Positions 1-46,077 of a DNA stretch of 46,077 nucleotides are shown here, one piece after another (position 1 is the first letter of the stretch; each line of letters starts with the position of its first letter). This DNA comes from Eubacteriales bacterium. GTDB lineage: Bacteria > Bacillota > Clostridia > Oscillospirales > CAG-272. The stretch covers positions 1 to 46,077 of the forward strand of contig JAZQWH010000005.1 of assembly GCA_045632205.1 (NCBI GenBank), read 5' to 3'. The translations under genes and the position numbers were made by a program. A model generated the notes under the pieces. It was not told where the DNA came from and ran no database searches. It saw nothing but the letters and a program-made list of their open reading frames with translations.

Positions 1-81
1 ACTGGCGAGTTTCGACCCATCGCCCGAACTGGCGAGTTTCGACCCATCGCCCGAACTGGCGAGTTTCGACCCATCGCCCGA
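1..81 (-). repeat. 27-bp tandem repeat, 3 exact copies of ACTGGCGAGTTTCGACCCATCGCCCGA
   Basis: Exact copies at 1-27, 28-54 and 55-81. In frame on the minus strand they encode the nonapeptide SGDGSKLAS. The same unit is found at 45874-46077. Confidence 0.97.
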
Positions 82-483
82 AAAATTAACCTTTTTTAGC
101 CAGTCTATAGAAAAACCAACCGCCGCTTTCACAAACCCGCAAAAGGTAATTTTTGCGCCGATTTTGAGCCGCGTTGTGACTTTTTTATTATTATCGCCTT
201 CGCAAGGCGCGAGCGCTTGAACTTCCGCGAACTCGTTAGGAATTGCGTCATCGTTCAACAACGGATAATGGTCAAGCACATCAAGCGGGTTTTCGCAGAA
301 GTGCATCCCCTTGTTGCACAACTGCGCTTCCGGCTCCTCGAACACGGTATTTTCGGCGTACTGCTTGCCCCGGCAGATCAGCCCCGGCTCGAAGCCCTTG
401 AAGCCGACCGCATAGACCTTTTCATCGCCGCTTTCGGCTTTTTTCGGTGCGGACGTGAAACGACCTTTTTCGTCTCTGTTCAT
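1..483 (-). CDS. N-terminal part of a repeat-containing protein (DUF7666-like domain followed by SGDGSKLAS repeats); partial, runs off the window start
   Basis: ATG at 483-481 overlaps the upstream stop (ATGA). My translation: MNRDEKGRFTSAPKK...GFKGFEPGLICRGKQYAENTVFEE..LCNKGMHFCENPLDVLDHYPLL..., then SGDGSKLAS x3. The GFKGF...C.G.QY...G.HFCENPLDV..YY pattern is what I recall for DUF7666 phage/bacterial proteins. The +strand ORF 217-519 is its shadow. Confidence 0.7.
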   Translation of the reverse strand, partial: MNRDEKGRFTSAPKKAESGDEKVYAVGFKGFEPGLICRGKQYAENTVFEEPEAQLCNKGMHFCENPLDVLDHYPLLNDDAIPNEFAEVQALAPCEGDNNKKVTTRLKIGAKITFCGFVKAAVGFSIDWLKKVNFSGDGSKLASSGDGSKLASSGDGSKLAS

Positions 484-620
484 CGTGCCGCCCTCCGCGC
501 CTTGAAGTTGGCAAGGTAGCGCGCCATATTCGGCGCGGTCGCGGTAGTCGTGGCGCGGACCAACTGTCCGCATTCGGAGACCAACCATCCGGTGTAAATC
601 TTGTTCTTCTTCATTTTCAT
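480..620 (-). CDS. Hypothetical 46-aa protein
   Basis: Hand-translated as MKMKKNKIYTGWLVSECGQLVRATTTATAPNMARYLANFKARRAAR. Its stop overlaps the next ATG (ATGA). It is below the ORF-track size cutoff. Confidence 0.4.
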   Translation of the reverse strand: MKMKKNKIYTGWLVSECGQLVRATTTATAPNMARYLANFKARRAAR

Positions 621-638
621 AGATCCATTCATCGAAAT

Positions 639-941
639 TCACGCGCCCATCGCGCGATTGAGTTCTGCGGCAAGCGTTCCGGCATACATTTCGGAATCGT
701 AGCCCTCGAAATACGCTTTGGGTACTTTCTCGCCCTTGAGTTCCGCGCGCAGATCGACCGCGATCCCCGTGCGCTTGTGGTAATCGGCAAGCCCCGCGCC
801 CGCCGCCGCCCACACCAGCGAATCCGGCAAACCGAGCGCGAACGACCGACGCACCATATCGCACGTCACCACCGTTGCACGCCGCGCGTCGGCAAGCAGT
901 TGTTTCCGCTTGTCCATCTTTATCGCGCTCATGTTCAACAT
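639..941 (-). CDS. Hypothetical protein, 100 aa (first gene of this leftward stretch)
   Basis: ORF track. GGAGG lies 10 nt upstream of the ATG. The composition looks protein-like. Confidence 0.6.
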   Translation of the reverse strand: MLNMSAIKMDKRKQLLADARRATVVTCDMVRRSFALGLPDSLVWAAAGAGLADYHKRTGIAVDLRAELKGEKVPKAYFEGYDSEMYAGTLAAELNRAMGA

Positions 942-1196
942 TTTTTCTTTGCCTCCAATTCTCCGAGATTTGCCGGGGTCGGTGCCCCGGCGTGATAACC
1001 ACCGTTTTGCATTGATTTCGATACTTTTTACGCTACATCATAGGCTCTGTCCTCCGTGCTGAAATTGACCTCTGCCCCTTTCCGGCAGACTTTCCCAAAA
1101 AAGAAGCGGCAGGGCGAAAACGGAGAAATGCGCTGGAGAACACATTTTCTCCGCTGTGGCGGCCCTTGGAAACCCCTGCCCGCCCGCGTGAACTCG

Positions 1197-1257
1197 TGCT
1201 ATATTAAGGAACGGCACATCACCGGAGGCTTTTTCCGCATTGCTGCGGAGAAAGGAG
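1197..1257 (+). promoter_or_regulatory. Extended -10 promoter (TGcTATATT, 1197-1205) plus leader with hairpin CCGCA-TTGC-TGCGG (1235-1248) and GGAG/AAAGGAGG
   Basis: TGnTATATT motif. The leader is paralogous to 1479-1539, and the hairpin shows compensatory changes between the two copies. Confidence 0.55.
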
Positions 1258-1425
1258 GTGATAAGCATAGACATCGTTTCTCTTGGAGTGATGGACAGAA
1301 ACCGAGCGATCGGCATGTATGTCCGCGAAGTGCGGGCGATAATATCGCGCCGCGTGTCCGAGGGTAAAGACGCCGCAGCCATCGCGCGGGAAGTCTTGCC
1401 ACTTCTGCGCGAGATCGTGCTTTAG
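1258..1425 (+). CDS. Small helical protein, paralog A (about 55 aa; start uncertain: GTG 1258 or later)
   Basis: In-frame sequence ..ISIDIVSLGVMDRNRAIGMYVREVRAIISRRVSEGKDAAAIAREVLPLLREIVL. It shares the pattern LG.M...RAI-x19-DAAAI...V.PL with ORF 1540-1725 although the nucleotides have diverged. Confidence 0.6.
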   Translation: MISIDIVSLGVMDRNRAIGMYVREVRAIISRRVSEGKDAAAIAREVLPLLREIVL

Positions 1426-1478
1426 AAATCTTTGCCGTAGAACATTGGCCTACCCCTCCGGTGATGTTCCGTTTTCGA

Positions 1479-1539
1479 TGCTATATTAAAGACGCGGCGC
1501 ACTACCGGAGCCTTGACCGTCGCAGGACGGAGAAAGGAG
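1479..1539 (+). promoter_or_regulatory. Second extended -10 promoter (TGcTATATT, 1479-1487) plus leader with hairpin CCGTC-GCAG-GACGG (1517-1530)
   Basis: Duplicate of the 1197-1257 cassette. Same -10, same CGGAGAAAGGAGGTG ribosome-site block. Confidence 0.55.
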
Positions 1540-1725
1540 GTGGTGCTTATAAGTGATGTTGACCTCGGACTAATGTCATACGACCGGGCGATCCGCGTGT
1601 TGTCGCGCGAACTGCTCTCGGTCGTGGCGTTGAGTTTGTCGAACGGCATGGACGCGGCGGCGATCATGGACAAGGTAGCACCCTTGATTTCCCTGATCGA
1701 CGATTGCGACGCCATGCTTCGATAA
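1540..1725 (+). CDS. Small helical protein, paralog B (about 61 aa; start uncertain)
   Basis: ..LISDVDLGLMSYDRAIRVLSRELLSVVALSLSNGMDAAAIMDKVAPLISLIDDCDAMLR. Paralog of 1258-1425. Confidence 0.6.
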   Translation: MVLISDVDLGLMSYDRAIRVLSRELLSVVALSLSNGMDAAAIMDKVAPLISLIDDCDAMLR

Positions 1726-1759
1726 CTCATCTTCACCTTAATCCCCGGCAGTGCGCCGC

Positions 1760-1936
1760 TTATTTGTCTTGCTTTTTTATTCCATCGGCAACTGCTTGGA
1801 CGCCAGCCTCTATCACTTTATAGGCGAATGCCGATCGTGTAAATTCAGTTTGTTTAAGGACTTCGGAGAAGCGAGCGCGCAGCACTCCGTTTTCATCGGG
1901 AATTGCGGGTCTAAATACCGTAGTTTTCTTTTTCAA
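1760..1936 (-). CDS. Ribbon-helix-helix (Arc/MetJ/CopG-like) small DNA-binding protein, 58 aa, TTG start
   Basis: Hand-translated after GGAGGTG-aatt-TTG as (M)KKKTTVFRPAIPDENGVLRARFSEVLKQTEFTRSAFAYKVIEAGVQAVADGIKKQDK. It shows a beta-strand then two helices, as in RHH repressors. Not in the ORF track (below 60 aa). Confidence 0.6.
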   Translation of the reverse strand: MKKKTTVFRPAIPDENGVLRARFSEVLKQTEFTRSAFAYKVIEAGVQAVADGIKKQDK

Positions 1937-1976
1937 AATTCACCTCCATTGGGATTTTCCCCATCAACCAATGCTT

Positions 1977-2004
1977 AATATAATCCTATTTTATGATGTG
2001 TCAA
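1977..2004 (-). promoter_or_regulatory. Near-consensus sigma70-type promoter for the RHH gene: TTGACA (2004-1999), 16-nt spacer, TATATT (1982-1977)
   Basis: Read on the minus strand. ATCCT/GTCCT half-sites lie within and next to it. Confidence 0.6.
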
Positions 2005-2013
2005 GTCCTAATT

Positions 2014-2052
2014 TTGAAAAAAATAAGGATTTTTTTAGGATTTTTTAAGGAC
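2014..2052 (+). promoter_or_regulatory. Candidate rightward promoter (TTGAAA 2014-2019, 16 nt, TAGGAT 2036-2041) overlapped by three AGGA(T/C) direct repeats at exact 11-bp spacing (2026, 2037, 2048)
   Basis: Direct repeats AGGATTTTTTT, AGGATTTTTTA and AGGAC. Inverted copies ATCCT at 1983 and GTCCT at 2005 sit 22 bp apart. Confidence 0.45.
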
Positions 2053-2106
2053 AGGGGGTGAAAAATGCGGATTTCGGGGATATTTTATACAGCAAGGAGG
2101 CTAATC

Positions 2107-2541
2107 ATGGATAAAATTGCAGAAAAACTATTTACATACATGCATGTCAACGGAATAACCCAAAGAGACGCCGCGACGATGCTGGGAGTGGATCGCAACA
2201 CACTAACCAACTGGCGCAATGGAGGAGTTGTAGGTGCAAAAAGCGTTCGCGCCATTCAAGAACTCACGCGAGATTTTGTCAAAGAACAGCACGAAACTTC
2301 TATTGGAAAGATTGATGAAGTAACCGCTTGCTTGCTTAAAACCATTATACAGTTGCCCCTCGTAGATCGTTGCCGCTTGCTTGCGATTGCCGATGATATG
2401 AAAAATGGTGCAAATTCTTCCGCAATCCCGAAGAAAATATTGCATTGCCCTGCTTGCGGGGTAGACCTTCCCGATACTTGGAAAGTCGGAGACAAACACG
2501 AATGTCCGAAGTGTGGACAACATATAAAACTGGTTCCGTAG
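2107..2541 (+). CDS. Repressor-like HTH (XRE-type) protein with C-terminal zinc ribbon, no S24 peptidase domain
   Basis: AAGGAGG lies 6 nt before ATG 2107 (the ORF track starts at 2065). HTH segment ITQRDAATMLGVDRNTLTNWRNG. C-terminus HCPACG...ECPKCG. Divergent from the RHH gene. Confidence 0.8.
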   Translation: MDKIAEKLFTYMHVNGITQRDAATMLGVDRNTLTNWRNGGVVGAKSVRAIQELTRDFVKEQHETSIGKIDEVTACLLKTIIQLPLVDRCRLLAIADDMKNGANSSAIPKKILHCPACGVDLPDTWKVGDKHECPKCGQHIKLVP

Positions 2542-2542
2542 C

Positions 2543-4630
2543 ATGACTGATTACGAAACAATCTATGTCAGCATTGGCGAGCGCGATCTTCCGCTAACTC
2601 AATATACGCACCGCGAGCCGGACATGGAGCCGCGCATTCACGCTCCGCTTGCCGACCTCCACACGCATTATGAGATTGTCGAAAAGTTTGCCGAGGGCGG
2701 CTTTTCCACCGTCTACGTCGCACAGGATAAAAACCTCCGGCGCTTCGTCGCGGTCAAGTCCCTGCGCCCGGAGGTCACCGCGACCGACTCTTTCATATCC
2801 GAAGCCAAGACCATCGCCCAACTCGACCACCCGGCGATATTGCCGATTTACGGACTTGCCGGAGACGAACACAACGGGCTGCACCTTTGCATGAAACTCG
2901 TGAACGGTCGCACCCTGCGCCATCGTCTGCGCCATATCGTAAGTTCGGGCAAAGACAGCGACGCGGCGATCCGCGAACGACTGGACATTTTCTTGCGAGT
3001 TTGCGATGCTGTTTCCTACGCGCATGCGCGCAACATTATTCATGGCGACCTCAAACCCGAAAACATCGTGGTCGGTGAATACGGCGAAGTCTATGTTGTG
3101 GATTGGGGCTTGGCAAAAAAGGTCGCGCCCGATGGCGCATGCGCCGATGTAAAGATCGTCGGTACGCCGCGCTATTTCGCGCCCGAAACTCTGCGCGACG
3201 GCATTTGCGGGAATTTCTCTGAGGTATTCACTCTCGGGCTTATTTTGGAAGAAATAACCACCCTGCGCCTCGCGGTCAACGAAAACGGCGAAGCCGCGCC
3301 CGCGCCGGAGGTGCTGAGACATCTTTTCGGACATCGCATCGACGCTCCGCTTGCCGCAATCATCCGCAAAGCAACCGCCGCCGACCCCGGCGACCGATAC
3401 GATACGACCGCCGACCTTGCCGACGATCTCCGTTGTTACCTCGCGGGAGTGGCGGTCTCCGCGCTCCCGGATAATCTTTTTTCGCGTTTTGCCCGCATTT
3501 GCTGTCGCCGCCGGAAAGAGTGTGTTGCCGGGGCGTTGGCGGTGCTGCTGGTGTTCGCCGCTATCACCGCCGCCGCGATCTTCCGGCAACTACAAATATC
3601 GCGGGAAATGCACGAGCGAAGCCGCGCGTTCAATTACTTGAACGACCGCACCGCGACGGTCGCGGCGCACCTTGACTTGACCGCATTACAGATTCAGGAG
3701 CAATTGCTCGCCCTTGCGCGTATCTGCGCGTATCTGCTTGATTCCAATACCACGCCGCCCGCCGACGCATGGCAAGCGGCGTTCCGCCCGTCTCTCTCCG
3801 AAATCGGCAAATCCGAAAACGGCATGATCTATTCTCCGTATTATAAGCGGTTGACCGCGATGGATTACGGAATTTACCAGTTTGCGCCCGATGCCGACCG
3901 CGCGCGGTGTATCGACTTCATGCGGCGCACCTCTCCCGCGCTGCGTAAAATGCGAAACATCGTCCTCGGCAGCATGTCCGGGTACAATTTCGTCCCCGGC
4001 GAGTTCGAGCGGTTGAAGATGGCGTATCTTTACAACGGCTTTCCTGTGCGTTCCGTGTTTGTCGGTACGGTTGACGGGTTGAAGTTGCTCTATCCGTGGC
4101 GTGGCAACTATCCGCGCACCGTTGACCCTCGCAAGCGCGACTGGTACAAACTGGCGCGCCTCCGCCGCGCTCCGGTGTGGGGCAAGCCGTACATGGACTT
4201 CGACTCGGTTTCCGGGCTGTCAATCCCCTGCTCCGTCCCGATCATCGACTTTCAGGATAACTTCCGGGGCGCTGTCGGACTTGACCTCTCGCTAAATAAA
4301 CTGACGGAGCGCATTTTGAGCCGGGGCAACGTGGGCGACTATGTGATCGAAAAAGCGGTAATCAGCCGCGCCGGGGAGACGGTCTTTTCGTCGAAGTCAA
4401 AGTATTTCAACGCGAAATTCGATCCCGAAAAGTTCCACCGCGATACCGAGTTCAAAACTCCGATGTTTTCCACTCCCGAAGTGCGCGACCGCATTTTGAA
4501 AAGCGGCAGGGAGTACGGAACTTTCATTGTCGGCAAGGAGATTTATTCATTCGCGGTACTGGAAGTTTTCGACGCGGTTTTCGTGGTAGTCGCTGACTAC
4601 GACAAACTTAAACAACATATCAGGAAGTAA
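2543..4630 (+). CDS. Membrane Hanks-type Ser/Thr protein kinase with one TM helix and a C-terminal extracytoplasmic Cache-like sensor domain
   Basis: Kinase motifs EGGFSTVYVA, VAVKSL, HGDLKPENIVV, DWGLAK and GTPRYFAPE. TM helix at about aa 327-347 (VAGALAVLLVFAAITAAAIF). Ectodomain carries RDWYKLA..WGKPYMDFDSVSGLSIPCSVPI, the Cache/PDC signature. The ATG lies 1 nt after the upstream stop. Confidence 0.88.
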   Translation: MTDYETIYVSIGERDLPLTQYTHREPDMEPRIHAPLADLHTHYEIVEKFAEGGFSTVYVAQDKNLRRFVAVKSLRPEVTATDSFISEAKTIAQLDHPAILPIYGLAGDEHNGLHLCMKLVNGRTLRHRLRHIVSSGKDSDAAIRERLDIFLRVCDAVSYAHARNIIHGDLKPENIVVGEYGEVYVVDWGLAKKVAPDGACADVKIVGTPRYFAPETLRDGICGNFSEVFTLGLILEEITTLRLAVNENGEAAPAPEVLRHLFGHRIDAPLAAIIRKATAADPGDRYDTTADLADDLRCYLAGVAVSALPDNLFSRFARICCRRRKECVAGALAVLLVFAAITAAAIFRQLQISREMHERSRAFNYLNDRTATVAAHLDLTALQIQEQLLALARICAYLLDSNTTPPADAWQAAFRPSLSEIGKSENGMIYSPYYKRLTAMDYGIYQFAPDADRARCIDFMRRTSPALRKMRNIVLGSMSGYNFVPGEFERLKMAYLYNGFPVRSVFVGTVDGLKLLYPWRGNYPRTVDPRKRDWYKLARLRRAPVWGKPYMDFDSVSGLSIPCSVPIIDFQDNFRGAVGLDLSLNKLTERILSRGNVGDYVIEKAVISRAGETVFSSKSKYFNAKFDPEKFHRDTEFKTPMFSTPEVRDRILKSGREYGTFIVGKEIYSFAVLEVFDAVFVVVADYDKLKQHIRK

Positions 4631-4649
4631 AGAGTGGAGGTAAGAAAAA

Positions 4650-4934
4650 ATGGAAAACGATACTACGAAGTCCGCAATCAAAACCGTTCCCTGCCGCTTC
4701 TGCGGATGGATGGTTTCTCCTCGCGCAAAGGTCTGTCCTCATTGTGGCGATCCTATAAACTGCGGAAACGGGCGACATGCATTTACGGTAGGAATTGCCG
4801 GGATTATCGTTTTCCCGATGATTATACTTTGCGCGCTTCTGTTTTTGGGCGCTATAGCCTCGGGACAAAGCGATAAATTCTTTCATGCACTGGTCGTGTT
4901 TTTGCTTGCGCTCTCTATTTTCGGGAGAAGATAA
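4650..4934 (+). CDS. Zinc-ribbon membrane protein (CxxC..CxxC N-terminus, two predicted TM helices)
   Basis: CRFCG...CPHCG followed by FTVGIAGIIVFPMIILCALLFLGAI and FFHALVVFLLALSIF. GGAGG lies 9 nt upstream. Confidence 0.7.
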   Translation: MENDTTKSAIKTVPCRFCGWMVSPRAKVCPHCGDPINCGNGRHAFTVGIAGIIVFPMIILCALLFLGAIASGQSDKFFHALVVFLLALSIFGRR

Positions 4935-5018
4935 ATGAAAGATTTTTATATTGCCGTCATTGCAGTATCTTGTTTTTTGGCAAGACAAGATCAAAAACCT
5001 GTAAAACAAAGATGCTAA
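4935..5018 (+). CDS. 27-codon micro-ORF (MKDFYIAVIAVSCFLARQDQKPVKQRC): hydrophobic N-terminus, charged C-terminus
   Basis: Hand-translated. The ATG directly abuts the upstream TAA. GGGAG lies 7 nt upstream. The stop is 2 nt before the next ATG. Not in the ORF track. Confidence 0.4.
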   Translation: MKDFYIAVIAVSCFLARQDQKPVKQRC

Positions 5019-5020
5019 AA

Positions 5021-5722
5021 ATGAAAAAACTATTAATATTTGCGTTGCTGTTGTCCATATCTGTACTGCCTGTCATGGCAAAAGATGCAGTAGTTTCATC
5101 TGAAAAAATTGAGAAATTTAAGTCGCTGGTTGTCGCGAAACGCTACAAAGAAGCATTAAAAATGCTGGAAAATCTGCGTTCTATTAAAGAGTTTTTTGCT
5201 TATAATGAAAGTATATTACAAGTAAAAAAAGACAAGTGGTTTTCAGATGCCTTAACCAAAAAATTTTCGGCAACAAAAGCAAAAGAAGCGGAAGAAATCA
5301 TTAGTAAGTTGCCAATGGGAAATAATTTAGATGAATTAAACTCTCGCCATGATGGATTTGAAAATCGCTTGGATCGAGGAACCATATATAATTATAGCGG
5401 ATCAACGGATTATTTCTATTTCTTTGAGGTGATACAAGTAGTGGATCAGCGCAGGATATTAGTTGCTCGACGGTTGATGAATGAATCCATGTTGGAATGG
5501 GCGCGCCCCGTAGTGTTGTCTGTTTTGCATAAAAAAGGTACTGAATATTACCCCGGACAAAGACTTGAAAGCGGGAAGTATGTTTGTTGGGGGACTATAA
5601 CTTATCAAACTGTTGATGGTCGCAAGAATACTATTTACCATTTACTGGATATGGAAAGTTTTAAAGATGTTGCCCCATTTGCCGTGAATTATTATTGGGC
5701 GGATAAAGAAAAAAAAGAATAA
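5021..5722 (+). CDS. Secreted protein of unknown function (signal peptide MKKLLIFALLLSISVLPVMA/KD), low-GC moron
   Basis: Classical Sec signal peptide. The region 4935-5722 is visibly AT-rich compared with its flanks. An alternative ATG lies at 5012. Confidence 0.7.
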   Translation: MKKLLIFALLLSISVLPVMAKDAVVSSEKIEKFKSLVVAKRYKEALKMLENLRSIKEFFAYNESILQVKKDKWFSDALTKKFSATKAKEAEEIISKLPMGNNLDELNSRHDGFENRLDRGTIYNYSGSTDYFYFFEVIQVVDQRRILVARRLMNESMLEWARPVVLSVLHKKGTEYYPGQRLESGKYVCWGTITYQTVDGRKNTIYHLLDMESFKDVAPFAVNYYWADKEKKE

Positions 5723-5726
5723 AGAA

Positions 5727-6839
5727 ATGGCGCTCCGCAAGATAAAACTCGGCTATTACATCCACTACCGCGACGAACAGGGGCGGCAGCGCACGATGTC
5801 GCTGCATACCCGCGATCCGAAGATCGCGCGGAAAGTCCACGATGACTTCATGGCGAAACTCTCCGCCGCCAAGACCACCTACAAACTTTTGGAGCGCCAC
5901 GGTAGTTTGTTCCCCGAGGCGGCGGCGCAAGCCATGTTGGAGGAAAGCCCCGTCCCGGAATACCATCCGCGCGAGGAAAAGCGCCTCCGCCTCGATGAAA
6001 TGATCGAGGTGGCACGCCAGCACCGCGAACTCTCCAAAGACCACATGGACACTTTCGCCCGGTTCTGCACCGCCGTAGCGCCGCTGAAATACGCCAAAGA
6101 GATAACCCCGGAAGTCGCGCTGGACTTCCTCGACGCGCGCTACGGCGGCGGGAACGGCAAGACTTACAACAACGTGCTGACGCAACTTAACGTGATCTTC
6201 AAATCGTGCCTTGTCCGCGCGCACATGGACACGTCACCGTTCGCCTCCATCCCCCGGCGCATTGTCCGAAAAGTCGAACACTTCCGACCGCTGACACCTG
6301 ACGAGTTCCGCGCTGTCTTTGCCGCCGCCGCCGAGCCGTGGAAAACCGCCGCCCTGATCTCTTGGCATACCGCGCTCCGACGCGAAACGTGCTTTCGCCT
6401 TTCTTGGTCGCACATCGACGAAGCCGACCATTCGTTTACCATCATGCCGGGGAAAACGGCGCGTTTCGGGCGCGCTGTGTACGTGCCGATCCACCCGGAG
6501 TTATGGCAACACCTGATTGCGCTGCCGCGCCCCGCAGACCCCTCAAAACCGATTTTAAGCCAATGGCCGCAACACGTCCGCTACGGGGGCAACAAGGAAC
6601 TTGAATATTTTTCGGGACTGCTCCGCGCTCTGGACATCCGCGACACGTCCGAGGGGAAAGCGGGGTTTCACTCGCTCCGGGCGTCGTTCGTCACCCGCTG
6701 CGACGAGGCGGGGATTTCCCGTCGCGCGACAAAGGGGATCGCCGGACACACCGCCGATGACATGACCGACCTTTACAGCCATGACCGCGCGACCGCGCGG
6801 CAAATCCTGACCCTCCCGAACGTGCTGGATACCCCCTAA
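5727..6839 (+). CDS. int: Tyrosine recombinase / phage integrase
   Basis: C-terminal catalytic pattern: ..WHTALRRET.., HSLRASFVT, GIAGHTADDMTDLYSHD (R..HxxR..H..Y). Adjacent to a tRNA fragment. Confidence 0.92.
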   Translation: MALRKIKLGYYIHYRDEQGRQRTMSLHTRDPKIARKVHDDFMAKLSAAKTTYKLLERHGSLFPEAAAQAMLEESPVPEYHPREEKRLRLDEMIEVARQHRELSKDHMDTFARFCTAVAPLKYAKEITPEVALDFLDARYGGGNGKTYNNVLTQLNVIFKSCLVRAHMDTSPFASIPRRIVRKVEHFRPLTPDEFRAVFAAAAEPWKTAALISWHTALRRETCFRLSWSHIDEADHSFTIMPGKTARFGRAVYVPIHPELWQHLIALPRPADPSKPILSQWPQHVRYGGNKELEYFSGLLRALDIRDTSEGKAGFHSLRASFVTRCDEAGISRRATKGIAGHTADDMTDLYSHDRATARQILTLPNVLDTP

Positions 6840-6885
6840 AATCCGTGTGTAAACTTGGTGTAACCTCCGCTTTTTGAGCGTGGTT

Positions 6886-6935
6886 CTTGGGTTTTCATCC
6901 CGGCAACACGGGTTCGAATCCCGTTGGAGATGCCA
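6886..6935 (+). other. tRNA 3' portion (anticodon arm to CCA; UUC loop if folded, Glu-like), candidate attP core
   Basis: T arm ACGGG-TTCGAAT-CCCGT, then acceptor 3' strand TGGAGAT, G, CCA (6908-6935). Anticodon stem-loop TTGGG-TTTTCAT-CCCGG. The 5' side does not give a proper D arm or acceptor stem. Confidence 0.6.
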
Positions 6936-7062
6936 ATTTTTTTGCCCTCATTTTCCTACCGTTTAACGTGTTGCACCTCAAGCCGCTTTTTGCCGCACGT
7001 GCCGACATTCGCCCGTTTTTTGCCCGATTTTGAGGCTAATTGTGTGTAACCCTCGGTGTAAC

Positions 7063-7091
7063 ATGTTGCCGGGTTTTTGACCCGGCAACAC
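7063..7091. repeat. Perfect inverted repeat GTTGCCGGG-n7-CCCGGCAAC; the right arm duplicates the 11-mer CCCGGCAACAC of the tRNA fragment (6899-6909)
   Basis: Read directly. There is no U-run on either strand, so it is not a classical terminator. Confidence 0.7.
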
Positions 7092-7113
7092 AAAAACGAG
7101 CGCCGAATGTGCG

Positions 7114-7464
7114 TTACAGCACGTCCAGTCCCGGATCGTCGCGCTTGCTCGCGCTCTCGGTATAAAGCAACGTCGCATAAGCCGCACGTCCCGCTTCGTC
7201 GTTCTTCATTCCCGACTTGGCAAGATAGCGATAAAATCCCGCGCTGTCGATATCCTGAAAGACAATCCGCGCCGCCACGTCAGGATCCAGCATTTCCAAA
7301 AACAACCTCTCTCCCATCTTGAAGCGGTCGTAGTTCTCTTTGGAGCGGATTTCTTCAAATTCCTCCCGCGTGTAAGTCGCCAGCACCAACACCGATTCCG
7401 GGTGTTCGTGCGCTATTCGCTCCACGGCTTCCGCCTGATGCTCCGCGTCCGATATTACAGACAT
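7114..7464 (-). CDS. Hypothetical protein, 116 aa
   Basis: ORF track. Protein-like composition. Last gene of the leftward 9.4-7.1 kb operon. Confidence 0.65.
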   Translation of the reverse strand: MSVISDAEHQAEAVERIAHEHPESVLVLATYTREEFEEIRSKENYDRFKMGERLFLEMLDPDVAARIVFQDIDSAGFYRYLAKSGMKNDEAGRAAYATLLYTESASKRDDPGLDVL

Positions 7465-7512
7465 GATTAATTCCCTTCCGAACGTGCATTACAGCACGTG
7501 CCATGTAGCGCG

Positions 7513-8034
7513 CTACTCGAAGTAATAAAGTTTGGTTCGCCCCTCGTAGACATACCCGTCGCGTGTGTCTGTCCGCTTGCGGGACTGTATATAGAACGTC
7601 TTGAACTTGATCCGATGGCCGTCCTTGAGTTCCGATTCACGCACGTCATCCCAATTCCGCTGGCAAGCACGGTAACGACCGAGCAGATGTTTCCCAAGCC
7701 GAATACGTGTCGCCGCTTGCGATTTTTTCATCCGCTCGCGCCAATCCGGGCATTTCTCCCGCGCCGCGTTCATTTTGTCTACCAGCCCCATTCGCATTTT
7801 GCGTGTTCGCTCCGCCGGCGTCGGTCCCTGCTGCGGCCATTCTCCCGCCGCGCGCTTTTCGCGTTCGATCCCCTGCACGTGTTCACGGGGGAACGTGGTT
7901 TTTCCGTTGCGCCAGTTGTAGACGGTCTGCAACGTGACCCCCATTGCGGCGGCAAACTCCATCATCGACACGTTATTTCGCTCGCAGATTTCGTTGATCT
8001 CCGCGACTTTGACTTTCGCTATATAGCGCGACAT
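7513..8034 (-). CDS. HTH DNA-binding protein (N-terminal XRE-like HTH, basic C-terminal domain)
   Basis: EICERNNVSMMEFAAAMGVTLQTVYNWRNGK. GGAGG lies 8 nt upstream of the ATG. Confidence 0.7.
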   Translation of the reverse strand: MSRYIAKVKVAEINEICERNNVSMMEFAAAMGVTLQTVYNWRNGKTTFPREHVQGIEREKRAAGEWPQQGPTPAERTRKMRMGLVDKMNAAREKCPDWRERMKKSQAATRIRLGKHLLGRYRACQRNWDDVRESELKDGHRIKFKTFYIQSRKRTDTRDGYVYEGRTKLYYFE

Positions 8035-8054
8035 ATCATATCCTCCGCACGTGT

Positions 8055-8135
8055 TTACTTTTCAAAAACCGGATTGCCGTTTTCGTCGCAGTCGATCCAT
8101 TCCCCCGTGACGGGGTCAACAAAATACTTTTCCAT
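8055..8135 (-). CDS. Micro-ORF, 26 aa (MEKYFVDPVTGEWIDCDENGNPVFEK)
   Basis: Hand-translated. AAGGAG lies upstream. Confidence 0.35.
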   Translation of the reverse strand: MEKYFVDPVTGEWIDCDENGNPVFEK

Positions 8136-8195
8136 TTCCTTTTCGCTCCTTACTTTAGCACGTGTTTTCTTTTTTTCAAACCGAAGTTGTTTTAT

Positions 8196-8429
8196 TTATC
8201 CCGCAATCCGCCCCGCCGAACGTCGCCAAAGTTCCTTGAAGTCGTAATATCGGTTGAAAAGTTCCTCCGATATGCAAGCAACTTGCGCCATTTCAATATC
8301 TCCAACTTCAAGGATGTAATAGCGGATTTCGTGCTGCTGCAGAAACGCAATGTCTCCGTAACTCAAATCCTCATCACGCTCTACCGCCGCTTTGATCTCT
8401 TTGTATTCGTTGTACTGTTCGCGGTTCAT
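8196..8429 (-). CDS. Hypothetical protein, 77 aa
   Basis: AAAGGAG lies 8 nt before ATG 8429 (MNREQYNEYKE...). The ORF-track start at 8462 is less likely. Confidence 0.6.
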   Translation of the reverse strand: MNREQYNEYKEIKAAVERDEDLSYGDIAFLQQHEIRYYILEVGDIEMAQVACISEELFNRYYDFKELWRRSAGRIAG

Positions 8430-8454
8430 TGTCCTAACTCCTTTTTTGCACGTG

Positions 8455-8664
8455 TCAAGCAAGACGATTTTTCCCGTAAATAGACCAAACTTCCACCTTG
8501 CAAGGGCGTGGCGCGTCTTCCATCTTCGCCGCGAATTGCATCAATTTTGCATAGGTCCCTCGTTTAGTTCTGGTACGTTCGCTTTTTCCATAGGTATAAT
8601 CGAGATACCATATATCACCATGACGATCAAAAGAATACATGCCGAGATAATGATACTTCGCCAT
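8455..8664 (-). CDS. Hypothetical protein, 69 aa
   Basis: ORF track. GGAGG lies upstream. Tightly packed against its neighbours. Confidence 0.55.
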   Translation of the reverse strand: MAKYHYLGMYSFDRHGDIWYLDYTYGKSERTRTKRGTYAKLMQFAAKMEDAPRPCKVEVWSIYGKNRLA

Positions 8665-8666
8665 TT

Positions 8667-8882
8667 TTACCGATCCTCCATGTTATACCAAAAAATACGA
8701 CCTTCCGACGCTGCCGAACAGATACCGCATTTCGCGCTATCGAAATCAAAGAAAAACGAAATCCGATTGATCCGACATGCGCGCGCATTGTTTTGCTTGC
8801 ACCACTCCAGCGCAAGCGGAAAATATTTCCGTTCGGTTTGAGTGATGTAGACTTTTTCGCTATTTCGCTCAAGTTTCAACAT
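8667..8882 (-). CDS. Hypothetical protein, 71 aa
   Basis: ORF track. GGAGGGGG lies upstream. Confidence 0.55.
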   Translation of the reverse strand: MLKLERNSEKVYITQTERKYFPLALEWCKQNNARACRINRISFFFDFDSAKCGICSAASEGRIFWYNMEDR

Positions 8883-8885
8883 GAT

Positions 8886-8981
8886 TTACCCCCTCCGAAA
8901 AACGCGGATCAGAACCGCACCAAAACCACCACACACAATCGGAGCAACCCCGACCACCAACAGAAAAGCAACGTCGAACAT
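8886..8981 (-). CDS. Micro-ORF, 31 aa, single TM (MFDVAFLLVVGVAPIVCGGFGAVLIRVFRRG)
   Basis: Hand-translated. GAGGTG lies upstream. Confidence 0.35.
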   Translation of the reverse strand: MFDVAFLLVVGVAPIVCGGFGAVLIRVFRRG

Positions 8982-8990
8982 TAGCGCACC

Positions 8991-9428
8991 TCACTTCGCA
9001 ATAACGACATAACGACCACCGCCGAAGCGGTAACGCTCTACTTTTCGGACTTCGAATCCGATTTTTTCAAGAACACATTCGACGCTCTCAAATCCGCATC
9101 CGCCGTTCAGACATATTTTATAACCAGGGCGGAAATGCTTGCGGTGCTTTTTGGCAATCGGATCATAGAAATCGAGCGCGTAAAAATCATCCGCCGCAAG
9201 TTTCTCAAGTTCGGCAGCAAAATGCACCTTTACCCATTCGGCGAACACCGTACCGGCCATATCGTAACCGCCCCCATTGCACCGAGCGATTTTCTGACCG
9301 TATTCGCGGAGCGTGCAGATTCTCTGACCGTAAGTGTCACGGCCGCGACTTTCGCCATATTTGATCGTGAAACTCGGAAGTTCCGCGGCAATTTCGATCC
9401 GCTGCGATTTGCTGATAAGATAACGCAT
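8991..9428 (-). CDS. Hypothetical protein, 145 aa (first gene of the leftward accessory operon)
   Basis: ATG 9428 (MRYLISKSQ...). The upstream part of track ORF 8991-9521 overlaps a promoter and a hairpin. Confidence 0.6.
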   Translation of the reverse strand: MRYLISKSQRIEIAAELPSFTIKYGESRGRDTYGQRICTLREYGQKIARCNGGGYDMAGTVFAEWVKVHFAAELEKLAADDFYALDFYDPIAKKHRKHFRPGYKICLNGGCGFESVECVLEKIGFEVRKVERYRFGGGRYVVIAK

Positions 9429-9442
9429 AATACAAACCTTTC

Positions 9443-9470
9443 TTGACTTTTCCCCGAAGCGGTCTATATT
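9443..9470 (+). promoter_or_regulatory. Sigma70-type promoter: TTGACT (9443-9448), 16 nt, TATATT (9465-9470), rightward
   Basis: Read directly. The -10 lies in the loop of the inverted repeat CCCGAAGCG/CGCTTCGGG. Confidence 0.5.
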
Positions 9471-9476
9471 ATGTTC

Positions 9477-9550
9477 GCTTCGGGATTTACTGGTTACTTC
9501 CTGAATGCCCGCTCCGGCCATGCTGCGAACATGGCCGGAGCAACTTTTTT
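9477..9550 (+). ncRNA. Candidate ~70-nt terminated transcript (late-operon leader or cis-antisense sRNA)
   Basis: It lies between the 9443 promoter and the 9511-9550 terminator. It is complementary to the 5' UTR expected from the leftward promoter at 9625-9652. Confidence 0.35.
9511..9550 (+). terminator. Intrinsic terminator: 12-bp stem GCTCCGGCCATG/CATGGCCGGAGC, 7-nt loop, then AAC plus T6
   Basis: Perfect stem followed by a T-run on the + strand only. Confidence 0.7.
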
Positions 9551-9624
9551 AAATCTTTCGTTTCACCTCCATTTTTACTTGACTTTCAAGCGGTCTAACC
9601 GTCTCTTTTTCTTACTTCATTTAT

Positions 9625-9652
9625 AATATATCATCTTTTTTGAAAAATACAA
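9625..9652 (-). promoter_or_regulatory. Leftward promoter: TTGTAT, 16 nt, TGaTATATT (extended -10)
   Basis: Read on the minus strand. It faces the 9443 promoter. Confidence 0.5.
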
Positions 9653-9681
9653 GTCTATTCAAATAAAAAATTCAACTTTTT

Positions 9682-9702
9682 TTCAAAAAAATACGACTTT
9701 TC
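9682..9702 (+). promoter_or_regulatory. Variant copy of the late-block motif (TTCAAAAAAATACGACTTTTC); a looser copy lies at 9636-9660
   Basis: Similar to the exact 23-mers at 14906 and 26381. Confidence 0.4.
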
Positions 9703-9874
9703 TCCCCCTCCCGCTATTTTCCCCTCGACAATTCAATAACACACTTTTTCACTTGTCAAGCGGAAAATGCAAGTAATTGCGAAAACTCAATATCACTCCA
9801 TCCCCAAAAAAAAGACTGGACCAAAGCCAAAAAACAACCCCGAAAAAAAAGAGAGAAAAGGGGGTTTAGGGGAT

Positions 9875-10441
9875 ATGAGTGTTTTTCCTCATAAGTGCAG
9901 TAATAATATTATCTCACATGCACAAGCTGAAATTAATATCCCTCCAACATCAAAATACCCCGAAAAAGATAGCGTAATTAAGGAAGTTTTGCGCCTTATC
10001 GCAGAAGGGTTATCTATTCCCGAAATAGAGAAAATTCCCGGTCTACCTCCAAGATATACGCTAAATGAGTGGATAGCGTCTAACAAGTACGGGATTTCCC
10101 TCGCCTATACAAGCGCACGGGAAGCAAGAGCAGACCGGCTGGCAAGTGAAGTTATGGAGATTGCCGACACTGTGGACACGCGGAACCCGGTAGCAGTTCA
10201 AAAGGCGCGACTACAAACTGATGTGCGGAAATGGTACTTATCACATCTGCTCCCGGAGAAGTACGGCGACTTGCGGCGCTTGGAGGTCACCGGGAAGAAT
10301 GGCGGCGCAATCGGGATCACCGCAGTTGGAATTACCGCTATCGAGGACGCGCGGAAGTTGCGCGCCATGCTGTTCGGAGGAGATAGCGTGGTAGACGTCG
10401 AAGCGACCGAGGACAACGACGAATCAATCCGCAAGGGGTAA
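9875..10441 (+). CDS. terS: Terminase small subunit
   Basis: HTH LIAEGLSIPEIEKI.., then ..YTSAREARADRLASEVMEIAD...ARLQTDVRKWYLSHLLPEKYGD, typical of TerS. 9767-9874 is an A-rich, unlikely coding extension. Confidence 0.8.
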   Translation: MSVFPHKCSNNIISHAQAEINIPPTSKYPEKDSVIKEVLRLIAEGLSIPEIEKIPGLPPRYTLNEWIASNKYGISLAYTSAREARADRLASEVMEIADTVDTRNPVAVQKARLQTDVRKWYLSHLLPEKYGDLRRLEVTGKNGGAIGITAVGITAIEDARKLRAMLFGGDSVVDVEATEDNDESIRKG

Positions 10442-10530
10442 AATCCGATATATGACTACAGCATCAAGGACTTATGACTTGCAACGTCGCATAATAGCCA
10501 TTATGTAAAACCAGACATAGGGAAAAAGCG

Positions 10531-12198
10531 TTGAATATCAAGACCTTAGGTATAGCGGAATGTCAGGACGCCTTAGCATGGTGCGAAGCGCACCCAGCCG
10601 GGGCGCGTCTGCTGCTTCGATCCAGTTTTGCGGCCTTCATTCAGATTTTCCACTTCTACCGCCATAAGGAGCCGTTTACTTTTCGCCCATTCCATGAAAT
10701 GATGGTAAAAGCCCTTGAGAGCCGAGTTTTTCCCAATCGGTGCAATGATAGCGCCGCTACGCTATCTCGCGCCACAGATGCCCCGGAACGCAAAAAAACG
10801 GCAACAGAAAAAGCGGTTTTAGGATCTCCATATCGCGGGACTCCGCGAATTGCCCCTTCCGTCCCCTCTCCTATTTCTTCCGGCAAAGTGAAAAACTGCA
10901 TGTGTATAGAAAAAAGCGGGTCCCATACGGGGGGGGGTGTATATACGGCGAAGAACTTGTATATCGGGATGCCGCCGAGGTTTGGAAAGACGCAGGTGTG
11001 CAAATATTTTGCGGCGTGGACATACGCGGTCAATCCTGCATGCAACTACATATTGACGAGTTACGGAGCGGAGTTGGTAGCGGACACGAGCAAGTACATT
11101 CGGGAACTGGTGGACAGCGATTTATACCGGAAGATATTTCCGGGTGTGGTGGTGGACGCGGCGAGCAGCGCGGCAGACTTGTGGAAGATAAAGGGGGGTG
11201 GAGGATTTCGGGCGGCGACGATAGACGGCGTGGTAACGGGTTTTGGAGCGGGTACGGCGGCGAATGGATATGGCGGGGCGCTGATAATCGACGATTTTCT
11301 GAAAGCGACGGAGGCGCGGAGCAAAGCGGCGAAGGATGGGGTGATCGCGGCGTACACGGGGGCGTTGAAGAGCCGATTGAACAGCCCGGAGACGCCGATA
11401 ATCGTGATTGCGCAGCGGTTGGCGGTGGATGATTTGATTGGTTACATCGAGGAAAACGAGCGTGACAGGTGGGATTTTCTGTTGTTGAAGGGATACGACG
11501 AGGAAGAACATCGGAGTATCTGGGAAGAACGGATAACGACGGCGGAGTTGGAGCGATTGAAGCGGCAAGCGCCAGGGGTATTTGCGGCGCAGTATCAGCA
11601 AAGCCCGGTGGTGGCGGGCGGCGATGTGTTCAAGACGGAGTGGTGGAAGTTCTTTGATCCGGGGGATGCGGGGTACATCTACCGAAGGGTGTATATCTGC
11701 GCTGACACGGCAATGAAAACGGGTCGGCAGAACGATTTTACGGTGCTTGGGTGCTTTGGGGTGACGAAGGAGAACGAGATACACTTGCTGGACATGGTTC
11801 GGGGGAAGTTCGAAGCGCCGGATTTGGAAAAGGTATTTGTGAACTTTTGGCAGAAGTGGAGAAGAGGCGGTGCGGGGTTGCGCCGTCCTCCGGTGGGGGC
11901 GGTGTATGTGGAGGACAAGTCGTCGGGGATCGGGTTGATCCAGTCGATCAGGCGGCGGGGGGTCCCGGTGATGGGGATGCGTCCGACGCGGGACAAGTAT
12001 ACGAGGGCGTTGGAGGCGGTTCCGACGATAGCGGCGGGTCTGCTGAAACTGCCGAACAGCGCGACTGACCCGATAAGTGCGGCGGTGATAGCGGAGTGCG
12101 AGGCGTTCCGACAGGACATGTCGCACAAGCACGATGACATAGTGGACATGCTGTGCTACGGCGTGGAGAAGGCGTCGGGCGGCAAGGGGATAATATGA
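10531..12198 (+). CDS. terL: Terminase large subunit (TTG start), with an atypical ~65-aa insert before Walker A
   Basis: Walker A GMPPRFGKTQ. Later ATPase and RNaseH-like nuclease region (..IIDDF.., ..ICADTA..). Sits before the portal gene. Confidence 0.88.
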   Translation: MNIKTLGIAECQDALAWCEAHPAGARLLLRSSFAAFIQIFHFYRHKEPFTFRPFHEMMVKALESRVFPNRCNDSAATLSRATDAPERKKTATEKAVLGSPYRGTPRIAPSVPSPISSGKVKNCMCIEKSGSHTGGGVYTAKNLYIGMPPRFGKTQVCKYFAAWTYAVNPACNYILTSYGAELVADTSKYIRELVDSDLYRKIFPGVVVDAASSAADLWKIKGGGGFRAATIDGVVTGFGAGTAANGYGGALIIDDFLKATEARSKAAKDGVIAAYTGALKSRLNSPETPIIVIAQRLAVDDLIGYIEENERDRWDFLLLKGYDEEEHRSIWEERITTAELERLKRQAPGVFAAQYQQSPVVAGGDVFKTEWWKFFDPGDAGYIYRRVYICADTAMKTGRQNDFTVLGCFGVTKENEIHLLDMVRGKFEAPDLEKVFVNFWQKWRRGGAGLRRPPVGAVYVEDKSSGIGLIQSIRRRGVPVMGMRPTRDKYTRALEAVPTIAAGLLKLPNSATDPISAAVIAECEAFRQDMSHKHDDIVDMLCYGVEKASGGKGII

Positions 12199-12199
12199 G

Positions 12200-13876
12200 A
12201 TGACCGGGAAGAAACTCAAGGAGATAGAAGAAATGTTCGATTTTTTGAAAAGCGAGAAAGAGGCGGAGAAGGTGGAGCCGAAGGTGTCTGCGGATGCGTC
12301 GGAGCATGTGAGCGCGGAGGAACTGCGCCGCTTCGAGAAAGCGCGGGCGGAACTCAAGAAGCGCATCCGGGAAGTGGAAGCGAAGCGCGAGCAGAAGCGC
12401 GCGGAGTTGCTAGGAAAGATTTTTCCGCAGCGGACGATGACGGAAATAGAATTTGGCGGGGAGCGCAGGGGCGAGGCTTCGGCGCTGGCGATGGACTGCG
12501 CGCTGCCGGGGTTGGGCGGCGGGGTGTCGATGGCGCAGCGGATGATGCTCGACCGCGAGATAATTGATCGGATGCCCGCGTACTTCATCGGGTGGGACAC
12601 CTGCGCGGTGCTGGCGCAGAACTGGCTGATCGACCGGGCGTGTACCATTCCGGGCGAGGACGCGGTTTCGCCGGGGTGGGAGTTGGAGTATTCCGAGAGC
12701 GTGAGCAAAACGGGAAACATCACCGAAGCGGGGCAGATCGAACAGGCGAAGCGATTGAAGGAGATCGAACAAAGCGCCGAGGAGTTCGATTTGGTGGAGG
12801 TGCTGAAAAAGGCCGAGCGGCTGAAAAAGATTTTCGGCTATTCACTGATTGTCCCCGACATCGAGGGAGTGGACATGTCGAAGCCGTTTACCTCCGACAC
12901 GCCGATCCGCAAAGGGTCGTACAAGGGGTTTGCCGTGATCGAACCGATGTGGGTTATTCCGCAGTTGGGCGAAAACGGTCTCAACCCGGCGAGCAAAGAT
13001 TTTTACAACCCGGAATGGTATCGGGTGGCGACGATGGACATGCGGATTCACCGGAGTTGGTGCTTGAAGTTGGTGAACTCGCCCGTTGCCGACCGCCTGA
13101 AACCCGCGTATTTCTTCGGCGGGGTGTCGCTGACGCAGCAGATTTTCAAGCGCGTCTACGCGGCGGAGAGCGTGGCGAACGAAGCCCCCAACTTGGCAAT
13201 GACGAAACGCTTGCGGTGGCTCACGGGGTCGCTGGAAACCGCGGTGGCGAATCCGGATTTGATCGACGAGCGGATGAAGATGCTGGTCGAGTTGGCGGAC
13301 AACTACAGCACCGTCCTTGTGGGCGAGGATGGGCGCGTCGGGCAGTTGGATACGAGTTTGACCGACTTCGACGAAATGACGATGACGCAATATCAGTTGG
13401 TGGCAGCGGTGGCGCAGGTCCCGGTCACTAAACTCATGAAAACGCAGGTGCGGGGCTTCGACAGTTCGGGGAGTTACGAGCGGGACGATTACAACCAAGC
13501 GCTGCGGACGATACAGGAAAACGACTTCACGCCGATCATCCAGCGCCACAATATGCTGTTCAGCCGCTCCGAGTACGGCGAAAATCCGGCGCTCACGGTG
13601 CGGTGGCACGAGATCCAGTTGCCCAGCCCCAAGGAGGCGGCGGAGATACGGCTGATCGACGCGCAGCGCGACGCGCATTTGATCAATGCGTCGGTCATCA
13701 GCCCGGACGAGGCGCGGGAACACTTGCGGAACGATGACAAGAGCGGCTACACCGAACTTGCGGACGAGATGGAGGGCGAAACGCTGTCCGAGTTGGAAAA
13801 CAGCGATTACGTCCCGGATTTCGTCGGAACTTCGCCGGACAAGGGGCTTGGCAAGCCCGTGAGTGCGGAGGCGTGA
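12200..13876 (+). CDS. Portal protein (DUF1073-like)
   Basis: Size and position after TerL. Conserved-looking core. Acidic C-terminus. Confidence 0.8.
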   Translation: MTGKKLKEIEEMFDFLKSEKEAEKVEPKVSADASEHVSAEELRRFEKARAELKKRIREVEAKREQKRAELLGKIFPQRTMTEIEFGGERRGEASALAMDCALPGLGGGVSMAQRMMLDREIIDRMPAYFIGWDTCAVLAQNWLIDRACTIPGEDAVSPGWELEYSESVSKTGNITEAGQIEQAKRLKEIEQSAEEFDLVEVLKKAERLKKIFGYSLIVPDIEGVDMSKPFTSDTPIRKGSYKGFAVIEPMWVIPQLGENGLNPASKDFYNPEWYRVATMDMRIHRSWCLKLVNSPVADRLKPAYFFGGVSLTQQIFKRVYAAESVANEAPNLAMTKRLRWLTGSLETAVANPDLIDERMKMLVELADNYSTVLVGEDGRVGQLDTSLTDFDEMTMTQYQLVAAVAQVPVTKLMKTQVRGFDSSGSYERDDYNQALRTIQENDFTPIIQRHNMLFSRSEYGENPALTVRWHEIQLPSPKEAAEIRLIDAQRDAHLINASVISPDEAREHLRNDDKSGYTELADEMEGETLSELENSDYVPDFVGTSPDKGLGKPVSAEA

Positions 13877-13877
13877 C

Positions 13878-14831
13878 ATGAGACGGCGGGCGACGGGAAC
13901 GCGGCGGCGACTGCTCCGGTCGCAGCCGTTTCTCCCCAACCGGGGATTGGAGATCGAATACGCGAAAGAGTTGCGCGGCTTGGTGCTGCCGATGGTAAAG
14001 GAGGTCCGGGCGCAGATCATGAAGTTGTACCGCCGCTACGCTTCGACGCTGGCGGTGGACGGCAAGCCGTCCATAACGCTTGACGCTATAGGCGACGAAT
14101 TGCAGACGCTTCTCGACGATTTTTCGACGCGCTACGGCATCGAGTTTGCGCAGAAAGGGCGCATGGCGGCGGAGCGCATGGTGCGCAAGCAGCGGGAAAA
14201 CGCCGATGCGACCTTTGCGGGGCGCATGGCGGCGCTGATGCCATCGGGCGCGGCGTTGCCTCCCGGTGTGGAAACGATGGGCGTAGCGGAGGCGGAAAAA
14301 CGCATAGACGGCGAATCGCCGATAGTGCCGATACTCGCGGCAGCGGCGATAGCGGCAATAGCGCCGGAGTTGCGCGAGGTGCTTTCGGCGGCGGTGATCG
14401 AAAACGAGAGCCTGATAAAGATTATTCCGGCAAAGTTCCTCGACCGCGCGGCGGGAGCGACGACACGGGCGGTGCAGGCCGGGGCGACACCGAAAGAGTT
14501 GAACGCGGCGCTCACAAAATACGGCAACATGACACTAAATCACGCTACGCGGATAGCGCTCGACCAAACCTTCAAGACCTTTACTTCCATCAATCTGCGG
14601 AAGTTCCAAAAGGCGGGGATCAAACAGTTCGAGTGGCTGCATACCGGCGGCAGCGTCCATCCGCGAGAGCATCACTTGACCGAGGCCCCGGCGGGGTTGA
14701 ACCACGGTATCTTCGACCTCGACGATCCGCCGGTAATCGACCCGCGCACCGGGGAACGCGGCTACCCGGGGCAGTTGCCCTACTGCCGCTGCGTGATGGC
14801 GGCGGTGGTGGACTTGAACATGTTCGGTTGA
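13878..14831 (+). CDS. Head morphogenesis protein (Mu F / SPP1 gp7-like)
   Basis: C-terminal ..HPREHHL...GYPGQLPYCRCVM motif. Sits after the portal gene. Confidence 0.75.
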   Translation: MRRRATGTRRRLLRSQPFLPNRGLEIEYAKELRGLVLPMVKEVRAQIMKLYRRYASTLAVDGKPSITLDAIGDELQTLLDDFSTRYGIEFAQKGRMAAERMVRKQRENADATFAGRMAALMPSGAALPPGVETMGVAEAEKRIDGESPIVPILAAAAIAAIAPELREVLSAAVIENESLIKIIPAKFLDRAAGATTRAVQAGATPKELNAALTKYGNMTLNHATRIALDQTFKTFTSINLRKFQKAGIKQFEWLHTGGSVHPREHHLTEAPAGLNHGIFDLDDPPVIDPRTGERGYPGQLPYCRCVMAAVVDLNMFG

Positions 14832-14848
14832 GATACAACACGAGGAAC

Positions 14849-14887
14849 GGCGGCGCGCTTTTTTGAGGTGCGCCGCTTCTTTTTTAT
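14849..14887 (+). terminator. Intrinsic terminator (stem GCGGCGC/GCGCCGC, then TTCTTTTTT)
   Basis: Hairpin 14850-14876 followed by a T-run. Confidence 0.6.
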
Positions 14888-14905
14888 CCTCAAAATAAAA
14901 AAATA

Positions 14906-14928
14906 TTGCAAAAAATACGACTTTTTTG
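14906..14928 (+). promoter_or_regulatory. Exact 23-mer TTGCAAAAAATACGACTTTTTTG, putative late promoter or activator site
   Basis: Identical to 26381-26403. Lies 40 nt upstream of the scaffold gene, after a terminator. Confidence 0.5.
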
Positions 14929-14967
14929 TTTTCCGTGGTTTATTGCACTTGTAACGAAAGGGATATC

Positions 14968-16263
14968 ATGTCTAAACAAGTGGATGACAACGGATACTGG
15001 CTGATCGAGGGAAATCCGATCACCAAAGAAGGTGTGTTCCCGTACCTCGGGCGCACGATTTCGCCGCGTCTTGAGCCGGACAAAATCTATCAGGTGTACC
15101 GTCCGTTTTCCGAACTATCCAACCCGGAAACGCTTAAATCCTTCGACGGAATCCCGCTGATCGAAGATCACGAAATGCTGGGCGAAGGATTTACCTCCAC
15201 TGATCGGCGGCCGCCGCAGGGAGTGCTGATGAATCCCCGCGCCGGAAACGGCATGCTGACCGGAGACCTTAAGATATTTTCCGATGCCATGAAAGAGCGA
15301 ATCGAGGGCGGAAAAAAAGAACTTTCGCTCGGTTACAAGTGCCACTACATCATCATCCCCGGCGAATGGAACGGCATACACTACGACGTCATTCAAACCG
15401 AATTGCGCGGCAATCACATCGCACTGGTCGAAAAGGGCAGAATGGGGAGCGATGTGCGGGTTTACGACTGCTGGGCGTGTGACGCCCTCGAAATAACCAC
15501 CAACCCAACAAAGGAGAGTTCCGACATGGACAATCCCGAAAAGGAAAAGAAAGAGCCGGAAACTCCGGCGAAGGACGAAGCCGTTGACAAGCGCAAGTTG
15601 ATCGACGAGATCGGCGGCATCCTCAAGGACAAGGTGAGCGAGGAAATCTTGCGCACCATCATCGGCAAGGCGGAAAAGATCGCCTACAACGAATCCGAGG
15701 CGGGTAAAGGCACCGACGAGGACGAGAAGAAGGACGACGAAAAGTCCGACGCCGAAGCCAAAGACGCCTGCGGCAAGGACGAGGACGCCTCCGAGGAAAA
15801 GTCCGACGAAAAGAAGGACGACGAAAAGGGCGAGGACGCGGCCAAGTGCGGCAAGGACGAGTTCTTCGACGGCCCGAAGATGGAGCGCACCGTTCGCGGT
15901 CTCGTGGAAAAAGGCGAGATTTCGGAAGAAATCGGCAAGAAGATTCTCGGCTCCGAACGCTACACTCGTGGCGGCATGGACGAAGCCGACTACATCCGCG
16001 CCAATGATCGGCGCAACGCGCTTTATGACAAAGTCTCCAAGATCGTCGGTGATTTTGCGATGGACGGCATGACCGAAGCGGATGTGGCGAAGTTCGCGGC
16101 TGGCAAACTCGGCATCGCGGGAACGGTCGAAGCGGTCGAGGCGTACTGCTCCGCCGCCGAAAGGCACTCCCGCTGTGTGGAGATCGCCGCCGACGCCGCG
16201 CCGAAATCGCGCAAACCCGGCGAGTTGAGCGAGAAAATGAAAGCCTACATTTCGGGCAAATAA
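14968..16263 (+). CDS. Scaffold / prohead-protease-like protein (DUF2213-like N-terminus, acidic repeat centre)
   Basis: NGYWLIEGNPITKEGVFPY..IPLIEDHEM resembles DUF2213. An internal duplicated EKKDDEK..AK.CGKDE segment is present. Sits before the capsid genes. Confidence 0.65.
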   Translation: MSKQVDDNGYWLIEGNPITKEGVFPYLGRTISPRLEPDKIYQVYRPFSELSNPETLKSFDGIPLIEDHEMLGEGFTSTDRRPPQGVLMNPRAGNGMLTGDLKIFSDAMKERIEGGKKELSLGYKCHYIIIPGEWNGIHYDVIQTELRGNHIALVEKGRMGSDVRVYDCWACDALEITTNPTKESSDMDNPEKEKKEPETPAKDEAVDKRKLIDEIGGILKDKVSEEILRTIIGKAEKIAYNESEAGKGTDEDEKKDDEKSDAEAKDACGKDEDASEEKSDEKKDDEKGEDAAKCGKDEFFDGPKMERTVRGLVEKGEISEEIGKKILGSERYTRGGMDEADYIRANDRRNALYDKVSKIVGDFAMDGMTEADVAKFAAGKLGIAGTVEAVEAYCSAAERHSRCVEIAADAAPKSRKPGELSEKMKAYISGK

Positions 16264-16284
16264 CCATAAGGAGAACAAGAAATT

Positions 16285-16767
16285 ATGGCTACGCAGAGCA
16301 ATGTGTTCGAGTTCCAGACCCCCGGCATGCCGGGAGACTTCTACGACAATTCCGCGCAGTTCACGCACGGCGCGATTGTCACCTCGGGCGGCGTGATCGG
16401 CAATGCCGCAACCTACGTTGACGCGGCGACCGACCCGCGCCGGGTGCAGGGCGGCGGTTCCGGTCTGTTCGCCGGAATCATCGTGAACGGCAAGGAGTTG
16501 ATCCGCGCCAACGGGCTTTCGGCGGGGCTGACGCTTGCCAGCGAGAGCATCGCCCCCGTCTGCGAGATGGGCAACATCTGGGTCAAGGTCGAGACCGCCG
16601 TTCAGCCGGGTTATGTCGCGGCTTTCGACAGTTCCACCGGAGCCATCGGCGGTTATGCCACCAGCGCGGCGGCCACCTCGGGCGGCAAGGTCGTGATCCC
16701 CGGCGGAGAGTTCGTCATCACCACCGCGAGTTCGGGCGGGATGGCGGTGCTTCGGCTCACGAAGTAA
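16285..16767 (+). CDS. Head decoration / cement-like protein
   Basis: 160 aa, Gly/Ala-rich. Lies between the scaffold and major capsid genes. Confidence 0.5.
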   Translation: MATQSNVFEFQTPGMPGDFYDNSAQFTHGAIVTSGGVIGNAATYVDAATDPRRVQGGGSGLFAGIIVNGKELIRANGLSAGLTLASESIAPVCEMGNIWVKVETAVQPGYVAAFDSSTGAIGGYATSAAATSGGKVVIPGGEFVITTASSGGMAVLRLTK

Positions 16768-16791
16768 CAACCACGAAAAGGAGAAAATAAA

Positions 16792-17877
16792 ATGGCTGAA
16801 GTTCGACTTCATCTCGACCCCTCGCAGGTTCGTCCGTTTGCGATGGACAGCAAAACCACGCTGGACGATCTGCACATGCTCGGCATCGACGCACTGCCCG
16901 ATGTGATGAGCGAAATGGAGAAGCAGGGCAAGGCGCTCGGCATGGACGAAGCGCCGAACGCCGTTACCACTCCGAGTGCGGCTTTCGCGCTGCAGTTCCT
17001 CCAGTATTTCTTCCCGACCCCGATTGAGGTTGTCACTCAAGCGCGGGTCGCGGATGAACTGCTCGGACGGAACATCGCCGGGAGTTGGTACGATGAGCAG
17101 TTGGTTCTGCCCATCACGGAGCGCGTGGGTCAGGCTCGTCCCTATACCGACGCCGGGAACATTCCGTATGCCAGTTTCAACGTGAACTACGAGCCGCGCA
17201 CCGTGGTTCGCATGGAACTCGGATTCAAGATCGGTCCGCTTGAAGCGCAGCGCGCTTCGGCGCAGCGTATCGACGCCGTGGGCCTCAAGCGCCGCGCGGT
17301 CGCCAATGCTCTTGCGATCAGCACCAACGCGATTGCTTTCAACGGCTTCAACGACGGCAAGGGGCACACCTACGGCATCCTGAACGATCCGGGTCTGCCC
17401 GCTTATGTCACCGTGGCGGCGGGCGCGGGCGGCACGACCACTTGGTCGACCAAGACCTTCGAGGAGATCGTTGCCGACTTGCAGACCGCCATCGCCGCGC
17501 TGCGTCAGCGCACCGGGAGCAACTTCGACCCGTTCCGCGACGGCTTCACCCTCGGCGTGGCCTCGGCTTCGGTGGACTATCTGAACACCGTTACGCAGTT
17601 CGGCGTTTCCGTGATGGACTACATCAAGAAAACTTGGCCGGGCGCGCGGATCGTTGCGGTCCCGCAGTTCACGGGTGCGAACAGCACCGCCAACGTGTTC
17701 TACCTGATCGCGGATCGCATCGCGGGTCAGGAAGTGGCCGGACAGTACATCCAGCAGACGATGTTCCTTGTCGGCATCACCCCCGCCGCGAAGGGCGCGG
17801 ATGAGGATTATTCGAACGCTACGGCGGGCGTCCTTGTCGGACAGCCCATCGGCATCGTTCGGTACTCCGGCATCTGA
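16792..17877 (+). CDS. Major capsid protein
   Basis: 361 aa. Position, strong AAAGGAG site, and a GC-rich stem-loop downstream. Confidence 0.8.
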   Translation: MAEVRLHLDPSQVRPFAMDSKTTLDDLHMLGIDALPDVMSEMEKQGKALGMDEAPNAVTTPSAAFALQFLQYFFPTPIEVVTQARVADELLGRNIAGSWYDEQLVLPITERVGQARPYTDAGNIPYASFNVNYEPRTVVRMELGFKIGPLEAQRASAQRIDAVGLKRRAVANALAISTNAIAFNGFNDGKGHTYGILNDPGLPAYVTVAAGAGGTTTWSTKTFEEIVADLQTAIAALRQRTGSNFDPFRDGFTLGVASASVDYLNTVTQFGVSVMDYIKKTWPGARIVAVPQFTGANSTANVFYLIADRIAGQEVAGQYIQQTMFLVGITPAAKGADEDYSNATAGVLVGQPIGIVRYSGI

Positions 17878-17892
17878 AACCTCCGTCCCCGC

Positions 17893-17941
17893 TCCTGCCG
17901 CCGTTGCTCCTTTCCTGCGGCGGCGGGAGGGGCGGGGGATT
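17893..17941 (+). terminator. GC-rich imperfect stem-loop after the capsid gene (possible attenuator/terminator, no clear U-run)
   Basis: CCCCGCTCCTGCCGCCG...CGGCGGCGGGAGGGGCGGGG. Confidence 0.35.
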
Positions 17942-17990
17942 CCCTTAACTTCAACCGGGCAAAGGAAAAACAAGAAAGGATGTTTTGAAA

Positions 17991-18431
17991 ATGCCGTATG
18001 TAATCAGCACAATGGGACAGCCGACCGACTACGCTTTTTACAAGCGTTTCGAGGACGGACGCGGAATCCGCAATCAACTGGAACGCACGATCCATGTGGC
18101 GGGCGGTCAGGGCGTGATGGAGCCGAAAGCGCTCATCACCCCGGAAAACGGCGTCGTTACCGAGATCAGCGACGAAGAAGCGGAACTCTTGAAGAACCAC
18201 CCCGTGTTCAAGATGCACGAGGCGAGCGGGAATGTGCGTATCGTGAGCCACAAACTCAACGTGGAGCGCACGGTCGAAAAACACATGGCGCACGACGACG
18301 ATTCGTCGCAGTTGACCCCCGAAGATTTCGCGGATGACGCGGCGGCGGCGGAGAACGCCGACAGCGAATTGAAGATGAACGGTCGCAAGGTCGCGGCAAA
18401 ACGCGGCGCAAGAAGCAGAAAGATCAAGTAG
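17991..18431 (+). CDS. Hypothetical head-associated protein, basic C-terminus
   Basis: ORF track, taking ATG 17991. Confidence 0.55.
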   Translation: MPYVISTMGQPTDYAFYKRFEDGRGIRNQLERTIHVAGGQGVMEPKALITPENGVVTEISDEEAELLKNHPVFKMHEASGNVRIVSHKLNVERTVEKHMAHDDDSSQLTPEDFADDAAAAENADSELKMNGRKVAAKRGARSRKIK

Positions 18432-18435
18432 CACA

Positions 18436-18888
18436 ATGCCGACGCTCGACGCCAACAACAATATCGTGATAACCGTTGCGGACATCCGGGGAACATTCCC
18501 GGAGTTCAGCGACATGATCCGTTATCCCGACGCGCGGGTGCAGTGCTGTATCACCATCGCAGGGCTGTATGTCTCCACCAAAAACTATGGGGACATTGGT
18601 TATGATCGTCGCGTGCTGCTGATCGAACTGATGTCGGCGCATCTGCTTAAACTCGACGATCAGACCGGGGCCGGAACTTCGGGCGGAGCGGCTGGCGCGG
18701 GCGGCGCTACGGGCCTCAAAACCCATGCTACGATTGGCGAGGTCTCCGTTTCCTTCGCCATCCCGGAGGACAACGGAGCCTTGCACTACTTCCTCAATCA
18801 AACGACTTACGGGCAGCGCTACGGGGCATTCCTTGCGGCATTGGCAAGCCCCCGGCTTTACGGCGGCAGTTATCAGAGGTTGTTGTAA
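18436..18888 (+). CDS. Head-tail adaptor (DUF4054-like)
   Basis: ..IRGTFPEFSDMIRYPDARVQ.. pattern and position. Confidence 0.6.
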   Translation: MPTLDANNNIVITVADIRGTFPEFSDMIRYPDARVQCCITIAGLYVSTKNYGDIGYDRRVLLIELMSAHLLKLDDQTGAGTSGGAAGAGGATGLKTHATIGEVSVSFAIPEDNGALHYFLNQTTYGQRYGAFLAALASPRLYGGSYQRLL

Positions 18889-19406
18889 TGTCGGAATTGA
18901 GAAGACAATCTCACCGTTTGCATGTTTCGCTTGGCAATATAACGAAAGCGTTGAAGCAGAATGTTTACGCCGAAGCGGGCTGGACATCGGAAAGCGGGAG
19001 TTATCCCAACGGAGAAGAAGTGGCGCGGGTCGCGTTGTTTCAGGAATACGGCGGCACGACCGGACAGGGACACGTTGTCCCTCCGCGCCCGTTTGTGCGT
19101 CCTACCGTGCGCGCGCACGGAAGAAAGTACGTCAATTTTGCCAAACGCGGCATCGTCGCGGCGCTCAAAAAGGGAGCCGACCCAAAAAATGTTATGGCGA
19201 TGCTGGCGGAGCGGATCGCCGGAGATTTGCAGAAAGCCATTCTTGACGTGACCGAGCCGCCGCTGCGCCCGATGACGATTGCCATGCGCCGCCGCCGCTG
19301 GTCCCGCGCCAAGACCGACAACGGCTACGGCAACATCCTCGAAAAACCCCTCATAGACACCGGGCGGCTGATCCGCTCGGTCGTGACCGAAAGCGGGACG
19401 GTGTGA
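18888..19406 (+). CDS. HK97 gp10-like head-tail joining protein
   Basis: ..EYGGTTGQGHVVPPRPFVRP.. motif. Confidence 0.6.
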   Translation: MSELRRQSHRLHVSLGNITKALKQNVYAEAGWTSESGSYPNGEEVARVALFQEYGGTTGQGHVVPPRPFVRPTVRAHGRKYVNFAKRGIVAALKKGADPKNVMAMLAERIAGDLQKAILDVTEPPLRPMTIAMRRRRWSRAKTDNGYGNILEKPLIDTGRLIRSVVTESGTV

Positions 19407-19407
19407 C

Positions 19408-19833
19408 ATGGTGACGGGCTGGAACTTACTCAACGAAGCGAGCGCGCTGATTCCGAGCGTGACAGTCAAATACCGTAAATGCAACGCCGACGCGGAGAGC
19501 AACGCTTTCGGCATCGTCGCACCGCCCTACGGCGAGGAAATCGCGGTAGAGAGGGCGCATGTCCAGCCCATGCCGAGCGCGATGTACGCGCAACTCGGAC
19601 TTCAGCCGGGGCGCAACGCGCGGCGCGTGTTCCTTCCCGCCGATGTAAACGGAATGGAGGTCGAATACGCGGGCGGCGATGTGCTGCTGTTCGACGGGAA
19701 AATTTGGAAGATTCACGAAGTCAAAGACTGGTTCGGCTACGACGGGTGGAAAGCCCTTGTCGTTGTCGAAAACAAGGAATACCCGACGTTTGCGCCGGTC
19801 ACATCGGGAGCGGTAACGCAGAATGGCTTATAA
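19408..19833 (+). CDS. Neck / tail-completion protein (hypothetical)
   Basis: Position only. Confidence 0.45.
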   Translation: MVTGWNLLNEASALIPSVTVKYRKCNADAESNAFGIVAPPYGEEIAVERAHVQPMPSAMYAQLGLQPGRNARRVFLPADVNGMEVEYAGGDVLLFDGKIWKIHEVKDWFGYDGWKALVVVENKEYPTFAPVTSGAVTQNGL

Positions 19834-20383
19834 GACCGACAATCAGATATTTGCCGACATCATCGGAATCATCCGGGGCTACTTGGCGACATCCGGGCAA
19901 ACGGGGTGGCGCGTGGATCAGGGCTACCAGCCGCGTCCGTTCGGTCAGCATGACAAACTCATCACCTTGTCGCATGTCTACAGTGTCCCAGTCGGTTTTC
20001 AGGGCGGCGGCGACGAAACCAAAATAACTTCGGGCGCCTCAGTAACGATGGTTCACCGCGAAAAGTGGCGCGAAGAAGTCAGTATGCAAATCAACTGCTT
20101 CTGCAACCGCCAGCCCGCGACCGACACGGTGGAAACGTGGACAGCGGTGGACATGGCGAAGATGCTCAAAACCTACTTCAACAGCACGGCGGGCATCGCG
20201 GCGCTCTTGGACAAAGGCTACGGGAAACTCCGCATCGACAATATCCGCGTCGGGAATTTTCTCAACAGTTCCGAAAACTACCAACTCGCCCCCGGCTTCG
20301 ATTTGGTGATACTGCACGAGCAGGAGATTGAATCGGCGGCTCTGGAAGCGATCATCGAGGGATACAAAATCGTCGGCGTTTAG
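19823..20383 (+). CDS. Tail-completion / sheath-terminator-like protein (hypothetical)
   Basis: Position immediately before the sheath gene. Confidence 0.45.
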   Translation: MAYKTDNQIFADIIGIIRGYLATSGQTGWRVDQGYQPRPFGQHDKLITLSHVYSVPVGFQGGGDETKITSGASVTMVHREKWREEVSMQINCFCNRQPATDTVETWTAVDMAKMLKTYFNSTAGIAALLDKGYGKLRIDNIRVGNFLNSSENYQLAPGFDLVILHEQEIESAALEAIIEGYKIVGV

Positions 20384-20410
20384 CCTTAACCAACAAGGAG
20401 AAAATGACAA

Positions 20411-21883
20411 ATGGCTATCAGTCAGAAAAGGTATGTTGACATTCAGAGCGGCGTCGGCGGTCAGGCGGCGGCGACCGCGCGCGAGTTGATCTTGCGCTGC
20501 ATCACGACTTCGGGACTTGCCCCGACCAACAAAATTTTGGAGTTTTCCAGCCTCGACGACGTGGGCGGGTACTTCGGCTCGGATTCGACGGAGTACAAGT
20601 ACGCCGAAAAATACTTCGGCTACATTTCCAAAGATATCACCATGCCGCGCAAGATTTCCTACGCGCGCTACACTCCGAGCGACGTAGCCGCTTCGATCAT
20701 CGGCGCGGGCGTCAAGCCGAAACTTGCCGACTTTACGAATATCAGCGATGGCGCGTTGGCGGTCAACGGCACGACCATAAGCGAGATCGACCTTACCGGG
20801 GCGGACAGCCTGTCCGCCGTGGGGGATATCATCGATACCGCCGCCGTGTCGGCCGGCGTGACCGTCAACATCGGCTATGGCGACAAAGGATTTTATGTAA
20901 ACGATTCGGCAGTCGGCGCGGGCAGCACGATTGAGATCACCCCCGTGAGTGGCGGAACTGACCTCGCGCCGCTGCTCGGGTTTACCGCCGCGACCAATCC
21001 CATCGTCTCCGAGGGCGCGGACGCGGAAACTCCGGCGGAGGCAATGGCGCGGATCGCGGCGTTGAGCGATAACTTCGCAAGTTTCCTGTTCATCGGCTGG
21101 CTTAGCGATTTGGCGATCGCGGAGGTCGCCGCGTGGAACAACTCGGCGGAGCAGAATGTGAAATTCATGTACTGCGTCCCGGTCACGGCGGAAAAATATT
21201 CCGAGGTCGCGGCGGCGGTCGCGGGCATGAACGGTACTTGGCTGCAACTCGTGACCGCTGGTGGCTACGAGGAATACATGCCCGCCGCCATTCTCGCCGC
21301 CACCAATTACAGCCGTACCAACGCTTCTCGGAACTACATGTACCAGCAGTTCCCCGGCGCTGTTGCAGCGGTCACGACCAACGCGGACGCCAATGTGTAC
21401 GACAACGCGCTTGTCAATTACTACGGCGCTACGCAGACCGCAGGGCGGCAGTTGGCGTTCTTGCAGCGCGGAGTGTTGCAGGGCAATGTTTCTGATGCGG
21501 GAGTGTATGCCAATGAAATTTGGCTCAAAGATTCGTTCTTGACCGCGTTCTTCAATCTGCTCCTCGCGCTGAATAAGATCCCGGCGGGCGCGGATGGCGA
21601 GCGTATCGTGCGCGGCGCGATGATGGACACCATCAACATTGCGCTCCGCAATGGTACGATCCTCCCGTCGAAGGAGTTTACGACTACGCAGAAAGCCTAC
21701 ATCGACCAGTTGACCGGACGCGAAGATTCGTGGTTCGACGTGTTCAACAACGGCTGGACGCTCGACGTGAAAACCGAGACCAGCGAGGAATACGGCTCGA
21801 CCGCCTACAAGATCACCTACGTTCTGATCTACTCGAAGGGCGATTCGATCAAGAAGGTCGAGGGGACGGACGTTCTGATCTGA
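20411..21883 (+). CDS. Tail sheath protein (DUF3383-like)
   Basis: 490 aa. N-terminus MAISQKRYVDIQSGVGG.. resembles the DUF3383 sheath family. Followed by the tube gene. Confidence 0.75.
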   Translation: MAISQKRYVDIQSGVGGQAAATARELILRCITTSGLAPTNKILEFSSLDDVGGYFGSDSTEYKYAEKYFGYISKDITMPRKISYARYTPSDVAASIIGAGVKPKLADFTNISDGALAVNGTTISEIDLTGADSLSAVGDIIDTAAVSAGVTVNIGYGDKGFYVNDSAVGAGSTIEITPVSGGTDLAPLLGFTAATNPIVSEGADAETPAEAMARIAALSDNFASFLFIGWLSDLAIAEVAAWNNSAEQNVKFMYCVPVTAEKYSEVAAAVAGMNGTWLQLVTAGGYEEYMPAAILAATNYSRTNASRNYMYQQFPGAVAAVTTNADANVYDNALVNYYGATQTAGRQLAFLQRGVLQGNVSDAGVYANEIWLKDSFLTAFFNLLLALNKIPAGADGERIVRGAMMDTINIALRNGTILPSKEFTTTQKAYIDQLTGREDSWFDVFNNGWTLDVKTETSEEYGSTAYKITYVLIYSKGDSIKKVEGTDVLI

Positions 21884-21913
21884 CCTAAACAACCATAACA
21901 GGGAGAAAATATT

Positions 21914-22351
21914 ATGCATGACGTAAGCGCATCGGGGATCAAACTCCGGGTCATCGCCTCGTTTACCGCTCCGGCGGGGTTCGAGATCAAGCGTTTTTCC
22001 GACGACAACGACCCGTTCGACGCGCCCGAAGTGGACATCGCGTCTACCGGGATGGCGATCAACGGCGAGTTGGTGGTTTGGTCCACGCCGGCAGGGGTGA
22101 GTTTCAACATCAGCGTTTTGCCGGAAACGGAAGAAGATGACAATCTGTCGCGCCTGTGGACCGCCAACCGCGTCGGCGCAAACAAGGTCGCCATCCACGA
22201 CATCATCACGATCATCGCCACCTTGCCGAGCGGCAAGACCAAGATGTTCACCAACGGCAGCATGGTGAGCGGTCCGCCGACCACCAGCGCTTCTTCGGAT
22301 GCACGGCTCAAGACCAAGACCTACGGCTTCATGTTCGAGACCGTGGTGTAA
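21914..22351 (+). CDS. Tail tube protein
   Basis: 145 aa, directly after the sheath gene. Confidence 0.65.
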   Translation: MHDVSASGIKLRVIASFTAPAGFEIKRFSDDNDPFDAPEVDIASTGMAINGELVVWSTPAGVSFNISVLPETEEDDNLSRLWTANRVGANKVAIHDIITIIATLPSGKTKMFTNGSMVSGPPTTSASSDARLKTKTYGFMFETVV

Positions 22352-22444
22352 TCGCCCCTGCCCTGCCGCCCGCCGCCTCCGTGACGAAGGAGCGCGGCGG
22401 CGCGGTTCGTCAACATACACAACAGAAAGGAGTTGTTTCATAAA

Positions 22445-22858
22445 ATGTTGGAAAGGAAAGAGGTCGTTTTCGGCGGCAAGACCTACATCTTGCGGAAGTT
22501 CCCGGCAGTCGCGGGGCATGACATCTACAATCTATTGGAGAACATCACCAGCCCGGAGGATCGCCATAATCTGATGCTCCGCGTGATGGCTTTTGTTTAT
22601 GTTCGACCGGAACCGGGAAACCCGACCGAACTGGCGCTGGATTCTCCGATGCTGATTGACAACCATGTGCCGGACACGCGAACGCTGCTCGACCTCGAAA
22701 CGGCGACGCTGGAATATTCTTTCGATTTTTTCGCACCCGGCGAAATCTCCGACTGCCTGTTGTCGATGGAGAAAGTAGCCCAAGAACGTGCTACCGGAAT
22801 GTTGACGGATTTATTGCTTGCATTGTCGAAAGCGGGAGAGCAAGCCTCCAAGAACTGA
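22445..22858 (+). CDS. Tail assembly chaperone (short form)
   Basis: Lies between the tube and tape-measure genes. Contains the T_TTT_TTC heptamer in register. Confidence 0.65.
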   Translation: MLERKEVVFGGKTYILRKFPAVAGHDIYNLLENITSPEDRHNLMLRVMAFVYVRPEPGNPTELALDSPMLIDNHVPDTRTLLDLETATLEYSFDFFAPGEISDCLLSMEKVAQERATGMLTDLLLALSKAGEQASKN

Positions 22859-22980
22859 AAACCGTTTATTCGCTCGAAGAAGCATACGATATATGGGAAG
22901 CGGTCATCGTTCCGCGCGCGAACGCCTACTACGCGGCGCGGGACATGGCGCGGAAAACCGGAGCGCCCCGGAAACGGTAG
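22726..22980 (+). other. -1 programmed frameshift site (T_TTT_TTC, 22726-22732) and -1 frame extension ending at TAG 22978-22980
   Basis: The heptamer is in X_XXY_YYZ register relative to the 22445 frame. The -1 frame is open from about 22665 to 22980. Its tail ELKTVYSLEEAYDIWEAVIVPRANAYYAARDMARK looks coding. Confidence 0.55.
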
Positions 22981-23006
22981 CGCGCTGAAGATCGAGGGCT
23001 GAACAC

Positions 23007-24386
23007 ATGCCGGATGAAGAACACGAACTGACAATACGGATCGAGACCAACGCCGGAGACGCGGCGAAGGACATGGAGCGCTTGGATGAAGCGCAGCAGA
23101 ATGTCCGGCAATCCGGCGAAAAACTCCAAGAGACCGAACGGCGCGGGTCATCTGCCGAAGCGCGGAAGAAAAAACAGCGCAAGCGCGAAGCAGAGGCGGC
23201 GGCGAAAGACCTTGTTACCGAGCGCAAGAATACCGAAAAACTCAACAAAACGCAAGCAAAAGTCCGACATGGATTATCTGCATCCCGTGTCAGCATAAAA
23301 AGCCTCGCTCACGCATTAGGTGGGACAACTCTTGTTGCTGGAATTGCGGCGGTCGCGGCAGGGCTTGGAGCAGTTAAAAAAGGACTTGATTTTATCAGAT
23401 CAGGAACGAAAAACGCCTTATCATATAAAGTAACCGAAGAAGCCACCGGAGAAAGTACCGAAACAATACAAGCGCTTGAACATGTCGTTTCCAAGTTCGG
23501 CGGAGACCGGGAAAGCGCGGTTCAGGGATTGGCGGCGCTAAAGCAAAACATGGAATTGACTGCGATGGGGCGCTATCCCTTCTCCGATGTGGTACAAGAG
23601 TTGATGGGCGATTATCTCCGTATCCGTCCGGGGGCGTCGTTCGAGGAGTACTCCGCGCAACTTGGCGAAGGGTTTAGAAGATTGTCCGAAATTGAAGCGC
23701 AATTGGCAGGGCGCGAAATGGGCTTACCCTCCTCGTGGATATTGGCAATGCGGAACGGCGATTTTTTAACGCAATTGGAAGAAGGGCGGAAACGCTCATA
23801 TATAGATAAAAAAACTGTCCAAAAATCAGCAGATGTAAACCAGCGCCTTGAAGATACGACGCGAGCGGGTAAGTCTTTAGCATCGCAAATATGGGTTACG
23901 GTGGGAGACATGCTTTTGCCAAGGGACACCACCCCAAGCGGATTGACTACCGAATTGTTGCAATATCTTAACCGAGGTCCGGCATATTTGCAACAAAAGG
24001 TTTTCTTTCAAGGAGTTAAGACCGTTGATGACTTGCTGAAAAAGTTTGATCGCCAGCAAAAAAAGAGCGGAAACCCTGTCGAGTTAGACCCCGAGATAAA
24101 ACGTTGGCAGAACATTATTCGGGAAAGTAAAGACGATCCGTTTTTCGGTGCGTTCAACACCGCCACTCCGCTTAACGGCATGGGGCAACAGGCGGCTTTC
24201 GCGGCAGGGTATCGGGCGGGGTTATCGTCCATCACCAACAACAACGGGGGCAATACGGTAACGACCGGGGACATCATCATCAACGCGCCGTCCGGGGACG
24301 CTCCCGCCATCGCACAGGAAGTGGGTGCGGTGCTGGATTCGTTCGCCAATCTCGACCGCTTGAATGCCACTCAATATTATGTATAG
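23007..24386 (+). CDS. Tape measure protein
   Basis: 459 aa. Coiled-coil-rich N-terminus, TM-like segment LVAGIAAVAAGLGAV, and position. Confidence 0.75.
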   Translation: MPDEEHELTIRIETNAGDAAKDMERLDEAQQNVRQSGEKLQETERRGSSAEARKKKQRKREAEAAAKDLVTERKNTEKLNKTQAKVRHGLSASRVSIKSLAHALGGTTLVAGIAAVAAGLGAVKKGLDFIRSGTKNALSYKVTEEATGESTETIQALEHVVSKFGGDRESAVQGLAALKQNMELTAMGRYPFSDVVQELMGDYLRIRPGASFEEYSAQLGEGFRRLSEIEAQLAGREMGLPSSWILAMRNGDFLTQLEEGRKRSYIDKKTVQKSADVNQRLEDTTRAGKSLASQIWVTVGDMLLPRDTTPSGLTTELLQYLNRGPAYLQQKVFFQGVKTVDDLLKKFDRQQKKSGNPVELDPEIKRWQNIIRESKDDPFFGAFNTATPLNGMGQQAAFAAGYRAGLSSITNNNGGNTVTTGDIIINAPSGDAPAIAQEVGAVLDSFANLDRLNATQYYV

Positions 24387-24401
24387 CACGAGAGGTTGAA
24401 T

Positions 24402-25094
24402 ATGCTTAAAACTTTGACTTCGCTCGATCCGTTGAGCCTCGGCTTGAATGTCGCCGGGGTGGTGGCGGGGATGCTTTCGCCGTTCGTGCGGGAGATCACG
24501 CTTTACGATCAGGAAAAATACCTCGCCAACGCTGCCGCAACTGCCGGGGCAAACGGGGTCGTCAATCGCGCGGCAACTGCCGTTGCCAACGGCGTTGCCA
24601 ACGGCGCGAAGATTTTGCAGGGCATCCCCTTTTACCGCAGTTCCATCTTGCGCTACGGCATCGACGAGCGCTCCCGCATGTGCGATCACCCGATAGAGGA
24701 CGGTTCCATCATCAGCGATCACAAGGTCAAGGAGCCGATCAGTTTTTCGTGCGCAATGGCGATGCCGGAGTTTTTGGGCGGCTTGGTGGTGGATGAACTC
24801 AACGAGATTTACCGCGAGAGCAAGAAAGTGATTGTGCAATGCGCGACGGGAATCTATATGAACATGATCCTCGCGGAAAAGCCGACCAACGTAACGCCGG
24901 AAAATGTTTCGCGCCCGATCTTCGACCTGAAATTTCGGGAAGTCGTGATCGTCACGCCGCAGACCACCGGTCAGAGCGAAAACGACGTAGCCGACGCCGC
25001 CGACAGCGACACCAAGAAGCAGACGGTCCTTTCCGACCTCATCACCAGCAACGATACCGCCGCCGCCATTCTCGGCAAGATCGCGGCGATCTGA
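24402..25094 (+). CDS. Tail/baseplate-associated protein (distal tail-like)
   Basis: Position after the tape-measure gene. GAGAGG lies 7 nt before the ATG. Confidence 0.45.
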   Translation: MLKTLTSLDPLSLGLNVAGVVAGMLSPFVREITLYDQEKYLANAAATAGANGVVNRAATAVANGVANGAKILQGIPFYRSSILRYGIDERSRMCDHPIEDGSIISDHKVKEPISFSCAMAMPEFLGGLVVDELNEIYRESKKVIVQCATGIYMNMILAEKPTNVTPENVSRPIFDLKFREVVIVTPQTTGQSENDVADAADSDTKKQTVLSDLITSNDTAAAILGKIAAI

Positions 25095-25114
25095 TATACG
25101 GAGGTTAGCGCGCC

Positions 25115-25432
25115 ATGAGAGATATCCCGCTTCGGAACGTCCCGAACCAACTTGTCGAAACCACCATTGACAACGTGGCGTATTCTATCCAACTGCGGAC
25201 GGTGCAGAACATGACCGTCGCGGATGTTTACGCCAACGGAAAGCCGCTGAAAGCCGGGGTGCGGTGCGTTCCCGGACAGCGGCTTATTCCCTACCGCTAT
25301 TTGACCGTTGGCGGCAACTTCTTTTGGTACTGTCTGAACGGCGATTATCCTTACTACACGCAGTTCGGCGTCGATCAGCAGTTGGTCTACCTTTCCGACG
25401 CGGAACTCGCCAATCTCAACGGAGCGGATTGA
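25115..25432 (+). CDS. Small baseplate-assembly protein (hypothetical)
   Basis: Position only. Confidence 0.45.
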   Translation: MRDIPLRNVPNQLVETTIDNVAYSIQLRTVQNMTVADVYANGKPLKAGVRCVPGQRLIPYRYLTVGGNFFWYCLNGDYPYYTQFGVDQQLVYLSDAELANLNGAD

Positions 25433-26373
25433 TGGACTACTCGAAAACCCCGAACTTCCGCCCCGCCGTTCAGAATTCGCGCAAACTGCCGATCCGCTCG
25501 GCGTTCGTGCAACTTGCCGACTACCCGGACATCGGAGACGACGACGGCCCCGGAAAGATAGACCTTGATCTTGCCGGATTGAATGTCCGTTTCAACGTTG
25601 TTATCAATCCCGGCAATTTGTATCCGCGCGCTCAAATAGACATCTGCAACTTGTCGCGCGAACATCGGGAATATCTCACCAACTATGTGTACTATCAAAA
25701 CCCCGATCTGCGTCATATTCGACTGTTTGCTGGATATTTGCAGGAAAAAGAGCCGCGACAAAAAACGCCGCTTATTTTTTCCGGCGATGTGCTTTTCACC
25801 TCGTTTACTCCCGCTCCCGATATTTGGACTTGCATGACGCTCGTTCACCACAACGCAAAGGCGCTGGCAAAACAGGAATGGAGCCTCCCCGGTATCACGT
25901 TTAAGCAGACGGTTCTTGAAATGGCGGCGGTGAAAATGGGGCTTCTTTTTGAGCCGATGGATCCGGTGCTTGGCGAAGTAATGAATTTTTCAATTTCGGG
26001 CGGCGGGAAAAAACTGCTGCGCGATATGCAACTGTTGTGTCCGGGCTACGCGGTATTCATTCAAGACGATACTTTGACCGTCTACGATAAAAAACGCGAC
26101 GAGCCGGGTCCGGGCGAAACGGTATGGGTGGTGCGCGAAGATACCGGGCTGGTCGGCATCCCCTCGGCGGTGCTGCCGAAAGGAATAGACTGCGACCTCA
26201 TCATGAACCCCGCCATCCTCCCCGGCGACTGGATGAAATTTGAAAGCATCCACCAGCCGACCGCCTCGGGCTACTACCGAATAACCCGTGTCCGCCATCA
26301 CGGCGAACTGCGCGGAAACGACTTTTTGACCTCCATCGAGACCGTGCGCCCTGCCCGCTCGCCGAAGGAATAA
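25432..26373 (+). CDS. Baseplate hub-like protein
   Basis: 313 aa. ATG overlaps the upstream TGA. Assigned by position. Confidence 0.5.
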   Translation: MDYSKTPNFRPAVQNSRKLPIRSAFVQLADYPDIGDDDGPGKIDLDLAGLNVRFNVVINPGNLYPRAQIDICNLSREHREYLTNYVYYQNPDLRHIRLFAGYLQEKEPRQKTPLIFSGDVLFTSFTPAPDIWTCMTLVHHNAKALAKQEWSLPGITFKQTVLEMAAVKMGLLFEPMDPVLGEVMNFSISGGGKKLLRDMQLLCPGYAVFIQDDTLTVYDKKRDEPGPGETVWVVREDTGLVGIPSAVLPKGIDCDLIMNPAILPGDWMKFESIHQPTASGYYRITRVRHHGELRGNDFLTSIETVRPARSPKE

Positions 26374-26380
26374 AAATTTT

Positions 26381-26403
26381 TTGCAAAAAATACGACTTTT
26401 TTG
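26381..26403 (+). promoter_or_regulatory. Exact 23-mer TTGCAAAAAATACGACTTTTTTG (second copy)
   Basis: Identical to 14906-14928. Lies 51 nt upstream of the spike gene. Confidence 0.5.
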
Positions 26404-26453
26404 CCATCGGCGCAATATTTCCCAAGAGTATACAAAAAAGGGTCAGGCGCGCC

Positions 26454-27155
26454 ATGATAAACGACAACCGTTCCGAAGCCATAGATTTACAGGAGATTTG
26501 GAACAATCTTTTGCGCAACTTCGCGTTGGAACAGGAACACAACATCCCCGCCGTGGTGTTGAGTTACGACCGCGCCCAAAACCTCGTGACCTGCCGCCCC
26601 GCCATCAACCGCGTCAATGTGGACGGCGAAAGCGTAGCGCGCGCGGAAGTGACCGTCCCGTGTCTCAATCCCTGCGGCAACGGTCTCGGCATCAACTTCC
26701 CGCTGCAGCCGGGGGAGACCGGATGGCTTGTCGGCGCAGACCGCGACACCACCAATTTTTACAGCACCCGCCAAGTTTCCGATCCCAATTCGGGGATGCT
26801 CCACCGCCACCAGTTCGGCGTGTTCATTCCCGACCGCATCCACGATTTCACCATCAACAGCGACGATGACGGCGCGCTGGTGATCGAAAACCTTGCCGCG
26901 ACTACCCGTATTTCGATCAAGGACAACCGCGTGAAGATCACCCGGCGGAATGTCCACGCCGAAGTAAACGGCTTCGAGATCGTGCTGAAAACGCCGACTT
27001 CCAACATCGTCGCCGCCGATGACGGCACGGTGACGATCAAGGCGACGCAGACCACCATCGACGGCATGGCGAACATTTCGACCGGCGCGACCGGAGTTAT
27101 CACGCTTGCCAGCGTTGCCACGGTCGCCAACGGGATCGTGACTTCGATATCGTAG
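26454..27155 (+). CDS. Baseplate central spike (Gp138-N / Mu gp45-like)
   Basis: ..IPAVVLSYDRAQNLVTCRPAI...VPCLNP...LQPGETGWLVGADRD pattern. Confidence 0.6.
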   Translation: MINDNRSEAIDLQEIWNNLLRNFALEQEHNIPAVVLSYDRAQNLVTCRPAINRVNVDGESVARAEVTVPCLNPCGNGLGINFPLQPGETGWLVGADRDTTNFYSTRQVSDPNSGMLHRHQFGVFIPDRIHDFTINSDDDGALVIENLAATTRISIKDNRVKITRRNVHAEVNGFEIVLKTPTSNIVAADDGTVTIKATQTTIDGMANISTGATGVITLASVATVANGIVTSIS

Positions 27156-27164
27156 GAGGGCAAA

Positions 27165-27608
27165 ATGTCGAACCAATACAACGTGATAGTTCCCTCCGGC
27201 CCGGAGTACCCGAAACAGGAGTATGTGGATGCGGTGCTGAACGGCATTGACGCCATCCCGACCTGTTCCGACTTGCAGAAACTTATGGATATGGGCGAAG
27301 CCGCCGCCAAAGCCTACATCGCGGAAAAGATCGACGAAGCGCAAACCAAGTTCACCGCGTTATTCCAAGAGACCAGCGATTCGCTCACGCGCCGCATCCA
27401 GCCGCTTGCCGACCTGATCGAGCCGCCCGACGATATCGGCGATGTGCTGGAATATTTGGGGAAAGTCGCGGATTACTTCAAGAAGCCGTATACTCAAATG
27501 CTCGACCTGATAACTTTTTACTCGCAGTTTTCGGCGGCGGTCGCAACCGCGCTGGCGAACAAAGCGAGCGACATGGGATGCCTGGTCCCGAACGGAGGTG
27601 CTGACTGA
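27165..27608 (+). CDS. Hypothetical baseplate-region protein
   Basis: ORF track and position. Confidence 0.45.
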   Translation: MSNQYNVIVPSGPEYPKQEYVDAVLNGIDAIPTCSDLQKLMDMGEAAAKAYIAEKIDEAQTKFTALFQETSDSLTRRIQPLADLIEPPDDIGDVLEYLGKVADYFKKPYTQMLDLITFYSQFSAAVATALANKASDMGCLVPNGGAD

Positions 27609-27964
27609 TGGCGCGCATCGAAACCATCGCCACCGACCCGGCGACCAACGACATCATGCTGGACGGCATCAACAACATCGCGTTCAAACAGGACGCGGCG
27701 GCGCTGGCCAATATTGTGCTGAACCGGGCGCAGACCTCGACCGGGGAACTGCAATACGACATCAACGCGGGCATCCCGTACTTCACGACCGTTTTTTCCT
27801 CACCGCCCGACTTGCAGATGTTCGCGTCGTTCGTCAAGGCGGACGCCGCCGGTATCCCCGGTGTGGAGAGTGTGCGCGCCTTTGCGATGGAGCGCGACCG
27901 GGAAACGCTGGTATTTCGACTGGAATTATCAACGATATTCGGAGATTTAACCATAAATGGCTGA
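27608..27964 (+). CDS. Baseplate wedge protein (gp25/W-like or DUF2634-like)
   Basis: 118 aa, immediately before the baseplate J gene. Confidence 0.5.
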   Translation: MARIETIATDPATNDIMLDGINNIAFKQDAAALANIVLNRAQTSTGELQYDINAGIPYFTTVFSSPPDLQMFASFVKADAAGIPGVESVRAFAMERDRETLVFRLELSTIFGDLTING

Positions 27965-29180
27965 CGCATCACTTTACATCACCGTAAACGGGGTCGTGTC
28001 CCTCGACACCTCCAACATCCTTTCCGATGTGCAAAACGCATGGGCTACCGCGTTCGGCGGCAGTTTGAGCCTTGACGCCACCACCCCGCAGGGGCGAATG
28101 ATCGAAATACAAACGGCGGAGCGCAAACTTGCGCTGGATATGGCGTCGCTGGTGGCGGGGCAGATCAACCCCAATTACGCGACGGGGCAGTTTCTCGACG
28201 CGGACGCTTCGATCTTCGGCGTGGAGCGCATCGGCGCGACCAACACCATCGTTTATGGCGAAATCGCGGGAGTGCCGCAGACGGTCATCGCTCCGGGATT
28301 CCGGGTCAAGACTTCGGCTGGCGATGTGTTCGAGACGCGCCAGCAGATCACCATCAGCGCCAACGGCTCGGTCGCGGGAGTGCCGTTCTACGCGGTGGAG
28401 ACGGGCGCGGTCCCCTGTTCGGCGGGAACGCTGGGAACCATCGTCACCACCACACCCGGCGTCGAAACCGTGGACAACCCCGCCGGACCGATCTATGTGG
28501 GGACCGATCAGGAAAGCGACTACGACTTCCGCAAGCGCATGATCGCCAGCCGCTACCACGCTACCAGTCTGCCGGGTGCGGTCAAGTCCGCGCTGAACAA
28601 GATAAACGGCGTGGTGGACTATTGGTTTTACAACAACGGCGAGGGGTCGGCGGTCACGGTCAACAGCGTGACGGTGGACGCGCACAGCATCATTCTTGTC
28701 ATTTCGGGCGGCGCGGACGACGAGATCGCGGACGCGCTTTTCAACACCCGTTCGGCGGGATGCGGCTATACCGAGATTCCGGGGCAAAGCACGACCGTGA
28801 ACATCACCGATCAGTCGGGCGCGTTCTCCATGACCTACCCCGTGATCTTCAACCGTCCCTCCGCCGTGCCGATAGACGTGGAAATCCAAGTTCTCAAAAA
28901 CACCTATCCCGGAGACGAAACGGAACTTGTTTCCGCGATAGAAGATGCTCTGACGGCATGGGCGGCGGGAGATGTCGCAAAAGTTGACCGTCCGCGCATC
29001 GGCGGCACGGTCTACACCTATGAGATCGGCGCGGCGATATCCGACGTGATCCCGGAAATCATCGTGCAGGAGATTCTGATCTGCGCGACGGGCGGAGTTC
29101 CCGCCGCTTCTCCGATATCCGCGACGGGCGCGGAAATCGTGACGCTCGAAAATATCAACGTAACAGTGAACAACAGTTGA
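27957..29180 (+). CDS. Baseplate J-like protein
   Basis: 407 aa. Order and overall similarity to the gpJ/gp47 family. Confidence 0.7.
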   Translation: MADASLYITVNGVVSLDTSNILSDVQNAWATAFGGSLSLDATTPQGRMIEIQTAERKLALDMASLVAGQINPNYATGQFLDADASIFGVERIGATNTIVYGEIAGVPQTVIAPGFRVKTSAGDVFETRQQITISANGSVAGVPFYAVETGAVPCSAGTLGTIVTTTPGVETVDNPAGPIYVGTDQESDYDFRKRMIASRYHATSLPGAVKSALNKINGVVDYWFYNNGEGSAVTVNSVTVDAHSIILVISGGADDEIADALFNTRSAGCGYTEIPGQSTTVNITDQSGAFSMTYPVIFNRPSAVPIDVEIQVLKNTYPGDETELVSAIEDALTAWAAGDVAKVDRPRIGGTVYTYEIGAAISDVIPEIIVQEILICATGGVPAASPISATGAEIVTLENINVTVNNS

Positions 29181-29191
29181 GGCGGCGCGCT

Positions 29192-29785
29192 ATGGCGGGA
29201 ACCATGATCGGCAACATCGACTTCGCGCCGGACATGTCGCGGGTGTTTTTGTGGCAGTACGAGGATGCGGAAAAACTCAACGCCATTTTGACGGCGGAAA
29301 CGGAGTTTTGCGCCAACTCCATCGGCAAACTTTGGGAAAACTGGCTGCGCGACTTCCACGACATCAATACCGCTACCGAGCAGGGACTTTATCTGTGGGG
29401 GGCGCTGCTCGGAGTTCAGCGCGGAACTTACGTCGAGGGCGGCGTCGAAAAGCAGATTTCGGTCGAAATCTACCGCCGCATGCTGAAAGCGCGCTTCTTC
29501 AACTTCGGGAGCCACGGCACGATCCCGGAACTCAACAACTATCTGCGCACGGTGTTCGAAGGGCGACCGATCTTCTGCCGCGACAACTACGATATGACCG
29601 TTACCATCCTGTGCTACGTTTCCCTTTCCGCCGAGGAAATCGCGGTACTTCTCAGCGAAGATTTTTTGCCGCTGCCCTGCGGAGTGAAAGCAAATATCAT
29701 CACCGTTGCGCCGGATGAAATTCTCGGCTTCAAGGATAGCGAACTGCAAACGCTGGACAATGGCGTGTTCGTCGAATTCAATTAA
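29192..29785 (+). CDS. Baseplate protein (DUF2612-like)
   Basis: ..FLWQYEDAEKLNAIL...LWENWL.. pattern after the baseplate J gene. Confidence 0.5.
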   Translation: MAGTMIGNIDFAPDMSRVFLWQYEDAEKLNAILTAETEFCANSIGKLWENWLRDFHDINTATEQGLYLWGALLGVQRGTYVEGGVEKQISVEIYRRMLKARFFNFGSHGTIPELNNYLRTVFEGRPIFCRDNYDMTVTILCYVSLSAEEIAVLLSEDFLPLPCGVKANIITVAPDEILGFKDSELQTLDNGVFVEFN

Positions 29786-29809
29786 AACATACATAAGGAT
29801 ATTCGCAAA

Positions 29810-31708
29810 ATGGCATCGACACTTCCCCCGACCCCGGCAATCGCCTATCCGTTCGCCAACCTCGCCAGCGCGCGCAACACGATCCCGCCGCTTTCCCAAA
29901 CCGTTTCGGGCGGCGCGACGTTGCAGCAGGGATTCCCGCCCGAGTGCAGTTTGCCGATTTCGGGCGGCGGCATCCCTCCGTCGCGGCTCGACATGAACGG
30001 CATGGCGTACATCGCCACCTTCCCGCAATACTTTTTGGAGCAGGGCGGTTTCTACACCTACGATCCCAACGTGGCAAGCGCCATCGGCGGCTATCCGCTG
30101 GGCGCGATCCTGACCTACTACGACAGCGCGAACAAGGTGGTCCGCAAACTGCGGTCGATAGTGGCAAACAACAGCGCCAACTTCATAACCAGCCCGTCGG
30201 TAATCGGTTCCGCGTGGGAGGATGTCACCCCGGTTGTGGCGACCGGGCGCAAGTGCTTCGACGTGTTTTACAGTTTGAGCAGCGAGGCCCCTTTCGGCGC
30301 GCTGCCGCTGGAAGGCCAGGTGTTGAACGAAGCGGACTATCCGATCTTCTTTGCCCGCGCGCTTGAGTTGAAAGCACAGAACAAGATCCGCGTCGTCACC
30401 GATTCGGTTTACCAAAATGAACTTGCCGCAAACGGGCAAGTTGGCGCGTTTGTCATCCGCGAAGATTTGCGCCGCATTCGGCTCCCCATCATCAACGGAT
30501 TCATTCAGGCGCTTTCGTCGGGCGGGCAGATCGGCACGATCCATTCCGCCGGATTGCCGAACATCACCGGAACTTTGCCGGAGGTTACGCATACCCCCGG
30601 ACCTTCCGCGACCGGGGCGTTCAGATATACCAGCAAAACGGCGTATAACGACGATTACGACAGCGAAAACGATCATCCGGTGTATTCCGCGACTTTTGAC
30701 GCCAATCGAGGGGCTGCGGTAAGCGGAATTTACGGCGGTGCGAACACCGTGCAGCCGCGCAGCGTGGAGTTGCGCTTGTATATCCAAGTCACCGAAGGGA
30801 ACATTTCGGGAACCTCTGGCGGCAGCATCACCCCCGCCGACGTAATAAGCATCGTTTCGTCGGGCGGATATATCACGAGCAACGGCGCTTCGAGCATCAC
30901 CAACTCCGCGATCAGCGCGGGCGGCTTCCTCGCGAGTTCGGGCGGATGGACCGCTATTACTTCGTCGGGAGCATCCATCGCCGCCATGACCTATTCCGGT
31001 GGAGCGCTGAACCTTACGGTATCGTCATCCACGCGCTCCGCGATCTATACCGTTACCGACAGCGGATATACCCTGCTTGCGGGTAGTTCCGGGCTTAACG
31101 GATGGTACACGAGCGCCGAATTTCAGGCAAGCGACAGCGCGTTTATCGTCAACGACGTCGGCGACGGCAACCGTGCCATGCTCACGCTATCCGGCTTGCA
31201 CCGGGCGGCACTGGTGGAAAGTAACGGGCAGTCGGGACGCATAGCGGAGGTCGTGGCATCGAGCAACGGCGCGGCGTTGTACTTTGAAAGCGGCGGGTTG
31301 ACTGCGACCGTAATGGCGTTTTCGGGCGGCGTTCTCGTCAACGTCAACGATCAGGGCGAAGGGACCAATCAAGCGCTGCTGATTACTCCAAGCGGCGCTT
31401 TTGTCAACAACGTACCGCTGGTACTCGTCACCTCGACCAGTGACGACCCCAGCGCATTGATCGACGTACTTTCCGGCGGCACGAGCCTCGTCTACACCCA
31501 GCCCTTGACGAGCCTGACCGTCGCCAGCGTCGCAAACACCACCGCCGAGGATCGCTTGCAGTTCACGCTCGCTTCGGGCGGATCGGTTACGATCCCGGCG
31601 AGCTGCGGGGTGTGTCCCTCCGGCTTCACCTTCGAGGGCGGCAAGAGTTACCTGGCCGCGGTCATGGGCGGCAACGTGGTCGCGGCGGAATACGCTCCGG
31701 GGGTGTAG
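29810..31708 (+). CDS. Tail fibre protein
   Basis: 632 aa, Gly/Ser/Thr-rich repetitive C-terminal half, and position. Confidence 0.7.
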   Translation: MASTLPPTPAIAYPFANLASARNTIPPLSQTVSGGATLQQGFPPECSLPISGGGIPPSRLDMNGMAYIATFPQYFLEQGGFYTYDPNVASAIGGYPLGAILTYYDSANKVVRKLRSIVANNSANFITSPSVIGSAWEDVTPVVATGRKCFDVFYSLSSEAPFGALPLEGQVLNEADYPIFFARALELKAQNKIRVVTDSVYQNELAANGQVGAFVIREDLRRIRLPIINGFIQALSSGGQIGTIHSAGLPNITGTLPEVTHTPGPSATGAFRYTSKTAYNDDYDSENDHPVYSATFDANRGAAVSGIYGGANTVQPRSVELRLYIQVTEGNISGTSGGSITPADVISIVSSGGYITSNGASSITNSAISAGGFLASSGGWTAITSSGASIAAMTYSGGALNLTVSSSTRSAIYTVTDSGYTLLAGSSGLNGWYTSAEFQASDSAFIVNDVGDGNRAMLTLSGLHRAALVESNGQSGRIAEVVASSNGAALYFESGGLTATVMAFSGGVLVNVNDQGEGTNQALLITPSGAFVNNVPLVLVTSTSDDPSALIDVLSGGTSLVYTQPLTSLTVASVANTTAEDRLQFTLASGGSVTIPASCGVCPSGFTFEGGKSYLAAVMGGNVVAAEYAPGV

Positions 31709-31709
31709 G

Positions 31710-32648
31710 ATGGGACTTTATTCGGCACTTTTGGGCGCGGCGGCAAAACGATCGCAGTATGCCGACACCGATACGGTGTTCGATGTTACGACCGACGCAG
31801 ACCACTTGACGCACGGGATGTTTGTTGCCGGGGCGAATACCACCATTGATTGGGGGGACGGAACGGTTACGACCGCGGTCGCAACTATCCCGGGCAGCAT
31901 GACCGCAGCGCAGGAGCAGGTGCATACCTACGCCGCACCGGGAACTTACACAGTCATTATCCACGGTCAGGATTACTGGCTGTCACACGCCGCACAAGCT
32001 GGTTATTTTCCTGCTGGCGCGACACGGTTAATTACGCGCTTGCGTCAAATCGGCTCGTGGCTGAGAACCGGAACAAATATGTTCGTTGCAAACTTGGGAT
32101 TGACCGTTCTTGACCCCGGATGCAAGGTGCAGATGGTGACATTATATAACCTCGCCAACATGTTCCAACAGACCGGCATTACTTCGCTCAACGACGACTT
32201 CACCATTGACGACAGCATCACGAATATCAACTGCATGTTCTATTATTCGAACTCGCTTTCGGGGTTGCCGCCGTCATTCCGTTTCCCGGCGAATCTGCAA
32301 TACGCGCAGTATTTCTGCTCGCTGTTGGGCGGAGGAGCGCTGACATCTCTGCCTTCCGCGTTGAAACTCCCCGCGGGGGTAACGAATATCGCTCGAATGT
32401 TCAACACCAATTCAAAACTGGAGTTCGACATATCCAACTTCTTCCCGGATGAATGGGCAACAGGGACGCGAAGCATCAATGCCGAGCGCATATTCAACGG
32501 ATGTACGAAGATCACCGGAACGGCTCCGGCAAGTCTGTTGTGGAACAGCTCAAATACTTTCACTAACACGTCAAGCGCCTTCACCGGGTGCACCGGCCTG
32601 ACAAATTACAACGACATCCCCGCCAGTTGGGGCGGCGGCGGAGCATAA
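31710..32648 (+). CDS. BspA-type leucine-rich-repeat (DUF285-like) protein, candidate receptor-binding protein
   Basis: N-terminal ..WGDGTV...HTYAAPGTYTVIIHG. Then repeats of the form ..MF..C..LTSL.. Confidence 0.55.
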   Translation: MGLYSALLGAAAKRSQYADTDTVFDVTTDADHLTHGMFVAGANTTIDWGDGTVTTAVATIPGSMTAAQEQVHTYAAPGTYTVIIHGQDYWLSHAAQAGYFPAGATRLITRLRQIGSWLRTGTNMFVANLGLTVLDPGCKVQMVTLYNLANMFQQTGITSLNDDFTIDDSITNINCMFYYSNSLSGLPPSFRFPANLQYAQYFCSLLGGGALTSLPSALKLPAGVTNIARMFNTNSKLEFDISNFFPDEWATGTRSINAERIFNGCTKITGTAPASLLWNSSNTFTNTSSAFTGCTGLTNYNDIPASWGGGGA

Positions 32649-32660
32649 GGAGAAAATACC

Positions 32661-33002
32661 ATGTGGATCAAAGACGGCATCATCTATCACAGCGGCGGGA
32701 TCGTTATTGACGGCATGCGGCACTTCAATCCTTCGCCTGAGCAGTTCGTCGCAGCAGGGTACACCGAGTACGTTCCGCCTCCGGCGCCGCCCGCGCCCAA
32801 GCGGTACTCGAAGTTGAAGATCGTGCGAAAACTCGGCGCAAATTGGCCGACTTACAAGGCTGCACTCGAAGCGAATGGATGGTGGGACGAGTTCGATCAA
32901 TCCGCGTTCCTCGAGGAAAACGACCCGGTGTTCGCCGCCGTATACGCAACGCTCAACGATGCCGAGAAAGAAATGTTGGAGGAGTGCCTGTATGACGATT
33001 GA
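32661..33002 (+). CDS. Hypothetical protein (fibre-assembly position)
   Basis: ORF track. Confidence 0.45.
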   Translation: MWIKDGIIYHSGGIVIDGMRHFNPSPEQFVAAGYTEYVPPPAPPAPKRYSKLKIVRKLGANWPTYKAALEANGWWDEFDQSAFLEENDPVFAAVYATLNDAEKEMLEECLYDD

Positions 33003-33381
33003 AGAAGTGAACGAGGCGCGGAATCTCGCGCGGCGGATCGGGCTGTCCGGGTGGTGGCTGCTCCGCGACGTGGAGCGCGCGGCGCGGTGCTGTAACGGCA
33101 TCGGCGCGGAGTGGTTTCCGAGTTGGTTGCGGTCGATGGTCGATACCGTCTGCCCGCACCTTGTGATCGTGGCGTACATCCACGACATCCGCTACGAGAT
33201 CGGCGGCGATGACGCGGCGCGGCAGCGGGCGGACGCGGAGTTCCTTGCCAACGGCTACATGGTCGCGGAGTACTACTACGCGTGGTACAATCCGCTGCGC
33301 TACGTCGCGGAATGGGTTGTCCGCCGGATGCACCGTCTGCTCCGCTTGGGCGGCGATAAGGCGTGGAGGGCGAAGAAGTGA
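32992..33381 (+). CDS. HD-x2-Y motif protein (DUF1353-like or phospholipase A2-like)
   Basis: CCNGIGAEW...AYIHDIRYEIGGDDAARQRADAEF. The assignment is tentative. Confidence 0.4.
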   Translation: MTIEEVNEARNLARRIGLSGWWLLRDVERAARCCNGIGAEWFPSWLRSMVDTVCPHLVIVAYIHDIRYEIGGDDAARQRADAEFLANGYMVAEYYYAWYNPLRYVAEWVVRRMHRLLRLGGDKAWRAKK

Positions 33382-33614
33382 CGGACGGCGAACTGCGCGA
33401 AGCACTCAAGCGCATCGAAGAAGATGTAAAGCAAATCCACGAGGCGTTGAAGCGCGACTTTGCGGCGCTCCACGGCAACGGTCATCCCGGCTTGCTGTCG
33501 CGCATGGCCGCTATGGAGACGTGGCAGCGCGGACACTCCGATGCGTGGAAGTGGATAATATCAACCGTCATTGCGGCAGCGGCAGTCGCGGTCGCCGCGA
33601 TGAAGCACGGGTGA
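33363..33614 (+). CDS. Tail-anchored membrane protein, holin-like candidate (start uncertain; GTG 33378 also possible)
   Basis: Coiled N-terminus, then the single C-terminal TM WKWIISTVIAAAAVAVAAM. Confidence 0.45.
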   Translation: MEGEEVTDGELREALKRIEEDVKQIHEALKRDFAALHGNGHPGLLSRMAAMETWQRGHSDAWKWIISTVIAAAAVAVAAMKHG

Positions 33615-33763
33615 GCATACCCGGCTACGCCTCTACCGCAAGGCACGCGCAACCTTGCCGGGGTTTTTATAAGTATTTCGTCAAAAAAGTAAGCGTTTTT
33701 AACCATCACCCCGCGAAATGTAAGAATTTCGCGGAAAACTTAACAATCGAAAGGAAAGTACAA

Positions 33764-33997
33764 ATGAGTGACGTGCTTTACGAGAACACGAGTTTCCGCC
33801 TCGAACAGGGCGGGAGAATTTACAGCCGCTACAACGGCGAACTTTTGGGGCGCATCCGCAACGGCGGCATCAAGTGGGAAGAACCGAGTTACGACACTCA
33901 ACGCGCCGTGTCTGCGTTCGTCGGTGAGGCGGCGATGCACGGCGTGTCGGTCTGCCCCGTGTCCAGCGACACGCAAATCAACCAAAAGGAGAATTGA
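33764..33997 (+). CDS. Hypothetical protein, 77 aa
   Basis: AAAGGAAAG lies before ATG 33764. The long track ORF 33209-33997 overlaps other genes upstream. Confidence 0.5.
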   Translation: MSDVLYENTSFRLEQGGRIYSRYNGELLGRIRNGGIKWEEPSYDTQRAVSAFVGEAAMHGVSVCPVSSDTQINQKEN

Positions 33998-34000
33998 ATC

Positions 34001-34549
34001 ATGGAAAAGTGCAACGAAAAGTGCGAGGTATACAGCCGCGTCACGGGCTACTTCCGCCCGGTTTCCAACTGGAACAAGGGCAAGAAGCAGGAGTTTGAGG
34101 ATCGCAAAACCTACAACGTCGGCAAGGCGGTGCTGATCCTCGCGGCGGGGCTGTGCCTGACCGGGTGCGGTCATAACACCGTGAGTTACGGCGACGGGGT
34201 GATGCTTGAAACGACGATCAACCCGGAATCGTATGCCTTCGGCGTGTCGTTCCGCTACGGCAAAATCCTCACCGCCTGTGTCCGCGAGAATGCCGAACTC
34301 GAAATGCAGGGCGCGGGTTCGGGCAATGCCGGAACTGGCGGCGACAACGCTACCGGGGCGAACTCCACCGGAAAAGTCAAGTTGAAAATCGGGCGGCAGA
34401 TCACCGGCTATTATGTGGATGCGCTCAAAGCGGGCGCGACCACGGAAGAAATCGAAAAATACGCCGCTTCGGGAGCGACTGGCAAAAAAGGGGATGATGA
34501 TACCAAAAAAGACGCCAGCGCCGCCAACCCCCCGGAAAACGCAAAATAA
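34001..34549 (+). CDS. Chimeric ORF: NrdD C-terminal-tail-like N-terminus, then TM/lipobox (LTGC) and a Gly-rich region
   Basis: CNEKCEVYSRVTGYFRPVSNWNKGKKQEFEDRKTY resembles the glycyl-radical tail of anaerobic ribonucleotide reductase. It is followed by AVLILAAGLCLTGCGHN. Confidence 0.55.
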   Translation: MEKCNEKCEVYSRVTGYFRPVSNWNKGKKQEFEDRKTYNVGKAVLILAAGLCLTGCGHNTVSYGDGVMLETTINPESYAFGVSFRYGKILTACVRENAELEMQGAGSGNAGTGGDNATGANSTGKVKLKIGRQITGYYVDALKAGATTEEIEKYAASGATGKKGDDDTKKDASAANPPENAK

Positions 34550-34687
34550 AGCCATGCTCACCGCCTGACATTACCCGCATGCGCGAATCGGGCCGCTCCG
34601 GGCGGCAATACGGAGCGGGAGATACGACCGCGAGCGTCGGCGCGGTGAATCAGCGCCCCGACGCAAGTGGGTGATGCAGAAAATGCA

Positions 34688-35344
34688 CTACCCTCTTTTT
34701 TTTGCCCATTTTCCAAGCATCAGGTCTTGTCTCATTGCTTCGGCTTTTATCGCCGGAGTGGGCGGGCGACCCATCGTATGATAGTGAATCGAAAAATACT
34801 TGTCGAAATCGACGCCGCTGTAATCTATATGAGGATTCATGCGCGGCGCGGCGATTTGCATGTACTCGCGCGCATTGATGCCGGGAAGTTTCCGGTTGTA
34901 TAGCACATTCAACGCCGATTGTCCGTTTTCTATTCGCGGCTGTAGTTCATCGAGCGCATCCAACACCGAATGAGTTTCGCTTGTCGCGGTAAAGATGATA
35001 AAATCGCCGTTCAAAACTCCGCCGCCGTATTCATGACACATCGTGATTCCCGGACGGTCAATAAACGATTCTACCGGGATGGAAAAACGCCGGATGATGA
35101 TGTCAGCCCCGAGAACTACAACGAACGGAAACTCCAAGATAAATTTACGGACGCGCGCTGTGTCGATAAAAGGATTGTAAGGCTCGTTAATGCTCACCAA
35201 TTTGTAATTATGCCGCGCGCAGTATGCACAATGATTCTGCAAACTTAAATCGTACACATCTTTGTTGTTTGCGCTGTAACTGACAACAAAAAAACCCTTG
35301 TACATAGTTTGTTGCAACCTCCGCAAAATATTTTTTTTGGACAA
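34688..35344 (-). CDS. Glycosyltransferase-like protein (GT34/DUF273-like, tentative); last gene of the early operon
   Basis: ..LQNHCAYCARHNYKL.. and ..VVVLGADIII.. patterns. Confidence 0.4.
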   Translation of the reverse strand: MSKKNILRRLQQTMYKGFFVVSYSANNKDVYDLSLQNHCAYCARHNYKLVSINEPYNPFIDTARVRKFILEFPFVVVLGADIIIRRFSIPVESFIDRPGITMCHEYGGGVLNGDFIIFTATSETHSVLDALDELQPRIENGQSALNVLYNRKLPGINAREYMQIAAPRMNPHIDYSGVDFDKYFSIHYHTMGRPPTPAIKAEAMRQDLMLGKWAKKRG

Positions 35345-35348
35345 TTAA

Positions 35349-35690
35349 TTATGGTTGACAGTTGGGCTTGTACTGCAACAGTCTGCCCTGCGCCATCAGC
35401 CTCGCACGCTGCCGTTTGTGCGTGGATGTATAGTCGAAGCGTATTTTGGTCGCGGTGGCATAGCGCACCATTCCCGGTTCACCCTCGACCACGGCTTTCA
35501 ACAATGCGGCGACCCCGGTGTATTCATATCCGGCGCGAAGTTTCCGGCGTTGATCGGGGGCAGCCCCGGAAAGCCGCGCAAACTCGGCGCTCCGACACTT
35601 CTTGCACCAGCGATGACCTTTGTCGTAGATCGGGGACAGGCGCCGGGTGTGGCACTTTTCGCAAATCAACGTCGGTTTGTCATTTTCCAT
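35349..35690 (-). CDS. Zinc-finger protein (CxxC..CxxC), 113 aa
   Basis: LICEKCH...WCKKCR. Confidence 0.55.
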   Translation of the reverse strand: MENDKPTLICEKCHTRRLSPIYDKGHRWCKKCRSAEFARLSGAAPDQRRKLRAGYEYTGVAALLKAVVEGEPGMVRYATATKIRFDYTSTHKRQRARLMAQGRLLQYKPNCQP

Positions 35691-35705
35691 GTGACACCCG
35701 ATGTT

Positions 35706-36038
35706 TTATTTAAGAAGTTCATCTATTCTTACTTTTTTTAATCCATCCGGGATTTCTCCCGTATATGAAAGCAATACCCAATACCTATGATCGAAAATAT
35801 TGGAAAAAGAAACCATGATATTTTTTTCTATACAGAAATCAATAAAATCTTTTATTTTTCCACATCTTCCTGTAAATACAATACTGTGTTGTGAGTTTGC
35901 TACGAGTTTTTTGTGATCTTTGAATTCCCTAATGACATTCTGCACTTGAGGTATTGCCAAGTGTTTCGGAGAAACACATAACATTAAATCGTGATTTTCT
36001 ATATAATAAGCATCATCATCAAATGAAAAAATTCCCAT
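35706..36038 (-). CDS. Hypothetical protein, 110 aa, low-GC island
   Basis: ORF track. Clearly AT-rich compared with its neighbours. Confidence 0.55.
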   Translation of the reverse strand: MGIFSFDDDAYYIENHDLMLCVSPKHLAIPQVQNVIREFKDHKKLVANSQHSIVFTGRCGKIKDFIDFCIEKNIMVSFSNIFDHRYWVLLSYTGEIPDGLKKVRIDELLK

Positions 36039-36051
36039 GTCCTACCCCCCC

Positions 36052-36129
36052 CTATCTGCTCGCGCACCATGCCACAAAACACAGCGTCAACATCGCCGCC
36101 ATACCAAACAGACATTCCCAACAGTTCAT
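36052..36129 (-). CDS. Micro-ORF, 25 aa, hydrophobic (MNCWECLFGMAAMLTLCFVAWCASR)
   Basis: Hand-translated. ATGA overlap with the SPFH gene stop. Confidence 0.3.
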   Translation of the reverse strand: MNCWECLFGMAAMLTLCFVAWCASR

Positions 36130-36614
36130 TTTCTTTTCCCCGCTTCAAGTATCGGCAACCCGGCTTCGGTCGGCACATAGATAACGTTCTGCTTGTTGTC
36201 GTTGAGGCTGTTGATCCACAGATAGCGCAGATAACCGTCGTTCCCTTTTAGCGATTCTCCGATGATCCGATTGCTTTCTGCCACGCCCTTTGCGCGTATG
36301 ATCTCGGCTTCGGCAAGTTGCTTGGCGCTTTCCTTCTTCGCTTCGGCTTCGGACACGGCGATCTTTCGGTTTTGCTCGGCGCGGGCAAGTTCCGCCTGCC
36401 CTTTCATCCGCTGTTGCCATACGGCGTAGCGCGGACAGCCGAACAGCCCCAACGCAATCAAACACCCTAAAAGCAACCCTGCGGCGACTATCCATTTTGT
36501 CATAATTGTCCTCTCTTTTTTTTTCGCGTGTTCGTCAATAAGTTTGCTCATCGCGTTATAATCGCCTTTGTCGTAAAGTCCTTTGAGCATTCCATAATAT
36601 TGTTGTTCGTTCAT
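36126..36614 (-). CDS. SPFH/band-7 (prohibitin-like) membrane protein
   Basis: TM WIVAAGLLLGCLIALGLF. Then ..AELARAEQNRKIAVSEAEAKKESAKQLAEAEIIRAKGVAESNRIIGESL..YLRYLWI...NVIYVPTE. Confidence 0.65.
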   Translation of the reverse strand: MNEQQYYGMLKGLYDKGDYNAMSKLIDEHAKKKERTIMTKWIVAAGLLLGCLIALGLFGCPRYAVWQQRMKGQAELARAEQNRKIAVSEAEAKKESAKQLAEAEIIRAKGVAESNRIIGESLKGNDGYLRYLWINSLNDNKQNVIYVPTEAGLPILEAGKRK

Positions 36615-37044
36615 ATCCCCAATGCTCCTATGTTGAATCCCTCGCGGCTGATGAAGTCGCTTATGCTGATCTCACGTTTCGGCGGCGGTTCGACGTGTTT
36701 CCCGACGATCCCGCTGCCGCGCAGATAGCGCATGTTGATCTTGCGCGCCTCGTGCTGGAGCGAATCGAAATCGCGCTTACGGTTGAGCGCCTTTTCGCGC
36801 GTTTCGACCATTTTCTTGCGCAGATGCGGGTGATCACGGCGCACTTGGAGCAGTACATCCCGCGACGGTCAACCGCTTTGCCGCAGCAGGGACACTCCTT
36901 TTCGCCGCCCGCCATCAGCCGCGCCTTTCTGCGGGCGTGAAGTTCGCGCCAGTACGCGTGCTGACATTCGTCGCAATAGCCGTAGCGCGTTGCTTTGGGG
37001 CGCTTCTTGCAGCGCGGACAGATGGAACTTGTCGGTCTGCTCAC
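36611..37044 (-). pseudogene. Zinc-ribbon protein split over two frames (frame A 37044-36661, frame B 36844-36611): frameshift, error or overlapping genes
   Basis: Frame A is convincing only up to ..CPCCGKAVDRRGMYCSKC. Frame B (VRRDHPHLRKKMVETREKALNRKRDFDSLQHEARK..) is protein-like and ends in an ATGA overlap with the next gene. Confidence 0.5.
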
Positions 37045-37463
37045 TTCTCCGCCTCCCGTTCGTGAATGTTGCCGACGACCTCGCGGATGTCGGCAAATTC
37101 CTCTTTGATTCTACTATATGTTGTTTCGGACATCAACTTTTCGCGGCTTGCGTTCGGGTACTCCTTTTTCAGCCATTCATAATCCGAAATGGAGAATTTC
37201 AATATACGGCGTTCGTCTTTGTGCCACAGCACAAAATACTTGTATCGAACTTCGTCTTTTTCGCCCTTGCCATAGCAACACTCGACGATGTCGCCCTCGT
37301 AGATCAGTTTGCCGTTCTTGTCCTTGCATCCGGTGCATTGTTCGATGATGTAATTTCCGGTTCCGGAAATCTTCCCGGTGCGCCCGTCGAGCAGCGCCCC
37401 TTCGGCGATATATTCCCCAGCGTCGTTGTCCCACACGCGGAACTTGAATCGGTCGTTATTCAT
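37041..37463 (-). CDS. YopX family protein
   Basis: FKFRVWDN...QCTGCKDKNGKLIYEGDIV. Confidence 0.8.
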   Translation of the reverse strand: MNNDRFKFRVWDNDAGEYIAEGALLDGRTGKISGTGNYIIEQCTGCKDKNGKLIYEGDIVECCYGKGEKDEVRYKYFVLWHKDERRILKFSISDYEWLKKEYPNASREKLMSETTYSRIKEEFADIREVVGNIHEREAEK

Positions 37464-37617
37464 CGTAGTTCCCCACATGGTCTTGAAAGAGTTTAATCAT
37501 CATGAGCGCGGTAAGCAGCGCCGGATTGTCCTTTTCTCCGCAAGGGTTTTCGACGTGCAGATTCAGGTTATCCCCGTCGTAAGAGATTTCAATAGTAACC
37601 TTTTTGTCGTTATTCAT
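37456..37617 (-). CDS. Hypothetical 53-aa protein
   Basis: Hand-translated as MNNDKKVTIEISYDGDNLNLHVENPCGEKDNPALLTALMMIKLFQDHVGNYDE. GGGGGTGAAAG lies before the ATG. Confidence 0.45.
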   Translation of the reverse strand: MNNDKKVTIEISYDGDNLNLHVENPCGEKDNPALLTALMMIKLFQDHVGNYDE

Positions 37618-37768
37618 CTTTCACCCCCTGTTTGAGCCAGTTTGTAATCCACTTTTTACAATCTGATGTCCCACAATGAACTTCATGAGGACATTTTGAG
37701 CAGGCAGTAGGAATCGTAAAAAAAGATGTTGCAACCACATCTTTTCGCGCCTTGTCGCCTTTAATCAT
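37610..37768 (-). CDS. Cys-rich 52-aa protein
   Basis: MIKGDKARKDVV...CSKCPHEVHCGTSDC. ATGA overlap upstream. Confidence 0.45.
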   Translation of the reverse strand: MIKGDKARKDVVATSFFTIPTACSKCPHEVHCGTSDCKKWITNWLKQGVKDE

Positions 37769-37899
37769 TCCTCTCCCCGTGCTTTCTTCAACCACTTTCT
37801 GCCATTCTTCACAAACTCGGCATACTCACATTGCCCAACATTACGAAAAATATAGCAATCACCTTTCGTCATATAGGTACACCAACTGCAATATTTCAT
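37765..37899 (-). CDS. Cys-rich 44-aa protein
   Basis: Hand-translated as MKYCSWCTYMTKGDCYIFRNVGQCEYAEFVKNGRKWLKKARGEE. ATGA overlaps at both ends. Confidence 0.4.
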   Translation of the reverse strand: MKYCSWCTYMTKGDCYIFRNVGQCEYAEFVKNGRKWLKKARGEE

Positions 37900-38201
37900 T
37901 CCTCACCTCGCGCTTTCTTGAGTACCGCGCTGGCTTCGTCCATTGCTTCTTGCGCGACATAAACAATGCAATCCGGCACGCGATCCGCATTGCACAGCAC
38001 ATCGTCCATCGCTGACATGAGGTCTTCCAACGCTTCGTACATCTCCGGCGCGGCGGCGATCAGACGGGCGTTCGCATCGGTTTCGCGGACTTCTGCCTGC
38101 GGGCAGATCGCGCCGATCTCGACATCGACATCATTCCGGATGGTAAGGACGCTCATTTTGACCTCCGAGTGCCATTCTCCCGGCGTGAATTTTTCTTTCA
38201 T
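37896..38201 (-). CDS. Hypothetical phage protein (..GEW...ANARLIAAAPEMYEAL.. family)
   Basis: The motif is common in phage hypothetical proteins. Confidence 0.6.
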   Translation of the reverse strand: MKEKFTPGEWHSEVKMSVLTIRNDVDVEIGAICPQAEVRETDANARLIAAAPEMYEALEDLMSAMDDVLCNADRVPDCIVYVAQEAMDEASAVLKKARGEE

Positions 38202-38440
38202 TCTTCCTTTCCCTCTCCCTCGTTTTCGTTTTCTTCCTCGTTCAATCTGTCCATCACTCCGAAGTCGCGCCCTTCGTCCTCATCGTCGAAATCGTCCGGC
38301 GAAGCGAACAGCGACCCGCGCGAACCGTCGCGGTCGTAAGGCTTCGGGTTGACGGCGACGTAACCCAAGTACCCGCATTCCGGGCATGCGTCGTCATCGT
38401 GGACGCGCCCGCACAGCGTACAGCGTTTAACGATCCTCAT
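38198..38440 (-). CDS. Zinc-ribbon protein with acidic tail
   Basis: CTLCG...CPECG, then a D/E-rich C-terminus. Confidence 0.55.
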   Translation of the reverse strand: MRIVKRCTLCGRVHDDDACPECGYLGYVAVNPKPYDRDGSRGSLFASPDDFDDEDEGRDFGVMDRLNEEENENEGEGKEE

Positions 38441-38860
38441 CTACTCGCCCTCCTTCCAAATTTCCACTTTGCAGACCGCGCCCGGCTGCTGCCGGTACTC
38501 CCACTCGATGCCGAGGTGTTCGGCGTCGTCCCGTCCGAGGACGCGGGCGATCTCGTCCCGGAGCGGCTTGAATCCGCCCACAAGATTATCACGGTCGAGC
38601 GGGATGCCGCGATAGCCTCGCGTAAACTTGACCCGCAAGCGTCCATCAATTTGCGGTAGCGCCTTGATAGCGCGCAACGCTGGCCGTAGTGCATCCGCAG
38701 TAGCCGGTTCAGGCTTGGCGCCTCGCACCCCGGCAGCAGCATGGTCACTTTTGCCCTTGCCGCAGACGGCGCACTTCCCGTTTGGCGTGTAGTATGCTCC
38801 ATCGCATCCCTCCCACAATCCGAAATTATCGGCGTTGATCGTTGTCTTTTTCGTTGTCAT
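38441..38860 (-). CDS. RusA-like Holliday junction resolvase (tentative)
   Basis: ..GIPLDRDNLVGGFKPLRDEIARVLGRDDAEHLGIEWEYRQ.. resembles the RusA core. Confidence 0.5.
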   Translation of the reverse strand: MTTKKTTINADNFGLWEGCDGAYYTPNGKCAVCGKGKSDHAAAGVRGAKPEPATADALRPALRAIKALPQIDGRLRVKFTRGYRGIPLDRDNLVGGFKPLRDEIARVLGRDDAEHLGIEWEYRQQPGAVCKVEIWKEGE

Positions 38861-39635
38861 TCTCTCTCCACGGCACTTGCCGTATCTGCAAATCTTCCGG
38901 GAATTTTTCAATGTCCTTAACAAGTTTTCCGTCAATGTCGAGCTGCTTCACGAAGACCGGAACATTGGCTTTGCCGCATTGCCAAACAATGTTGCGCACC
39001 CATTCCAGCTTGCACGGGCGGCGGTTGGTGCCGCTCTCCGCGCCTACGACCACCCAATCGAATTTGTCGCGGTATTGCCAGTCGTACCGGGGCGCGACAT
39101 ACTGATTGTCGAAGCCTCGCTTTTGGTGTTCGGTGAGCAGATAAGGCGCGATGTTGACCGGGGCAAGCAGCGGTTCCAGACTGATCCACTTTTTGCGCGC
39201 GCCGGTTTTCATGATCTGCGGGGCGCGGCTCGCCAGCCGCTCCTGATTTTCCGCAGTAACCCCGAAAAAGACGTGTTCCAATGCCAGCAGATCGTCCGGC
39301 AAATCCCGGAGCCGTCCCGCGCGCTTGGTGAGGACGAGGTTGGTCGCCGTTGGCGACAGCACGGAGATCCATTCGTGGATGCTCAAGCCATCGACCCACT
39401 CTCCGATGATGTCGGTCATGTTGCCGACGAAGACCACACCGCTTTTCGGCGGCATCTTGAGGTGCTTCGGCGGATGCGGCTCGAAGCCGCCGTCAGCGCT
39501 CTGCAACTCCGGGTACTGCGCCGCCATCCGCGCCGCGTAACAGTTCGCGCACCCCTCGCTGATCTTGCGGCACCCGATCATCGGGTTCCACGCATGATCC
39601 CAATACTTCGCGCCCTTGTGCCATTCGTCGATCAT
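38826..39635 (-). CDS. Phage Gp37/Gp68 family protein (DUF5131)
   Basis: WDHAWNPMIGCRKISEGCANCYAARMA. Confidence 0.8.
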   Translation of the reverse strand: MIDEWHKGAKYWDHAWNPMIGCRKISEGCANCYAARMAAQYPELQSADGGFEPHPPKHLKMPPKSGVVFVGNMTDIIGEWVDGLSIHEWISVLSPTATNLVLTKRAGRLRDLPDDLLALEHVFFGVTAENQERLASRAPQIMKTGARKKWISLEPLLAPVNIAPYLLTEHQKRGFDNQYVAPRYDWQYRDKFDWVVVGAESGTNRRPCKLEWVRNIVWQCGKANVPVFVKQLDIDGKLVKDIEKFPEDLQIRQVPWRENDNEKDNDQRR

Positions 39636-39760
39636 TTCCCGTCCCTCCGGCTTTCTCTCAAAAGGCTGATACCAAATGCGACAAGCAGGAAAGCGGTCGC
39701 AAGCACCAATGCCAATACTGCCGTCAGCAACATCGCACCTACAAAATCCATCAACATCAT
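39632..39760 (-). CDS. Micro-ORF, 42 aa, TM (MMLMDFVGAMLLTAVLALVLATAFLLVAFGISLLRESRRDGK)
   Basis: Hand-translated. ATGA overlaps at both ends. Confidence 0.4.
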   Translation of the reverse strand: MMLMDFVGAMLLTAVLALVLATAFLLVAFGISLLRESRRDGK

Positions 39761-40227
39761 TTCGTCTGCGTCTCCTTTGCGATCATCAGCAGGATCAAAT
39801 ATCCCGCCAAGTCCATCACTGCGTCTTCATCGTCGTCGTTCTGCCGGTTCTGGATGCGGCTCAATTTGTCGTCGATGCGGACGAGTATCTGCTCCACGGA
39901 GTTCGCCTTGCTGAACACCCGGCACGGGTTCAGCGCGGAATCGCCGTACTTACGGTTCTTCTCCAAGAGCATTGCCTTGAGTTCGTCGCACTTGGATTCG
40001 ATTGCGCCATACGTCCCGCCGCGACAGAGAAATTTGCCGCAAGCCTCGGCGGGGCTTCTCGCCTCGACAAATCCGTACACATAGTCCGCGTTTTCCAGTT
40101 TGCGTATGACATAGAGTTCGCTTTCGGCATACCAGTATTGGATGCCTCCCTCCTGCCAGTTACGCCAGAGCAAATCTTTTCTGCTCGTCAGGAAGTCAGC
40201 CACATCATGTATCTGCTGGAAGTCCAT
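39757..40227 (-). CDS. DUF1599-like protein
   Basis: ..EKNRKYGDSALNP...VRIDDKLSRI....EDAVMDLAGYLILL. Confidence 0.6.
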   Translation of the reverse strand: MDFQQIHDVADFLTSRKDLLWRNWQEGGIQYWYAESELYVIRKLENADYVYGFVEARSPAEACGKFLCRGGTYGAIESKCDELKAMLLEKNRKYGDSALNPCRVFSKANSVEQILVRIDDKLSRIQNRQNDDDEDAVMDLAGYLILLMIAKETQTK

Positions 40228-40230
40228 TTG

Positions 40231-40584
40231 TCATGCCCTCCACCAGACGCATCCGAAGCGGCTGTCATTGTCCAAGTCTTTTTTCATCTTGCCGTCAAAC
40301 AGCATATTGTCGGGCAGACACTCCCATATCCACAGCGGAATGCACATCTCGGTATCGCCCTCTTCAAATTTGCGGAACCCGAGCGCGAACTTTTCCTCTT
40401 CGGACAGAGCAAAAACCTTGCGCCAGAAGTCTTCTCCAAACTCTTTGTCCGCCCGGATCTTCTCGAAGCACTTTTTGACTTCTTCCGAACTGGTCGCGTC
40501 GCCCCACTTATAGGCGTACCCCATCGTTGCACCGTTGGCGATGTATTTCATCACCGCCAGCGCTTTACGAAAAATCATGTCCAT
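40231..40584 (-). CDS. Hypothetical protein, 117 aa
   Basis: AAAGGAG lies 8 nt before ATG 40584. Confidence 0.55.
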   Translation of the reverse strand: MDMIFRKALAVMKYIANGATMGYAYKWGDATSSEEVKKCFEKIRADKEFGEDFWRKVFALSEEEKFALGFRKFEEGDTEMCIPLWIWECLPDNMLFDGKMKKDLDNDSRFGCVWWRA

Positions 40585-40598
40585 AGTTTTTTCTCCTT

Positions 40599-41282
40599 TC
40601 AAAAAAGTTTCCCTTGGCTCGAATAAGCCTCGAAGCGTTGTTTCCCGGCGGCGAAGTAAGCGGGGTCGATCTCACACAAATCGAAAATCCCGTCGCCGTA
40701 GTCATACGCGGCGATGGCGCTGGACATGCTGCCGCCGTGAGTGTCCAGCACCTTGTCGCCCTCCTTGACGAACTCGCGGAAGATCCATTTGTAGAGCATC
40801 ACCGGCTTCTGTGTCGGATGGATGCGCTCTTCCCGCAGATGCTTCGAATTCTGCGGGACGTTGTACTCCGTCATGGATTTTCCTTGGAGCATACCGTTCC
40901 ACATGAACCGGAAGATGCGGATGCGCTTTATCATCGAGCAGTAGGCGATCTCGCAGTCGGAGAACTGTGTGCCGTTGTCGCAGCACTTGTCCCAGACGAT
41001 GCGCCCGGAGCCGGGGCAGATGTGGAAATAATTGATGCCCCAGATGATTTGCGCTTTCGACACGCGGAAAAGCTCGCGGAAGTACGCCTCGGTCGGCGGT
41101 TCCCAATGCGGCATGTCGTATTTGCGCCGCCGGATTCCGGTGGTGGAAATGTCGCCTCCCGGCACGATGATGGTGCGGGCGTCGGGATAGTACGGCGGAT
41201 CGACGACCGCCAGATCGTAGTATTGATCCGGGATGTCGGCCATGAACGCCATGCAATCGCAGTTGTGCAAATTCACGTCCAT
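40599..41282 (-). CDS. DNA methyltransferase, N6-adenine/N4-cytosine type (beta class)
   Basis: DLAVVDPPYY, IIWGINYF, HPTQKPVML, VLDTHGGSMSSAIAA. Confidence 0.85.
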   Translation of the reverse strand: MDVNLHNCDCMAFMADIPDQYYDLAVVDPPYYPDARTIIVPGGDISTTGIRRRKYDMPHWEPPTEAYFRELFRVSKAQIIWGINYFHICPGSGRIVWDKCCDNGTQFSDCEIAYCSMIKRIRIFRFMWNGMLQGKSMTEYNVPQNSKHLREERIHPTQKPVMLYKWIFREFVKEGDKVLDTHGGSMSSAIAAYDYGDGIFDLCEIDPAYFAAGKQRFEAYSSQGKLF

Positions 41283-41283
41283 C

Positions 41284-41982
41284 TTACAACTCCACATTCC
41301 CCTCGATCACGAACGGCGGCAACGTCTTGAACATCTCCGCGATCCCGCTGTCCAGCATGGCGATTTCCCGGTCGATCTTCGCTTGGAATTTCTCGTCGCG
41401 GATAGCCCAATGCTGATCGAGAATTTCACGGAGCTGCCAGTCGGCCACGTAGCCGGAATGCCGGATTGCTTTGATCCAGTCTTGGAAGAGCTTTCCCGCC
41501 AGTCGCGGATCGGCTTGACCGGCATGGTATGTCCGCCCTTTGTAGGTCGTGTCGCAGTCGAGCACCGGCCCCCATGACAACAGCTCCTCGACGTTTTCGA
41601 CGAACATTCGGCGGCATTTGGTCAGTGTCAGGAACGGCAGCACGTCCCAGGGTTGTGAGCGCAACTGTTCGCTCCGAGGCACTCCGCCCGCCGCGTTGGA
41701 ATGGTGGGTGCAGCTTGGCGACGCCCAAAGAAGATCCAGCCGCGTCGGATCATCGTCGAAGACGCTCTGCGGTCGTCCGGCGACTTCGCGGATGTCGACA
41801 CAGGCGCGATCGAAGTCCGGGGTGGTTTCCGGGTGGTTGGCTTGAAGCGTTTTGATCGCCAGATCCCAGTGATTGAAGCCGCGACCGTCGTATTGCATCC
41901 CTGCTTCTTTGAGCGCGGCGATTTCGCCCGTAATGGAACCGCCGCCGCCGCAGAACAGGTCAATAAATCGGAATGGTCTCAT
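41284..41982 (-). CDS. Cytosine-5 DNA methyltransferase-like protein, short form (motifs I, IV and VI only)
   Basis: FIDLFCGGGGSITG, ASPSCTHHSNAAGG, MFVENVEEL. I found no QxRxR, TRD or GNxV motifs. Confidence 0.65.
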   Translation of the reverse strand: MRPFRFIDLFCGGGGSITGEIAALKEAGMQYDGRGFNHWDLAIKTLQANHPETTPDFDRACVDIREVAGRPQSVFDDDPTRLDLLWASPSCTHHSNAAGGVPRSEQLRSQPWDVLPFLTLTKCRRMFVENVEELLSWGPVLDCDTTYKGRTYHAGQADPRLAGKLFQDWIKAIRHSGYVADWQLREILDQHWAIRDEKFQAKIDREIAMLDSGIAEMFKTLPPFVIEGNVEL

Positions 41983-41996
41983 TTTTTCCTTGCCTC

Positions 41997-42731
41997 CTAA
42001 AAAACTTTCATACTTTCGTCAATCGGGCCGAACTTCGCCGCGAGTTCTTCGAACATGCGCCGTTTCTCGGCGGCGATCTCCTCCGGGGTCAGGCGGTGCG
42101 GCGCAGCGGGTCCCCCGGCGATCATGGAGCCGTATTTGTCCGCGAGATAGTCGCGGATCAGTTTGTCGCCGCCGACCGGATAGCCGAACGGATTGCGCGG
42201 GTCGCTCTTATCCACCGTCTCCGGCAGACAATTCTTTTGCACTTTGTTCCGCAGATCATGGTCGCCGTGATACGCCCCTTCGCAACACAATGGACAATGC
42301 CGCGCCTCCGCGAACGGATAAAGCCCTTCGCGCCCGACCGTCCGCCAGTCCTCCGGGCACTTGCGGCGGTCGCCGTCATCCTTTTGCGGTGCGAGCGTCC
42401 ACACGATACCGCCGCCACCACAGACCAAACACCGACCGTCCGTCCGCATTCCGCGCTGTTCCGCATCCCACCGCCGCTTGCGTTCCGGCAGGGAGGTGAA
42501 ATAGCACGTCTTGAACTCGTCGAGCGTCGGCACTCGGTCTTTGTAGTTCGCCTTGCCTTCCGACTTCGCGCGGTTGTACTCATCCGAAAAGTCGCGCAGC
42601 GTCTCGCGGATTGCGCGGTCGTTGCTCTTGGCGTGACCAACGAATGCCGCCCACTCGTTTACCCCGTTCGCCTCGGTGAGTTTCCACCCGAACGCGGAGT
42701 ACCAGTAGCCGTTGAATTGGTCGATGTTCAT
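41997..42731 (-). CDS. Hypothetical Cys-rich protein, 244 aa
   Basis: ORF track. Contains CLVCGGGG and CPLCC motifs. Confidence 0.6.
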   Translation of the reverse strand: MNIDQFNGYWYSAFGWKLTEANGVNEWAAFVGHAKSNDRAIRETLRDFSDEYNRAKSEGKANYKDRVPTLDEFKTCYFTSLPERKRRWDAEQRGMRTDGRCLVCGGGGIVWTLAPQKDDGDRRKCPEDWRTVGREGLYPFAEARHCPLCCEGAYHGDHDLRNKVQKNCLPETVDKSDPRNPFGYPVGGDKLIRDYLADKYGSMIAGGPAAPHRLTPEEIAAEKRRMFEELAAKFGPIDESMKVF

Positions 42732-43543
42732 TCGCTCACCTCATCATATCGCGGATCGTCGCCCTGCTGCGCGCGCAATGCCGCCGCTTTGCGTTCCACC
42801 TCGGCGTAATCCACGCCCGCCCGGTTGCCGTATCGCGGCAGCGCCGTCCCCTTGCTGCGATCTTGTGCCTTGTTCAGCCAGTTCACCAAAAACGCCTTGA
42901 TGTTGATTTTGCGGCGGTTCGCGTCCAGCCACGCCGAAGCCTTGCCGAGTTCCATTTCGAGGTCGATGCCGTCATAATACCCGCGCCATTGTTCCAATTG
43001 CTCCGGGGTGATCCCGTGGATCTTCCGGTCTCCGTCATAATCGAACGTGATCTCGCTGTCGCCTTTTTTCGCTTTCTTCGGAGCGCCGCCCGCGCTGTCC
43101 GATTTTTCGGCGGCGCGGGACTTACCCGAAGATGCGTTAGCATCGAAGGGTAAGTGTCCATTATATTCTGCTTCTGCATCCGCTTCCGCTTCTGCATCGG
43201 GGGTTTTCGGGGTTTCCAAAACCCCATCCGCCGTTTTTTGTGGTTTTTTGGCGGCGTTCGGGGTTTTGTCCTTCTTCGGTCTGCCCCCCATCTTTCCGAA
43301 CTCTGCTCCAAGTTTCCCGTTTTCGCGGTTGCGTTCGCACTTGGCGTTGTAAATATCCCGGTCATGGTCGATACGTTGCTGAAACTCGTTCCACAGCGCG
43401 GCCATTATCCCGGTGAATTTCGGCGCTTTGGCACTCATGGCATAGTCGCGGATCGCGTCGAGCATCTGCAAGCGCTCGGCGTCGGGCAACTGCCGTAAAG
43501 TGTCAAACCATCGAAACGGGAAAACCATAGCGTCTTTCGCCAT
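42728..43543 (-). CDS. Replication-associated protein (DUF6291-like N-terminus, DnaD/replisome-organizer-like C-terminus)
   Basis: FPFRWFDTLRQLPDAERLQMLDAIRDYA....NRENGKLG..GGRPKK. Confidence 0.55.
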   Translation of the reverse strand: MAKDAMVFPFRWFDTLRQLPDAERLQMLDAIRDYAMSAKAPKFTGIMAALWNEFQQRIDHDRDIYNAKCERNRENGKLGAEFGKMGGRPKKDKTPNAAKKPQKTADGVLETPKTPDAEAEADAEAEYNGHLPFDANASSGKSRAAEKSDSAGGAPKKAKKGDSEITFDYDGDRKIHGITPEQLEQWRGYYDGIDLEMELGKASAWLDANRRKINIKAFLVNWLNKAQDRSKGTALPRYGNRAGVDYAEVERKAAALRAQQGDDPRYDEVSE

Positions 43544-43622
43544 TACTCATTGCCTCCCTTGAAGGTTGCCGCCCTTGTTACCCTCCGGCGCGGCTCCCGG
43601 AGTTCTCTTGTGGAGGCAAGAG

Positions 43623-44720
43623 TTAAATCAAACTGTCCGCGATCTTGTTGGCGATCTCGGAAACATACGCTTCGGGGCTTTCCATGAACTTGCTATTCTC
43701 GGTCGCTCCCCACGCCGGAATATCGTCGATGTCCGCGATCTTGAGCGTTTCCCGGCAGTAGGCGACGAACTGCACCATCGTCACGGGCGCGTTGCTCTTG
43801 TGGAGCAGTTCCGCAATGATCTCGCTGCGAAGTTTGTCGGGAGCGGCGGCAGTGGTTTCGGCTTTCTTTTCCGCGATCTTCTCCTTGAGCGCGGCGGCGC
43901 GGTCGGCGTTGACCTCCTTCTGCACCTCGGCGGGGGTCTCGCTTTCGTCCGGGACTTCGAGCCCTTCGATGTCGAGGATGTCGCTGTTATCCGCTTCTTC
44001 GCCCATCGCGGCGGCGGTCTCCGCTTTCACCGCGTCCGCAAACTCAATGCTCATCGGCGCGCGTTTCAAAAGCCGCTTCAAAACCGTTTTGAGCGCCATT
44101 TGATCGTAATCCGTGACCCACGGCCCCGACCCGCTCGCCTTGCTTCGATTGCGAATTGCGTCGATCTCCGGCTTGGACATCACCTCGAAGTCGATGTTCC
44201 CGCTTTTGGTGCGGAAAACGGCGTAGTAGCAGACCGCCTGATCGCCCCGGTCCCCGGTATAGTCGGGCTTGTGGATGATCTTTCGCTCCGTACCTTCCTC
44301 GACCTCGAATACGTCCTTCGGGTAGACCGCCTTTGCGTAGATTTCCGCGATCTCGCCCGACCGCCGCGCGAGGTTGATAAGCCCGCGATACGACGGCATG
44401 AACTGCGCTTCGTTGATCCCCTTCTTGGCGTTCCAAAACGGAACGAGATACCCCTCCGCGAGCGCGCCGTTCGGCTCCAAGCCGAGGGTAAAGCCGCGAA
44501 CGGTGGAAAGGAACAGACTGCCCGCGTCGCACTTGGCAAGCGTCGGCGTGGTGCTGATCGCATTGATGACCGTCCGGCACATCCGGTCGAAGTTGAAGCC
44601 GTGCGGCAGACTGCGCAAAAGCACGGATTTATTTTTGGTGAGATAAGCGGAAACTATACCCGCCGTTTTCTTCGCCAGCGCGCCCACGTCCTCGTTGTTT
44701 CGCTTCACATCGTAGCCCAT
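43623..44720 (-). CDS. recT: RecT family single-strand annealing recombinase
   Basis: ..SLFLSTVRGFTLGLEPNGALAEGYLVPF...MPSYRGLINLARRSGEI...GPWVTDYDQMALKTVLKRLLK. Confidence 0.88.
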   Translation of the reverse strand: MGYDVKRNNEDVGALAKKTAGIVSAYLTKNKSVLLRSLPHGFNFDRMCRTVINAISTTPTLAKCDAGSLFLSTVRGFTLGLEPNGALAEGYLVPFWNAKKGINEAQFMPSYRGLINLARRSGEIAEIYAKAVYPKDVFEVEEGTERKIIHKPDYTGDRGDQAVCYYAVFRTKSGNIDFEVMSKPEIDAIRNRSKASGSGPWVTDYDQMALKTVLKRLLKRAPMSIEFADAVKAETAAAMGEEADNSDILDIEGLEVPDESETPAEVQKEVNADRAAALKEKIAEKKAETTAAAPDKLRSEIIAELLHKSNAPVTMVQFVAYCRETLKIADIDDIPAWGATENSKFMESPEAYVSEIANKIADSLI

Positions 44721-44723
44721 TCT

Positions 44724-45662
44724 TTACTTTGCCTCCGTGTTGTTGTTGATGGTGTAAATCCGAAGCGACTTTTGCGTTTCGGTTTCCTTGACGTACTTAT
44801 AGTAATCTTCGGGATGATCCAATTTGAACTTCTTTTGGTCGAAACTCGACCGCCGCGAGGATTTGTAAAACACGCGGCGACTTCCGCACTCCACCGCTTC
44901 GTGATCGTTCAGATGCTCCGCGATCCGCGCTTTCACGCTATCGGCAAGTTCGGTAGCGTCCTTCTGCATCGCCGTAACTTCGTCATATTCCTTGAGCATG
45001 GCGGCAAGCGCCGCGTCCGCGTTGAAGTCCTCAAGTTTCCCTTCGTACTTCGGCGCGTCGGGCAGCGGCGGCAACATGCTTTCGGTCGGAGCGGTGCGCG
45101 TTTCGACCTGACCCCAAAACTCCACCAACTTCGGTTCGACTTCGGCGTACAGCGCCGCGTCCGGCGCGACCTCGAAGTAGAGCAGCCGCCCACTTTCACG
45201 GCACAGAATGGCGAATGCGCCCCAACGGTATTTGCCGTTCCCGCAATGGAAATAGTGCTGCATTTGGAGCGTGTAATCGTCAGGCAGACCGTACAGTTCG
45301 ATGCGGTTGAAGAAGAACCGCGACACCGCCTTGCACTCCAAGATGCCGACCCCGCGCGGATCGCCCAAAATTTCGCGGTCGATGTTGCCGATCAAAAACG
45401 GATGATCGTCCGCGACGAGCAGCGTATTGCGCCGCCGCACTTTGTATCCCGTAGCGGCGGCGTACTTCTGTGCGGTGTATTCTTCCAGGTAACTTGCGAG
45501 CGACAACACGTCGCTTTGGATGTCCACCACGGGATCGTCATTCGTCTTATCCTTCCACACCTCATACGCCGATTTCCACTTAGACAGACCCAAGATCGCC
45601 GCCACGTCCGACCCGCCGATGCCCGATTTGCGACGCTGTAGAAACTCATTCCGGTAGATCAT
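44724..45662 (-). CDS. YqaJ-like (lambda Exo-type) recombination exonuclease
   Basis: RRKSGIGGSDVAAILGLSKWKSAYEVW.. . ATG 45662 overlaps the upstream stop (ATGA). Confidence 0.85.
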   Translation of the reverse strand: MIYRNEFLQRRKSGIGGSDVAAILGLSKWKSAYEVWKDKTNDDPVVDIQSDVLSLASYLEEYTAQKYAAATGYKVRRRNTLLVADDHPFLIGNIDREILGDPRGVGILECKAVSRFFFNRIELYGLPDDYTLQMQHYFHCGNGKYRWGAFAILCRESGRLLYFEVAPDAALYAEVEPKLVEFWGQVETRTAPTESMLPPLPDAPKYEGKLEDFNADAALAAMLKEYDEVTAMQKDATELADSVKARIAEHLNDHEAVECGSRRVFYKSSRRSSFDQKKFKLDHPEDYYKYVKETETQKSLRIYTINNNTEAK

Positions 45663-46077
45663 TCCGCCACCTCCACGAACTTGCCATTCTTGACCGTGTA
45701 CCAAGTGTCGGCTTTGATCTTCTCCCCATCAACCTTGCCGGAGATTAGCGCGACCGGATGCCATTCGCCTTTGTCATTCTCTCGCCACTCCGCGCAAGCG
45801 ATGAAGCAGCCGAGCGCGCCCTTGACCTTGCTTTCGCGTCCGGTGGCGGCTATCACGGAGTTCTCCCCGGTCGCTTCGAGTTGCGACCCATCGCCCGAAC
45901 TGGCGAGTTTCGACCCATCGCCCGAACTGGCGAGTTTCGACCCATCGCCCGAACTGGCGAGTTGCGACTCATCGCCCGAACTGGCGAGTTTCGACCCATC
46001 GCCCGAACTGGCGAGTTTCGACCCATGGCCCGAACTGGCGAGTTTCGACCAATCGCCCGAACTGGCGAGTTTCGACC
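45659..46077 (-). CDS. C-terminal part of the repeat protein (continues from the window start if circular)
   Basis: The open frame enters from the window end: SKLASSGDWSKLASSGHGSKLASSGDGSKLASSGDESQLAS...SGDGSQLEATGENSVIAATGRESKVKG...KNGKFVEVAE stop. Confidence 0.7.
   Translation of the reverse strand, partial: SKLASSGDWSKLASSGHGSKLASSGDGSKLASSGDESQLASSGDGSKLASSGDGSKLASSGDGSQLEATGENSVIAATGRESKVKGALGCFIACAEWRENDKGEWHPVALISGKVDGEKIKADTWYTVKNGKFVEVAE
45874..46077 (-). repeat. 27-bp tandem repeat, about 7.5 copies with point variants
   Basis: Units begin at 45899, 45926, 45953, 45980, 46007 and 46034, with a 17-nt partial unit at 46061. Variants are TTGCGACTC (DESQ), CATGGCC (H) and CCAATC (W). 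Confidence 0.95.

Follow-up and report, generated by a model that had tools for sequence, protein, structure and literature searches.

The stretch of DNA analysed here (the window, 46,077 nucleotides) is a complete, circularly permuted phage-like genome, and both of its ends are crossed by a 27-bp tandem repeat. It carries a portal or minor-head gene (12200-13876) and a tyrosine integrase gene (5727-6839). The integrase gene, together with a rightward HTH-zinc-ribbon gene (2107-2541) and a Ser/Thr kinase gene (2543-4630), diverges from a leftward promoter-like site of the form TTGACA-16-TATATT. This site, first proposed in a preliminary description of the DNA, is located on the minus strand at 2004 to 1977, with 11 of 12 positions matching. 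The first gene of the leftward transcript encodes 58 amino acids (1936 to 1760, minus strand), and the early genes run on the same strand from 941 downward. RecT and a YqaJ exonuclease are encoded among the leftward genes of a related contig, L002, and because of these genes leftward is taken to be the lytic direction and the 58-aa gene to occupy the Cro position. The phage is an uncultivated temperate phage, and two small tandem cassettes, which lie between the Cro-position gene and the early genes, adjoin its lysis/lysogeny switch.

The Cro-position gene had been described as an RHH gene. That assignment holds for its positional equivalents in L002 and L004, which are the only Cro-position genes to match PF01402 (RHH_1), and it is putative for the window gene, which lacks a Pfam or PDB match and has no similarity to the RHH protein of L002. 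A terminator scan of 600-2200 returned no conventional terminator. By eye and by folding, one or more terminator-like hairpins followed by U-runs are found on the minus strand at 1091-1165, past the cassettes in the leftward direction and ahead of the early gene at 941. Equivalent leftward hairpins are clear in L002 (folding z -3.6) and weak in L003 (-1.7) and in the window itself (-1.0). A candidate operator half-site, TTAAGGA, at 1204, 1854 and 2045 was dropped, as the other loci do not conserve it.

The two cassettes, at 1197-1477 and 1479-1780, both point rightward, and each is composed of TGCTATATTAA, a leader, a hairpin and a small open reading frame (ORF). In the 46 kb of the window, TGCTATATTAA occurs exactly twice, at 1197 and 1479, as does CGGAGAAAGGAGGTG, which marks the end of the leader, at 1246 and 1528 (expected number 0.01); the duplication reported in the preliminary description, with its shared -10 box and leader end, is thus exact at both strings. 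The box is a promoter-like extended -10 element (TGcTATATT, plus strand) that occupies 1197-1205 in cassette 1 and recurs as an exact repeat at 1479-1487 in cassette 2, without a -35 element in either copy. ORF A (1258-1425, 55 aa) and ORF B (1540-1725, 61 aa) lie on the plus strand, each with a probable GTG start. The GTG falls within a 14-nt ribosome-site match, AGAAAGGAGGTGAT, and the assignment of the start codon is uncertain. ORF B is a full-length member of its family and is predicted to form a helical hairpin, whereas ORF A is a diverged paralogue that is shortened at its C-terminus. Past the stop codon of ORF B lies the conserved motif CATCTTCACCTTA (1728-1740), whose minus-strand reading is AAGGTG-AAG-ATG, a ribosome site and a start codon. 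The earlier account of the geometry was also correct, in that both cassettes converge on the gene at 1936-1760 and a leftward lytic transcript must cross them.

Relatives of the small protein were sought among 5.8 billion proteins by word-indexed search and among 1.84 billion cluster representatives by a full HMMER scan, and the two together gave five distinct relatives. The Cro-position protein, used as a query, had no match but itself, and the contigs carrying it supplied L005 to L007. The set L001 to L007 thus comprises metagenome contigs that encode the five relatives or carry the same Cro-position gene, and these seven related contigs provide seven full cassettes. Searches of IMG/VR with the protein, with the neighbouring gene and with a DNA pattern yielded none, and JGI metagenomes, GTDB genomes and INPHARED phages yielded no homologues. 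Where both flanks are covered (L001, L002, L004 and L007), the cassette is oriented opposite to its neighbours, with early minus-strand genes on one side and the Cro-position gene on the other; L003, L005 and L006 show the Cro-position side. As far as the contigs reach, the gene order is early (-), cassette (+), Cro-position (-), HTH (+), with the divergent HTH gene visible in L001, L002 and L004 and the integrase gene in L001 and L004. The extended -10 box is kept in six of the seven homologous cassettes, and L004 has the weaker AGCTACATT. In these data the promoter-like box, the structured leader and the small helical ORF are conserved together, which supports the cassette as a real unit.

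Each cassette is bounded by a long inverted repeat, here termed the closing helix, whose 5ʹ arm begins about 6 nt past the -10 box, at the point where a transcript would be expected to start. In cassette 1, the 5ʹ arm is at 1210-1228 (plus strand), and the 3ʹ arm (1455-1473), followed by a T-run that ends at 1477, is its reverse complement at 18 of 19 positions. This match had been pointed out before and is borne out; its reading as an antisense feature over ORF A is not, as the segment actually forms the 3ʹ half of the closing helix of cassette 1. A separate covarying helix, which had been overlooked, belongs to cassette 2 and lies between 1488-1508 and 1745-1765 (18 of 21 positions, both arms on the plus strand). 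Its 3ʹ arm and T-rich tail (1745-1780) overlap the stop codon of the gene at 1936-1760. No other long-range inverted repeat in the window is as good as these two, and in every cassette the 3ʹ arm is followed by a T-run with at least five T in eight positions. Weak self-hairpins of 3-4 bp are present inside the 3ʹ arms at some loci and are too feeble to be relied on.

Folding of the whole-cassette RNAs of the window closes the 5ʹ end onto the 3ʹ end (z -5.2 and -6.3). The end-to-end duplexes range from -26 to -42 kcal/mol across all cassettes, and at most one in 1000 shuffles is as good. The best partner of an arm is its cognate arm in every cassette except the chimeric one of L001. Within the window, the cognate arms pair at -35.1 and -33.7 kcal/mol, whereas the crossed pairs reach -20.4 and -23.1 kcal/mol, so that the two cassettes are close to orthogonal and their arms prefer their own partners. 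In a seven-sequence alignment the closing helix has 17 pairs, with 90% of cells paired and five pairs changed on both sides; slid controls are 45-62% paired, and none of 500 shuffles reaches the observed covariation score. Because only five or six of these sequences are independent, the covariation is suggestive and falls short of being statistically secure. The MAFFT alignment also mis-registers L003, L004 and L005b in places. RNAalifold, run de novo, recovers the closing helix and the leader hairpin alike, and an Rfam scan of the whole window gave no match.

The second structured element is the leader hairpin, just upstream of the ORF. In cassette 1 it spans 1229-1254 (plus strand), with 11 bp and a UUGC loop, and CUUUUUCCGCA pairs with UGCGGAGAAAG in such a way that the upstream GGAG is covered. 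The hairpin of cassette 2, at 1511-1537 on the same strand, has a lower stem of CCUU/AAGG and an upper stem of CCGUC/GACGG. The covarying 5-bp hairpins with 4-nt loops of the preliminary description, CCGCA/TTGC/TGCGG at 1235-1248 and CCGTC/GCAG/GACGG at 1517-1530, are as stated and differ by two compensatory pairs. They are the tips of these longer hairpins, in which a CUUUUUCC-type stretch pairs with GGAGAAAG and thereby would mask the upstream GGAG.

The cassettes lie at a mosaic junction, since the left flank of the window is shared with L001 and the right flank with L003. Copy number also varies among the relatives. L005 and L006, like the window, have two tandem cassettes, an A-type followed by an L003-type, and L001 has a single cassette in which leader 1 of the window is joined to ORF B as a chimera. 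The arrangement of these copies suggests that copy number changes by recombination between the repeated leaders. Such junctions, and a copy number of one or two, are also what would be seen if the inverted repeats acted on DNA, whether as recombination sites or as the termini of a small cassette able to move or invert, with the apparent covariation arising from DNA exchange between arms. However, the orientation is the same in all seven contigs, and the arms of one copy differ from those of another, which would not be expected of a site recognised by a single recombinase. The cassettes have no dedicated recombinase next to them, further copies are absent from the rest of the window and no target-site duplications were seen. 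A role of the repeats at the DNA level is accordingly extremely doubtful.

The small ORFs were reported to share the pattern RAI-x19-DAAAI at the protein level. The spacing is correct, and ORF A and ORF B are 42% identical over 53 residues (E 4e-11). ORF A lacks the final six residues of the family (the DxCDAM region). Its dN/dS is elevated, and its stop is read through in L005; together, these three features point to relaxed constraint on ORF A. Copy 1 is a decaying or diverging paralogue.

Which strand is coding was an explicit concern of the preliminary description, which named the minus-strand ORFs 1422-1736 and 1038-1382 as the possible translated ones. The coding tests favour the plus frame instead. 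Log-likelihood per codon is 0.32 and 0.39 for the plus ORFs, and no minus frame exceeds 0.19. In 15 of 15 pairs the plus frame is ahead per site in both amino-acid identity and BLOSUM score, and Leu or Arg is kept through first-position codon changes in seven plus columns, as against two in the minus frame. The dN/dS ratio is lower in the plus frame in all nine pairs that could be computed out of ten (for example, 0.15 versus 0.33). AlphaFold models the plus product as a helical hairpin with pLDDT 86 and pTM 0.67, compared with 51 and 0.18 for the minus product, a comparison that is uneven in that a six-row alignment was used for the former and a two-row alignment for the latter. Taken together, the sequence comparisons support the plus-strand ORF as the probable coding frame.

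In the model of ORF B, the helices comprise residues 14-34 and 39-60. The highest 19-residue hydropathy of the small proteins is 0.78-1.54, and their 10-17 charged residues are distributed throughout. Neither ORF A nor ORF B has a match in Pfam, PHROGs, NCBIfam, PADLOC or a PDB sequence search, and Foldseek returned nothing or generic helical hairpins only. The family searches that the preliminary description had recommended for remote homology thus found no known family. The product is predicted to be a soluble two-helix protein of about 61 aa that belongs to a new and very rare family.

On the minus strand, the features that call for explanation are a ribosome site and a long open frame. The motif CATCTTYAACCT follows the plus stop codon, and its minus reading is AGG, 5-7 nt, then ATG. 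This ribosome site and ATG are kept 25-30 nt past the Cro-position gene in four divergent loci. The motif is unpaired in the consensus fold. An alternative role for it as an anti-ribosome-site in the 3ʹ untranslated region of the plus strand was rejected, as the duplexes are no better than those of shuffles. Additionally, the minus frame that begins at the conserved ATG shares third codon positions with the plus ORF and has no stop for at least 102 codons at any locus, giving ORFs of 102-168 aa with non-homologous ends that extend through the terminator hairpins.

From these features, the minus ORFs (1736 or 1730 to 1422, and 1382 to 1038) might be taken as the true genes of a simple leftward operon, with the plus promoter, ribosome site and ORF as by-products. 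Such an operon would be compact, its ribosome site and ATG are the conserved ones just described, and one gene caller picked the minus strand in L006. However, gene callers took the plus strand in the window, L001, L002, L003 and L004, and the minus frame loses every coding comparison. Its Ser/Arg/Ala-rich product has the low pLDDT given above, its C-terminal ends are non-homologous and run on through terminators, and the window copies start at differing places. Moreover, with third codon positions common to both frames, an open antisense frame is to be expected by default. It is therefore very unlikely that the minus ORFs are the genes of this region.

A more serious contender leaves room for a real plus ORF and assigns the helices to the other transcript. 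According to this explanation, it is chiefly in the leftward immediate-early RNA that the closing helices act. There, each helix of about 19 bp would loop out an antisense cassette and could serve, at a point between the Cro-position gene and the early genes, as a conditional terminator or RNase III site; once loaded at the minus ribosome site and ATG, ribosomes would pass the helix and the terminators beyond it and so enable the early genes. The helix itself does not discriminate between the strands. It is about equally stable in minus-strand RNA, G.U and A.C pairs stand at 4 to 3, the strand-specific energies are likewise indecisive and A/T tracts lie on both of its flanks. The conserved minus ribosome site and ATG agree with leftward reading, as do the minus ORFs, which cross the leftward terminator hairpins, and the leader lengths of 49, 52 and 55 nt, which differ by multiples of three. 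On the other hand, the minus U-tract is weaker (four or five T in eight), and the openness of the minus frame is about the chance level, given the shared wobble positions and the geometric expectation. The leader hairpin leans toward the plus strand, where it has a conserved U.G pair that becomes C.A on the minus strand and where it is more stable in five of seven cassettes. Furthermore, cassette 1 lacks a minus-strand ATG, and no antiterminator was found. A primary role of the helices in the leftward RNA is, on balance, unlikely.

The conserved minus ribosome site and ATG have their complement in the 3ʹ part of the plus RNA, and the CATCTTYAACCT motif that contains them motivates a combined reading. 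The same helix of about 19 bp might cap and terminate the plus mRNA, and in the minus-strand RNA it would combine with the downstream hairpins into a conditional stop for immediate-early transcription. Ribosomes translating from the minus ribosome site and ATG would override this stop, and the plus RNA would mask that site. If so, passage from immediate-early to early expression would be decided by antisense control of translation-coupled antitermination. This two-strand switch is quite improbable.

The favoured explanation, which has a somewhat better than even chance of being right, is that the cassettes are rightward transcription units within the switch region, each complete in itself. The extended -10 box would act as promoter and start an RNA of about 260-280 nt, whose first 19 or so nucleotides are predicted, with covariation support, to pair with its last 19 or so, followed by a U-run. 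The closing helix may define or stabilise both ends of the RNA and would keep transcription out of the Cro-position gene. In this picture the -10 box is a putative promoter, the RNA ends are predicted and a helix enclosing a loop of about 230 nt is the putative terminator. The leader hairpin would hide the GGAG of a very strong ribosome site, and translation is probably gated for this reason. The RNA would then encode the soluble two-helix protein of about 61 aa.

Since the unit sits between the Cro-position gene and the leftward terminators and early genes, the cassette RNA and the polymerases that make it would oppose the leftward immediate-early transcript. Because terminator-like hairpins separate the cassettes from the early genes, the RNA would be antisense to the 3ʹ part of this probable immediate-early transcript. 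Convergent interference or antisense pairing with the leftward transcript would be the obvious consequence, and the most likely effect is that lytic transcription is damped or timed, alongside whatever the small protein does. On present evidence, the cassette is a well-documented candidate and not a demonstrated mechanism.

Opposed transcription near the first lytic gene is known from other phages. In lambda and P22, the P_RE/oop and sar promoters lie downstream of cro or arc and fire against the lytic transcript, both oop and sar being non-coding and short, at about 70 nt. The cassette would resemble these in its place downstream of the first lytic gene, its opposite direction and the complementarity of its putative RNA to the lytic transcript. 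It differs from them in that its RNA has a conserved coding ORF and appears to stop short of the Cro-position gene. No CII-type activator site was found at the cassettes. The second immunity layer with antirepressor-like proteins that the preliminary description suggested is speculative, as the small protein has no detectable relatives whose function is known. Its comparison with the P22 immI region fails for want of Ant and of a verified Arc or Mnt protein: ORF A, ORF B and the minus ORFs have no Pfam, PHROG or NCBIfam match. No short sar-like RNA was recognised; the plus RNA covers the minus ribosome site with its 3ʹ part but is probably coding, and the minus ORF does not resemble a gene.

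The other phage model invoked there, 186, has face-to-face, convergent pR and pL promoters with transcriptional interference (PMC5001618, PMC7708051), and its convergent lysogenic promoter drives cI-int from 62 bp away from pR. The present locus is similar in having convergent promoters, here predicted, within a lysis/lysogeny switch. However, the repressor-integrase operon is divergent here, and it is separate small genes, 240-800 bp off, that converge on the lytic promoter. With the HTH gene and integrase diverging from the lytic promoter and a convergent promoter that would drive the small ORF only, the parallel with 186 does not carry over.

In RNA architecture, the cassette comes closest to the type I toxin mRNAs of the hok, aapA1 and tisB class (PMC8594479), in which long-distance pairing of the 5ʹ and 3ʹ ends is accompanied by a sequestered ribosome site (PMC8594479; PMC5416894). 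Like these, it would give a short mRNA from its own -10 box, with predicted end pairing, a ribosome site masked by an upstream complement, antisense overlap and tandem copies (PMC8594479; PMC5416894). Since end pairing, a sequestered ribosome site, tandem copies and overlapping antisense are descriptors of such mRNAs (PMC8594479), the cassette could itself be a type I toxin-antitoxin-like module, its toxic peptide restrained by antisense RNA from the leftward transcript or from an unseen small RNA. However, type I toxins are hydrophobic membrane peptides, whereas the product here is predicted to be a soluble, charged helical hairpin, with the modest peak hydropathy and dispersed charges described above. 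Furthermore, no discrete antitoxin RNA gene was found, the only clear source of antisense RNA is the leftward operon promoter and there is no Rfam, PADLOC or NCBIfam match. A toxin function is highly unlikely on these grounds. An antitoxin RNA might conceivably start from a TAATAT box at 1481-1489 (minus strand), though this is unsupported.

As an autonomous small unit between phage operons, the cassette also recalls prophage morons, which are promoter-ORF-terminator insertions. Unlike morons, it holds a fixed position in the switch in all relatives, its putative terminator is non-canonical (a long-range helix) and its composition is like that of the rest of the phage genome. The cassette is thus a fresh variant on known themes of antisense and convergent control that encodes a new small protein.

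Few lysis/lysogeny switches other than those of the lambda, P22, 186 and P2 models have been mapped well. The switch described here has a conserved module in addition to the usual repressor/Cro pair, namely an opposed small gene with an apparently end-clamped message and a masked ribosome site, at a fixed spot that lytic transcription must pass. If transcript mapping confirms the favoured reading, the cassette would show, in compact and natural form, an end-paired mRNA at work outside toxin-antitoxin systems, and a new small-protein family would be tied to the switch. The orthogonal arms of the tandem copies could be useful for the synthetic insulation of transcription units.

Both tandem cassettes, each a rightward unit of promoter-like -10 box, leader and small ORF, carry the leader sequence AGAAAGGAGGTGAT, at window positions 1249-1262 in cassette 1 and 1531-1544 in cassette 2 (with GGT there). 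This sequence is presumably a 14-nt perfect complement of the Firmicute-type 16S rRNA 3' end. The complementarity hints at the host group, and there are hints that AGAAAGGAGGTGAT is an unusually strong ribosome site, overlapping the inferred GTG start. A conserved motif is found 3' of the plus-strand stop codon that ends the cassette ORF, at 1728-1740 in the window and, in related metagenome contigs, at about 6336-6350 (L002), 405-420 (L003) and 570-585 (L004). Read on the minus strand, the motif looks like a ribosome site followed by an ATG; in the related contig L006, a gene caller predicts a minus-strand ORF of at least 144 aa starting from the ribosome site and ATG motif.

Terminator-like hairpins with U-runs are located on the leftward strand (window 1091-1165, L002 5965-6058, L003 about 45-110), with the cassettes on one side and the early genes on the other. 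This arrangement suggests a short immediate-early transcript, with read-through or antitermination needed. Relative to the window, the related contig L001 has an additional segment of ~150 bp (1165-1345) 5' of its cassette, apparently a duplicate of the leftward terminator-like hairpin.

The gene in the Cro position (1936-1760, minus strand), which begins the leftward lytic transcript, was labelled RHH in the preliminary description. The gene is without a match in Pfam, PHROG, NCBIfam or PDB. Comparison with the RHH_1 gene at the equivalent place in L002 revealed no similarity, and the gene is found unchanged in L003 and L005-L007. The divergent promoters of the switch are enclosed by a 17-nt inverted repeat, TTTTCTTTTTCAAAATT / AATTTTGAAAAAAATAA, which is 88% complementary and lies at 1924-1940 / 2010-2026. 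TTAAGGA could be an operator half-site: three of its five sites in the 46-kb window (1204, 1854 and 2045) cluster in an 850-bp stretch of the switch region, the first just 3' of the cassette 1 -10 box. The TTAAGGA sites are not conserved in the other loci, however.

Within the lysogeny operon, immediately 3' of the repressor-like HTH-zinc-ribbon gene, is a plus-strand gene (2543-4630) for a Ser/Thr protein kinase of 695 aa (Pkinase match, 5.7e-34) with a PDC/Cache-like sensor domain at its C-terminal end. Models of the PD-T4-6 anti-phage defence kinase match it at 4e-49, and a homologue occupies the same position in L002.

Both window ends (1-82 and 45877-46077) are covered by an array of ~10 tandem 27-bp units, which code for SGDGSKLAS repeats. 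The array, possibly collapsed, belongs to a minus-strand DUF7666 gene that starts at 483 and continues leftward over the ends. Because the array spans both ends, the contig is circular or permuted.

Follow-up and report, generated by a model that had tools for sequence, protein, structure and literature searches.

The question raised by this locus is what a transmembrane Ser/Thr kinase with an outward sensor does for a temperate phage that encodes it immediately behind its repressor gene. The window (the whole stretch of DNA analysed, 46,077 nt) is a complete temperate phage assembled as a circle, and the host group of this phage is gut or rumen Lentisphaeria bacteria. Its rightward lysogeny operon runs from a repressor gene at the CI position, coding for an HTH–zinc-ribbon protein, through a receptor Ser/Thr kinase gene and genes for small membrane and secreted proteins to the integrase and a putative attP.

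Control Region and Lysogeny Operon

The features of this region are as follows:

1760..1936, minus strand: RHH-like small gene (58-aa ORF) in the place of cro, opening the leftward early operon
1977..2004, minus strand (read from 2004 to 1977): predicted near-consensus sigma-70-like promoter facing the RHH gene, TTGACA-16-TATATT (11 of 12 consensus matches)
2014..2041, plus strand: predicted weaker promoter-like site facing the HTH–kinase operon, TTGAAA-16-TAGGAT (9 of 12 consensus matches)
2024..2051, no strand assigned: tandem repeat, 2.5 copies of the 11-nt unit TAAGGATTTTT, candidate operators (Tandem Repeats Finder and repeat search)
2107..2541, plus strand: CI-position repressor-like protein, 144 aa (Pfam, PHROGs and alignments with at least nine relatives)
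2543..4630, plus strand: receptor Ser/Thr kinase, 695 aa (Pfam, AlphaFold2 models, Foldseek, PDB sequence matches and residue conservation)
4650..4934, plus strand: zinc-ribbon protein with two TM helices, 94 aa (Zn_ribbon_3, 27.0 bits with a cut-off of 27; hydrophobic segments in the translation)
4935..5018, plus strand: predicted 27-codon ORF abutting the stop codon of the preceding gene (ORF list)
5012..5722, plus strand: low-GC gene for a protein of about 233 aa with an N-terminal signal peptide (translation)
5727..6839, plus strand: tyrosine integrase (Phage_integrase, E = 1.9e-9; phrog_1, E = 1.1e-34)
6884..6935, plus strand: 3' part of a tRNA (UUC anticodon arm, T arm GGTTCGAATCC, acceptor strand and CCA), read from the sequence

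The 58-aa ORF had no Pfam match of its own; genes at the equivalent position in lineages L001, L006, and L089 match RHH_1, and the ORF fits the RHH pattern, with the strand-helix-helix arrangement visible in the alignment. The two promoter-like sites stand back-to-back. A promoter scan of the region returned seven sites against 4.6 expected by chance, and the site at 2014..2041 alone is weak evidence. Further GGATTTT and AATCC half-sites were found by repeat search spread over positions 1949-2074, and we infer that these and the tandem repeat are candidate operators.

The repressor-like protein combines an XRE HTH (aa 15-48) with a helix motif conserved in the middle part and, at the C-terminus, a four-Cys zinc ribbon of the form CPxC-x(n)-CPxCGQHI (aa 113-140). 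Pfam searches gave HTH_3 at 23.2 bits (cut-off 23), zinc-ribbon models with scores under their cut-offs, and no S24 peptidase (autocleavage) domain; a repressor without this domain needs another route of inactivation. No conserved Ser/Thr phospho-acceptor was identified in the protein. Its start at 2107 appears preferable to the start at 2065 of the database gene call, since AAGGAGG lies 7 nt upstream and the N-termini of homologues agree with it. A single base separates its TAG stop codon (2539-2541) from the kinase ATG at 2543.

Further downstream, GC content is 0.42 in the segment 5001-6000, which covers the signal-peptide gene. The product of this gene had no match in Pfam, PHROGs, PADLOC or NCBIfam, and it is 34.5% identical to a 226-aa protein at the equivalent position of L006. 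A zinc-ribbon TM protein comparable to the 4650..4934 product is present in the kinase-less relative L092, and small TM peptides come after the kinase in L098. The integrase is 63–71% identical to those of L001, L006, L007, L089, and L092. The tRNA part behind it is probably the attP core; ARAGORN found no complete tRNA there and Rfam gave nothing at E ≤ 0.1, as expected for a tRNA fragment.

The first-pass annotation, made from the letters, had described much of this layout: a near-consensus promoter driving an RHH gene, an XRE HTH protein with a C-terminal ribbon and no S24 domain, a kinase ATG 1 nt past the repressor stop codon, and an operon running on through a zinc-ribbon two-TM protein, a 27-codon ORF, and a low-GC secreted protein to the integrase. 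All of these elements were located, and the domain reading of the repressor was borne out by Pfam.

A Receptor Kinase With a Double-Cache Sensor

Within the 695-aa protein (all plus strand), the following parts were delimited:

2669-3442: kinase domain
3512-3580: single TM helix (aa 324-346)
3581-3745: stalk helix
3746-4318: membrane-distal PDC module with pocket residues R532, W534, Y535, Y550, and D581
4319-4627: membrane-proximal PDC module

The Pkinase match has an E-value of 5.7e-34. In an alignment of 70 relatives, K72, E87, D169, N174, D187, and E215 are invariant; DWG is found in all 70 family sequences, and HGD is one among the R, C or G variants that this family has at that position. 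The AlphaFold2 model (pLDDT 87.6) superposes with its kinase part on PknA and PknB in Foldseek. These data indicate that the Hanks kinase, in its HGD/DWG form, is intact as judged from its sequence. The scanned early genes included no phosphatase or FHA partner.

The C-terminal half gave a Pfam match to MCP-like_PDC_1 (34.7 bits with a cut-off of 27; aa 527-589), and dCache_1 matched the ectodomain under its cut-off. Modelling of the ectodomain alone produced a double-Cache fold (pLDDT 90.9, pTM 0.88) whose best PDB matches in Foldseek were all dCache_1 ligand-binding domains (E 6e-11 to 1e-8, probability 1.0), the top 40 being sensors of amino acids, GABA or taurine. Sequence matches in the PDB were 7K5N, Mlp24 (6IOP), and PctA. 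Alignment with PctA places its residues R126, W128, Y129, Y144, and D173 at the five pocket residues of the phage kinase listed above, which are invariant or almost so across the kinase family. Thus, five of the six PctA-numbered amino-acid-contact residues are kept (motif as defined in PMC8915833); the first one, Y121, is Val in this kinase and Val or Ile in the clade. An additional helical insertion, about 90 residues long, lies in the distal module. This PDC module is better conserved than any other domain when phage copies are compared (identity 0.74 versus 0.66 for the kinase domain); host copies show the opposite order (0.67 versus 0.78). Ligand sensing thus appears to be what the phage copies preserve.

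The full set of Hanks motifs with HGD and DWG variants, the single TM helix, and the Cache sensor had been proposed in the first-pass annotation and held in these analyses, including the ectodomain structure prediction that it had suggested. Its remark that such a sensor was undescribed for phages is likewise consistent with our searches: the ectodomain matched none of 50,697 GenBank phage records, BFVD contained no convincing phage dCache, and no description of a phage-borne Cache sensor of this type was found in the papers searched.

Origin of the Kinase and Recurrence of the Repressor–Kinase Pair

The closest relatives of the kinase are stand-alone host receptor kinases, 55–62% identical and located in ordinary chromosomal contexts. 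In the tree, the kinases of phages fall into a single clade whose sister group is the stand-alone Lentisphaeria host kinases, and the core phage clade unites nine kinase clusters. Members of this core clade have a short N-terminus, miss an insert of about 10 residues, and carry HGD or HCD instead of HRD. None of 80 host kinase loci had the ribbon module within 6 kb. By these comparisons, the kinase is a captured host paralogue, a dCache_1 receptor kinase of host origin, and the tree indicates a single entry into the phage group, the gene having since been kept always right behind a zinc-ribbon-tailed repressor.

The survey of HTH–kinase synteny in related phages, also suggested by the first-pass annotation, found the HTH–zinc-ribbon gene paired with the kinase in eight phage lineages (the window, L001, L002, L006, L007, L097, L098, and L099). 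The two genes abut or overlap in all eight, with spacing from a 26-nt overlap to a 6-nt gap, and the pair is kept across differing HTH types and differing structural modules; no integrase adjoins it in L097, L098, and L099. This pattern points to a conserved unit. Ribbon and kinase occurred together in eight lineages, ribbon without kinase in one, kinase without ribbon in none, and neither in three (Fisher one-sided p = 0.018, a value that ignores phylogeny, the lineages being few and phylogenetically non-independent). Related repressors without the ribbon have no kinase. In addition, zinc ribbons are found repeatedly near the kinase: the L098 kinase has a similar four-Cys ribbon fused at its N-terminus, in L006 a 43-aa ribbon of the same type comes after the kinase, and in the window the ribbon protein with two TM helices does so. 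L092, which has no kinase but a pair of zinc-ribbon repressor paralogues, shows that the ribbon can exist independently of the kinase. Elsewhere, the slot between repressor and integrase holds a 193-aa protein (L089), a TM protein and a nuclease-like protein (L095), or nothing (L096); such unrelated cargo means that the kinase position could be a plain lysogen-expressed cargo slot. Relatives without the kinase likewise have no S24 domain in their repressors, and the basic switch thus functions in its absence. The first-pass annotation had mentioned neither this other cargo nor the host origin of the kinase.

Possible Roles of the Kinase

Our favoured but tentative reading, to which we give somewhat less than an even chance, is that the kinase is a ligand-gated input to the lysis-lysogeny switch. 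The first-pass annotation had put forward this reading and, as its alternative, an exclusion or defence module expressed in the lysogen. In a lysogen, repressor and kinase would be made from one transcript with coupled translation. The periplasmic dCache_1 module would bind a small amino-acid-like ligand, probably identical to that of the host paralogue, and binding would alter how active the non-RD kinase domain in the cytoplasm is. The target of the kinase would be the phage switch, most plausibly the repressor with its zinc-ribbon tail, whose occupancy of the GGATTTT repeats lying between the back-to-back promoters would change, and prophage maintenance or induction would answer to an external chemical cue.

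Two other readings treat the kinase as a lysogen-expressed gene acting outside the switch, and we regard both as unlikely, the second slightly more so. The kinase could be cargo for lysogenic conversion, acting on the substrates of the host paralogue or heterodimerising with it and rewiring, to the lysogen's advantage, how the host responds to the ligand that both kinases sense, with the switch not directly affected. The relationship to stand-alone host receptor kinases, the retained ectodomain and TM-stalk architecture, and a variable cargo slot shared with moron-typical low-GC secreted and membrane proteins agree with this. However, it leaves unexplained the constant place behind a zinc-ribbon repressor and the ribbon–kinase fusion of L098, and the phage copies have lost the host N-terminal extension, the kinase insert, and the RD arginine, which suggests altered regulation or partners. 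Alternatively, the kinase could serve superinfection exclusion or abortive infection, like 933W Stk, PD-T4-6 or lambda RexAB: co-transcription with the repressor would place it in lysogens, where a superinfecting phage would trigger it, host proteins would be phosphorylated, and the infection aborted. The kinase domain matches the PADLOC PD-T4-6 and mad6 profiles (E 4e-49 to 1e-46), although only over the generic kinase domain (aa 40-307), and the accompanying small membrane proteins look like typical exclusion genes. The defence kinases known to us are cytoplasmic and triggered by phage proteins, whereas the best-conserved part here is a periplasmic small-molecule pocket common to host housekeeping paralogues. 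KKP prophage kinases also provide defence (PMC11341870), and the closest precedent is itself an abortive-infection module, the cI-stk operon of 933W, in which the gene for a eukaryotic-like kinase that aborts infection by HK97 is transcribed together with cI (PMC3564112; also PMC8008677). Stk is the only characterised kinase at such a genetic position, directly behind a prophage repressor gene in a lysogen-expressed operon. However, it was not recovered as a relative among phage matches at E ≤ 1e-8, and the present system differs in that its repressor has a zinc-ribbon tail and its kinase, which descends from host paralogues, is a transmembrane receptor whose dCache_1 sensor is periplasmic. 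Transcription of a Hanks-type kinase gene together with cI was already known from 933W.

A toxin-antitoxin-like pair, comparable to HipB-HipA or MqsA-MqsR, in which the HTH–zinc-ribbon protein would neutralise a growth-arresting kinase, autoregulate the operon, and stabilise the prophage, seems very improbable. As in hipBA, translation of the kinase gene is here coupled to that of an XRE HTH gene upstream of it. The repressor also gave a weak match to the MqsA family (TIGR03830, 21 bits), but far under the 61.8-bit cut-off and covering the HTH part alone. The kinase has the Hanks rather than the HipA fold, such a toxin would not be expected to be a membrane receptor whose ectodomain binds a ligand, and the HTH gene and the RHH gene together form a classical switch with divergent promoters. 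KKP kinases are toxic (PMC11341870).

The reading of the kinase as a switch input has partial parallels. The bacterial dCache_1AA receptor Ser/Thr kinases, among them that of Enhygromyxa salina with a sensor that binds amino acids (Gumerov et al., 2022, PMC8915833), share with the phage protein the combination of kinase and dCache_1 sensor and the conserved pocket; the ectodomain fold is also that of PctA, Mlp24, Mlp37, and Tlp3 in Foldseek. The phage kinase differs in being phage-encoded and coupled to a repressor gene, in the Y121 replacement, and in the distal-module insertion. The KKP of Pf and other prophages, which also encodes Ser/Thr kinases, steers lysogeny by phosphorylating a DNA-binding silencer; it comprises two cytoplasmic kinases with CSD and FHA domains and a PP2C phosphatase (PMC11341870), whereas the window has a single membrane receptor kinase, and phosphatase, FHA, and CSD were not found among the scanned genes. 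Phage receptors that couple a chemical cue to the lysis-lysogeny switch are VqmA-Phi of VP882, a homologue of a host receptor, and arbitrium AimR (PMC10274711 and PMC11315295). As a switch input, the kinase would join this concept of a phage-borne cue receptor; those proteins, however, are cytoplasmic ligand-binding transcription factors, whereas the kinase would putatively sense outside the cytoplasm and signal by phosphorylation as a transmembrane receptor.

A captured host receptor kinase with an intact outward sensor could make a dormant phage responsive to extracellular chemicals. If the kinase is indeed an input to the switch, the prophage would be maintained or induced in response to an extracellular chemical cue.

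The Switch Region Encodes a Putative Zinc-Ribbon Repressor Directly Followed by a Receptor Kinase

The rightward operon of the window opens with the gene for a 144-aa protein at the CI position, which combines a helix-turn-helix (HTH) domain with a C-terminal four-cysteine zinc ribbon (the putative repressor, below called the repressor), and with the gene for a 695-aa receptor Ser/Thr kinase. The features of the genome on which the analysis is based are the following:

Early region, leftward: operon with YqaJ exonuclease, RecT, DUF6291, two DNA methylases, DUF5131 and YopX
1760-1936, minus strand: 58-aa ORF
2004 to 1977, minus strand: promoter-like site TTGACA-16-TATATT (11/12 match), facing the 58-aa ORF
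2014-2041, rightward: weaker promoter-like site, back-to-back with the leftward promoter and overlapping 2.5 copies of TAAGGATTTTT
2107-2541, plus strand: repressor gene, with AAGGAGG 7 nt 5' of its ATG
2543-4630, plus strand: kinase gene
2107-6839, rightward: operon whose last gene codes for a tyrosine integrase
About 6884-6935, directly past the integrase gene: 3' part of a tRNA, with the UUC (Glu) anticodon arm, the T arm GGTTCGAATCC and the acceptor strand plus CCA
From near 9.8 kb, rightward: block of structural-size ORFs

The 58-aa ORF gave no Pfam match itself; its sequence fits a ribbon-helix-helix (RHH) pattern, and in related phages the genes that occupy this position match RHH_1. 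The 2.5 copies of TAAGGATTTTT, together with related half-sites nearby, constitute candidate operator repeats. The HTH_3 match of the repressor was marginal (23.2 bits versus a cut-off of 23), zinc-ribbon models matched its C-terminal ribbon below threshold only, and in PHROGs it matched phrog_2328 'transcriptional repressor' (3.5e-6). A Pfam search of the protein gave no match to Peptidase_S24, the domain expected of a LexA/lambda-CI-like autocleaving repressor. Its XRE-type HTH, the divergent promoter-like pair and the RHH-like gene at the cro-like position are those of a CI/XRE-type prophage repressor, and the same layout is present in eight or more relatives. The repressor TAG (2539-2541) is separated by a single base from the ATG of the kinase ORF. 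The first-pass annotation, which had described a near-consensus promoter driving an RHH gene divergent from the cI-position gene, an XRE-type HTH with a CPxC ribbon and no S24 domain, and a stop codon 1 nt before the kinase start, was thus borne out on all these points.

Relatives of the repressor required a profile search, since a single-sequence search returned the repressor alone. HMMER with the repressor profile against 1.84 billion representatives recovered about 20 family clusters, the matches being mostly generic multi-HTH proteins, and no repressor-kinase fusion; a JGI metagenome scan with this profile gave no match.

Both ends of the window (1-82 and 45877-46077) lie inside one tandem array of the 27-nt unit ACTGGCGAGTTTCGACCCATCGCCCGA, with about 10 copies in total at 95-100% identity. 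Because of this, the window looks like a circularly assembled, complete element, and the contig seems to be a circular genome broken within the repeat. The 27-nt period equals nine codons, for which the minus-strand reading would be SGDGSKLAS, and the array could represent coding sequence or iterons for replication. Terminase and portal genes were found at the position matching the structural block in the related phage contigs L001, L006, and L007. ARAGORN found no whole tRNA at 6884-6935, and an Rfam scan of window 1-9600 gave no match. Lying just past the integrase gene, the tRNA 3' fragment is a probable attP core, and its UUC anticodon arm points to a tRNA-Glu gene as the integration target. 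From the genome layout, including the integrase operon and the attP-like fragment, we concluded that the window is a temperate phage.

Several other features were recorded in these regions. A tandem pair of paralogous units, each some 285 nt long (1150-1430 and 1440-1730), lies just past the RHH gene and is oriented towards it, within the otherwise leftward early region; each unit consists of GTGCTATATTAA, a strong Shine-Dalgarno sequence GGAGAAAGGAGGTG, and a plus-strand ORF of 60-70 codons. A second HTH gene (7513-8034, minus strand, 173 aa; HTH_3 and YdaS-like matches below cut-offs) is located in the leftward block just past attP, and HTH genes also occur in the corresponding block past the integrase in L002, L007, and L089. 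Finally, the gene at 4970-5722 codes for a signal-peptide protein without a family match, whose single homologue occupies the same position in L006 (34.5% identity). The gene falls in a 1-kb window with a GC content of about 0.42, versus about 0.57 for the genome, and looks like recently acquired cargo.

The Kinase Is Apparently Intact and Carries a Predicted Double-Cache Sensor

The kinase matched PF00069 (Pkinase) with an E value of 5.7e-34 (118 bits versus a cut-off of 31.7). In the full-length model (pLDDT 87.6) the kinase portion superposed on PknA and PknB, Foldseek giving target-normalised TM scores of 0.78-0.84 to this bilobal fold. K72, E87, D169, N174, D187, and E215 (VAIK Lys, alpha-C Glu, HxD Asp, Asn, DxG Asp, and APE Glu, respectively) are invariant in 70 relatives. 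The HRD position reads HGD (non-RD), arginine, cysteine and glycine being the three common variants there, and DWG replaces DFG in 70/70 relatives as a trait of the whole family. A single transmembrane (TM) helix was located at aa 324-346. A dead kinase, which the first-pass annotation had considered as a consequence of the DWG and HGD variants, was rejected because DWG is family-wide and the set of catalytic residues is complete; by sequence the enzyme appears intact.

The C-terminal ectodomain gave an MCP-like_PDC_1 match at aa 527-589 (34.7 bits versus a cut-off of 27) and a dCache_1 match below the cut-off (23.4 versus 45), a domain on record for most of the relatives. Its sequence matches in the PDB were 7K5N (1.5e-6), Mlp24 (6IOP; 5e-5), and PctA (7e-4). 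As Foldseek with the full-length model gave kinases only, a separate model of the ectodomain (aa 350-695) was built (pLDDT 90.9, pTM 0.88). This model showed a long stalk helix and two alpha/beta (PDC) modules, and its best PDB matches in Foldseek were all dCache_1 ligand-binding domains (probability 1.0, E values down to 6e-11): an Aeromonas diguanylate cyclase with proline, Mlp24/Mlp37 with amino acids or taurine, CtaA, PctA/PctB/PctC, and Tlp3. Query-normalised TM scores were 0.35-0.5, and we put these moderate values down to two parts of the ectodomain, its stalk and a distal-module insertion of about 90 residues. The ectodomain is therefore modelled as a double-Cache sensor of the amino-acid-binding type. 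The full set of Hanks motifs with their variants, the single TM helix and the Cache/PDC ectodomain, all claimed in the first-pass annotation together with a proposal to predict the ectodomain structure, were in this way recovered.

The dCache_1AA motif consists of Y121, R126, W128, Y144, and D173, Y129 also being noted; Y121, R126, and W128 contact the ligand carboxyl, Y144 and D173 contact the amino group, and 13-17 residues lie between the two parts (Gumerov et al., PMC8915833). By alignment to PctA, Y121/R126/W128/Y129/Y144/D173 correspond to V527/R532/W534/Y535/Y550/D581 of the window kinase, with a spacing of 15 residues from W534 to Y550. Across the family, R532, W534, Y535, Y550, and D581 vary little or not at all. 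The Y121 equivalent is Val in the window kinase, Ile or Val in its clade, and Tyr in 27/70 family members. Since the pocket residues are kept except at this position, an amino-acid-like ligand is a reasonable guess rather than a result. Ser/Thr kinases with dCache_1AA sensors have been described in bacteria, so the architecture itself is known for cells (PMC8915833).

Repressor and Kinase Are Paired across Phage Lineages

In eight phage lineages (the window, L001, L002/L003, L006, L007/L008, L097, L098, and L099) an HTH gene lies opposite a small RHH-like gene and the kinase gene comes directly next, overlapping the HTH gene by as much as 26 nt or separated from it by 6 nt at most. The survey of HTH-kinase synteny that the first-pass annotation had suggested thus found this gene order kept. 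The structural modules of these phages differ: L002 has an SU10-type portal and capsid, and L001, L006, and L007 combine a portal gene with a Mu-F-like gene and one for an Sf6-type terminase. The pair is not followed by an integrase gene in L097, L098, or L099. The N-terminal HTH parts of the eight repressors fall into several types unrelated in sequence, which would be expected if the immunities differ; common to all of them are a helix motif in the middle and the zinc ribbon CPxC-x(n)-CPxCGQHI at the C-terminus. Four related contigs lack the kinase, and the slot between their repressor and integrase genes is occupied as follows:

L089: repressor, 193-aa protein, integrase
L096: repressor directly adjoining the integrase
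L095 (IMGVR_UViG_3300029211_000017), 5028-5917: TM protein and nuclease-like signal-peptide protein
L092, 1558-3164: two tandem HTH-zinc-ribbon paralogues, 179-aa protein with two zinc ribbons and TM segments, then the integrase

The repressors of L089, L096, and L095 belong to the same family without having the ribbon, and none of these three is accompanied by a kinase. Two further ribbon-less proteins, P0130 and P0128, share the HTH type of L007, and their contigs stop just past the gene. L095 is a more distant relative, whose HTH resembles that of L002, and its TM and nuclease-like proteins indicate that the slot carries varied cargo; the LWGIDAPE sequence of its signal-peptide protein resembles staphylococcal-nuclease-type enzymes. 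L092 is a counter-example, with two ribbon-type repressors before the integrase and no kinase, and it weakened the idea of the ribbon as a dedicated kinase-docking domain. A Bro-N/ANT antirepressor-like gene was also observed in the leftward operon of L092. Counting lineages with both ribbon and kinase, ribbon alone, kinase alone, and neither gave 8, 1, 0, and 3, respectively (Fisher one-sided p 0.018, from small numbers and non-independent lineages). A ribbon module within 6 kb of the kinase gene was present in 0/80 host loci.

Ribbons were also found in or next to the kinase itself. The L098 kinase (P0017, 2392-4596) carries an N-terminal ribbon, MIADCPSCG...CAQCGHIF, fused in the same ORF; L006 encodes a stand-alone 43-aa ribbon of the same type directly 3' of the kinase gene (4935-5066); and the kinase gene of the window is succeeded by one for a ribbon protein that has two TM helices. 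As all these ribbons are short, common ancestry cannot be proven for them. An IMG/VR scan with the integrase gave only relatives of 37-38% identity, which carry other cargo.

The Kinase Was Captured from Lentisphaeria Hosts

Kinase homologues are abundant in Lentisphaeria and Victivallales. Relatives are encoded by 233 stretches of the GTDB species representatives, with the best ones in rumen and gut Lentisphaeria metagenome-assembled genomes. The kinase-dCache family is large in Lentisphaerota and is also present in Myxococcota and others, with DWG for DFG in essentially all members. The closest proteins overall (62-71% identical) are on phage-sized or phage-like contigs, and the closest host-type proteins are about 765 aa long and 55-62% identical. 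One of the latter is encoded in an ordinary chromosomal setting, flanked by genes for an MscS channel and an acetyltransferase, and no conserved neighbours were evident in the closest host clade. Six host loci (L016-L021) have two conserved upstream genes in common.

In a rough neighbour-joining tree, nine phage-context clusters formed one clade, with P0011 and P0021 as its sister pair, P0021 being phage-linked on inspection; this whole phage group was sister to a host HRD clade of about 765 aa. The core clade of nine clusters is derived: it has a short N-terminal leader, has lost an insert of about 10 residues in the kinase domain, and has HGD or HCD replacing HRD. The non-RD motif was rejected as a universal mark of phage copies, given that L099 has HRD and distant host paralogues also have HCD or HGD. 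In phage copies the membrane-distal ligand-binding module is best conserved (mean identity 0.74 versus 0.66 for the kinase domain), whereas in host copies it is the kinase domain (0.78 versus 0.67 for the membrane-distal module). Since far-diverged phage copies keep both pocket and catalytic residues, we argue that selection in the phage acts on ligand sensing as well as on catalysis. These results showed that the kinase is host-derived and has long been retained in phages beside a ribbon-tailed repressor.

Possible Roles of the Kinase

Four readings of the function of the kinase were weighed, which are not mutually exclusive. We tentatively rank first a ligand-gated input to the phage switch, as it is the sole reading to draw on all three signs of linkage, namely the fusion of ribbon and kinase, the correlation with the ribbon and an adjacency that is independent of the integrase; it would also explain the strong conservation of sensing. 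For this reading the operon would be expressed in lysogens, the ectodomain would sense an amino-acid-like compound and the kinase would act on the switch. In its complete form, which we regard as doubtful, the captured transmembrane dCache_1 receptor kinase would read an amino-acid-like cue outside the cell and phosphorylate the phage's own zinc-ribbon-tailed repressor, possibly docking via the ribbon, so that chemistry outside the cell, and not DNA damage, would decide whether the prophage is maintained or induced. Against an input to the switch stand the general cargo character of the slot, the ribbon repressors of L092, which do without a kinase, and the kinase-less relatives, which also lack an S24 domain, so that the basic switch does not need the kinase. 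That same cargo neighbourhood, and the origin of the kinase, agree with signalling directed at the host or interference with a host paralogue, which we consider unlikely. Prophage kinases that regulate lysogeny are known from KKP, where they control lysogeny and defence alike, and that module consists of two kinases (CSD- and FHA-fused) and a PP2C phosphatase (PMC11341870). Unlike KKP, the window phage has a single kinase, and no CSD, FHA, or PP2C partner was found in the operon or in 20 other phage ORFs scanned (early-region and flanking).

Exclusion or abortive infection, to which KKP also lends support, has the strongest precedent in 933W, whose eukaryotic-like kinase lies within the repressor operon, shares its transcript with cI and causes infection by HK97 to abort (PMC3564112). 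As in 933W Stk and PD-T4-6, the kinase gene is located here in a prophage repressor operon, gene order and the 1-nt spacing suggesting co-transcription. However, PADLOC matches, including that to PD-T4-6, were confined to the generic kinase domain (aa 40-307), and the periplasmic small-molecule pocket, common to host paralogues, is not something that defence kinases are known to use. No specific relationship to 933W emerged, neither an Escherichia phage nor 933W being among the tblastn hits at 1e-8. We place this role just below the host-directed one. A toxin-antitoxin pair is quite improbable, as the HipBA and MqsRA family tests failed: the kinase is of the Hanks type and not of the HipA fold, and the TIGR03830 match of the repressor reached 21 bits versus a cut-off of 61.8.

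Known phage sensing systems, such as arbitrium and VqmA-Phi, use cytoplasmic receptors, and we know of no extracytoplasmic sensor in the known prophage kinases (933W Stk, KKP, and PD-T4-6). Phage-borne copies of host receptors are themselves known, VqmA-Phi being one, and receptors of phages that link a chemical signal to the switch have been described (PMC10274711; PMC11315295). No match to the ectodomain was found among 50,697 GenBank phage records at E 1e-3; BFVD yielded a giant-virus 'Cache domain protein' but nothing convincing from phages; IMG/VR scans with the kinase and the repressor profiles gave no relatives; and in the literature searched, no transmembrane receptor kinase with a Cache sensor was described as encoded by a phage. 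These searches are consistent with the first-pass view that an extracellular-cue sensor had not been described for phages.

The repressor-kinase arrangement is real and conserved and lends itself to tests in vitro, its hosts being uncultured Lentisphaeria; the role in the switch is a proposal. If the kinase phosphorylates its own repressor, this would be the first phage lysis-lysogeny switch to take its input from a receptor kinase. If it feeds the switch, whether prophages in gut and rumen communities are induced could hinge on nutrient-like cues, and the repressor-kinase pair would be a compact ligand-to-transcription module, testable in a heterologous host. A phage membrane receptor kinase with the pocket as its best-conserved part would show that phages capture a whole signal-input device from the host and retain it for long, wired beside the switch gene. 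Independently of its target, the kinase is a defined and conserved addition to the accessory modules of Lentisphaeria phages, a poorly known group.
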